The notes beneath the pieces are model-generated. The model saw only the letters and a list, made by a program, of their open reading frames with translations. It did not search any database and was not told the DNA's origin. A program made the position numbers and the translations under genes. Below, piece after piece: positions 1 through 64,000 of a stretch of 64,000 nucleotides of DNA (positions are counted from its first letter, which is position 1; the number at the start of each line of letters is the position of its first letter). Origin of the DNA: Dimorphilus gyrociliatus (lineage: Eukaryota > Animalia > Annelida); NCBI GenBank assembly GCA_904063045.1, contig CAJFCJ010000005.1:2123988-2187987 (forward strand). Direction: 5' to 3'.

Positions 1-515
<515 letters not shown>

Positions 516-626
516 AATGTTAATTTTTGTGTATGAAATAATACACTTGTAATGAAATGAAAATGTTTTTCGTGTATTTATTAGCTATATAAAAAACATA
601 CAAAACAAAAAATATTTGAGATAAAA

Positions 627-3600
627 TTAAAACTTAATTAGTTTATGAGCAGGAAACACAACTTCACTTATATCATCGTAGCCTCCAGAAATCAGCTTCT
701 CCTGATCAATCCTATTCCATAACCCAGTCTTATAATCACTATGCGCTTTCGAATTTAGCTTGTTTCTTTTGTTTCGTAGCAATAGTAGGAGGTTATCGTG
801 AAGAATATCTTGACATATTGCTTGTTGTTTTAACTCTTGTAAATTGTCCTTTCTACCAACAATTATACTAAGCGCTTGACGTACTTTATTGATGAGTTCT
901 AAATCCAATTCGGTTAATTCAACATCAAACTCCACTTCGATATCGTTATCGGGATGAATACTATTATTAGTGTCTATCTCGTAGCCTAGTCCACAAATAG
1001 CACCGACAATTTGCCCTCTCTTATTAATGCGATATTCAGCAAAAGGACAAAAGAGAAGTGGAACTAATGAAGTTAAACCACTAATATTTGGCAAGATTGT
1101 TGTGCTTCTCATCTGAAGTCTTCTACCAGTCAAGATCGAATCTCCTCCAACCATCATGCGCATTGTATCCTCACGCCAGCTATCGTCGAGGGGAACAGAG
1201 TTTACCGAATTGGGGCTCACGACTGTTGTTAATTGACTTCCAACTGAGGTCATCATTGTATATGTACTCTCAATTGGACTATAAGGTCCTTTTAGTTTAA
1301 CGATCCTGGATGGAAATATCGACCCATCCTTTCTTTTGTCTTCAAATTCTTTGACCAACAGAGCAGCGTTAGAGGAGAGCTTGTAGTTCTTATTTCTTTC
1401 AATCTGAGAAGGATCCTTTTGGTACTCTGACCTCTTTTCATGCTCTCTCTTTGATTGAGCAGTTTCCGGTAATTCCTTACAAATGTTGCGGTCTATTAAC
1501 CAACGATTCACGTTTAATTCTTCAATGTATAATGTAATTCTTATCTCATCGTTGATAACCGAATAAATTTTACCGACGACTGGAAGTGATTCTTGACCAA
1601 GTAATAAATCAGAAAAATGTTGATTTTGTTCCTGAGTATATGAACTGAAAGCAGGGCAAACACCCGCCAAACAGCATTTTAAAGCCTGACCCGGAATTTC
1701 TTTTATAGAATCTGGAAGAGCTTTTAATTTCCGTAACTCCACTAAATCAATATTACCATAATCAATATAAAAGACGCTTGCCATCTTCTTTGAAATATCT
1801 ATAGATCGAATTTTTGCTCTGTAATAGCAAACATTTCCGCTGCTATAATAGGGAGCCGCAACTAAAGAGCCTGTTCGAATTTCTTTCTCTCTTAAATATG
1901 TTACACTTTTATTTGCCATCTTATCAATGTATTTCAACTCCTCTTCGTAGTCCAAGTTATTTGCATAAAACAAATTACAATTTATAATGACGGTCGGTCT
2001 TAATGATAGTTTTTCTATATATGGAGAAAGTATAGATAATTCATCGTCAGCCTCAATGATAAGAGGGCTCCGTAGCGATCCATTTTGAAGAGAGAATTGC
2101 TCTCTTTCATCATCAATTTGTTTCATCCAACAAGACTCTTCTTCAGACGATACTCGATGTATCCTAAAGTTGTTTCCTTTGATATGTCCATACTTTACCG
2201 CCCTATATAGAACAGATGGAAAAGGCCATGTATTATTTATATCTTTAGGAAAATGTAATATCGCTTTCGATCCATCAATATCGAGTTGAACATCAGTATT
2301 TAAAAGTTTTTGACATTGCGTTCTCAGACTCTCCTTGTATAATATACCTTCTGGATAAGGTAAACCTTTAAGTAAGCAGCAAAGATCTGGATTACGCCCC
2401 GAAAGCTCTCTTCTAATATCGCATTCGTCAACGTTAGTTTTTACGAAATAGTTTGGATAAAACGAAGCTGAGAGCATAATCTTGAGGAGAATTTGCTCCT
2501 CTTCTGGTGGCATTCTCTTCCTTTTCACGCGAATGTGTATACCTTCACATTCCAAACGATATTTAATTTGTTCAACCTGTTGGTCTAATTCGTAAAGTTG
2601 CCTATACTGAAGGTAATTTCTCTTTGCCCATTCCTTTTCGCTATTCGTAACGTCTCGACGAAGTCTACCTCTGATCGTTCTCATACCTGAGGACTCTCCA
2701 AATTGTTTCCTATTTTTTTTCTCTCTCCAAGTCCTGTAAGCATTTAGAATGGCAATTGAATCGGACTGGCTATAGTTTGCCCATTTCAATTTGCAATTAT
2801 ACGATTCAATATCTTGCTGATAGGGTGTAGCAAATATTGAACGGCCACCTAAACCGGATGCTATAATGATGGCCTCTTCGAGAAGTCCGAAGGCGTGACC
2901 CATCATTATTAGCTTTCCAAATCTGACATCAATGGGTAATTTGCCAATCATTTCACCCAAATAAGACAATTCACCATCTGCAAAAGCTTCAACACTTGTT
3001 GAATCGACCGTAACATTGAACATGGCTCCAATTTCTCGAAGGGAAACAATTGTTCTACCAATATCTGACAAGTAAGGTGGATCGATGGCCAAACCTAGCA
3101 GAGCAGTAGGAGGCGTATCTGGTTCGAGTAATTTACTCTTTAAAACGAGGTGATCTAGAGAAACTCTCGTCATTTCTGGTTCTGTATAATCAGGTAACTC
3201 TTCATAGAATGATTTTGTAACCATTCGATAGCATCTACCAGACGAGACTCTTCCTGCTCGACCTCTTCTTTGGTTGCACGATGCCTTTGACGCCCATTCG
3301 AGAACAAGCGAAGTGATATTGGTAGCCTTATTACATCGGTTATATCTTGTTAGACAAAAGTCTAAGACATATTTAACGTCTGGAACAGTAATAGAACTTT
3401 CAGCAATATTTGTAGATAGAATAATCTTTCTTTCGTAACAATCACGTGACTCAAATACTTTATAGCGTTGTTCATGAATTGTCAAGTCCGAATGAAGAGG
3501 CAGAATATTCCATTTTTTTTCATTTTTATGCGATTCTAGGGCTGTTGTCATTTGACTAATTTCATATCGACCGGGTAAAAATACCAAAACACTACCACGG

Positions 3601-4893
3601 CTTTTCACCAAACCATCAGGACTTATCTCGTTCCTCTCTTTCATTTCCATTTTGTCAAATTCCAAAATTAAATTAACAGCAACTTGTAAAACTTTGTCTT
3701 GAATTTCGGGTTCATTAAAGTCAGGTAAGGATCCGGGTAAAATTTTGGTCAAATCATCTAAAAAGTATTCAGTTACGTCGAAAACTTTCTGATCAATTGT
3801 AAAGCTAGGAGCTTTGAAGATTTCACCCTGAGACACGTAATAGAAATAGTCTGAGAAATCAGAAGTTTCCATTGTCGCTGACATTAATACAACTTTGATA
3901 TTGGGCGATATCATATGTAGGAATTTTCTGACAATTAGCAAACAGAAGTCTGTATCTTCATCCCGTTCATGAATCTTTTTTGAACAAACAAACCCTTTAA
4001 TAAATTGAAATAGTGAGAAATCTTTAAATTAATATTCACCTCGTCCAATATTACATGAGTATAAGAGTTCATATTTTTCTCTTTAACAAGTTTCTGTAGT
4101 AAGACACCTGTCGTGGCATACGTAATGCAAGTTGATTCGCTCGTTAAACTCTCCAAACCAATTTGATGGCCAACTACTGTTCCAGGTACCCACTTTCTTT
4201 CATCACACACTCTTTTGGCAACTGTAACAGCAGCAATACGTCTTGGTTGCGTTACAATCATTTTACATGGAACATTTCTTTGACGACAATCGTCTAGAAT
4301 TGCTTGAGGTACTCTTGTCGATTTACCGCATCCTGTAGACCCTTTAATGATAACAACCGGGTGTTGTTTTATCATATCAGTTATTTCTTCAAGTGACCTG
4401 TCAATCGGCAAAGGAGTATGCCCGCTATAGTCATCAAAGTCAAATTTCCTATAAACTTTCATTAATTCTTCCTCATTGTAAAGTGGGAAATCATTTCCTT
4501 TCGTTGAAACCATGATGGAGTCTAACCCACCGGAAACAATACTCTGTCTATCATTATTTCTGGAGTCAATTTCGTCCATTAGTAATAGCTTTCTTTTATA
4601 ATCTTCTTGAACAGTTTCTCTCAAATGCTCACAGTCTAACCTTAGTAAAGTTGCGGAAAAAAGAATGTTAAACGCACATATGTCTATTCCTTTTGTAACG
4701 TATATTATAAATACCTTAGGAAGATAGGTTGGTGTGGTTTATAGGGCTCAATAAACAATGCTTTTTCATTATCAACCAGCTCATTTTTTACATCGGCTGG
4801 TTTCATATGGCCTGAAATTTTATTGTTACTAAAGAAGCTCAACATGTGCTTTAGGTCTGTATCATACAGAAAGTTGCAAGCCATGCTTTCCAT
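627..4893 (-). CDS. TDRD9: TDRD9/spindle-E DExH RNA helicase with Tudor domain (piRNA pathway); exons 4893-4715, 4640-4040, 3974-627
   Basis: Walker A GSTGCGKST, DE/IH across intron 3975-4039, SAT, QRRGRAGR, HA2-like region, Tudor YYRAKI...VFYIDYGN; GT-AG introns 4641-4714 and 3975-4039 join the ORFs in frame; start codon choice (4893) is inferred. Confidence 0.93.
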
Positions 4894-5343
4894 TTTCTTT
4901 GCCAATTTTATAGCAAAGTTCTGAAAGTTACCATAAACGTGCTACACGGCAAATGAGTTTTTATAAAATAGAGTAGTACTCTGTGGATAAACTACCGTTT
5001 AAGATAACTCAAAATGGCCGTAATATTACATATTATCACGCCATTTTGAAAAGTACTAATTATTTTTTGTGCCATTACGTAACACGCATAAAAAATCCTG
5101 GTGTACGCTCTAGCATGAGTCATCAAATTTTCGAACAATCCAAAATAAAGTTTATTTTCAACAAGTCTTTTATTTTTATAAGATATTTATTTAGCATTTA
5201 TTATAAAATATAACAGAAAACATAAAGAAAAACAGAAAATTAACACAATTAATATATTAAACGTATTTTCATGGCATAAATCTGAAAAAAAGAAAATGTT
5301 TCGGTTATTTGAACATCATATTAAAAAAAATACATATAATGCT

Positions 5344-5490
5344 TCAGTTTGCGTTTGCTTTAGCCAAAATGTAAATTACAATTATCGTATTGAAAGATAA
5401 TTGTCAGTACGGTTTTTGGCAAAGCAATTGCTGTATATTTACCTCATAAACTCTTCGTTGACGTAAGTTTGCTGTATTTAAATTTCATCA
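5344..5490. ncRNA. Candidate structured non-coding RNA (two adjacent hairpins); class unassigned
   Basis: Inverted repeat TTGCTTTAGCCAAAA(5355-5369)...TTTTGGCAAAGCAA(5414-5427) enclosing a perfect ACAATTATC/GATAATTGT stem; weaker second hairpin about 5426-5479; on the minus strand TGATGA (5490-5485) and CTGA (5347-5344) bracket the region. Confidence 0.3.
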
Positions 5491-6953
5491 GTCAGCTCTG
5501 TATTGGTAAAGATAAGAATTAGATAAAAATTTATAAGAATTTTTAAATAAAAAGTCTATGGGATATGTAATCAGCAAGGCGTTTCTCAACACAATTGTTC
5601 AGAGACTCTAGTCTTAATTACCTAATTCATCATTTAAAAACCTAATATACAAATTTATAAAATTGAACTTACCACTAACTTCTCAATTGTGAAGCCGTTG
5701 CGCATTTCTCTTCACTTGGAAGTTCTGTAAGGGATGAAAAAAACTTGAAAAAAATGGTAACAACTTTGAAAATTTCAATAGATCTATTCTTTGAATTGTG
5801 CGAGCGATGTCAGCACATAAGACACTTGATGTATCTTATGCTTCCTAGACTCTAAAAATTGATTTTATCCCAACTCTGGCGGTGAATTATTAGCCCTATG
5901 TTGACTAATTTCACAGTGGCAATAGTGGGATGTATTTGAATTTAACTGATAAAAAAAATGGAGTAAGCGTGCATACCTGAACATGACCTAGTTAGCTCGA
6001 TACTGTGTTCAAAGCCGTTTTGGATACTATAGCAGTAATGTATGATTGCCTTCCTCAAATCTTTGCTGCTGGCTCGAAAATTAATTTGAAATGTCGACTT
6101 TGAAGCATAGTTCCTCTAACGTAACTTGTCCCTCTGAGCAAAAGCCTTTTGTGTTTCATGCCGACTCTTATGGCTACTGCTACTGTAGAACATGTTTCGT
6201 TCACTAGAAACAAGTAAAATACCGTATAATTAAAGGTCTAGAACAAGAAAACAACAACTACTTACAGATTTTAAGTTGACCACGTGGAATGCTTCACAGA
6301 AAGAGGAAGAACATGGCGTATCGCGCCTCTTTTATACACTATGGGTAGGCCTAGAATACGGAATTTTTTTCATACTTTTCGTATTTTTAATAGAAATCCA
6401 AGAAATTTATTCAAGGAAAAACGTTAATAAATATAATTATTTACATTTTTACACAAATCGTTGAATTCTGCTCAGAAAATTGCACAGTAAAAAAGTTTTG
6501 TAAAGTGTTTCCTCGGTATATCTAAAACAGGTGTAGAATTGGATTAAACTTTTAAAAGTATATGCTTATTTTACTATTAAATACAGAATAATTTATTTAA
6601 TAGTATTAATATACTGAAATATATTAATTAAAAACACGGAGTTTGTTTTACTATTGTTTCTAAGATATTGTGTATTCTCTTTCTTTATCTATCAGTTGTA
6701 AATTGGTTCTATAGTACTAATAATAATAATAATATATGAAAATAAACTGAAAATGAAGTTATGTTTGTTATTAATACATTACTGTTGTTGATACAACAAA
6801 CAATAACCGACTATTATCAATTGATCATTGAATGAAAATTTAAACCATAAAATGTAAAAACAAATTATAAAAACTGCTTGAAAACTTTCCATGCAATTAG
6901 GCCCATTTTTCTAATTGCTGTTTATAAAAGACCTAATCAATTAAGTTACAAGT

Positions 6954-8996
6954 TTATTTATCATTTGGTCTTACAAATATAAAAGTTGCAGTGAGCACGT
7001 TGAGAATAGCATAGATACAGAAGAGAAATCTGTCGACAATAGATGCTAACAAGAGCCAATTTTTTATTCTATGATTATATTCTATTCTTTGACTGTTTGA
7101 AGTTGTTTCCTTATAAGATAAACTCTGATTATTCACAACGTCTTCGAAATTCTCTCTTTCGTTATAAACGTAATAGGCCTTCGGTACAAGCAAAATCTTT
7201 GCTAGTCTTAATAGATTTCTCTGGAAAACAAAGCTCTTCTTTATAATTTGTTATTATTTCTGTAATGGAGTGTTCACCTTTGATTTATCACTTATTTGAA
7301 AATGAAAATCTCCTTCCTCCTTTAGAGCTATGTTATAGACCACAGTTGAAGTTAGGATGTTTAACGCTATAATAATTAGGCTAGCTATAAATAGTTCTCC
7401 TGCAAACAAGTCCAAGATATTAAAAATGGATAAATGCAATATTTTAAAGAAAGAATAACTTACCAACAGCTGGTAGCTTGCTCCCTTCTGGAATATGTTC
7501 TACAACGATTAACAAAAGAACAAAATAACTAAGGAAAATACTGAGTGCTAAGCTTATTTTCTCATAAGAACTTGGTGGTAGGAAAGCTGCTAGTAAGTTA
7601 ATCATCATAAGAATACAACAAGGTAGTAATAGAACAATTGATAAAAGTGCTGCGTTTCTTTTAAGATATATTTTAAATTCTAATATTGTAAAATCTTCCT
7701 TCAAACAACAAATCATTTGATATTTTACATTTCTTATGAGTCTTTGTTCTGTTTTAGTAATCTCCCATTCATCCCCTTTGGAAGTTGTATATCTAAAGGT
7801 ATCTATGGATAAATTATCCCATTTTGCAAATTTTAAAAATACTTCTTTATTTGTATGTACCCAATTACCAAATGACAGTTTGCAAACCTATATATAATAA
7901 ATGATTTCATACAAATTATTAAATAAACGGAGAAAAGATTTAAACATCAAAATATACTTGTTTATCGTATGGAAAATAAGTAACGTCAACATGGCATGGA
8001 GTTGTGTATATGCCTCTGGGATACCAGCTCACTCGACCAGTTGATTCTACGATAACTTCTGTTATAGGGCTTTCGTCTTGCTCTTTTTTAATTCTTAAGA
8101 GAGAAAGAGAGGGAATTTATTAGAGAAGTGTAGGATAAGTAGGAAGAGATGACGTAAGAGACTTAGCATTCTTACACGCGTTAGTATAAAGATTGATATA
8201 AACTATCTTTCTTCAAACAAATAATCGTACGTATAGAGTTGCCCTTAGAAGAAAAATACCAGAGTTTATTTTTAGCAAAACTCCAAACCTATACCCTCTT
8301 GAAGAGGTAAGTATATACCGATTATTATGAAACTTTCATTCAAATAAACTAATTAATTAATTTCATTAAGTTTTATTAAATCACTTACAATTGGATTATT
8401 CTTATCGTTGGTTTCCATATTTGCGTATTATCTATTTGAACACGACGAATTCCATGATAATCTGCCTCGTTCCATTTTAAATACTCGTCGTACCAAATAA
8501 TACTTAATTCAATGAGGGCAGTTAAAGCATGTTCTTTGGCTTTTAAATCAAGCAAGCGTTTAATATTTAATCTAAATGTTACGTAGACTGCAGCGGATTC
8601 GTTCTAAAATAGGAAACAAAAAAAACACAATCAATGATTTAATAGTTAATTGAAACACCTTTTTTAAAAAACTAAAATATTCATACAAGGACTGGTCTGG
8701 CAAATCGATGACTTTTCTTATATTGGGATTCCAAGTGTTGTACAACACTTCCTTCATATGTTCCTTCTATTTTATTTTCTATACTGTATCCATTCAAAAA
8801 CATTCCATTATTTTCAAAGCATTGAAATGGCAAAGTAATAATTAGGTTGTTCACAAATTTTAACTTACAAAATGTTGAATATTAATCCAATTAGAACAAA
8901 TTTTATAAAATAAGATGATTTTGAACTGTTGTATATAAGATAACAATTTAAAAGAGACGCAAGTATCCTATTTCCATTTTCTCCAACTCTGCCCAT
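6954..8996 (-). CDS. Divergent nicotinic acetylcholine receptor-like Cys-loop cation channel subunit (alpha-type vicinal CC); exons about 8996-8869, 8783-8687, 8603-8389, 8093-7958, 7887-7464, 7399-7278, 7201-6954
   Basis: Spliced product contains SVVQHLESQYKKSHRFARPVL, WYDEYLKWNEADYHGI...IWKPTI, Cys-loop CHVDVTYFPYDKQ/VC, FGNWVH, loop C MICC, TM1 LLSIVLLLPCCIL, M2 EKISLALSIFLSYFVLLL, TM3, TM4 WLLLASIVDRFLF; splice phases are all consistent; the exact start codon is uncertain. Confidence 0.9.
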
Positions 8997-9930
8997 GTTT
9001 ACTTATCCACAATTGAAAGAGAACTGGAAAAAACCCTCAAAGCAAGTCTAAACTTAGCTAACCGCTTTATGAAAATAACTCTCACTAGGCCGATAAATAC
9101 ATCAAATTATAGTCACATGGGGGGAAAACGTGACTCCGAAAAGACATATTTTAAGAAGAGAAACATGGGAAAGAATAAATATTTCGATAGACAGGCACAG
9201 TATTATGACTATATTAAGCAAGTAGAGAATACAGAATGGTTTTTCGAATATATAAATATATTGTAGAATCAATAACAAACCATTTTTTATCTTTATTAAA
9301 ATATAATTGCTACTTTAAACACCAATTTCAAGTTACTGATAACCTTGTTACCTTTATTCCCCTCTTTTTTTTAAATAATGTATACTTGAAATTGATTATT
9401 GATTAATTCTTTGAAATTTTCAAAATTAATTCAGATCGAAATATTGCTTTCTATTTTTGGATTTCTGAGAAATAAATGATAACCTTTGGGTAAAGTTTGC
9501 ACCAAATCGACTGTAGATGTAGTACCAACTGTTTAAACTCCCATTTTAATCTCTCCAATTATAAATAGCGTAAGAGATCAACATTTGCTACAAAAGAGAG
9601 AATACTGTATCGTAAATCTTGTATCATTTCATTTGCTTCACCTTTTCCTCTCCTACCTCAGGTAGACTGTTGTTTATAATCCATTCTGAGTAAATGACAA
9701 AACGTAAATTCTTTCTAGATGCATTGGATGTGCTGGACCTGGTTTATCTCTTAAAGGGTTTATTATGATTGAAAATGAAAATAGCTGGAACGTGGATTGA
9801 AGATAAATATATAATATAGATTGAATAGACAATGCTTTAGGAGACGGAATAATTGGCTTTTAATTTTGTTATTTAATACAATAACCAATATTATAGCCAA
9901 GATATATCATATTTTAATAATTTAGATTCT

Positions 9931-9955
9931 CTTCTTCTTCTTCTTCTTCTTCTTC
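9931..9955. repeat. (CTT)8 microsatellite
   Basis: Perfect CTT run read directly from the sequence. Confidence 0.95.
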
Positions 9956-10677
9956 GAATTACGCACTACTGTTAATCAAACCAATTAAATCCATTGCACA
10001 TAATTAATTTTTAGACGGAAAAGTTAACTTTCAATTACCCAAAAAGGGTAGAATTCTATCATAAAAATTCTTAGAATGTTGAGAAAAGGGCTTTTCCATT
10101 ACTGCAAAAAAAGAAAACCTGCATCATTATTATGAAAGTATAACATATATGTGCAGCTAAAAAATAAAATTTTTCACGAAATAGGCCTATTAGGAGTAAG
10201 AAAGAGCGAAAAATATCGATTATATAGTTGATATAAAATATTAAACGTATTAGATATTTTAGGTCAGCTAATTAATAGAAATTTTAGTTAATTTATTATT
10301 ATGATCTGTATTTCTTATGTAATATCGACCAATTAAAGAATACACATAAGCATGTACACATACAATTCATTGCATATTCTATATATTAGATAATAATACG
10401 TTTACTTATTCTATCAGATGAGATATGAATTTAAATGATTTAGGCCTGTATACGTTAATTGATAGCAATTTTCTTTCATAATATGTTTTCTTCTTTATTA
10501 AACAACCCATTTTTGTTGATAAATTTAGGTAAAATAATTAGAACAATTGGAATAACCTATGACCCAAAATAGGTTATTGCCTATAGAATTCTATCATTAG
10601 AAAATGAGTCATACCTAGTCATACCGACAGTATATATATAGGCAGGTTATCGTCAAACTGAAATTGAAGCCTTTCAG

Positions 10678-12944
10678 ATGAACATGGTAAATTTGCAAGT
10701 TTTGCTATCATTACTCGTATTTACATTGGTAAACTTGGTTCAATCTTTTCCGGATGGATCAGAAAATTATCATCGTAACGTTACGCTGAAATATCCAAAC
10801 TTTTATAGAGTTTTATGGAAATTTGATGATAAAGAAATTACTTTTGAAGTTCAAGTAAAAACTAAAAGTTGGGTAGGATTTGGTCTCTCTCCAAATGGAG
10901 GGATGAAAGGTAGCGATATAATTATTGGTAGAATTAATCAAGATAAAGTTTTCTTTGAGGTAAAATTTATCTTCAAAACTTTCATTTCTATAATAATTAC
11001 AAGAGAATAATACGAATAGGATCGTCACGCTAAAGGTGAATTTGAACCTATTAGAGATAAACACCAGGATTGGATATTAATATTTGGAAAATATGTTAAT
11101 GATTATACAGTATTAAAATTCAAGAGGAAAATCCTAACATGCGATCCGGAAGATAGAGAAATAACTGTAAAAATTTGTTTCTTATTCAAGATTTACTTTT
11201 AATCATTTTGAATATTTTAGCACGGAACATCAAGATTAATATGGGCTTATGGTGACGATAATTCCAACGATAATCCAAACGTTTTTAACAAACATAAAAA
11301 TGATAATAGGGGAACTTTTAGTGTTCAATTGTTGTCGTTTTTAGTACCGGAAAATCACGATGATCTTCTCAAAGATACTAGACCAATTGATTTTCGTATG
11401 AATAATGTAATTCATCTAAACAATTCTTAATATAAGATAGGATTACATAACTTTTTTTCCAGTTTTCACTTCCGGCAAATAGGCATACATTTTATCAATG
11501 TGAGATGATTAAATTTCCGAAATTATCGGGAAAGCATCAGATTATATCTGTAAGAATTTATTGTATATATTTGAATGAACTTTTATTAATATAGTTAAAC
11601 TACAGATTGAACCGATAATTGATGAGAATCATTCGCATTTGATTCATCATCTCCTACTAACAGGATGCCATCGAAGTCATAATATTACAGATGAACATGT
11701 TGGTCAAAGTTACGAGTGTTACGTTGATGAAATGAACATGAGAACTAAATTTGACAAGTGTGATAAAATGATTTATACTTGGGCTGTGGGAGGGAGTGTA
11801 AGTATCATTTATACAGTATACAATAGCCTCTAAGATTGTTACTGATTTTAGAAATTCTTCTTTCCTGACGATGTTGGATTTCCATTGGGAGGGGATGATG
11901 ATCCAATTTATGGAAAATTGGAAATTCATTACGATAATGTTGATTATCAGGCTAACGTTACTGATAGATCTGGTGTTCGACTACATATTACTGATAAGCT
12001 TCGTAAATATGATGCTCAAGCACTTCGAATTGGACATGCAGTAACTCCATTTCAAATAATTCCGCCAAAATCAACAAATTTCTTATCGGTTGGAGTTTGT
12101 CCTGAGCGTTGTATGGATCAGGTGAATAGAACAATGCAAATATATTTTGTATATAGTTGATATATTTATAAAACAAATGAATTATTAATTAAGGTCTTTA
12201 ACGCTGCTGGCATAAGGGAGATAAAAGTGTTTCTTACTCTAATGCACGCACATTTAAGAGGAGTTAGCATAGTTCTAAGACACTACAGAAATGGCATTGA
12301 ATTAGAACCAATAACAAATGAAGAATCATACGATTTTAATTTTCAAGAATTCAATCTTTTAACAAAACCAAGAAGCGTTCAATTGGTAAAAGGAATTCTT
12401 TTAATTAGCATTTACTCTAATTTATTCAAAAAATTCTATTCTTTTAAGGGTGACCGACTAGTTTTAGAATGTTTTTATGATACAAAAAAAGATGATCAAG
12501 CAATTTACGGTGGCTTGTCAACAAATGAAGAAATGTGTTTGGCATTTTTACACTATTATCCAAAAATTCCTTTAAGCGGTTGCGAAAGTAGGCCACCTTA
12601 TAACCAAGTATCTGAATTTTTTAATCCAAACAAGACAATAGATTGGAATGATCTGGCAACTAGGAAAAAGTTACAAAATATAGCCTATTCAAATAAGATT
12701 GTTATGGAATGCGAAGATGGAAATATTGAATATGAGGTATTTTAATAATTATCCTCTATTTGTTATCTTACTCATTCTCTTCTTTTTTATTTTAAAGGAT
12801 AACAGGCAAGAAATAGAGATAAGTAAGACGAAAACAAAGTATAAAAGTGACAAATGCAAAAATTACCAATTAAACTCAGCTGTGTATCACTATCCTAATT
12901 GTTTTGTCATTTTTTACGTGTTTTTATGCCTTAGATTGCTGTAA
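10678..12944 (+). CDS. MOXD1: MOXD1/DBH-like copper type II monooxygenase, copy A (single DOMON + monooxygenase module, 9 exons, C-terminal hydrophobic tail)
   Basis: Signal peptide; DOMON WVGFGLSPNGGMKGSD; Cu ligands IHH, EIHYDN, MHAH, EEMC; eight phase-0 GT-AG introns (first 10960-11019, last 12738-12798); ends CFVIFYVFLCLRLL*; symbol is family-level, orthology untested. Confidence 0.9.
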
Positions 12945-13111
12945 ATTAGATAAAGTATATACTCTGTTCTTTTTATATATCACGTGATTAGACCTCGTTT
13001 TACACAACTCAATTTCATACGTTTGATTACTCAAAAATACATTGTATTTCACTTGAACAGTAGTTTTGCTGTTGGCAACACAGTTTTTAATTTTGCTGTT
13101 CATTTTTTAAA

Positions 13112-16100
13112 ATGTCAATTTTAAAGCTTATTTTATATGTTTTACCGCTTTGCGGTGTGACATGCTTTCCTAATCCATCTGAGGATTATCCGCATAACAC
13201 CATTCTAAAAAGTCCAGATATTTATCGACTCTTTTGGAAAAATGAAGTAGATTCCATTACCTTTGAAATTCAGGTGAGGACTAAAGGATGGGTCGGCTTT
13301 GGTATATCTCCAAATGGTGGAATGGCTGGAAGCGATATATTTACGGCTTGGCTAGAAGATGGAAAGGTTATTCATCACGTAAGTATATAATTGTTTCAAT
13401 AAGAAATTGTTAGCATAAAACCAATACAAATATTCTTAGGACCGACATGCCTTGGGAACTTTTCGTCCTCTTAAAGATAAACTACAAGATTGGAATTTGA
13501 TATTTGGTAAAGAAATTGACAACTACTCAGTCTACAAATTCAGTCGTAAATACGAGACGTGCGATAAGGAGGGAGATAGAGACATTAAACTTGGAACGGT
13601 AAGGGTTATATGGTCGTATAATCCGGTTAGACCGTTTTCGGAGGAGCAAGATATCTTCTATCACGGATTTCTTAACCGAGGCACGGCGTCCTTAAACCTT
13701 CGGGTCAACGATCTAAAACAAAAGAGAGAAGATCTATTAAGAGATGCTTTCCCAGTAGAACTGACGGTTAAGAACTTCGTTTTACCTCATAATATTCACA
13801 CAACATACGTCTGCTCTTTTTATAATATTAATAGAATTTCTTTTAAACATCATGCCATTGCTGGTGAACCGATTCTAAACGCAAATGTACCGTCCAGACT
13901 TCACCATTTAATTGTCTATATTTGCAATCCGAAAGCGGCGAATTACAGTGCATATCTTGGAAAAGATTCCAATTGTCTGGATGTTAGGGATCTGGCCAAA
14001 CATTGTGACTCTTCTCTCTATGGTTGGGCTGTTGGAGGCACTACATACTATTTACCACCCCATGTCGGAATACCTGTAGGAGAAGAAGAGCTTATAGTAA
14101 TGACAGAAAGTCACTATGATAATAGCAATTTCCAAGAAGGAATTGTTGAGAATTCTGGATATCGTTTATGGTTTACTGATAATCTAAGGCAATATGATGG
14201 CACAATATTTGCAGTTGGCATCGAGGTCTCTCCCTTTCAGATTATACCTCCTAGGGAATCGAGTTTTACATCAATTGGCCATTGTCCAGCGGAATGTCTC
14301 AATGACGGATTTGACGAATCCGATGTTGAAGAAGTAAAGATTATTGGCTATTTACCTCATTCTCATCTCGTAGGCATTAGAATAAGATTAAGGATTTTTA
14401 GAGGGGATGAAGAACTTGAACCTATCGTAATTGAAAATTCGTACGATTTTGATTATCAAAACTTTTTACACCTTCAAACTGAAAGAGTATTAAAGAGAGG
14501 TGATAGGCTAGTGACCGAATGCGATTACAATACATTAAACCGTAAGGAAGAAACACTCGGTGGTTTAGCTACCGAAAATGAAATGTGTATAGTATTCTTA
14601 ACAGTCTATCCTAAGTTTGCAGTTAGAAAATGTGGCAGTCATCCAGCGACCAGTCAATTTGCTTCATTATACGACGATCCGGTCAAAAGAATTACTGATT
14701 GGAGTAATCCTCAAAAGAAGAAAATTGCTCAAGAGATAGCTTTAAGTAATGATATTGAATTGGAGTGTGACGGTAACGGTATCAAATTGAAATCGCATAG
14801 AAAGATTCTTTCGATGCCGTTGGTAAGCCATTTTTACGCCAAGATTGATACTTGCGATAGGTTCCCTATTCCTTCAGAAAAATATCCTCATAGCGTCGTT
14901 TTAAAAGAGCCTGACTTTTATAAAGTCTATTGGAAGGTTGTTGAAGATGTGATAACTTTTGAAATTCATGTGAAAACAAAAGGTTGGGCTGGGTTTGGTA
15001 TATCTCCCAACGGAAATATGATTGGAAGTGATGTAATTATGACATGGATGGGAGAGAACGGACTTAAATTTGACGATCGTCATATTGTAGGATATGTTGA
15101 ACCTCTTATCGATGATGTTCAAAATTGGCATCTCATTACTGGTAGAAGATACGGGGAATATTTGATTGTGAAATTCTATAGGGAATTAGATACTTGCGAT
15201 ATAGATGATATTGCTATTGGAGAAGCAACGACGCGAATTGTATGGTCGTACAGAAATGAAGTGGTTATCTCTGACGAGGCATTTTATCACGGATTTACTA
15301 GTAGAGGAACTAAAAGTGTCCACCTATTGGCGGACGAAACAGACGATCGCGACGGAAAACCAATAGAGGGGGCCTTCCCTTTTGATGTTAGAATAGCGAA
15401 CTTTTCTATTCCTCATACAGTTGACACATTTTACCGATGCGAAATTTTCAAACTTCCAGAATTAGACAAGAAGCATCATATAGTTGCTGTTGAAGCTATA
15501 GTAGATGAAAGGAATCCGTCAGTTCCTCATCATCTACTTCTTTATGGATGTAACGCAAATATAAATCTAACTGACGAAGATGTTGGTAAAGGATACGAGT
15601 GTTACAATCGAAAAGCGAACTATAACGGCCGCTACGATTCTTGCGAAGCCATACTATTTGTTTGGGCCATTGGAGGTAAACGTCAATATTTTCCGGACAA
15701 TGTTGGATACCCAGTAGGTAGAGACACTGATGTAAAATTTCTCAGACTGGAATTTCATTACGACAATCCATCATTTAAAAAGAATATTGTCGATACTTCT
15801 GGGTTAAGATTATGGTTGACTGATAAAATTCGAAAGGAAGATTTACAAACAATAGAAGTAGGCCATGTTGTAACACGTGCACAAGTAATACCTCCTATGA
15901 CTCCATTATTTGTATCCTTTGGGGCTTGTCCGTCCCAATGTCTTTCGGAGGCAATGGAAAGAGGAGGTGTAGAAGAAATCACTATCGTATCCATTCTGTT
16001 ACACGGCCATCTATTATCTAAAGCTTTAAAACTAAGACATTTCCGTAATGGAGTTGAACTTAAACCATTGGCCGATGATCCGTATTACGATTTCAATTTT

Positions 16101-16511
16101 CAAAGTTTTGTGTCATTGAAGGAGCCTCGAAAAGTACGAAAAGGAGATTGGTTGCTCCTCGAATGCGACTATGATTCTTCGGATAGGATGAAGGTTACTC
16201 GTGGTGGCTTGGGAACTAGAGACGAAATGTGCATTGCTTTCCTTACGTCATACCCTAATATACCTTTGTCACATTGTCTTTCGCATCCGCAAATCCCTGA
16301 ACTAACCAAGATAGGTAAGTTAGAGGAGTTGATATGGACGAGGGACATAATTGAACAGCATCAAATGAATGTTGCAACACCAAACGTTACCATTAAATGC
16401 AACCACGGAAGTATATTACATCCTATTGATACGAAAGATATAACTTTGCCATCAGTAAACGAAGAATACACACTACCGAATTCAACATGCCAACTTAACG
16501 GTCAAGCTTAA
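13112..16511 (+). CDS. MOXD1/DBH-like monooxygenase, copy B: two tandem DOMON-monooxygenase modules, about 1112 aa, one intron (13379-13439), no hydrophobic tail
   Basis: Exon 1 13112-13378 (signal peptide, DOMON start) joins a 3072-nt exon 13440-16511; module 1 LHH/ESHYDN/PHSH/NEMC; module 2 PHH/EFHYDN/LHGH/DEMC; linker CDRFPIPSEKYP; ends CQLNGQA*. Confidence 0.93.
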
Positions 16512-18012
16512 AGGTTGAAAAAGATTTTAATGCTCATTTTAAACGTATTTATTAAAGATAGAGTATAATCTTTGTTTTTGTGAATTATTTAACTAATACT
16601 TTGCAAAAGTAGGATGTGAAAAATATCTCTATTTCAAGAAGAAAACATTTCATGTGAATTTTAACGCACTTATATAATACAAGCAGATTTTTAAACATTG
16701 AGATAAAGAAAAACTTGTCAATAGCATTTTATAGAAAGCGTTTACGGTAGTCCAATTGTTGAGGGAACTATATAGATCTTCTCTCTAATATAGATTCACC
16801 ATGGGGTACACTACTACTTTCCAGTTATTATCACTTCATATCTCTTGGGTAAATTTCATTTTAAACTTATATAAATCGATTAATCGAGCAATATTGGCGA
16901 AATAATCAATAAATTTGATAGAATTTATGAATAAATACAAAAACTTAAGACTTGTAAAAAGGAGTATTAAACATAGGTAAGACGGTGGAAAAAGGACGTT
17001 GTTCACATAGGGTTCAGAATATGTAACTGTTACTCCCCTTATGAGTATGAATAATGAAGTTAGGCATACGATATATGGTCAAGCTTCTGCTTTAGATATT
17101 GCAATTGCTCAAAACATTTGGTCTCATTGTTGCTATGATATGAGAGAGCGAAAAAAAAGCTATTATCTAAGGGGCATTTAGGGGCGAGGCGATTTATTGA
17201 TTTAGGGATAAGTTTATCTTAAAAGCAAGACTTCCTTTGCATTTATCTAATTCAACGTAACACTTTCAATATGTATATATCTGTATGTCAAAAATTGTAA
17301 ACAGTCTATTAAAATAAAGTCGCTACTTGTGTGACTATTTCAAAGGAAAGGAAAATAAAATATATATATAGAAGAATGAGGTCAGACATATGCAATAATT
17401 TCTACAATTATATATAAGGGAATAGCGTAAATTGAATGATTAATAAATCTAAGTTTTCATAATTACATTTTCTATCTAATTAGAGAAAACGAAATTATTT
17501 CACCTCTGTACTTTTCTTTCTATTGTTTTTATTCCCTTTTTCAACTTTTTTTCAACCCCGAATTTAATGAAATAGAAAAGAATTGAAAACAAAACTATTC
17601 AATTTTCTTATCGATAAATAATAATTAAATATATAAATGTATTAAAATAATAAGAATAGGAAAGTGTTGATCTATTTTCGAATTATGAATATTCAAGAAA
17701 ATAAAAACTGAATTCATTGTTGAAGACTGCTTGAAATATAGTCTATTATGAATAGAATTTACTTTACCCTACCACTAACATTCGATATTTTTATGAGTAA
17801 CATTTTCGATTGGTTGTTATTGAAAATTTTATTTTGAGATTATCAATATATCTATTTATTGCTTGTTGTTTCCTTTTCAACAATAACGCCATAAAATATA
17901 AAATTATTGTTGTTAAAATACTCTTCAGATGGCGTTGTCTTCGTTCTGCATTTCCTATTAAAGAAATATTAATATTGAAGATTTTTAGCTTTGGAAGAAA
18001 TTCTACCTCGTC

Positions 18013-21000
18013 ATGAGTAAACTTGTAATTCTTTACTGCTTTGTAGTTCTGAAGTTAATAAATGCTTTTCCAAACCCAACTGAGACTTATTCATATGGAA
18101 CTGTACTAAGAGATCCTGATATATATAGGGTATTCTGGAAGGAGGATGGTCATTCCATTACGTTTGAGCTTCATGTAAAAAACAAAGGTGGATGGGTAGG
18201 CTTTGGAATTTCTCCAAATGGAGGAATGAAAGGTAGCGATATATTTACTGCAAAACTTGTAAATGGTCAATTAACTTTCGAGGTAAGGCGTGCTTTCTCT
18301 TAAAACGTTATTGATAATATATTAATATTTCATTCGAACAAATAGGATCGCCATGCCGTCGCAAAGTCAAAACCAATTAAAGATAAATTACAAGACTGGG
18401 AAGTTATTGTTGCGAAGGAGGTCGGTGATCATGTCATATATAAGATAAAGAGAAAGCTACAAACTTGTGATCCAGAAGAGGACAGGGAAATAAAGGTAAA
18501 TAGTACGTCAACAAAACTTGAATGACTGTTATAGGAGGTTACTATTCAAAAGCCCGGAACTGTGCGTTTAATATGGGCGTATGGTTCAATAACTTCTGGA
18601 ACAGATTACTTAACCCAACATAGCGATTCAACAAAGAGAGGAACTAGGAGCGTTCAACTTATAGCAGGTGAAATTCCCGAGAAGAAACTACCAGATGGAC
18701 TTAAAACTATAGATATTAAAGTGAACAATGTAGGATTATGAAATATATTTTATTATAACTTTGTTACTTTAGCTATTTATTCCATTTTTTAGTTTACTCT
18801 ACCGAAGAATAGAGATACCTTTTATCGATGTGAAATAGTGAAACTGCCAAAACTTCCTGGCAAGCGTCACATAGTTGCTGTAAGAAATAAAATTGTATAT
18901 ATTATCCATAACTGTTGCTAATATGATAAATGCTATAGTTCGAACCTATATTCGATACGAAACATCCGGAAATTCTACATCATATATTCCTTTTTGGGTG
19001 CAATAATTATCTAAATATAAACGACAGTCATACCGGAAGTGACTATGAATGCTATACAGATCAGACTAATATGGGTACTTCGAGGGATCGTTGTAACATA
19101 GTTATGCTGGCTTGGGGTGTAGGTGGACAGGTAAGTTTGCGATAGAGCGAAGAAGGATAGATAGTTTCACTATTTTATTATTATCCTATAGAGATACGTA
19201 GTACCTGATGAAGTTGGTTTTCCAATTGGAAGAGATGAAGACCCCTCTTACATTAGATTCGAAATGCACTACGATAATCCAGGACTCAAGGAAAATATAG
19301 TCGACAATTCTGGATTTCGTTTATTTTATACTGACAAACTACGCAAATACGATACAAGCGTTTTGGAAGTTGGACATAAAGTTACCCGGTTCCAAATCGT
19401 TCCACCGAACGTTCAAGATTTTGTTACCTTTGGAAAGTGTCCATCCGAATGTTTGGAGGAGGTAAAAAGAAACAATAGCACATTAGTCTATAAAAAGTTT
19501 AAGCTACATTTCTCTTTAAAAAGGTCTTTGACAAAGCCGGTCTAGAAGAAGTTACAGTATTCGCCTCTATCCTTCACGCTCATATTAAAGGTGTTAAAAT
19601 AAAGCTAAAGATATTTAGAGGTGATAAGGAATTAGAGCCACTGATGGAAGAATCAACATACGATTTCAATTATCAAGATATAATAAACCTACCAAAATTA
19701 AGAAAAATACGAAAAGTTTGTTGATAATAGTCCTATCTCATCTATAATTTATTAATAATAAATAAATATTTTGCTATAGGGAGATCGTTTAACAGTAGAG
19801 TGTACATATGATACTTTGGGAGAAAATCAGGCCGTACTTGTAAGAAAACCTTTATTTTTTATATTAAAAATACATTAAAACTTAAATTTTTCAAAGGGTG
19901 GCCAATCGACAAGACAAGAGATGTGCTTAGCTTTTATTAGCTACTATCCCGCTCTACCAATATCTAAATGCGTCAGTGAGCCTATACGTGCTAAAACTGC
20001 TCCAATATATCAAAGTATTAAGGGAGGAACTATTGATTGGACAAGAAATAATCAAATAGAAATTCAACGAGAAATAGCGAACAGTGAAGAAGTTCAAGTT
20101 TATTGTGACAATGGACAGATTCGCTATAAGGTAATATCTTTAATATTTAAAAAAGTTAACAACGTTTATCCTAAAGAAACGTATATGCCCTCAAACAGGT
20201 TGATGATACAAAGATAACAGTATCCAATAACTATGTACCCTACACTAAACCTAATCTTTGCGATGGATTTCCAAGTAAAAATCTTTTATATTTCTCATTC
20301 AATATATATACAATATATAGCAAATACATATAGCTATATATACATGTTGTCTGGCTTATTTTGAGGGCTTGTATACAGAGAATTGTATTCAATATATGTT
20401 GATCAGGTTCAGAATCAGGGACTATTATTCACACTCAGATTTTCTTTTGTAGTGCCTTCTGAAAAATACCCTTTCAGTGAAATCCTTAAAGAACCTAATG
20501 TATACAAAGTCTATTGGAAAGTCGTAAAAGAAATGATTACGTTTGAAATTCAAGTGAAAACTAAAGGATGGGTTGGTTTTGGAATCTCTCCAAATGGAAA
20601 TATGAAGGGTAGCGACGTTATTATGGCATGGATGGCAAATGGCAAATTTCACTTACAGGCAAATACATTAATACATTATATTTAGTTTGCTTCTTTAGAC
20701 GTTATAAAATCAATTTTCTTATTCATTAAATTTATATAGGATCGTCACGCAGTTGCAAAAAGTGAGCCTGTATTAGATAAGAAACAAGACTGGAAACTTA
20801 TTTGGGGTAAAACCTATCATGAATTTTCAATATACAAATTTGAAAGAAAGTTGAAAACCTGTGACGAGGAAGATATTGATATTGGTGTAAGTGATATGTT
20901 TAGTTTTAGATATTTTCAGGGATTTGAATAGAATGTGTGTAACACTGTTAGTGAAAACTGTACTTGAATTAAGATAGGCTTTTAATTGTAGCCTTTTTTA

Positions 21001-22828
21001 TTATATATTGGTATTTCTCTCACAGACTGGTACGACTAGGCTTATTTGGTCGTACAGTACAGCCCTTATGGGCGAAGGAGACAATTTTGTCGGCCATGCA
21101 ACAACCAATCGTGGAACTAAAAGTGTTCTACTGTTAAACACTAAATCTGAAAAGAGTGATGAAATGAAACTAGCGGATAGTGAACCTATTGATTTCAGAA
21201 TAGGAAACGTACGTTTACTTGAAACGTATTATAGCTATTTTATAGTTAATGTATTGTATTTCAGTTCTCTTTACCATCGGACGTTAGCACTTATTATAGA
21301 TGCGAAATGTTTAAACTTCCCGATTTAACAAAGAAACATCATATCATTGCGGTAATATATTCTAAAACAAATTTTAATTCCCTACGATTATCAATTCTTA
21401 TTTTCTAGGCTGAACCAATAATCGATACCCGCCACCCCTCCCTACTTCATCATATTTTCATTTATGGTTGTGGTCATGATCATGAAATCAAGGACGAACA
21501 CGTTGGTCAAGGGTATCGATGTGGTAGTGATGAAATAAATATGGCTGGTCAGTTTGATCAATGTAATATTGTATTTTTCGCTTGGGCAGTTGGTGGCAGT
21601 GTATGATATTATTTAATATGCTCTTCTATTTCAAACACTTGACAATGTTCTTAATTATCAGTTGTTGTTTCTTTCAGAGGTTCTTCTTCCCCGATGATGT
21701 TGGACTACCAATAGGTTCTAGTGGTGATTCAAAATATTTTAGAATGGAAGTGCACTACGACAATCCAAGTTTTCAAGAGAATGTTACCGATACTTCTGGC
21801 ATACGCTTCTGGATAACTGATAAAGTGAGAAAGAATGATCTTAGAATTATGGAAGTTGGACACGACGTTACACCTAAACAAATTATTCCACCAAGAAGCT
21901 CAAATTTCCTTACTGTCGGATCATGCCCTGAACAGTGTTTAAGCAAGGTCCGCAAGTTTCTTGTATATAGTATAATTTAAATTACTTTTCCTACTAATTG
22001 ATAGGCATTTGAGGCATCCGGAAGAGAAGAGGTTACTATTTTCTTAGCCTTACTACATGCTCATTTAAAGGGTGTTAGAATGAAATTAAGACACTTTAGA
22101 GATGGTGTTGAATTGGAACCAATCAATTATGAAAAAAGCTACGATTTCAATTTCCAAGAATACAGTTTACTACCAAAGTTTAGAACATTAAAAAAGGTTA
22201 CTTTTAACAAGTCTTTAATATATTCTTTTAATTTTCTTCAATCCTTCCCCTCCCTCTTCCACCTTTTTAGAATGATAGATTAGTTGCTGAATGTACATAT
22301 GACTCATCAAACGACGATAAACCCACTTTTGGAGGCCTCGCAACGGAAAATGAAATGTGTTTAGCGTACGTTGCACATTATCCACCTATTCAGCTATCAA
22401 GATGCCATACCCAACCTGCCAACTTAAAATATTCCATACGTCAGAAGGATAGCATTGATTGGTTGGATGAAAAAGTTAAAGCAGATCTACAAAAATCGGC
22501 TAAATCTAGAGATGTTGACATAACTTGTTCTAATGGCAAAGTCTACTACTTATCAAAGGTAAAACGAAATCTTACATCAATTTTGTTTTTTATAAAAAAA
22601 AATAATAAAAAACTAATTAAGTGTAAAAAAATTAAATGACTTTTTGCGTATTTTCAGGACCAAAGCAGAAATGTAACACTTGAACCATATAAGAAAGAAT
22701 ATAAAGCTCCAAATCTATGCGACAAAAAGGAACCAGGTCCGAATGATTCGTCAAGAGCTTTTGTTAACTCTTTTCTATTTTCCATTTTATGTATTTTCTA
22801 TACTGTTAAACTCTCGATGAATTATTAG
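18013..22828 (+). CDS. MOXD1/DBH-like monooxygenase, copy C: two tandem DOMON-monooxygenase modules, 19 exons, C-terminal hydrophobic tail
   Basis: Module 1 LHH/EMHYDN/LHAH/QEMC; module 2 LHH/EVHYDN/LHAH/NEMC; modules joined through phase-1 intron 20275-20452 giving CDGFPMPSEKYP, matching the copy B linker; one GC-AG intron 20659-20739; ends FLFSILCIFYTVKLSMNY*. Confidence 0.88.
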
Positions 22829-23504
22829 ATATCTTTCTCTTATAAACGTTACTTTTATATCAATTTTAGATGAGTTTCTTTTTTTTCACTAAAGGAACGA
22901 GGGCGCCATCTTACTGTTGGCGCTTTTATTTTTATTATCCCTAACAAAACTTTTATATATATATAAAATAGTTAATATGCATTCAGGGGGTTTTTTTTGG
23001 AGTCGTGTCATGGACGGGTCATCAAATATATTGTATAGTTTCTGTTTGCTTGTTTGTTTCCTTCTTTCTCTTCTATTACTTCCGTTAACTATTCAAATTT
23101 TTGCTGTAGTAAAAGATTGTAAAATAAAGATAAGAAATACAAGTTTTACATTATTTTATTCTTTTGCATATAATATATATATTTCCAAAGAAATGACACA
23201 TATTATACAGTATATAAACTATATATACATGGAATAATAATAATCGGAAAACTGGTAGGAAATATTCACCAGCTCAATAATAAGTTTGTCAGCATTTTCA
23301 ACATTTAAACGAAAAATTAAAGCCATTTTTTAATAAATAATATTCAATAAAAGTACAAAAAATTTTTTTACAAATATTCTATTATGAAATATTGAGAAAT
23401 TAGAAGAAATTGGAAAGGAAAGGGAAGAGAGGAATGAATACAAAATTGAAATGAATTTATTACATAGTTAATTATATATTTGTTTTATTTTTGAGCGAAA
23501 AGTT

Positions 23505-23533
23505 GGGGTGGGAGGGGGAAAGGGAGGGCTGGG
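23505..23533 (+). other. G-quadruplex-forming motif (six G-runs)
   Basis: GGGG-T-GGG-A-GGGGG-AAA-GGG-A-GGG-CT-GGG in otherwise AT-rich DNA. Confidence 0.6.
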
Positions 23534-24128
23534 ATACTTTGAAGCACCGAAGGAAATACGGAAAAAAACAAGAGGGCGTTACTGATACTAGTTAGTTTCG
23601 TAGAGTTTTTCGAATAAAAATCTGAGTTCCGTTGGAGGCAGTCTTTTACAGCTTTTACACTTGAAGCATCAAGAACGTTGAATTTCAAAACTTTGGAAGA
23701 GTCAACGCAACCTTTCATCATTTGAAATAGTGTTTGGAAGTTTCTGCAAGCTTCTTCCAAGTATTCCCTTAAAAGGAACCTGGAAGAAATCGAACAGGCA
23801 AGTATTTAAGAAAAGTTCGGGGTATTGGCAAAGCCCAGCTAAAGCTATAAGTAATTTGGCATCGTTTGAAGCGAATTGCTTGTAATACAATTGAAAAAGT
23901 AGTTTGCAAGCTACTTTTTTTTGAAAAATTCTCTGATAAGGCTAAAGATTAGCTGTGAATTTTCCACGATCCCTTTGGTCCACGTAGAACGGACGTGCGT
24001 AACAACCGCCAACGTAGCAGCAGCCGACGGGGATAAAAAATAATTTTGTGACACTGCTCAAACGTGGTTAAGTGCTCTCGGACTACGCAACGTTGATAAA
24101 ACGTGTTAGTCTACAACCGATTACGACA

Positions 24129-25151
24129 ATGAACGGTACCGTTTTGGCAGAGAACATTGGAGAAAGTCCAGAAATTGTTAGAAAAGAGGAAGCTAAAGTA
24201 GAAGTTAAGGAGGAAGAAAATGTAGACGATAGTAGCGCCGATAGCGAAGAAGATTCCGACGAAGATGGCGGGGAAGATCAAGCAATACGACAAGCAAAGT
24301 TGGAAAAGACGAAGAAAGTCTTGGGCAGCCGTCGCGTAATGCATATAAAGTATGGAGAATTTACACTAACTGTGTTGAAAGATATTGATAGACGACTTGG
24401 AATTGTTCAGGAAGCTCTTATGACGGAGATTAATTATATTTTAGAAACTGACCGAATTAATTGTCGTAACCGCCAGGGGTTTTATAAAATTTTATACGGA
24501 GCTCAGCATCAAATTGACGAGCTACGCCTTCAAGTTCAACAACTTAGCCAAATTTGTAAGGAAAAACAGAATCATCGAAGTACTACTAATCTAGAATCAA
24601 GCGATGAGGAGGAGGCTAGTTCATTCCTATTCTCGGAAACGATTGTTAGAGCATTTACGGAAAGTGACGACGGCTATACTGCAAATATCAGCTTAGGAGA
24701 TATTGATAAAGCTAAGGCAATGGATTCTACTCGAAAGAGAAATGTTAACGAAAATATGACTGATTTACCTAGAAAAAAATCAAAGAATGACGAAAAACAA
24801 ACTACTCACGACAAACAGGAAAAAAGTGAAAATAAAGATACTTCCATTGATGAAAATACCGCAAATGCTAAAAATTATTTTTCTAAAGGATTTAATCTTC
24901 TTGGTATTAAACATTTGGAACACCTCCGAAATATTTTGGAACGTACTCTAATTGATCAAACTGAAGAAGAATTTCAAAGAAATTTAAGCGAGGTATGCGT
25001 ACACAATGCGGAAATTCGTCAAAATGCTTTAATTAGCCAAAGGATTGAACGTTTGCGTAACATCACTCACTTGATGACACATTTGATGGATTTAATGGAA
25101 TATATTGTTCAGAGCGCAATAACGATTCTAACGATACCGAGTGAAGAATAA
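24129..25151 (+). CDS. Intronless hypothetical protein, about 340 aa from the first ATG (ORF track starts at GTG 24072); acidic/low-complexity segments and predicted coiled coils
   Basis: Over 1 kb open frame in AT-rich DNA; acidic tracts DDSSADSEEDSDEDGGED and ESSDEEE; no recognisable domain. Confidence 0.65.
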   Translation: MNGTVLAENIGESPEIVRKEEAKVEVKEEENVDDSSADSEEDSDEDGGEDQAIRQAKLEKTKKVLGSRRVMHIKYGEFTLTVLKDIDRRLGIVQEALMTEINYILETDRINCRNRQGFYKILYGAQHQIDELRLQVQQLSQICKEKQNHRSTTNLESSDEEEASSFLFSETIVRAFTESDDGYTANISLGDIDKAKAMDSTRKRNVNENMTDLPRKKSKNDEKQTTHDKQEKSENKDTSIDENTANAKNYFSKGFNLLGIKHLEHLRNILERTLIDQTEEEFQRNLSEVCVHNAEIRQNALISQRIERLRNITHLMTHLMDLMEYIVQSAITILTIPSEE

Positions 25152-25421
25152 GAAAACCAGTATGTCTCGTTCGAAAATGAAAAAAAAAACAAGGGAAATT
25201 TTTTTTGTTTCGACTATTTATTCGGTTTTTTTACTACAGTCTGAAAACGATTAATGTTTTGTTTTATTATTTCCCGCTTTATCAACTTCCGTTTTGCTCT
25301 AATTGTTACCAGTTTACACAAATATAGGAAGTACAGAAATTGAAGAGTTTCATTCTTTAAAAATTTTTTAAACAATCAGTCTTATCAAAAACTTATCTTA
25401 ATTTGCTAAATTTTATAATTA

Positions 25422-27122
<1,701 letters not shown>

Positions 27123-27186
27123 AACTAGCTATACAATGTATCTAATAAAAAATTAAAACTGCTTTTAATTGTTTACATTTGAGATC

Positions 27187-27196
27187 GAAACGGAAA
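27187..27196 (+). promoter_or_regulatory. ISRE/IRF-E-like element GAAACGGAAA upstream of the IRF-like gene
   Basis: Exact GAAANNGAAA match with a third GAAA at 27200-27203, in the 106-bp WDR13-IRF gap. Confidence 0.4.
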
Positions 27197-27291
27197 GTAG
27201 AAAAATTTATTCTCATAGTAAGTGATAGATGTCGCTTCCTCCACACATAGATTATAAAATAAGCGGGTCAGTTAGTTTCGAAAGGTTTCCT

Positions 27292-27789
27292 ATGAAGAGC
27301 AGAAGACAGTTACCAGATTTTCTAAGAAGCCTCTTAGATAATCAAAGAAGCAATACTGAAAGCGATGTTGTTTGGGTTGATAAGAGCGAAAAAACATTCA
27401 AGATTATTTGGAAAAGAATTCGGAATAATACAAATTCTCATACCATTTATCACTTGTATAGAAATTTTAAAAATAACTCGAAACTACCTCTAAACCAAGC
27501 TAAACGCAACTTTCGATCAGCACTTGACGCCTGTGTACGAGATGGCAAATTAAAGAAACTGAAAGCAAACGAGGGCCAGTGTCGAATGTATCAATTTACA
27601 GACAATAAAAGTATTGAAAAGAACGATTATGTGGAAAAAGACGACATTTCATCAATATTCACAAAAATACCGAAACCTGTTACCGACATGGAAAATTCTT
27701 GTGAGTCATCTTTTGGGGAATCGGAAGATATCTTGTCTATTTTGAGTTGTGAGATTTTCGAAAACTTGAATGATCTTCTGAAAGCCTAA
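27292..27789 (+). CDS. Divergent interferon regulatory factor-like protein (IRF DNA-binding domain only, about 165 aa; alternative upstream ATG at 27229)
   Basis: VVWVDKSEKTFKIIWK, AKRNFRSAL and RMYQF align with IRF DNA-binding-domain motifs; donor GTAAGT at 27218 and acceptor AG at 27274-27275 suggest a 5'UTR intron that removes ATG 27229, leaving MKSRRQLPDFL as an IRF-like start. Confidence 0.75.
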   Translation: MKSRRQLPDFLRSLLDNQRSNTESDVVWVDKSEKTFKIIWKRIRNNTNSHTIYHLYRNFKNNSKLPLNQAKRNFRSALDACVRDGKLKKLKANEGQCRMYQFTDNKSIEKNDYVEKDDISSIFTKIPKPVTDMENSCESSFGESEDILSILSCEIFENLNDLLKA

Positions 27790-27841
27790 AGTACTATTTA
27801 CATTTTTTGGATGCTTAGTGGAATTTTTTCGTTAAGCATCC

Positions 27842-27843
<2 letters not shown>

Positions 27844-27872
<29 letters not shown>
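27844..27872. repeat. T20-A9 homopolymer tract between the convergent IRF-like and MORC 3' ends
   Basis: Read directly: T 27844-27863, A 27864-27872. Confidence 0.9.
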
Positions 27873-27999
27873 CATACTATATACTAATATTATAATAAAT
27901 TTATAATAAACTATTTAATCTATTTCATAAAGAAAACATAAAGTTAGGATATAATTTAATAGTACAAAACAAATTGTAAACATTTTCTCTCCCTATTCA

Positions 28000-30874
28000 T
28001 CATTCATGCTTAACTTGTATTTGTTGTTGATATTGTTCTAATAAGCTCATATAATGTCTTCCTAATTGTTCATTCGAATAGTTTTCTATTCCATTTGTAA
28101 GTCTTGCGAAATGTTCGTCGTCATTGCATAAAACCCTTAAAAAGTCTTTGACTGAATTAATGAGAGAGAGAAATATGTTATTTGTTGTATCTCTTTCTAA
28201 TCTCATGTCTTCGAATTTTTTCTTTAATGATTTGTCATACGTTTGAATGAATTCTTTATGAGGGAAACGAATTAAATCTTGTACAGTTAACCGTTTTATA
28301 TCTTCAGCACTCTGATTCCATTTGGGAGGTCGAAAGTATTCTAAACATTTTTTAAAATTAGAAGCTAGTTTCGTGTTTTCAGATGTATCATCATCAACTT
28401 CGCCAGAGACCACATCAACCTCTGCATCTTCTATACTCGAACTTTTTGTTTTCCTTTTCTTTGTGGCAGAAAAACTATCCATATCGTGATACTGTTGTCT
28501 GTCTCCTCTTCTCTTTGGAATTAATTTGTTCAATTTATTTGAATTGACTAAATCTTCTTTGTCGTTCTCTGACGAATGATGACGAATTCTAGATATTCTT
28601 TCGAAGCATTGCTCCCTCTTATCAGAGAGTATCATGTCCGTATGTGAATTTTCTTCAGCTAACTTTCGTTGATGACGACGGTAGTCCTCCTCTATTTCGT
28701 CAAACGTTGGAATTCGTTGCTTTTTTAGATTGCCGCCATTAACAATTGCGGGAGGATCATCTTTTTTATTACAATTTGCCAGCTGCTTATTTGAATGATT
28801 TCTACATCTCCAATCGTCCCTAACGTCGTCAAACTAAGGGAATTTAAAAGATATAAATGGTCATGGTAAAGAACTTGAACAAACCTTTCCATAAGGGATA
28901 ATTCGCCATTTGAAACAATCGTGGCATTGTATTCTTTTAGGTACTGATAGACATCTTTTTTTAGCTAAATTTGGATCGGGAGCAATGGTCCAGCTTTGCT
29001 TATTTCTTTTATATCCAAACGAGATCCAGAAATCTTCTATATCGTTAGTATCAAAATTCATGTCTTTATAATATTGAATCAATCCGTCAGAAAGCGCTTT
29101 CTGAAGCATTTTAAACTCCTTAGCATCCGCAAAGTCTTGTTTATTGTGAGTTGGTTCCAGTATTTGATAAGGTATATCAACTATTCCGACAATACCTCCG
29201 TAATGTAATGATAATTCGCTTTGGGGTCTATATTTCTGATACATTTTGATAAGTCTGCCACAATTATATATAAAAATCCCATCTTGATATCGATTTTCAA
29301 TCTTCATACCGTAGATAAAAGATATTACTTTTGTTTGTCTCACTGCTTTCTCTAAATTCTGACAGATAATTCGCTTTTCCTTAGCCTCGTCAGCCACCTG
29401 AGATGCTCTAAGTTTTTCCTGTTATTGTTTTCATTTTTAATTTAATACAAATAATAATAATCAACAATCTATGTTATATTGTAGTATAAAGTTACCTTAT
29501 TGATTTCAACATTCAATTCCTTTAAACTTTTATCTGTTTTTTTATTTAAATCGGATATTTTACTATTGATCTCACGCAATAAATTTTCGATACATTTCAA
29601 GTCATTTTGCGCTGATTCTAAATCCTTTAAGGCTTTAACCCTAAATCTATTAGATGTAAAAGTATACATTCGAGGTCTATATAATTCGTGAACGAGAAGC
29701 CGAGATTTTATCTTTCTACCTCTCAAGTAAATTATCATAGTGATTTCATTGTACAATATCGCCAGATAAGATCTAAACGAAACTGTTTCTGGTTTATACC
29801 GCAGCAATTCTTCTTTATCAATGTTGTCAGTTTGACTTTCTGTCCAAGAATTTCCTGATGATATTAAGATATCATTGTTTACAGCTTTAAAATCAAGTTC
29901 TGTGTCCCCATTGTTAAGTAATTTCAAATTGTAAATTGCTACAGCCGTTCCTGAAATGCCTTTTATTTTGTGAAATTGTTTTTCAATGTCTTTTAAAGTT
30001 TTCCAAGGAGAGTAACGAAGTACAACGCCAACTTCGTGATTGTGTACGTCTATAGATTTCGATGGAGGAATGTAGGGTCTGAAACTATCAACTTGGAATT
30101 GAGGCATAGCGACAACAATCTGTTCAAAATATACATTGAGTATTATAAATATTGATCCATTAGACTAAACATGACACTGCCTAGGGAAAATGCAATAGAG
30201 CGTTTCGGCAAAAGAAAATATTTTTAAAACCACATGAATAATAGGAAATTCTTTTTTCTAGCCAATTTCAAAATAGGTTGTTTTTGCATTATAGCAGATT
30301 TAAATCTTATCGATTGTTTATAGAGATAAAAAATAACAATACTATGAACACGCCCATTTATGCAATACAAATTAAACTAAATTAAACTAGTTTTTACTAT
30401 TTGATGAACATTTGCTCTGCTTTTCAGCGAACTTACCTCATTTAGTCCTTCGTTTTCGAGAAACGTTCTTGATAATAATATGACTGAATAAGTATCATCT
30501 TTCTTTGTTAAGAGAATTACATCGTTTGCAATTCTCATAGATCCACTCTTGAGTCCGTTTCCGTACATTCCTATTGAATCTAAATTATGTAATCGCTTTG
30601 AAGATCTTCCAAATTTAATAACATCGGAAACTTCTGTAGGACCGATTCCCTGACCATCATCTATAAACCAGATAATGTTACCTCCTCTTAAATGGTCATT
30701 TTTCTCGACATCGATATTTAAATACTTTGCTCCGGCATCTCTTGCATTGTCCACGATTTCAGCAAGGGCACCAAAGAGGAACTCGTGCGTTGTAGAGTTT
30801 GTGTGTAAATATGAAAAACTTAGTTCTGCTTTGGAAAATCGACTATAATCTGAACTTAGTCTTTCTTTTGGCAT
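28000..30874 (-). CDS. MORC2: MORC family GHKL ATPase with CW zinc finger (MORC2-like, about 800 aa); exons 30874-30437, 30119-29496, 29397-28885, 28832-28000
   Basis: YLHTNSTTHEFLFGALAEIVDNARDA, DDGQG, IGMYGNGLKSGSMRI, LEPTHNKQDFADAKE, CW finger QCHDCFKWR...DDWRCRNHSNKQLANC across intron 28833-28884; coiled-coil-like C-terminus. Confidence 0.93.
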
Positions 30875-30982
30875 TATTTCTTTGCATAAAATTACAGGTC
30901 AAAAGCTAAGAATACAAATTTTTTTTTTTACAAATTCAACAATATATCAAGAATGAACGATGTTATGGTAAACAAAGTAATA

Positions 30983-31034
30983 ATATGGCGTCTTTACAAC
31001 TTCCGAATTGGCGCCCTTGGCTAAGCTTCCGGTA
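30983..31034. promoter_or_regulatory. Putative bidirectional promoter core between MORC and the 31657 gene
   Basis: CpG-containing patch with ATGGCG (YY1-like), ACTTCCG and CTTCCGG (ETS-like) and GGCGCC between divergent start codons. Confidence 0.35.
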
Positions 31035-31656
31035 AAATGAAAATGTTTGTAAAATTTCCTGGAATATTAAATTTTGTTCTAAAAGTTCGTAATTTTTTTG
31101 TATTTTTGATTGATAATTAAGATTTTTGAAAGATAAAACATAATTGGAGTAAAAATTTAAACAAATAAATTAAGAACATATTTAAAAATTTTATCAAGGG
31201 AGAACCAGTCTATTGACAGGCCTGAAAATATCTAAGACTCAAATACATTGTGCAAAAAAAACAGAATTTGATCGACGAACGTTCTGTTCGAATTTTCGTT
31301 CCCGAATTTCTGAAGTACGGATACAGAAAAAAAATTCTTACTTTGAATTTGAATTTTATTGTGAACTAACTCCTTTAAGGTTTGTTGAACACAATCTATA
31401 AGTTTTCTATATAGTTAACATAATCTACATTTTCGAACATTATAGAGAGCAATTGCCTCCAAAACTTTATTTTTTCCCTAATAGTAGCAAACATTTTTTT
31501 TGAGTTTTACAGATTGAAAATTCGAATAGGCAGCTTCGTTATCGTTTGAAGATATTACTACAAATACTTTAACTATCCCAATTAGATTGCAAAATATGAA
31601 CTTAGAGTCGCAATAAATTTCATTCATTTAAAAAAACATGCAATTCTTTTTAGTTT

Positions 31657-34188
31657 ATGAAACCAATAAGAGGTACCGCGTACAATCAATGTACGGGAAA
31701 GAAACGTGGTCTGGTTATAAAACGAGTAAACGTTAGAAGGCTTTCCACTTTTAAAAAAGTTATACGAAGTCTCTTAATCAGTAGTATTTGGGATGGTAAG
31801 GTATTCAGAGAAAAGATGAGAGCAACACAAACTTATCGTCACTTCAATCATCAAATAACTGAAAATATTGACTTGAAACATCTGACTCTTGATCTTAAAC
31901 ACTCTCAATCGGCTATCAACCGAAAAGTATTTCGAAATGCTGTCAAAAAAGTGAAACATAGAGAGCGAAAGATTGGTTTGTTTTCGTCTGTAACTTGCTC
32001 CTAATTAATTGTCTAAACTAATTTAATTTCTTAAAACAGATAGCATGATTCTAAATACAAGTATTATGCGTTTGAAAAGCTTAGGAAAGAATCGCGATTT
32101 CCAAGAGAAATCAAACAAAAATGAGAGTTGGGTGTATGAAGCAGCTGAGAAACCAGCAAACTCTTTTTTGACACATGGAGAAGCGCTTGGTAAATCTGTC
32201 GCTGAGTCTTATCATAAAAATAACAATTTATCGAATGAGAGACCTCTTTTAAAAACATTTTGCATGGCAGAAAATGTTACTCATGAGACTTCAGCTCCTA
32301 ATTCAACACATAACAGAAATGATACGATGACGGAATCCAAATTAAAAATATCCTTGATTGATGTTAATAGATCCATAAAGGAACCAAAAAAGAGCCAAAA
32401 GAAACATGAAAAAGTCGATTTGCAAACACAATACGAAAATGATGAATTTTTAGCTCCTAAAGTTCCCTCAGTGAAACGTCAAATGTCAAGTGGTAAAGTA
32501 AGATATATGAAGCCAGAAATTCCACCTAACCTCTATGAATCTCGAGTTTATGGATTACCAATGTATTTATCATCAAAAAGGTCCAAGAAAGTGATTGAAG
32601 ACGTAAGATTACAACCGGAAGCTATGAAAAAGATGAAGTTGAAGAAGAATGGTTTTGACAGTTGTTCAACATCCAATAATAAAGGTTTTCCAAGAAAACG
32701 TCCTCATAAAGTAAACAATCCGTTTCAGAAATTTAAAAACCTTCTAGAGAATGAATTGGAAATATCTTCCATTTATGGTGATGATGAGACCCTAGTTGAC
32801 ACTGAAGAGGAGCATAGTCAACTGGAAACTATGAAAAATACTGAAAGTCAAGCGATAGAAAGTTCAACCGGAAAGGTTTAGCCATAATGTTTTTAATATT
32901 CCAAGCTAATTAATATATATTTTTTACTCTCAGAGGGAATCTGTCATAGATAGCATTGGAAAAAGCTCCATAGACGAATGCTCCATTCAAGACGAAAAAG
33001 AAATGCCTCAAAGTGTCGAAATCCCATTGAGAATTGTTGAATCAACCGTTCCTGATAATGTTGAAAATTCTGATACCAGCTTAACAGAAAATAAGGAAGA
33101 TATTGAACTGGTCACTTTGGAGAAATCTAATCTCAATGATGCTGAAATTACTCAACAGCCTAGTCCTGTTGTAGAGAGAGTATGTGTGGTATTCTACTGT
33201 CCCGAAACAGGTTTCAATAGTGATTTTTGTTTGCAGATAGCTATTCAGCCGGTTGAAGTTACTGAAAACCATGTGAATATGGTGCAACGCCAGGCATCAG
33301 AATCATCATGTTTGAATGAAAACAAAGAACAGGTAGATTTAATTGTATAGTATGATAGAACAAATACTAAATCTGTCGACCTTAGGCACTTGTACCGAAA
33401 AGAATCGTATCAATCTTGCAGCGAAAAAGTAAACAGGTGATGTTTTGTATTAATTAGCTTTTCAAAAAGCCGAATAGCAATAATGATTATTTATAAAACA
33501 GTCGCAGAGTTTCTCTGTTGTAAAGACGAACGTCCACGATTCGCCAGATCATGAAGTACGAAATGTAACAAGTGTCTGTCCCATGAGATCTCCGACAGTT
33601 GGAGATAATAGGTCATATAGAAGAAGTAGTAATTTCAGACTTGTTACGACTTGTTGTAAGCGAAAATGTTACCAAAGTGTATCTCATGAAGTGCAGATAC
33701 GTGAATTTGAAAGTTTTCAAAGGAAAAATAGTCTGAAACAATTTGATCAAATTTCTGACTACTTGTCTGCTGCCCCAACAAAAACAAAACACCGTCGATG
33801 GAATTATTTTGTATTGTTGGATAGTGTAGAAGGAGTTAGTGTGTGCAGAGCATTTTTAATTCAGATGTTGCAGATATCCTCCTATGCTTTGAGTAAAGTC
33901 CAACAGAAGTTGAAGAAATCTACTAATAAATCAACTTCAATAACTTCAAAATTCGACAGAGTAATTTTAACAAAGAAGTATGCTCCAGTAATAGTGTGTA
34001 AGATGCTTCAAAAATTCTACGATGTTAATGGCATTAATATGACCAACATCATGAGAGTTTTTGGTGGTACTCATAACTTGTATAAATCTTTTGTTGAGTA
34101 CTATGAAAGTGTCATGAATGACAAACCTAAGATTGATATGAAAACTTTTTTTAATAGGTATCGTGATTTTCTACCCAATCGGGAGTGA
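31657..34188 (+). CDS. Spliced hypothetical protein (about 745 aa): basic N-terminus, long low-complexity middle, C-terminal Cys-rich domain resembling the non-catalytic N-terminal part of Sola-type DNA transposases; exons 31657-31975, 32040-32875, 32934-33179, 33237-33332, 33386-33436, 33502-34188
   Basis: GT-AG junctions keep one frame; last exon TTCCKRKC...QISDYL...RRWNYFV...VCRAFLIQMLQIS...NLYKSFVEYYE...KPKIDMKTFF; the Sola resemblance is motif recall, not a database hit. Confidence 0.6.
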
Positions 34189-34354
34189 CTTTTTGTTATT
34201 TGCTAACACAAGTTACATTGTATTTAAAATGTAGAAATTGTAAAAATATATATGCAAATAAATTTTTTGAAAGCAAAAATTTGGATAAAGTTTTAAAAGT
34301 CATCTTCAAAGCTGGCTTTAAACTGAGTTAGGAATACGGGTTTGCAAAATTGGA

Positions 34355-37300
34355 TCATCGCTTGATTGTTCTTCTTGTTATTATGTTTAGCCAATTCGGG
34401 GAATTTACACTTTGGCGACGAGTATAGTTTGGGTTCTACAAAATCGATTTATTTCATTTTATTAAATTTATAATTATAAATTATACTTACTTTTCCCTGT
34501 GCGTCAATTCCTAAGCTAATTTTACAATCTTTTCTGGTTACGTTGTGCTCTAAAGCATCCGAATACTAAACGAAAGTCAAATGAAATCAACAATATATAA
34601 TTAACAAAAAAATTTATATTTACTTGAATATTAAATATTTCGGAGAGCCATGAAAATAAGTCTTCTTCCGTAGCAAATATTACAGTGTTACCAAAGAATG
34701 GTCTATAAATTTGAAAAAGCTATAAATCATAAATTCAAAGTCAGAAATTACGGTAACAAACTTAAATGTTGGATTCTTATCTAATTTATTTAGAAAAGTA
34801 AGTGATCTATATCTTATAGTGTCATAATCTTCTCTAGGTGGTGTCCTATTATATTCAAGACCAACAAATATCATCAGCTGCTCAACAGGAATTTCTAAAC
34901 TTTCATTTGCCTTGAAAAATAAATCAAAACTTGAAATATATTATCTATAATTTTAATGCAATCTTTAAAAAATTACAATTGAATTAGGCATTATTTTAGG
35001 CATTAGACAAGGTGTTGTTATTGATTAAGTAAAATAATCAGAATTTTACATATAAGAACTACAGGAGAAAAAATTAAATACATACATTGGGCATATTCAG
35101 AACTGAGGTTCTATTCTCAACTGCCTATTTAAATATTAAACTATTTAGGGAGGAGAGTATTAACAATTTAAGAAGAGGAAAATTTTAATTCCAAAAGAGA
35201 TAACTGAATTATTTCAAGAAACAAAAGATACTGAGTCAATAGGACATTTTTCTAAGATGTGCAAACATTAATAAGCAAAGCGGATTTATAAACGCTGAAA
35301 AAAAAACAATCAGTCAACGGCATACGTACATTGCGCCATGATCCCTATAAAAGAAACGGTCAGAAAAGCAAAAAAACAATTATTCTAAACGGTCATGCAA
35401 AAGAAAAAATGCATAATGTAACAAAAAAAATTCAAAAAATATAACAATACATTCATCAAAAATCCTTATAAATTAATAAATAGAAAAAGAAATATCTTTT
35501 AACGATAATGAAGTCAATACTGTTACCTTTTGCTTTGTAATTACAAGATTATAATTTCTCAACTCAACAGCTGAATGTTTATACTTATTCCTCTCGTCGC
35601 TGTATAATAATCCTTCGGCAGACAAATATTTTAATCCAGTTTCATTGCGTCTCTAACATAGAAAAGGAACAAAGCTTTGCTATATAAAATATGTACAATA
35701 TATATTAACTATATTTTTACCTTCGGCATTCTTTGATAAGAATAGTTCTCTTTAACACAAATATATGTGTTTTTATTGAACTCATCAGGCCACGAATTAA
35801 TTAAAAAATTATATACTTCTTCGGTACTATGAAAAAAATAGTCTATGGAAAAATAGAATTTTAATAATAATTGATAATAAATTGCTTAATAGAAAATATT
35901 CTTTTACCAAGTTCTCCATTACAAACAATATAGTATAGACCCCATTGAATGTCATTCGTTAAAGCCAATTTACGTTTTACATTGGCTAAAATCTCTCCAG
36001 CTGTCGTTTTACTATGAATCTACAATGAAATAAACCAATTTAATTATATGTTTATCAAAGTATTGCTGTTAACTTCTTACATTTAAAGCTATATCTTCCA
36101 TACTGAATTGACCACGAGCATCAGGTTCTTTATTTTTCAAAACTTTTATAGAAACTTTTATATCAAGGGTATTAACGACTCCCTCCGACGATGCAGCAAA
36201 TTGCATCTTTCTTTTGGCAGCTTCAATTTGTCTTTGCTGAGCTTCAAATTTTTCCAGATCAACCTATACATTTAAATTATATTGTGAGAAAAAGCAAACT
36301 AAACAAAACTAAATACTTACATCGAACAATACATTGAAATTTCCTATAAGGTCTGCAGTAAATTTCATAATTTTGTCATTTAAAAGTGCCTGTTAAAAAT
36401 ATTCGATTAAAAGTCCTTTTAAAAAATTTTCTATTTAAAGAATTATTGTCTTTACTGTATGATCAAACAGAGAAACGCTTATAGCTGTTGATAAGTTCTC
36501 AATATTCATTTTGTTAATATTATCGTACCGGGCAACCCTATTTTTAAAAAAATACGAAAGCAATTATAAAAATTTCCGCCAAAAAAGAATGTTCTCTTTT
36601 ATAGAATAAAAATAGAATGTACTAACTCGTTCAAATGTTGCATAAATTTCTTTAGCGTACTTCTATGAACAATTGGTAATTTTGCAATAAGTTCTTTATA
36701 GCCGTTTAATTTATCAGGTCTCTCTAAATATTTAGAACAGAATTTAGTGCTTGTTCGATTTGTGATGTTTTTTATTGTTATACCAAGTATCTTTAAAACT
36801 TCGTCTGTTTCGAAAAAAATTAGACTAATTGGCAGGCTCCGTAGGAATTTTTTCAGGCAGGATACGACCAGATTACAATCTTCGCTAGATTCGTGTCGTA
36901 AATGAACGGTTGTAGCATCTATATTTTCATTAAATAAGTAATAGAAATATAGAACAGTATGTATAATTTTACCTTTACAAAATTGTTTATACAATTCATC
37001 TACTTGTTTAATAGATCCAGTGTGTCTATAGATTCCTTCCATCTCTAATCCATACTATTCGAAATGATATGAAATCGTTTAGCAATTATTGATAATACAA
37101 CACAAGAGTTATTTAATATAAACAACTTACGGCTGAAATAAAATTGATACACTTTTCAACAATTAAAGGAACGTTGTCTGAAGTTTGTAGATGCTCTTCT
37201 AATAGAGCTTTTGAATCAACTTCTAAGCACGATTTTAAATAATCGTACCAGGCGATAGTGACCTCTGGTGTATTTCCCTGAATATATATAGCAATCTCTG

Positions 37301-40300
37301 GCAAATCTAAAACTATGTGTGACCCGTTCTTAAATACTCCACCACACTGATTTATCTTATTTTCAGCTGATGGTAAATGGTTTACTGAAACATTTTATAT
37401 TTAAATTAGTATCTACAATTCAATTGTAAATTTAAATTTGCATACCTAAGCTTTTTGTTTGAAGTAGATTAAATTTGTCCAAAATTGGATCAGACCCATA
37501 ATCGCAAATGAATAACTCTTTGTTACAAACCTGTAACCAATACATCTTCCAGTCCTGTATGAGTAAGATCATTAGAGTGTTAAAAGCTGCTAAAACGATA
37601 AGAATTCAATTTAAATGCTATTAACCTCATTAACACCTTTATGCGCATAAGCTTGTCCAGCAAAATCAAACAGTTTATTATGAATAGCGGTAGGTCCAAT
37701 AGACTGAAAAAAAAAACAAATATTAAAACATATTCTCATTATTATTCTAACGGTTAAAAAAAGCTTTATACGAACCTGGGCGAAAGCTTGTACCCACAGC
37801 CGATAATCATCTTCACACTCTGCCCCATAGACATAAAATTTATCGCTGTCCATATGTACAATGAATGTTTCGCATCTATCGCTTTTAAATAGATTTGATC
37901 TACCAAGGGCTATAATTTTTGAGACGGAAAATTGTTCCTTAAGGTTACCCTGTATAGGCATAGAAAAATATATAAACGACCAATATTAAGTATGCATATA
38001 TTGAATACCCCTTCATTTTCATATACACTAAAGATGTCGTTTAGAATATTGCACCATCTTTTAGGGCAGTCTACATAGATAAAACAGTAAATGAATATTA
38101 ATAATGTAAAAAAAAAATGAAATTTACCTTGTATTGATTTGGCCCCAGGAAATATTTTATACAGCGTTCCTTGACAAACAATCTTCTTTCTCGTTATATT
38201 TATTTCAGAGGCGTGTTCAGCATCTTGCTGTATATTAATAAAACTTATTGGTAATTGAATATATTCAATTAGAAAAGGGTTTCCAAAATTATCATTCATT
38301 GTAAATATATACAGTTGTCAATATTAAAAGGTCTACAATCTACAATAGTAATTTATAGCAAACAAAGGTTATTAGGTTTTTTAGTATTAACGATAAAAGT
38401 TCAATCAATAATATTACAGTAAAATATTAATTGAAAAAACTAAACTGACTTTTTCGTTTAAATTATAAATAGATATATAAATTCTATATGAGGGCTCAAG
38501 GCTAAATAAATAAATATAGGAACTAAACTATTACTTGCCTGTTCTGTTTCTGATAATGAATTTAAACGTATTAACTCCTAGATTAATGGGAAAAGTATGT
38601 GTAATTAAAGGTTATTATTTACCTAAATTAATTTAATACCTCTTGCAAAGGTTGATGGCATAACTGCGAAATCTCTAGAGCTGTTAATTATAATACAATT
38701 CATTATTTGAAAATGGAATATAGACTGTCTATATATACAGTATATATATAGTAAACTTACCAGTTTTGCCTTGAAATTCACCACTTTTACAGTGATAATT
38801 AAGGTCAGCTCCGCTAAGAATTAATTTAAATGTTTGTCCAACGTCTCTAGTTTGAACACTTTCGCATAATAACTCATTCAAGTTTGATATATTCTTATAA
38901 TCAGATGGTATATAAAGTTTATGAGCATATTTATCAGTAATAAACTGTTGACGCTTCCTGTTATATAAATAGAATTAATTGAATTTGTTGTATAAAGATA
39001 GAAAAGGGGAGCAGAGAGAAAAAAACGTACTCATATGTTAAATCTCCGCTAAATTTGAACATTAATTTAATGTCAGTTGGCAAGTTGGCTTCCAAGAAGT
39101 TGTTGGAGTAATTATTACCAATTCTTTCAAATAATCCAATAACATTAGATGACCATACATATTTATCCAAATTAAGAGCTTTGACCTTATTTATAATAGG
39201 TTAATAATAGTCGTTTATCATTTTTCATTATTTATGTAAATATTAACCTTTGAAATATGACTTCCGAGATGTCTATGAGATCCAGAGCAGTCTAGGCATA
39301 TAGTTATTCCTAAATTGATGGACGCCCACTCAGGATTGATAGAACCGCAATCGGCGCAAATATCGTTTCCTCCAGATTTGTGAATAATACTACAAGCCTA
39401 AGAATTAAAATATTTTAAATATTAACACAAATACATCCATATAACAAAATAGACTATAATAACATTAATATCAACGTTGGCTGTTCCCGTATTTTCATCC
39501 ATATTTGATAGAGCGTCGCTTGTGGCGTTCATTAGAGCTTTATTCCAAGATTCACATTCTGCCGCGTCATCAAAGCTGAATCTAATAAGATAAAATTCTT
39601 TAATTCAACTTCAAATGAACATATTTAACAATAAGAAGCTAACATTAATTCACCACATTCAGGGCTGCGAAGATGTAATTTATTAGAAGTTTGTTTTGTT
39701 GAAACAAGCTTCATATCCATTAAATTAATAGGAGAGCCAGCTTTGTAGTCCTAAGAATAGAATAAAAAACTATCATTATTACCATAATTATTAGAATTGA
39801 TACACTGACTATACAATCATTCATATATAGTCTATACGTACTATTTCAGAGTTGTAGAATGCAAATGTTGTCTTTTTAAGTACAAGATATTTCTTTCCCG
39901 AAAAAATACTCTCCAATCTTGCAAATCCCTGAATATATACAATTTTAATGCATTAATCTTAACGAAAAGGGTATTAATTATTGTATTTGTACATATTTTT
40001 GCCCATTGCGCATTTCTCCTCCTGATACCCAGGGGCCCCAACCTTGCCTTTTATACTCTTCTAATATTCTACCAAGGTCAGTTATCCAAAAATCTCTTAT
40101 TTGACCTGAAAAAAAGATAAACTCTCTTATCTTATCATTCGATTCGAGAATCACTTAAGTATATATTATCTCAAGACTTACGGCCTTTAAGGCTTCCAGC
40201 AGCACCAAAAGTATAACTTCTGTCAACAGTTTGAAAGGAAAAGTAATAAATATCACCATCTATCGCCGATGGCAAAGATTCGAAGTTTTCATATTTTATA

Positions 40301-42015
40301 GAATTTAGAGGAATAATCCTTCTAGGCATCCTCTATTTTATTAAAATAAATGCTCTAAATAGATACTATGCAAATGATTATTATGAAAAAACCCACTTTA
40401 TCTTTCAATGAATAATACTTTAAGTATTTACAATCTAATGTAACCCATCTTTTCCTTCCTGAATTATGCTTTAAGAGAGATCTGGCCCTTCCTCCCGAGG
40501 ATGAACTAAACAGCAATTTATAATTGATTCATTGAGATATTACAATTTCTAGTCATATTGTATTGGTTACCTGCTAACTTTGAAGAGTTCGTCTGCTCTA
40601 TGAATACCTTCTATATAGGGGGTCATAACCTACAATGTTACAAACATCGGTGTATTCGTGTATTACGTGTTAAATTATTGATGTATTACTGGTAGAGTAT
40701 TTGGCAGTGATGTATTAAGAGTAAGAGAAATATCATCCAGAAAATCTCCTCCATCACTCGAGTATCCGTCACTATCATCAGTTGCTATAGAAATATATAT
40801 TGAAACTAATGTTCAAGTGTATAATTTGGAAAATGATAATACGTACAGTCATTATTCTTATAAGTTTCAATTGGCAATGGTATTGTATCTGTAACATGAA
40901 AATTTTCCGGTAATTCTGGAGGTGGATAGGGTGGTTCTGGCATATTCGGAGAAGATAATGTCGAAGAATTAGATGGGCTTCTAAAATCTTGCAGCTTAAT
41001 TAAATCACCAGAAATTTTTGGTGGGAGTTCAGGTGCCGGTCCAAGTATACTTTTTATTTGATCTTCTGCTCTAACTGACGCTTTCTTTCGCATTTGAACT
41101 TGCCCAACAACGGCAGAGTAAATCTGTTCATTTTTGGCATTGTCGTTTACCTCGGATTCTTCTTCATCAGGAGGATTAACGACAAGAGATAGATTACTGT
41201 CATTATTACTATTTGTACTCTTATCAAGAATATAAGTTGTATATATATCACCAGATTGAAGAAAGATACAATTGTTTTGTCGAGGAGGTGGTAAGCCGGG
41301 GGATGAATACAGTGCTTCAGGATTTTCAGTGTCAGAATTCATAGCAGCCTCAAAATTTGGCTTATTAAAATTTGTAGGCGTATTAGGCGTACTTGTCTTG
41401 CTCTTTGATCTTCTAGGAGTAGGTATTGGACGCTTTTTAATACTTCCTTTAAAGGATTTAAAATCGTCTTTAGAAGTATTATTCGAATTGACATAAATAT
41501 TCTCTTCTTCACTTTCAGATGAAGGAGGAGGTGGCACTACGTACTATTAAATTAGAGCGTAAAAAAAGAGAGAAATATAAGATATATAAGGTCTAAGGTC
41601 AAGCGTAAGTGGATTCATTTAAAAATGACATATAAACATACATATACAGTATATAAATCTACTATATACATATACAGTACATACTGTATATAGTAGATCT
41701 GTAACTTGATCAACTAATCCGTTGATTTTATATAATCTAGAATTTCTTTTAAGTAATTCTATACATTTAATTAATTCAATAATTAAGTTGTTTAACAATA
41801 AAATTATTTACCATTTGTTCATCAACCAGTTCTTCGTAGATAGGTAAATTTTGTAATATTAGCTTCCTATCTTTCTCATTCTGAACTCCCATAGCAATTA
41901 AGAAATTATCGTCCAACTGACGACAAATCTTTACTTCTGTTATATCGTTCTGAACAAATATGTCATAGTATTTGTCCAATTCGAGATGAGAGAGCCATTC
42001 ACTTAGTATCCACAT
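34355..42015 (-). CDS. ARAP: ARAP-family protein: SAM, Pro-rich region, PH domains, ArfGAP, RhoGAP, RA, terminal PH (many exons)
   Basis: [23 protein letters not shown]; [17 protein letters not shown]; Arf[35 protein letters not shown]; Rho[12 protein letters not shown]; last [22 protein letters not shown]...[12 protein letters not shown]; stop TGA at 34357-34355. Confidence 0.93.
35330..35344 (-). other. Candidate 15-nt in-frame alternative microexon (GSWRN) of ARAP
   Basis: ttttatAG|GGATCATGGCGCAAT|GTacgt inside a 616-nt phase-0 intron (34911-35526), with long upstream pyrimidine tracts containing TGC/TGCATG. Confidence 0.45.
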
Positions 42016-42704
42016 TTTTTTAAAGATCTATAAAAATAGAATAACAAAGTAGATTGAACATATATTTTATTTTATGCGCATTATTCAGAAAGATTGTTAC
42101 GATTAGACATAAACAAGGCGCACGATTATCAATACTAGAAAGGAACATAATAGATCAATAGTAAAGACAATATTGAAAAAGACAACAACCTGCTTAAAAA
42201 ATTCAAAAGTTGATATATAAAGTTTCTTTTCGCAGTTGTCAAGTTAATTTTATTATTTTAAAAGGTCTAATAAACCATTATCTCTTGATTTTTAAAGTTA
42301 TTTTATTATGTTTTAGCGTCTTTTTGATATAATCCTTTATAAATTGCTATCGGTATAACTTCCTCATTTTGTTACTTGAACGGCCATCTTATCTATCACG
42401 TGACAAAATTTCCTCTAACAAGCTCACATAGGCCTTATTTTGTGACATCTACAACAGGAAGTAGGGGCCACATTTAGGCTTGTTGGGAAGGACGTTACTT
42501 TCTACCGAAATAATAAATGATAATATAAAATGAAATGATATCTTACTTGATGAATTCATGAGCTGTAAGAATTATTCATGCTCATGACTCATCTTATTGT
42601 GCTGCAATAGTCCTCTTATAAACTTTTCGGAAATGTCAAATTCGAATTTGGGCCTTTAGCCTGGTACCCCATTAAAGCCATATTTTTGACTGGTATTTTT
42701 TTAG

Positions 42705-42732
42705 GGCGGCCATTTTCTAAATTGGCGGGAAA
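42705..42732 (+). promoter_or_regulatory. MCM3 proximal promoter: E2F site TTGGCGGGAAA (42722-42732) and YY1-like GGCGGCCATTTT (42705-42716)
   Basis: Canonical E2F consensus about 50 bp upstream of the MCM3 ATG; MCM genes are established E2F targets. Confidence 0.65.
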
Positions 42733-42779
42733 GACACTGGTAAACTCAAAGCAACCTTACCAGACGAAAAATCTTAACC

Positions 42780-45990
<3,211 letters not shown>

Positions 45991-46177
45991 ATGAAAGAAA
46001 ACGACGTACTAAGAAACATCGTATAAGTTTTTTTTTTTATACATTAGACAAACTTTCTTATTTTATTATATCTAAAAATATTCCTTAGTTATTCTAAATA
46101 TAACTTGTATTGAACATGATAGTGTTTTCTTGTTTATATTAGTCGATATAAATACTTTTCCTTTGAAAACATTGATT

Positions 46178-47685
46178 TAAGTATTCGATGTTCCTTCAGT
46201 GTTGGTTAGGGGAGATTGCTCTTCGCAATCGTAAAATTTTATAGGACCTTTGTAACCGTCGGGAACCGAGAGCATATTATTCCAAAAAGATTTGTCAATG
46301 TTTAACATAACCAGTACACTCTACACAAAACAAAATTATATAGAAATGACACTGAGAGTGGAAAGAGAACTCTTACTGTCGCCAATGAAGGGTACTCTAG
46401 GGTGACGACATGATCCTGTTAAAAACGCATTTCTCTTTCGTAAATTGTATAGTTTAAATTATAGCCCCTACCCTTTCATAGGAAGATGGATAGGTAAATA
46501 ACAACTCGGAGAAGATTTGGGCAAATGTTTCATCAGTCTCTCCAGGGTTAGGAATCATAAGCCTAATTATTTAGAGTGGAACAAATCTAATTTATATCCT
46601 TTACAAAAGAATAAAATAAAAATATTCTACCTTTTCAAATGTAGAATGATGTACGCTAATGTGTCTTTATTAGGCGTAGGTAATTTTTCTATTAATTTTT
46701 TTGTTTCATCTGCAGTTTCTGTCCATTTTGATAATCCTATATGCATATATATATATATATTAGGGAGTTACATATTAATTATAATACTATATTATTATTA
46801 AAATAATTATTAAACATGCCTGAAGCATGTTCGAAAGCATTGGCAAAATTTTCGGGAATTACACGTATCTTTAGTTTTTTTAGGAAACCTTTTAACAAAT
46901 TAGCTACTAAATGAATGTTAACTTCCGTCTGAAAATAGATAATTAATGTTTAATATTTTTCTATTCATATTCTATTTATTACTTGAATATACCAAATTAA
47001 AATATTCTCCTTTCATCAGTAGCTTTAATATAAAATTGATATCCTTTTCAATTGCAAAACTTTCGTAAATATTCTCTTCATTTAATCCCCTTCGTTCTAT
47101 TTCTCGAATACAATGGATCTATAGAACAAAAAATAAATGGAATCTTGTATTTCGGAATGTCTTGGTTATCTTACAATAATTCCTGGTATTTTTGGATTTG
47201 TGTCTAGGGAACATTCTGCAATTGATTTCTGTATAAATTATAAAGAAATATAAATCTAGGCATTTGCACTATATACAGCATATTTTAAGTATTTGTACTA
47301 AACACAATTCAAAATGTTCTTTAATGGAACACAGTATAATCTTGTCATTCTATTAGCCGAATCTTTACATGAAGCATGAATATCGAATTTGCAAACTATC
47401 CAAAATAGCATTCGTAAATATTATTATATTAAATTAGCTAAAAATAGAATAAACTTTTACCTTGACATTCGAAAGATGAGGAATCGCCATTAATCTCTTT
47501 CAGACACTAGAATTACATATGATCGTGATGTGTCGATAATAGAAGGGAATAAGAATTATTAATTAAGTGAAATTTTACGAGATAAAAAGAAAAGAAAAAC
47601 TTACTGTTACACAATTTGTTCTATGCTTTTTCCTCTTTCCAGTAAGTTTAGATGAGAAATAATGCTCTCTTCTCAAACTGCAAAT
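46178..47685 (-). CDS. RacGAP1/CYK-4-like C1 domain plus RhoGAP domain with the arginine finger replaced by Glu (probable pseudo-GAP); 5' end unresolved
   Basis: Exons give REHYFSSKL...NCVT/CLKEI...FECQ/VCKFDIHASCKD...YCVP (C1), KSIAECSLDTNPKIPGII/IHCIREIERRGLNEENIYE, VNIHLVANLLKGFLKKL, LPTPNKDTLAYIILHLKR, VMLNIDKSFWNNML; includes a GC-AG intron 46737-46819; missed by the ORF track because the exons are short. Confidence 0.78.
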
Positions 47686-47816
47686 CTTTTATTATTTATA
47701 TATATAAATGAATATATATTTATATAGATATATATATATAAATATTATACACTATATATAATCAATACAAATAAGAAAACTATATACATTCGTTCTGTGG
47801 TCTTTATTCTCCTTAC

Positions 47817-48893
47817 CAAATTTTCTAACGGCCGTTACACAGAAAATTATAAAGAATATAAACCCGATAGATGTTCCGATTGTTCCAATCCCGAAAGACG
47901 TTAAATTTAATGACCCTATAAAAACAATTTAGGGTTTATTGTATCTGACCAACCTTGTATTAATAATTGATGAATATTTGCTATCTTTTCTTATGATATA
48001 TATAGATACAAACTAGCCATATTTCCTATCTTGTCTTTAAAGTATTTATATTTCTCAGACGTGGCCCTATTATTATTCCTTTCGTACTTATTCGAATCTA
48101 AAGAATGGACTGTTGTAATTTTCTTTAGATGGCTTAAATCTATTGCTTTATCGTGATGCTTTTTGTCATGATTTCTCTTTCTATTTAAGTAACATTTAGC
48201 AATTATGACAGTCATTAAATTTCTACTTGTTAACCTCTTTCTCTTCTTTCTATTTGGTATTTCGATATATGCGTGTGATGGACGTCTTTGGCCATTTTGT
48301 CTAGAAATTTTTTTCACTTGCAAATAGACGTTATAAAGAATTTAATTAACATACTCGGAGTATGCTTTATGAATATGCAAATTATTCATATCTTTCTCCT
48401 TAAAGGAAACGATATAACTAGAATCTGATTTAGACGGTAATGAATCTTCAGCTAAACCCTCTCTAGAAAATCGTATTTTACTTTTCTTTCCCTTTCTCTT
48501 CGATTTTCTTCTAGAATGTTCTCTAACGAATTCGATTGGTTCATAAACGAATTCTACACTATCTAGTTCACTACCAGTAATCAAAGCTCTTCCAATTGAA
48601 CCAAAATAGGTTTTAAAAATGTCTTTTTCTACTAATTTTTCCATTTCAGGTTTAACTGAAGTACCGAATAAAATTTCCGTTACACCTCCATCTCCACTCT
48701 GATGGCTTGGATCAATCATTCTTTTCTCGCCATGCCTTTCATCGATATCCGTATCTCGGAAGCTGAGATTTTTCAAATCGTCGTATACCATATCCGAAAT
48801 TACGTAATCCGTATAATCGTCATAGTTTGAGACGTTTAGGCACTTAACTGTAACGATATAAAGTAGTAACGTCAGAGACGCTACTATCAACAT
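47817..48893 (-). CDS. Signal-peptide, single-pass membrane protein of unknown family (possibly the 5' half of the C1-RhoGAP gene)
   Basis: MLIVASLTLLLYIVTVKC signal peptide; intron 48301-48354 joins the two ORFs; exon 47915-47817 encodes FGIGTIGTSIGFIFFIIFCVTAVRK (TM helix); internal splicing near 47954-48013 is uncertain. Confidence 0.6.
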
Positions 48894-49383
48894 ATTTATT
48901 TTTAAATAAACGCTATATATATTTTAAAAATATTTTAGAAGATTATCATTAAATACGTAACGTAATAAAAAAATGTTCTTTTTGTAGAATAAAGAATTTT
49001 AATTATATTCTTTAATGTTACATTCTTTCAGATGTTTCTAATTAAATTAATTATGTTTTTCTTACTTGTTCTATAAACTTTTCCACACCTATTTTTACAA
49101 CTTAATTATACCTTTATACTTCCTAATTTCTATCCAAAATTAGATTTTGTTTATTTTATAACTTTTATTAGGTTTTTGACTTTTTTTTTTTAATAAAAAA
49201 AACCAATATTTCTCTTTAAAGAATATAAGTAGCGTCTTGGAACGGGGAATACTAAACCTCACAAATAACTACTAAGTTAGCCTATTGTCGTGAATTGACA
49301 GGTTAGTGTTCCTATTCAGTGTTTTGAACACTGAACGAACGGAGGAATTGTTATACTATAGGCAACTTTACGTTATGATGCAC

Positions 49384-49396
49384 GTTTCCCGGCAAC
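49384..49396 (+). promoter_or_regulatory. RFX X-box GTTTCCCGGCAAC upstream of TTC6
   Basis: Fits GTTNCC-N(0-3)-RGYAAC; a second half-site GGCAAC at about 49361; consistent with a cilia/flagella gene. Confidence 0.55.
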
Positions 49397-49478
49397 GTCG
49401 AATGGCCGCTCTTTTTAAATTAAATTGCTTTTTTAGGATTAACTTGATTAATTTGTGATCAACCATAAACTATTAATA

Positions 49479-52400
49479 ATGGATCACAGTGAGCGGAATT
49501 CTCCACGTTACCTTTCGAGTCCTGACAAAAAGCAATTAAGCAATCTGGATGAATTATCACAAAAAAGACCCATGTCCAGTTCTCGAAGAGCGGGGAATAA
49601 ATCATTTATTTACGGTGATCGACCAGTACTACCACATATAAAAAAAGATCAACCGTTTGTATTAAAGACTTTAATAATTCCAATGAATAATACGGCTTTC
49701 CATGTAGAATTCATGTTATTTTGGAAGGGTTAAAGGTTGACAAAAGATCAAGACCTGAACCAACGCCGAGAGTTGTCAAAAGAGAAGAGGTTACTAGAAA
49801 TTCTAAAAGCTATATTCCATATTAAAAATATCTTATTACCATTTTAAAGCATCAAATGCCAGAAGATTTCCTTGAAAACTTTGAACTTCCATACAAACCC
49901 CCATTTAAGGCTGCAATATTACCTCAAACTGGTACTTTATCAAAAGTAGATTTTACCCCTAGACCAAAACCGAAACCTAAAAGAGCTACAAAATTACATC
50001 AGAAAGGTAATTTATCATAGCACTGGATATGAACAAATGATTTAAAAAATTCTTTATGATAGATTCTACAAGAACTCAGACAGCTTTTTCTTTAAGAAGT
50101 GTTCCCTTAGATATTGCAGATTCGGAAGATGTTGTTACAAATTCGGGTAGAAACAATTACAAAAATTATCAAATAATTAAATTAATGCAAAGAATTATAT
50201 AATCCCGCCGTACAGCTGTTGATGGAAAAGCTAGTCAAATTTCAACTCATTCTTATAAATCAACAAAGGATTTGGTAGAAGAAGCGAGAAGAATGGCTGA
50301 AAGCGGACCCAAATTAAAAAAATCTGCTTCTAGTAAAAGGGCCAGTTCAATGAAAGGCACAAAAGCTGCAAAAACAAAATCGGCCAGTACAGAAGATGCT
50401 CCAGATCAAATGCAAACAGCCGGTGGTGACACCGTGGAAGATATTATACTACGACTTAAGCAACAAGCAAAATACGGATTGTACGTATTACTCAATCGGT
50501 TATTACGTAATTACAGTGATTGCCTTATTACATTTAGAGAGTCCGAATCAGATAAAAAGATTAAGGAAATAATGATAAATGTTGTTAAACGAACTAAGGA
50601 AGTATTAGGAGAAACTGGTTTGTTTTTATTTATTCTATTTTTAACGTTGATATATTTTTTCTTTTCATACGCAATTTTTTATTTTCTTGAAGCAATAACC
50701 CTAGAGGAAGGACTATTTAGCGATCACGAAGAACAAGAGGAAGAACCGGAACCGACTGTTTCTAGTGAACAGAAGGAAGGCACGGAAACTGTTACTGAGG
50801 AGGAAAGTGTACCTCCGGTCATACAGGAAGCTTTGGAAAATCTACAGAAGGCGGCCAAAGATGAACTCACAGTGCCGGAAGTTGAAATCGATAAAGCGGA
50901 ATCTTCTAGGTTATCTGAAGACTTCTCCTTTCAACCTACCGAAGCAGGTCGAATTACAAGTGCAAGTAGTAAAACAACGGAAAAGTCTATTTTGGACATT
51001 GAAGAGGTAGGTTATGAAAATATCTTTGTAGTTTTAAATACGCTAATAAGAAATTATCATAATTAAATTTAGTTGAAAAAGACCGCGAACCTAAACCTAA
51101 ATGTTACCAAAGAAGATATGATTAGCGCAAGTGGTTTTAAGAAAAAGCTTCACGCCGATAAAAGACCAATTAAAACTGTTAAAGAAGTAAAAGTTAAATC
51201 CGAAGAGGAGAAGATACCAAACGTTCATTACTTTTGTACGCTTACTCAAGACATTCAAGTATAACCGTAACATAATTATAAAATTAGTATTGTTTCATAA
51301 TCGCTAATTACTTTATAGATGTCGGATCCGGCGAGAAATGTTTGGAAAAAATATCATGTGCCCAGCAAATTTGCGGCTACTCAAGCCTTAACAGAGCTAT
51401 TCGACGAGCCTCGCCATGGACAAATAGTCGATTCAATAGAAAATCCTATAGGTTCTGGTGGAGAAAGCTTATTTGAAAAACAATCCCAGGCAGCAGAAAG
51501 GATAATGAATGAAGCTTATAGAATAGCGAGAACTGCTTCCAAACATAACGATTTAGATCAGCTAAAACTACAGGCGGCCGAATTAGTCGGTGTTTCTTTA
51601 TGTTTCTCTCTTTTAATTGCTTTCATTCTATTGTCATCCGCAGCTTGAACCTTTGACAATAATTGGTGATAAGGTAGAATTAAAGACGGATTTATCTTTC
51701 TTTTACTGGGAGCCAGCACCTCCTAAATGGAGCGTTCAGCCGAATATTGTCAAGGGAGTTATGTGCCCTCTTTACGAGGTAATTAAAAAAGAATTTTTCT
51801 ATTTTTCACCTAATAAGAAATAATGTTGTCGTATATTTTTAGAGTGCTGCTGGCTTGGCGGAATGGCAGATTAAACATGCAGAAATGCTAGCTGCTGAAA
51901 GTGAAGAAAGCGATTTAGAAGATTATAATGCGGAAGAGGAAAAAGAAAGAGAGGCTGCTGATTTTCGAATAAAACTAACAATAAACAAAGCCAATTCACT
52001 TACTGATTTGACATCAATTGTGACAAAAGCTAAAGGTAACAATAATGTTACTAGTTTTTCTATTTGCATTAATTTATCTTGTCTTCCTTAAGAAGAAGAC
52101 GAGAAGAAGAAACACGTAGAGGAAATTGAAAGTGAGCATAAATCCACTAGTGGAGAGGATGAAACAACTCTAATATCTCGGCCATCCGACTCCCATCCAA
52201 AGCCCCCAGTCACCCTTCGTTTTGGCGAAGAAATTCAACCAATGTAACAAATATAATATCATTTCAAAAGAATTGTATTAATAATGCTCTGTCAATAATC
52301 AAATCAGCGAAAAGCGAACAGTGACGAAAGCATATAGTTGCCCTAATTTCACTAATCATATAGAAGAAGACGATGTTCCCATAATTTTCCAGGATTATGG

Positions 52401-55400
52401 AACGGTTATAGAAGAAGTTGGTATCTCTTTATTCGAATAGAAAAATGATTAGAATTCTAATAATTAATCAATAGATAAAAAATCAAAAAACTCAATTAGA
52501 AGATAGACGAAAGAATGTGACTGAAAAAGTTGATGAAGAGGATGAAGTTGACACAACAGTTAAAATATCTTCGGAAATTGAATATTTTACAGATAGCGAT
52601 AAGAAAGAACTAACGCAAGTTTCTCTTAAGAAATCTGCCAGCGATTCTAATATTAGACAGTTTGTATTTACTTTATTCTATTTTACATATTAGTTCTCAT
52701 CTCTTAAACAAACAGAACTTTAGCAGAGGAAGCCTTAGAGGCAGGTCGTAGTTATGTTCTTTTACCACCGCAACCAAAACGGTAAGTAATGTTTCTTTCC
52801 GTTCTTTTCCATCATTCGGCATAAACAAGTAATACTGGTATACAATTACATCTATTTAGAAAGAAAAAGAATGCAAAAGACTGGAAAAGAATAGAAGACA
52901 TGGAAAAGCTATTTATGACTACAAGACTACCCGAGCGTTGTTCATCTCTACCTTTATTACCTTTTGGTAGAAAGCAATTAGAAATCCAATTAAGAGTTCC
53001 ACAGTTTGTATTATCAATGAGATTTTATCAAAATTTTCTAGAAAACAAAAAGTAATAGTAGATAAACTATTCTCAGGAGGATAAGATCAAGGAATCAAGG
53101 AAGCGAACCAGATATATTTAACTTCGAGTCTTATAAACAGAAACACAATTTCAAGTAATTCGAAATAGTTTATTCGTTTTCGGTACAGCTAAATCACAAG
53201 ATTGTTTATTAATTTTTAGACCAAATAACGTGTCGTCCGAGAGGGAATGGGTTCGTAGTATTTGGAACGATTGGTTCGACTACGTCTTTCCTCCAACACC
53301 AGTTGCGAGCGAATCGGAAGAAGACGATGATAATTTTTCAGACTATCAATCGGATTTGGGAGATAAACCAGAAAAAGAAAAGTATGCAATAATCCCTTGG
53401 TATTTACCTTCCATTGAGATTAATAATCTTTGTCTCTAATCCCTTAGGGAAGAGAAGTCGGTGGTGTACGATGACGACATTGTCTTGGAGCCAATATGTA
53501 AAGATAATGAGGACAGAGAGGTTGTATATATAACACAATTATGTTTAATTATATGTAAATTAAGTTTGTAAATAGGTTATGGAAGCTCTAACTGCCGAAG
53601 TTGTACGTTTGAGCGAAAAGATAGACAGCGAAGAGCAGGCGAATGCTTACGACTATTGTAGACGAGGGGCGATATTACGTAAACTCGGAAATATCCGTCA
53701 AGCCCTATGGAATTTAAATAAGGCTATCCGATTAGAACCGACTTTATTAGACGCTTATTGGCATAGACATTTTATTTACTTACTGCAAAATAAACTGAAA
53801 CTAGCTTCCGAAGATTTAAACTTTATATTAAAAGTGAATAAAAAGCATGCTGAAGCTTTTAGATCAAGGTAATTAATTAGTGATTCATTTAAAAATAATG
53901 AACTTAATCAGTTATATCTATATATACAGTATACTGTAGATATGTATATTATTGTATATTTTATTGTATTTCAGAGCTGAAATTTCAAAAGCTGATGGTG
54001 ATTTAACAATGGCTATTGTCAATTATACTCAAGCTATTAAAATCAATCCGACTGATCATGAATCCTTCTATCAGCGCGGTTTAATGTATGAGAAAAAGGG
54101 TGATATATTATTGGCAATGGAAGATTACGCCAACGTCAGTAGGTTAAATCCAAAAAGAACGATTGCCATGTTTAAAAGGGCTATGCATCATTTTAAAAAT
54201 GAAAACTGGGCTAATGCTGTTAATGAGTTTAGTGAATTGCTTAGGCATGATAATAGAAATGCTGATGCCTATTTATATCGTGGTAGAGCTCACGGTAATA
54301 TGTCAGATTGGAGTGATGCGATTTTCGATTTAACAACATGCATACATCTAAATCCAAAGTGTGCTCAGGCATTTTATTATAGGGGTTGCCTTCTAAGAAG
54401 GTGCCATCCTAAGCAAGCATTACTCGATTTCAGCGTCTCTTTAATGATAGACGACAGCCATGAGAATATTTTGTCCTATTTACATCGAGGAATACTTTAC
54501 GATGAAATTGGACGTCACGAAGATGCTATTATGGACTTCGAAGCTGTAGTAAAGTTGGACAGAGATATGGCCTGCGCCCATGTAAATCTCGGTTTAATTT
54601 ACCTAAACCGTATGGGAAATCCACACAGGGCTATCAAAAAACTAACAGCTGCAATTAAAGCAGACCCTACTTATATAAAGGCCTATGTTTGTAGGGCAGA
54701 AGCTTATACAAGACTAAACCAACATAAACAAGCCTTACTAGATTTTACTAGAGCTATACACATTCGCCCGGATGTTCACAACTTTTATTTATTTCGAGTA
54801 AGTCAACAAATTAAATTGCGAACGAATTGATTGTATCTAATTTTAAATACGAAACGTCTCTTTCCAAATAGGGTGAACTTGTGAGGAAGCTCGGTAATCT
54901 TCAACTGGCTTCCTTCTGCGTTAAGTACGCTCTGTTTTTAAATACTCTTTTGCTTTTCTTCAACTATAACAAACGTTTCCTTCTCTTTTAACTAGACAAG
55001 CTGCAGAATTGAATATAGGCCTTGGCACAATGCCAACTCAACAGGCAATAGTTCAATCCTTCTTAAAAAATTACGATCAGGCTATCGAATGTTTAGAAAC
55101 GGCTTGTAAAGCTAATCCTCAAGGTATTCTATTAAGAAAATTATCATTTAAAAATAAAACAATTAATCAACAAAACTCGTTAATTAATATTTTAGTTGAG
55201 TTGCTACAGTTACTAGGTAAAACACAGATGAAAGCTCAAAAATGGTCAGATGCTTGTACAAGTTTTCAAAAGGCACTTGATTTACTTGTAAGTACTATTC
55301 TTCAATAAAATGAAACGATTATATCATATAATTTAAGTAATAATTAATTAACTTTGTAACGTTTCTTGTTCTTCTTATAAATTGTATTATAAAAGTATAC

Positions 55401-57843
55401 GTTAATTTATTCATATTTTACTAATATTAATATTTACATCAGGAAGAGGTAATTTATTTTTTTTTGGTAATCTATATCAAAAAAATCAACAATTGCATGA
55501 TTTCGATTGATTGACTGATTGATTATTATATTTATTTATGATTATTAATCAAGCCTATTTTAGTTTAGCCCTTGAACATTCTATGATTTTATTAGTTATA
55601 AATATTTATATAAATACCAATATATAAATATATATATTTATATATATATATATATATATAATTTTTATAAATAGTATATATAACCTATAAATAAATTATT
55701 GAATGTCAAACTTTTGCGAAAGCTTCCTTAACTTTTTATTTTATAATTTATTTATGATTTTAATATATTTAGTTAATATATTCAAATTTATTCATATGAA
55801 TATTGTTTTAATAGAGACCCTGGAAAGATTCTGAATCTTGGCCAATTGAGGCAAGTGAAATTCATTTCTTAATGGGACAATGTTGTATGGAAGATAGGAA
55901 ATTCTTGAATGCCCAACAATCCTTCGATCTAGCTATTCAAAGTAAACCTAATTACGCCGAAGTCAGTTTCTTACTATATAAAATAACTCTAATGCATATA
56001 CTCTATATACATTAATATATATTATTTCCACTTAAATAGGCCTATTATCAGAGGGGTTTAGCAAAAATTCATAACAAGGAAAGAGCTATCAATGATTTTA
56101 ATAAAGCCCTAGCTATATCACCAAATCTCTTTGAGGCCTACTTATGCAGAGCATGTTATTACGGTATGAAGAATAATTATAAGAAGGCTATTTTAAATTG
56201 TAACGAAGCTTTGAAGATACAACCCAAAAGCGTTAGAGCGTTACTTTATAGGTTTGTTTTACAATTATAATATTACGTTATACGTTGCAAAGTGATTAGT
56301 TAATAATATAAATAATACATTATCCCTTTTTCTTACGTTTGTTTAATTTTATAGTTTTTTCCTTTTATTTTTTATTACAGGGGAGCTTTAAAATATCACA
56401 TCAAAGCCTATAAATTGGCTATTTTCGATTTAACCATAGCAATTAATTACTTACCAACCAGTGCAATAATCTATTTCAACAGAGCTTTATGCTACGATGC
56501 CAGTGGATACTATCAAGAGGTTCTATTCATATAAACTATCCTTTGCCTTTTACGATTAACTTTCAAGGGATTGAAAAACAACCGTTTCCTTTTCACAGGC
56601 CCTCAGGGATTATAGTATCGTATTAACTCTGGGTGATAAATTAGAAATGCAAGTTCTAACTAACAGGGCATTAGTTTACATGAAATTGAATGATCATAAT
56701 AATGCCGTTAATGATTTGTTTCTTGTGGAAAAGATAACACCGTCTGATGTGGCTATCCTATTCACAATTGGCATCTGTTTGCATAGGTATTATTATTTAT
56801 TTAAATAATTCTTTATTTTCCTAGATTAATTAGTTAATGCTTGTTTTGTATTTAATCCCATTAAGGCTGAGGAAGTTGGAGGAGGCCGTTAAGTATTTTA
56901 CCAGAGTACTATCATATAGGAAGCTAGATTTGAACGCCCTCGTTGCTAGGGGTAACGTTTTTCTGGATTATGGTAACGAGCTGGGATTACTATATGCAAA
57001 GTTCGATAAGAGAATTACATTAACACTTTTTTTTTAATTATCAAGGAATAACAATACGTTTTTATCGATAGACGCGATTATGCGAGGGCAATTTCGTTGA
57101 AAGCCGACTACATCCCCGCTAGAATTAATTTAGCCTATGCACTTCAAGTTTATGGACACTACCAGAGAGCTTGGCACCAATTTACCGCTTGCATAGAAAT
57201 CGATTCTAAGTGTCAAAGGGCATACGAAGGAAGGTCTATTATTAATTTACAAATGTCCGATTTCTTCGCCGCATTCCAGGATATTAACGCCGCAATACGC
57301 TGCCATCCAACAGCCGAATTGTATAATAATAGAGGAGTAATATTCGAATTGACTAGGGATGGACAGAATGCAATGGCAAACTATAAAAAGGCCATAGAAA
57401 TTGATTCAAGCTACTCTCTATCTTATTATAATGCCGCAAATATTTACATGAGGCAAAAACAATACTCTCAGGCTCTTACCTATTTAGACAATGCTCTTAA
57501 ATGGGATCCATCTTCGGAATCGGCATACCTAAACAGAGCTATTGTAAAGGTATTTTTGAAAGACATGAAATCAGCCTTAAAAGACATGAATCAAGCTGTA
57601 CGTTTAGCTCCTCGAGCAGCAATTAATTACTTAAACAGAGCAAACATCAATAGATCTATTGGAAAGTTGATAGAAGCAGAAAGAGATTATTCAAAAGCCC
57701 TACACCTGCAACCCGACGATCCGTTAGTTCATAAGAGAAGAGCAGACACTAGAGCTATGTTGAATAGAAAAGATTCAGCAATGGAAGACTATAAACGAGC
57801 AATTGATCTTGAAACAAAAAATTTGGTTCGGATATCAGTATAA
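49479..57843 (+). CDS. TTC6: Tetratricopeptide repeat protein 6 (long disordered N-terminus plus a TPR array; many exons)
   Basis: YDYCRRGAILRKLGNIRQALWNLNKAIRLEPTLLDAYWHRHFIYLLQ is TTC6-like and is followed by many TPR repeats up to the stop at 57843; joining the N-terminal exons from 49479 is inferred from continuous same-strand GT-AG exon chains. Confidence 0.75.
55639..55660. repeat. (TA)11 microsatellite in a long AT-rich TTC6 intron
   Basis: Perfect TA run read directly from the sequence. Confidence 0.9.
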
Positions 57844-59450
57844 AATAGAGACTAATAAAACTATTTCCAACCAGTTAATCTTTTATCTATATATATATAA
57901 ATCCTCTCTTCTTCTTTATTCTTATTCTTCTTTCTCTTATTTACTATAAATTATTTTTCATAAATATGAAAAATACAATAACTTGAAATAAGTAATTGAT
58001 CATTAAATAGTTAATATCTTTTATACAAAGAATACAAAAGAAAAATAGACATTTCATTATCATTGAAACAAACATGGAACTAATTTATGAATATTAATTA
58101 ATTTTTCGTCCTATTGTCGCATCAACGAATACTCATACAAAACCCTAATGAAATTTATTAAATTATTTAATATATAATAAAAGAGATTTCTAATGAGAAT
58201 AATGAATAGAGCGCAATATTTAAAGGCTTTACCCGTGGGGCAGGGACAAAACTGTTATATATTGTTTATATACAAGTCATAAGAATTATTTACTTATCTT
58301 TTATAAAGCATTAAAAAGGCCTCTCTATACGCTTATTCTTATTATATGAATTGTTCGTTCAATATTCATTGAACTACATGAAATTTTATCTTAATGATAC
58401 TTTCTCTTTCAATTGTAACAACTATTTTTCATACAATCATAAAAAGAATACTATATATTTAATTAGTAAACTAATAGTTGTAACATACAGCTCTACTTTT
58501 TGATATTGATACCAACAGATTATAAAGCTAATCCGCTTCGTCAGTATTTATTAAACATTTCTAATCTTGTTTTCTTTTATACATACTGTGTACTATCCTC
58601 TCTGTTTTTGGCGGGGGATTTTATGACCAGTTACTGAAATTGATTATAAGTTATGGAAAGTATTGATTTAAGAACATTTTAAAAATTTCCCATTATGGAA
58701 TGTGTCAAAATGGTAGCAATACAAATATAGACCACTTTAGGTTCCCCCCCAGATATAAGAAATGATCTTTAGATTCCGAGTCTAAAGTGATAGCCATTAC
58801 GCTCTGAGACCCACAGCTGAAGATGCCAAAAGAGATCTTGAATCTAAAACCCAATTAATTGAGTGGCTTAAATATACGTTATTTAATGTTATGTAATGAG
58901 TAAACTTTCCAACTTTTAGAGGTGTTCAGAATGAGATAATTGTGACAACTAAATTGTTCAAGTATTTCGTATTAAAATATTTAGACGTTTAATTGGCGAA
59001 TACATTTAATCCTTAAATAAGAAATAATCACTTTTTAGCCTAAATCTTAAATTATCTTAAATTTTCAAATGCTATCACGTCAGTTTGATAAATTTGTTTA
59101 GCTACATTGTATACCTTTATAGGTTGAGAAATGTTCGTATTTACCCGCCTAAGTTTTTGGAATACGGAACCAGACGAAATTAATTTGTGTGTTCCGGTAT
59201 ATATTTTTTTCTTGCAAAAACTATTTCCCAGTCAAACTAATTTATCTTTAACGGTTATAGAAGATTATGCGATATTCAAGGCTTTACCAGTATGAATTCT
59301 TTACAAGGAGAGAGTAAGTAGCCACTAGTTTTCAAATTCCAATTATAACGTGCTTTAATTTTGTACGGTACATTATTTTCGTTATGAAAAAGCGTGTATT
59401 TTATTTTAGACGGCAGAAATCATAGAAGCTGCTGTCCGTGGAAGCAGAAA

Positions 59451-60799
59451 ATGCGTATTCTTGTCTTGGGTGGTAATGGATTTATTGGTAGTGAAATTGT
59501 CAGCTCCTTGTTACATACTAAACACGTTTTTCGAACGGACTGGGACATCACGTTGGCCAATAGGTCCGAATCTTGGGACTGGGACAAGAAAGAATTGATT
59601 TATTCAAGTGTAAATCATCTCTTTCTCGATAGAGATGAAGACAATACCAAGCTGACCGACAGCTTCAAAAAGTACCTTCAAAGCAAAGAGCGAATAGACA
59701 TATGCATCGATGTCAGCGGCACTGAGCCGCATCACTTACGGCAATCGATTTCCCTCTTAAGGTTGAAAACTGATTTATACGTCTATATATCTTCGGATTC
59801 TGTATATGAAGTTTGTATGAGGAGGAGACACGATGGTTACTCTAAAGAAATTGATGCAATAAGGCCATCGAAACAAAGAATAAGAGAGAAATTGAAGGAG
59901 AGAGACGCCTACGGAGACGATAAATTAACATGTGAAGAAATGCTAAAAGAACAATTCTCGTCTGGTACAATATAAATTTTTAATATTGATAGAAATAATC
60001 ACATTAAGGCTCTTTTACAGATGTTTCTATGCCCTATGTAATTCTACGCCTTTGTGACGTCATCGGGGAAAGGGATGCTACTGATCGTTTCTGGTCTCTA
60101 CAGTTATGGATAGAACTTTCTCACATGAGTGACCTTCCCGTCTACATTCCACATACGCTCGAATATCAGAAACTCTCATTAATCGACGTTAAAGACGTCG
60201 CCAGTGTGGTCAGTAACATGGTCTTAGATGGACCTAGGCTATCTCGACGATATTGGAATAAAGCATTTAATCTAGCTGCTAATGACAACATGACTTTTAT
60301 GGAACTAGTTCAAGAAATGCAAAATTGTATGGGAGCCAGTCAAGCTAAATTATGTGTTGTCGACAAGTACAGATTCGATTTACCCGAATTTTATCCTTCT
60401 GTAGAAAGAGGACCCATTGATACAACGGAAGCAAAAAAGCTTTTGGCTTTTACAGCAACTCCTTTAGCAACATCCTTGAATAGGATTGTTAATTTCTACA
60501 CAGATGCAAGGAAAAATAACCTATTTCCTCTGCAATTCATGAAGGTCAGGAAGTCTTTGTTTAAAGATCTGAAGGGAAATGCCGAGAAGAAAATTCTTAG
60601 GAGAGCTTTTAAATGCCTGAGGACTAGAACTAACTTTTCGTCTTGTTGTAATTCAACAGCCGCTGATGATATTCCGACGGAAAAGAAGAATAGTCTTTCT
60701 CCAGAAATTAGCAGGGGTACAAAGAGAAAAAAAGAAGAGGAAACAGTGGCGTCGAATGGTAAAAAACATCATAAATTAATCTTAAATGGAACGAATTGA
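59451..60799 (+). CDS. Atypical extended SDR / NAD-dependent epimerase-dehydratase family protein; exons 59451-59964, 60021-60799
   Basis: MRILVLGGNGFIG (GxxGxxG), YVYISSDSVY, YGDDK (YxxxK), VILRLCDVIG, LIDVKDVA, AFNLA; phase-1 intron 59965-60020; basic C-terminal extension. Confidence 0.88.
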
Positions 60800-60899
60800 G
60801 AGTAGACGTTTTTATTCTGTGTCCTTATTGTTTGTTACTAGATATAAATAAAAGACCGAGTTAACAATCACTTTTTTCCCTTCAAATATTATCAACGAT

Positions 60900-63800
60900 A
60901 GATGTCAGTGCTCTCATAAGTACAAATATTTTTAACCAATCACGGATCAGTAAGTAAAGGTGGCGCCACCTGTGTGTCGCGCCATTCAGTTAATGCAGAC
61001 GACACGGTAGACGCTGTGTTTATCGATTTTATAATTTTTTTTACCGACTGAACATCGTAACTCTCGCACCTGATAAACTCTTACAAGTTTTTTTTTCGGA
61101 TACCTTAAAGAGAGAAAGAGAAACCAACACAACGTGATTCCCATTGCTATGTAAATTTTTCACCAGTCGTCAAAAAGGAAAAGCAAATATGAAACTAGTG
61201 GCTTTGCTGTTAATTTACTCCTTATGTACCATAGTTCAACCAACAGGTTTGTTTTTTAATTAGACGGATTTAGTACGATTACGTAAAAAGATTCGCAGTG
61301 GTAAATCAATCAGCAGATCAATTTTACAAGGGTAAACCGATTTTCGCTACATACGTCCTGTAATTGAGGAGCGATTAATTATAATCGGACTTGAAAAGAC
61401 GACCACCTTTTCTTGAATAGGACATAATCCCTTCGTTTTGCTATACTATCCGCTGATAACACTCTTTTCCAGGGCTTTTATTATTCCGTTAAAAAAAAAG
61501 GAATTGTTCGATTGCTTTTAATGGCTAACGTTCGAAAATTGCGGACGTTCTATTGTTCCGTTCCTTGCCGGGGTTTTTTTTCGAATTTAATGATTGGGTA
61601 GCCTTCTGCCGACATTTTTCAACTAGTTAATAAAATATTAAGTCTCATTTGCCAATCGTTAAAAAACGTTCCGAAGCCAAGAGATTTTTGTACAAGGGTG
61701 TCATATACATTCCCTCTTTTTATAGGTCGTTCGTTATTCTTCTCTTTTGTGCTAGAATGTTAACCGGGTCAATACGAGGAACGATAAATTTGCATATCTA
61801 TAAAACTAAGCATCAGAAATTGTAGCTCCCTACCATATTATTATTTATTATTGTTAAAAGCCATCATAATAGTGAAAAGGCAAGTATTGTACAAGGATGT
61901 CCACTCACTATATGCAGTATATATAATATATACTGTACAGTATATCTATAGATAGATATGAACGTGTATAGACTACAATATGCAGATTATTGTTGTTATT
62001 ATTGTCATATTACACTGCCATATATATACGAAAAACTCTAATAATAACAGTTTTGTTCACTTTGTCTTTATAAATCGGCTGAGGGTTACATATAAATTAT
62101 CACCAGATAGTGTTTCGTAGGGAACACAATGTAGAAAAAGTCGAATAAATAATGTAAATGCCGCTTTTTGTTAAAATGTGGCAGATGTAGAAAAAATACC
62201 AAGTGGTGGAATTATTAGCTTTAACCTCCACCCGTCTCTCGATCTTTCAATATTAATACACTTGTATTAATATATTAAAACTTGAAAGTAATTTTTAGTA
62301 TTACGTAAGACCGCATGCGTACGAAAAAACTGATTCAAACTTTAAAACTTACTAATTAACCTTGTACGGTGCATTGGGAAAACTGTAATTAACTTCTCGT
62401 GTCACTAAAATTTAAGTTATATAATATAGCAATTAACTAAGTAGACCGCTACGGTTAGACGTCACAGTATCCCAAATTGAAGCCCAGCGCAGCCAGAGTT
62501 TTTTTTCCAAGCTAAGTTATTTTCTAATGCCATATCTCAATCGACCCACTCTGTTTCGCTTCCTATAACAGCTCAAGAAACAATTTCCGATTATCCGCAA
62601 CAGCTGGAAAATCACCAGGGTTAAACTGGTCACGTGGTTGAACAGCGTGTGACGTCATATTTAATTAGTCTCGGTAAATTAAGAATTTACGGATGGTCCA
62701 ACCGTAAATAATTAAAAGGTGTTAATAGGTGGTGATAGGATGACGCTGCCTGTGGCTTAATTTATACTTTGTAAACGTTTGAAGACGCCGCCAGCTTTTC
62801 ACCTTCGAAAGCATTTCACAGTGAGATAAACGCCGCCCGTGACACGAGTCTTATCGACCCTACTAGATAGATGAGCGGCTAATGAGAATGGAAGCGTCTA
62901 GACAGCGGAAAATGGGTCAGCTTTGCTGTTTGATTACTACTTCGCTTTCAACTGTAAATGGACGAAAAACTGGAGGGCGTCTATAACACATTATTGGATT
63001 TCCTTTTTTCGGTTGTAAAAGAAAATTAACGAGCCATCCGTAAAAAGGAAAAAAAAGATAGATAGATAAAAAGAGAGCTACACAATGGTCTTCGAGCGAA
63101 AACTTTTAATGGTTGAATAACCAACGAATCGATTTCATTAATGACTATATTTAAATGTGTAGTTGGTTGAAAATTCAAATGCAGGTTATATGTTAGATAC
63201 GATTGACAAGTGAATGGACCTATTGTAACCAATGAGTCGTTACAAATTCGTGCTTAGAACTTGGTATAGGGGGGCAAAGGGCCTAGAAAATGGTTAATGA
63301 ACCAATATTTGCCTCAGTGCTTAACGTCTTTTTCGCGACCAAAATAAGAAGTTAAAAATAAAGCGAGCGAAGAAAGACGGAAGTTTATGAGAAACGTGTC
63401 TTGACACTTGGCAGATCTTCGCTGTACATACATTTCACCACAGATATTAAATTTCCTTTGGTTCTTTATTGAATGTATATATCTCGGACATCAATTGGCT
63501 TGACAGAGATACAAAAGAAGTGGTATGATTAAACAAACTCGTCATTGAAATCACCGCAGGTCGCATTTTAGAACTTACCTAAACAGTCATAAGAACGCAA
63601 ATATGCGGCGAAACAAGGATATACAGCTAGCTTAAGCTCCGTGAATGTTTAGATAGTTTTAGCTTATGTATATTGTTCTATTTAACTTTACTGGCTTAAG
63701 ATAACGGCTGTAAAGGTTCGAATGTTTTCGTCATTTCACAAAAACAACTACCTTATATAGAGACTAGCAGCGTGCAAGGGTGGTTAGGTACTAGGTGGTA

Positions 63801-64000
63801 ATTAAGTGGCTAATGAAATTACAATTAACTGATTAAAACCGACCTGCTATTTTCTGCTGCTAAAAACGACGTTCCTGACAACTGAACAAAGACGTCATAG
63901 TGTTCTTTTAGGAATTGCCTATTTCTACTGACGTTCTAGTTTTATTATTACTATTATAAATGGCTGTTTTTTTTGTACATTTTCCCTTCCTATCAAAGCG
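60900..64000. promoter_or_regulatory. Gene-free, motif-rich region; probable cis-regulatory landscape of a gene outside the window
   Basis: No credible ORF or exon chain in 3.2 kb; palindrome GGTGGCGCCACC (60959-60970), CRE TGACGTCA (62651-62658), E-box CACGTG, clustered TAAT/TTAAGTG cores near 63798-63840. Confidence 0.4.

What the first reader, a model, noticed from the sequence alone, without database searches (positions are those of the whole stretch)
13112..22828. Covalently doubled DOMON-copper monooxygenases with all catalytic sites intact
Copies B and C each encode two complete DOMON + monooxygenase modules in one polypeptide, joined by a conserved CDxFPxPSEKYP linker. All five modules in the cluster keep the DBH/PHM CuH ligands (HH and the H of HYDN) and the CuM ligands (HxH and the M of EMC). 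DBH, TBH and MOXD1 are known as single-module chains that act as dimers or tetramers. A single-chain pseudo-dimer with two diverged active sites could catalyse two sequential hydroxylations, or fix asymmetric flip-flop catalysis in place. I do not recall this architecture being described, but cannot exclude it.
Basis: partly seen in the sequence, partly recalled or inferred. Interest (0 to 1): 0.85.

Follow-up and report, generated by a model that had tools for sequence, protein, structure and literature searches.

The report
Doubled copper monooxygenase genes, worm
Two neighbouring genes of the tiny marine worm Dimorphilus gyrociliatus each encode, in one RNA and one protein chain, two complete copies of a dopamine-beta-hydroxylase-like copper enzyme; this is real and unstudied, but one gene is already in public databases and similar doubled predictions exist in other organisms.

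Summary
Copy B (13112-16511) carries both DOMON + copper-monooxygenase modules and the linker CDRFPIPSEKYP in one uninterrupted 1019-codon frame. A spliced 3563-nt RNA contig from a public run encodes the whole 1112-aa protein. Copy C (18013-22828, 19 exons, 1147 aa) joins its modules through a 76-nt mini-exon. Both flanking splice joints are seen in RNA contigs of two runs. All six copper ligands are present in all five modules.

The novelty claim is only partly right. The window is Dimorphilus gyrociliatus, and C is identical to the deposited protein DgyrCDS3617. A third doubled gene (DgyrCDS1700) lies on another scaffold. About a dozen of the 150 best database cluster representatives are two-module proteins from oyster, crabs, centipede, a protist and algae, though several look like merged gene models. 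I found no paper describing the layout.

Trees show one fusion before the B/C duplication. In a B-type relative from an unidentified organism, module 1 has lost five of six ligands while module 2 is intact. This argues against an obligatory two-step reaction and fits an asymmetric single-chain pseudo-dimer. Substrate and activity are unknown.

Verdict: a real, lineage-restricted variant of the MOXD/DBH family, of moderate interest.

The parts
10678..12944 (+). Copy A: single-module DOMON + Cu monooxygenase gene. It has 9 exons and encodes 596 aa, with a hydrophobic N-terminus and a hydrophobic C-terminal tail.
   Evidence: The model was built by homology and canonical GT..AG sites only, with no RNA check. 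Ligands are intact. Its eight introns sit at the same alignment columns, all in phase 0, as those of C module 1 and C module 2.
13112..13378 (+). Copy B exon 1: signal-peptide-like N-terminus and the first part of DOMON 1.
   Evidence: The splice to 13440 is shown by RNA contig L001.
13379..13439 (+). The only intron of copy B (61 nt, GT..AG, phase 0). It lies at the same position as intron 1 of A, C1 and C2.
13440..16511 (+). Copy B exon 2: the rest of module 1, the linker, all of module 2 and the stop codon, in one open frame. The protein has no hydrophobic C-terminal tail.
14853..14888 (+). Linker of B, CDRFPIPSEKYP (residues 561-572). It consists of the last conserved Cys of module 1 followed almost at once by the mature-N-terminus motif of module 2.
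18013..22828 (+). Copy C: 19 exons, 1147 aa, two modules, with a hydrophobic C-terminal tail. It is identical to DgyrCDS3617.
20199..20274 (+). Junction mini-exon of C. It is homologous to the 5' half of the ancestral last exon and ends in ...NLCDGFP plus one base.
   Evidence: The joints on both sides are seen in RNA contigs of runs X1 and X3. Its homology to the last exons of A and C2 is shown.
20275..20452 (+). Junction intron of C (178 nt, GT..AG). It is the only phase-1 intron and the longest one. There is no in-frame ATG upstream of module 2.
20453..20658 (+). First exon of C module 2. It starts inside the FP|MPSEKYP motif and carries no signal-peptide coding. The next intron, 20659-20739, is GC..AG.

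Best explanation
B and C are genuine fused genes of Dimorphilus gyrociliatus. Each encodes a secretory-pathway protein made of two complete MOXD/DBH-type copper monooxygenase subunits (DOMON, CuH domain, CuM domain, C-terminal segment) in one chain.

Origin. A 9-exon single-module gene like copy A was duplicated in tandem and fused in frame. The fusion removed the hydrophobic tail of the upstream unit and the signal peptide of the downstream unit. The fused gene then duplicated into B and C, and B afterwards lost all introns but the first.

How it works (inferred). The N-terminal signal takes the chain into the ER. C keeps a hydrophobic, GPI-signal-like tail and is probably membrane-bound. B lacks that tail and is probably soluble. 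Each module can bind two coppers and hydroxylate a C-H bond with ascorbate and O2. The substrate is unknown, as it is for MOXD1/2.

The tether is very short. The linker Cys lies about where DBH Cys596 lies, and that residue is disulfide-bonded to its own DOMON domain. The next DOMON begins two residues later. The modules also lack the Cys pair that cross-links DBH dimers. I therefore read the fusion as a covalent replacement for subunit dimerisation, that is, a single-chain pseudo-dimer. Its two halves have diverged (39-48% identity). Module 2 is the indispensable catalyst, and module 1 is active in this species but dispensable for catalysis in a relative.
For: Shown:
- The ORF is continuous across the B junction.
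- A spliced RNA contig covers all of B.
- RNA joints link the C modules in two runs.
- C is identical to DgyrCDS3617.
- Each Pfam domain is found twice.
- All ligands are intact.
- Intron positions and phases are identical in A, C1 and C2.
- The careful tree is (A,((C1,(B1,P3m1)) 99/97,(C2,(B2,P3m2)) 95/98)), inside a 100/100 clade (repeated).
- Module 2 has no start codon or signal peptide of its own.
- The AlphaFold model has pLDDT 91.2 and pTM 0.66. Its module 2 superposes on human DBH 4ZEL_A residues 46-592 with Z 45.6 and rmsd 2.4 A over 518 residues.
- In P0003, module 1 has lost 5 of 6 ligands while its 1040-codon frame stays open and module 2 is intact.

From the literature:
- DBH has the C154-C596 disulfide, the C528/C530 interchain bonds, an asymmetric open/closed dimer and a proposed flip-flop mechanism (PMC4846438).
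- MOXD2 has a signal peptide plus a GPI signal, and loss of that tail gives a soluble form (PMC4125168).
Against: - No enzyme activity, copper content, protein size or oligomeric state is known.
- I could not read the model's inter-module contacts or PAE. A pTM of 0.66 is only a hint that the modules pack in a defined way.
- The equivalence of the linker Cys with DBH C596 rests on the position in a structural alignment that ends at 592. It is not a sequence match.
- Signal peptide and GPI signal were judged by eye, with no predictor.
- B shows 15 non-synonymous against 10 synonymous differences between two strains, so constraint on B may be relaxed.
- The organism of P0003 is unknown. It could be a further paralogue rather than an orthologue.
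- The two active sites may simply work independently.
Confidence: 0.6

Rival explanations
1. Polyprotein (zymogen). The doubled chain would be cut between the modules in the secretory pathway into two separate single-module enzymes, as in the Lymnaea stagnalis amidating-enzyme precursor with four PHM domains.
For: There is a precedent for several copper monooxygenase cores in one precursor that is processed into separate enzymes (PMC6669573). The model has one low-confidence loop (residues 549-554) just before the linker. B has an Arg-Lys pair at 543-544.
Against: No dibasic site is conserved. C and DgyrCDS1700 have none in the linker, and the sites in P0003 and B lie at different places. Only two or three residues separate the last conserved Cys of module 1 from the first conserved residues of module 2. 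The Cys probably ties the linker to DOMON 1.
Confidence: 0.1
2. Two independent enzymes on one chain. Both modules would be active and would not communicate. The fusion would merely co-express and co-localise two diverged catalysts, possibly with different substrates or for two successive hydroxylations.
For: All ligands are intact in both modules of B, C and DgyrCDS1700. The modules are only 39-48% identical. Module-1 and module-2 clades have been kept apart since before the B/C duplication.
Against: Module 1 of P0003 has lost its copper ligands but is kept as an open frame. This shows that a non-catalytic role is enough to retain it. The very short, Cys-anchored tether suggests a fixed geometry. 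The data cannot separate this reading cleanly from the best explanation.
Confidence: 0.25
3. Artefact. B and C would each be two adjacent single-module genes wrongly read as one, through a merged gene model or a chimeric assembly.
For: Several two-module predictions in other taxa carry a signal-peptide-like hydrophobic stretch between the modules and look like merged models: Eriocheir P0014, Priapulus P0015 (flagged LOW QUALITY by NCBI) and Anneissia P0018.
Against: In B, the junction has no stop codon, start codon or signal peptide. RNA contigs span the junctions of both genes. The same layout occurs in an independent assembly, seen in two runs (P0003). In DgyrCDS1700 the junction lies inside one exon.
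Confidence: 0.02

Closest known systems
MOXD1 / MOXD2 (DBH-like monooxygenase proteins 1 and 2)
   Same: They share the domain order DOMON - Cu2_monooxygen - Cu2_monoox_C, all six copper ligands, an N-terminal signal and a C-terminal hydrophobic (GPI-type) tail in A and C. The best-scoring named relatives are MOXD1/2 from ascidians, lamprey, mouse, Lingula and nemerteans. The substrate is unknown in both cases.
   Different: Here two full units sit in one chain with a 2-3 residue tether. The worm clade (100/100) has no orthologue among named proteins, and its position relative to MOXD1 versus MOXD2 is unresolved. B has no tail.
Human dopamine beta-hydroxylase (PDB 4ZEL), a disulfide-linked asymmetric homodimer
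   Same: Module 2 of the model superposes on a whole DBH subunit (Z 45.6, rmsd 2.4 A, 518 residues). The ligands align. DBH works as a dimer whose two subunits differ (open and closed), for which a flip-flop mechanism was proposed (PMC4846438).
   Different: Sequence similarity is lower than to MOXDs (196 bits against 250-390). The segment that in DBH holds Cys528/Cys530 and two long helices is shorter here and has no Cys. The pairing here is by peptide bond, between diverged halves.
Lymnaea stagnalis amidating-enzyme precursor with four PHM domains and one PAL
   Same: Several catalytic cores of the same copper monooxygenase superfamily are encoded in tandem in one polypeptide (PMC6669573).
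   Different: That precursor has PHM cores without DOMON, also carries a PAL domain, and is cut into separate enzymes. Here there is no PAL, the full DBH-like subunits include DOMON, and there is no conserved cleavage site.
Uncharacterised two-module DOMON-Cu monooxygenase predictions in other eukaryotes (Ostrea edulis XP_056009644.1, Scylla, Strigamia T1IHN5, Rhodelphis transcript, Spirogloea, Edaphochlamys)
   Same: They have the same doubled domain list, with both ligand sets intact.
   Different: In each, the two modules are each other's closest relatives, so they are independent doublings. Their linkers are 50-150 residues long. None has been studied, and some are probably merged gene models.

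Membership tests
Copper type II ascorbate-dependent monooxygenases (DBH/MOXD/PHM superfamily) | Cu2_monooxygen (PF01082) and Cu2_monoox_C (PF03712) above Pfam's gathering score | tested here: met
   Both families score 205-255 bits against cut-offs of 30 and 23, with two stretches each in B and C.
Copper type II ascorbate-dependent monooxygenases (DBH/MOXD/PHM superfamily) | CuH site with three His and CuM site with two His plus one Met | tested here: met
   All six ligands are present in A, B1, B2, C1 and C2. They align to DBH H262, H263, H333, H412, H414 and M487.
Copper type II ascorbate-dependent monooxygenases (DBH/MOXD/PHM superfamily) | Two-domain beta-sandwich catalytic fold | tested here: met
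   The AlphaFold model has pLDDT 91.2. Module 2 scores Z 45.6 against DBH and Z 25-29 against PHM. Module 1 is modelled at equal confidence but was not listed separately against DBH.
Copper type II ascorbate-dependent monooxygenases (DBH/MOXD/PHM superfamily) | Copper- and ascorbate-dependent hydroxylase activity | not testable with these tools
   This needs recombinant protein and assays.
MOXD subfamily (MOXD1/MOXD2) | Groups with MOXD1/2 rather than with DBH/TBH or PHM | tested here: inconclusive
   All the named best hits are MOXD1/2, and DBH scores lower. However, no DBH, TBH or PHM sequences were in the trees, and the worm clade's sister group is unresolved.
MOXD subfamily (MOXD1/MOXD2) | N-terminal signal peptide and C-terminal GPI or membrane signal | tested here: inconclusive
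   A, B and C have hydrophobic N-termini, and A and C have hydrophobic tails, while B has none. This was judged by eye, with no predictor available. The MOXD2 features come from PMC4125168.
DBH / tyramine beta-hydroxylase proper | Dimerisation domain with the interchain Cys pair (human C528, C530) | tested here: not met
   No Cys lies between the Cys after the EMC motif and the C-terminal Cys pair in any module. The segment is shorter, with only one helix of about 11 residues predicted.
Multi-PHM zymogen (Lymnaea type) | Conserved dibasic cleavage sites between catalytic units, and a PAL domain | tested here: not met
   No dibasic site is conserved among B, C, P0003 and DgyrCDS1700. There is no PAL domain.

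The most novel reading that the evidence does not exclude
These proteins would be natural single-chain versions of the asymmetric DBH dimer. One half (module 2) does the chemistry. The other half (module 1) has become a dedicated partner that gates or supports it. Module 1 still holds copper in Dimorphilus but is already a pseudo-enzyme in a relative. That would make them a ready-made system to test the disputed open/closed 'flip-flop' mechanism of this enzyme class, and would show why the family doubles again and again.
Probability: 0.25. Interest if true: 0.7.

Novelty: new variant of a known kind. Interest (0 to 1): 0.48.

Why it matters
DBH-type copper monooxygenases make noradrenaline and octopamine. 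Their relatives MOXD1/2 have no known substrate. Whether the two subunits of a DBH dimer alternate between open and closed states is unresolved.

A natural, expressed, covalently linked pair of diverged subunits lets each half be mutated separately in one polypeptide. That is not possible in a homodimer. A relative with one dead half adds a natural control.

The data also show that covalent doubling of this enzyme has happened repeatedly in eukaryotes, and apparently twice in this one small genome. This hints at a general advantage of fixing the dimer.

On the practical side, several public two-module predictions are probably merged gene models and should be treated with care.

Tried and rejected
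1. Two separate genes or a chimeric model. Rejected by the continuous ORF and the RNA contigs.

2. Internal start for module 2. In C, the frame upstream of 20453 has no ATG before a stop, and the first in-frame Met lies inside DOMON 2. In B, the only nearby Met (residue 548) is not followed by a signal-like stretch.

3. Polyprotein cleavage. No dibasic site is conserved (see the rival explanations).

4. DBH/TBH orthology. The best named relatives are MOXD1/2, and the DBH dimerisation Cys pair is absent.

5. A single origin of all doubled genes in this genome. An AU test rejects placing DgyrCDS1700 module 1 with the other module 1s (p 0.009). Gene conversion between its modules remains possible.

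6. Sequence alignment of the module C-terminus to the DBH C-terminus. It gave nothing beyond residue 514, so the Cys596 equivalence rests on the structural superposition only.

7. Literature searches for the doubled layout found nothing.

8. Look-ups in the scan's notes by sequence and by words added nothing on this family.

9. Identity of the organism behind P0003 (runs SRR23372228/9) could not be established with the tools left.

10. Strain polymorphism by module (3 syn/7 non against 7 syn/8 non) gives too few sites to compare constraint.
Full report
**What is there**

The window is low-GC eukaryotic DNA with short introns. It holds three tandem genes of the DOMON + copper type II monooxygenase family on the + strand.

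- **Copy A** (10678-12944) is a 9-exon, 596-aa single-module gene. I modelled it by homology and canonical splice sites only.
- **Copy B** consists of exon 1 (13112-13378), a 61-nt intron and exon 2 (13440-16511), giving 1112 aa. The frame 13452-16511 is open for 1019 codons. It runs through the end of module 1, the motif CDRFPIPSEKYP (14853-14888) and the whole of module 2. Pfam finds DOMON, Cu2_monooxygen and Cu2_monoox_C twice each.
- **Copy C** (18013-22828) has 19 exons.

**Transcript evidence**

- A protein search returned a 1112-aa protein (P0001, 99% identical) carried by a 3563-nt Logan contig.
- That contig matches 13081-13379 and 13431-16684 and lacks the intron. It is therefore a spliced RNA that spans the whole doubled reading frame with both UTRs.
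- For C, I laid the contigs of four runs on 17900-22900. Fifteen GT..AG joints were listed.
- The two joints that matter are 20130|20199 and 20274|20453. They flank a 76-nt mini-exon ending in ...NLCDGFP and continue in MPSEKYP.
- Both joints are present in an RNA metatranscriptome run (X1, another strain judging by shared variants). They are also present in run X3, where a single 2485-nt contig runs from exon 1 through the junction into module 2.
- Assembling the exons gives 1147 aa with a stop at 22828.

**Identity**

My model of C is identical, residue for residue, to NCBI/UniProt DgyrCDS3617 of *Dimorphilus gyrociliatus*. The window is thus from that miniature annelid, whose genome paper reports median introns of 66 bp (PMC7854359). 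That paper does not mention these genes.

**Catalytic sites**

- The alignment to human DBH (4ZEL) places the HH pair, the H of HYDN, the HxH and the M of EMC of the modules on His262/263, His333, His412/414 and Met487. Residue numbers are from PMC4846438.
- All six ligands are present in A, B1, B2, C1 and C2.
- The AlphaFold model of the B allele P0001 has mean pLDDT 91.2 and pTM 0.66. Its only weak stretch is 549-554, just before the linker.
- Module 2 (570-1102) superposes on DBH chain A residues 46-592 with Z 45.6 and rmsd 2.4 A over 518 residues, and on PHM with Z 25-29.

**How the fusion arose**

- Eight introns of A, C module 1 and C module 2 fall on the same alignment columns, all in phase 0.
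- C1 has one extra intron.
- The junction intron (20275-20452, 178 nt) is the only phase-1 intron.
- B keeps only the first intron, at the shared position.
- The mini-exon is homologous to the first half of the last exon of A and C2, up to the conserved Cys. What follows is the motif FPxP(S/T)ExY, which in A, B and C directly follows the N-terminal hydrophobic leader.
- The fusion therefore removed the tail of the upstream unit and the leader of the downstream unit.
- Because 'FP' lies before the junction intron and 'xPSE' after it, an in-frame genomic deletion followed by intron gain in C is as likely as read-through splicing. I cannot decide between them.

**Phylogeny**

- A careful tree groups module 1 of C, B and P0003 (99/97) and module 2 of C, B and P0003 (95/98). 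A lies outside both, and the whole set forms a 100/100 clade.
- This means one fusion, then the B/C duplication, then divergence from the source of P0003.
- P0003 is a 1040-codon ORF found in two runs of an unidentified organism. It has the same intron-poor structure and an A-like gene upstream.

**A relative with a dead half**

- In P0003, module 1 reads QR for HH, L for the H of HYDN and QxN for HxH, and keeps only the Met. Its module 2 is intact and the frame stays open. Its module 1 branch is about twice as long as that of B1.
- This is the most informative new fact for mechanism. Module 1 can be retained without copper sites, so an obligatory two-step hydroxylation is unlikely for the B lineage. 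A structural or regulatory partner role is plausible.

**How rare is the layout**

- A full HMMER scan of 1.84 billion cluster representatives gave 5846 relatives.
- Among the best 150, twelve have two module-length matches. The named ones include *Ostrea edulis*, *Eriocheir sinensis*, *Priapulus* (flagged LOW QUALITY), *Anneissia*, *Strigamia*, a *Rhodelphis* Trinity transcript, *Spirogloea* and *Edaphochlamys*. *Scylla* appears.
- In each of these, the two modules are sisters, so the doublings are independent. Nearly all keep both ligand sets.
- Three of them (*Eriocheir*, *Priapulus*, *Anneissia*) have a signal-peptide-like hydrophobic stretch between the modules and are probably merged gene models. 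Others, such as *Ostrea*, *Rhodelphis*, *Scylla* and *Strigamia*, have no comparably hydrophobic stretch.
- A second search found a third doubled gene in the same worm on another scaffold, DgyrCDS1700 (1419 aa). Its junction lies inside one exon, with a 20-residue Pro/Thr spacer, and all its ligands are intact.
- The two modules of DgyrCDS1700 are sisters outside the A+B+C clade. An AU test rejects joining its module 1 with the others (p 0.009). This indicates a second doubling, or gene conversion between its modules.
- Full-text searches found no paper on the doubled layout.
- The nearest described precedent is the *Lymnaea* precursor with four PHM domains, which is cut into separate enzymes (PMC6669573).

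**Mechanism**

What is shown:
- There is one mRNA and one reading frame per gene.
- Each gene encodes two DBH-like subunits with complete copper sites.
- The two halves have diverged, with separate module-1 and module-2 clades.

What is inferred:
- The proteins enter the secretory pathway.
- C, and also A, is membrane-bound through a GPI-type tail, as described for MOXD2. B has lost the tail and is soluble, a change also seen in macaque MOXD2 (PMC4125168).
- The linker Cys corresponds in position to DBH Cys596, which bonds to DOMON Cys154 (PMC4846438). The modules lack the DBH interchain Cys pair, so the peptide tether would replace dimerisation.
- DBH crystallised as an asymmetric dimer, with one closed and one open subunit, and a flip-flop mechanism was proposed for it. 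A fixed asymmetric pair is therefore a reasonable reading, but it is untested.

Rivals are cleavage into two enzymes (no conserved cleavage site) and two independent active sites.

**Limits**

- There are no activity or protein data.
- I had no access to model coordinates or PAE.
- No signal-peptide or GPI predictor was available.
- Copy A has no RNA check.
- The source of P0003 is unknown.
- The RNA evidence comes from assembled contigs, not long reads.

**Verdict**

This is a real, expressed, lineage-restricted doubled variant of the MOXD/DBH family. It is already present, uncharacterised, in public databases, and it is paralleled by independent doublings elsewhere.

Noticed in passing
window 13112-16511 versus 18013-22828; L002 9692-13123: Copy B keeps 1 intron where its paralogue C has 18. 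The retained intron is the 5'-most one, as expected after recombination with a partial cDNA. The P0003 gene in another assembly has the same intron-poor structure, so the loss is old.
   Followed up: partly
window 20659-20739: The intron after the first exon of C module 2 starts with GC rather than GT (a GC..AG intron). The joint is seen in contigs of runs X3 and X4.
   Followed up: partly
window 19840-19896: C module 1 has one extra phase-0 intron. It splits an exon that is undivided (288 nt) in A and in C module 2. This is either a gain in C1 or parallel losses in the other two.
   Followed up: no
I did not test this.
   Followed up: no
L004 3001-5000 (DgyrCDS1700, residues 1-275): The deposited model of the third doubled gene starts with about 275 extra residues that include Thr/Glu-rich repeats. 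These are followed by a Met plus a leader-like stretch just before the FPxxSE motif. The N-terminal part is probably a merged upstream gene.
   Followed up: no
runs X1 and L001 (SRR30948329): Transcripts 99% identical to this worm's B and C occur in a metatranscriptome labelled coral metagenome, and weakly in one labelled invertebrate metagenome. A Dimorphilus-like worm seems to live in those samples. Its alleles differ from the window at shared sites.
   Followed up: no
window 20823-20973 and 20992-21142 (run X2): Low-depth contigs of an RNA run cover the 139-nt intron 20887-21025 without splicing. This may be unspliced precursor RNA or DNA carry-over.
   Followed up: no
P0022 (Styela clava XP_039261856.1, 2571 aa): An ascidian protein matches only the DOMON part of the module, eleven times in a row. 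It appears to be a long array of DOMON domains without the catalytic core.
   Followed up: no
window 24072-30107: Downstream genes include a WD-repeat protein (about 26218-27122) and, on the minus strand, a MORC-like gene with a CW-type zinc-finger motif (28861-30107). They appear unrelated to the finding.
   Followed up: no
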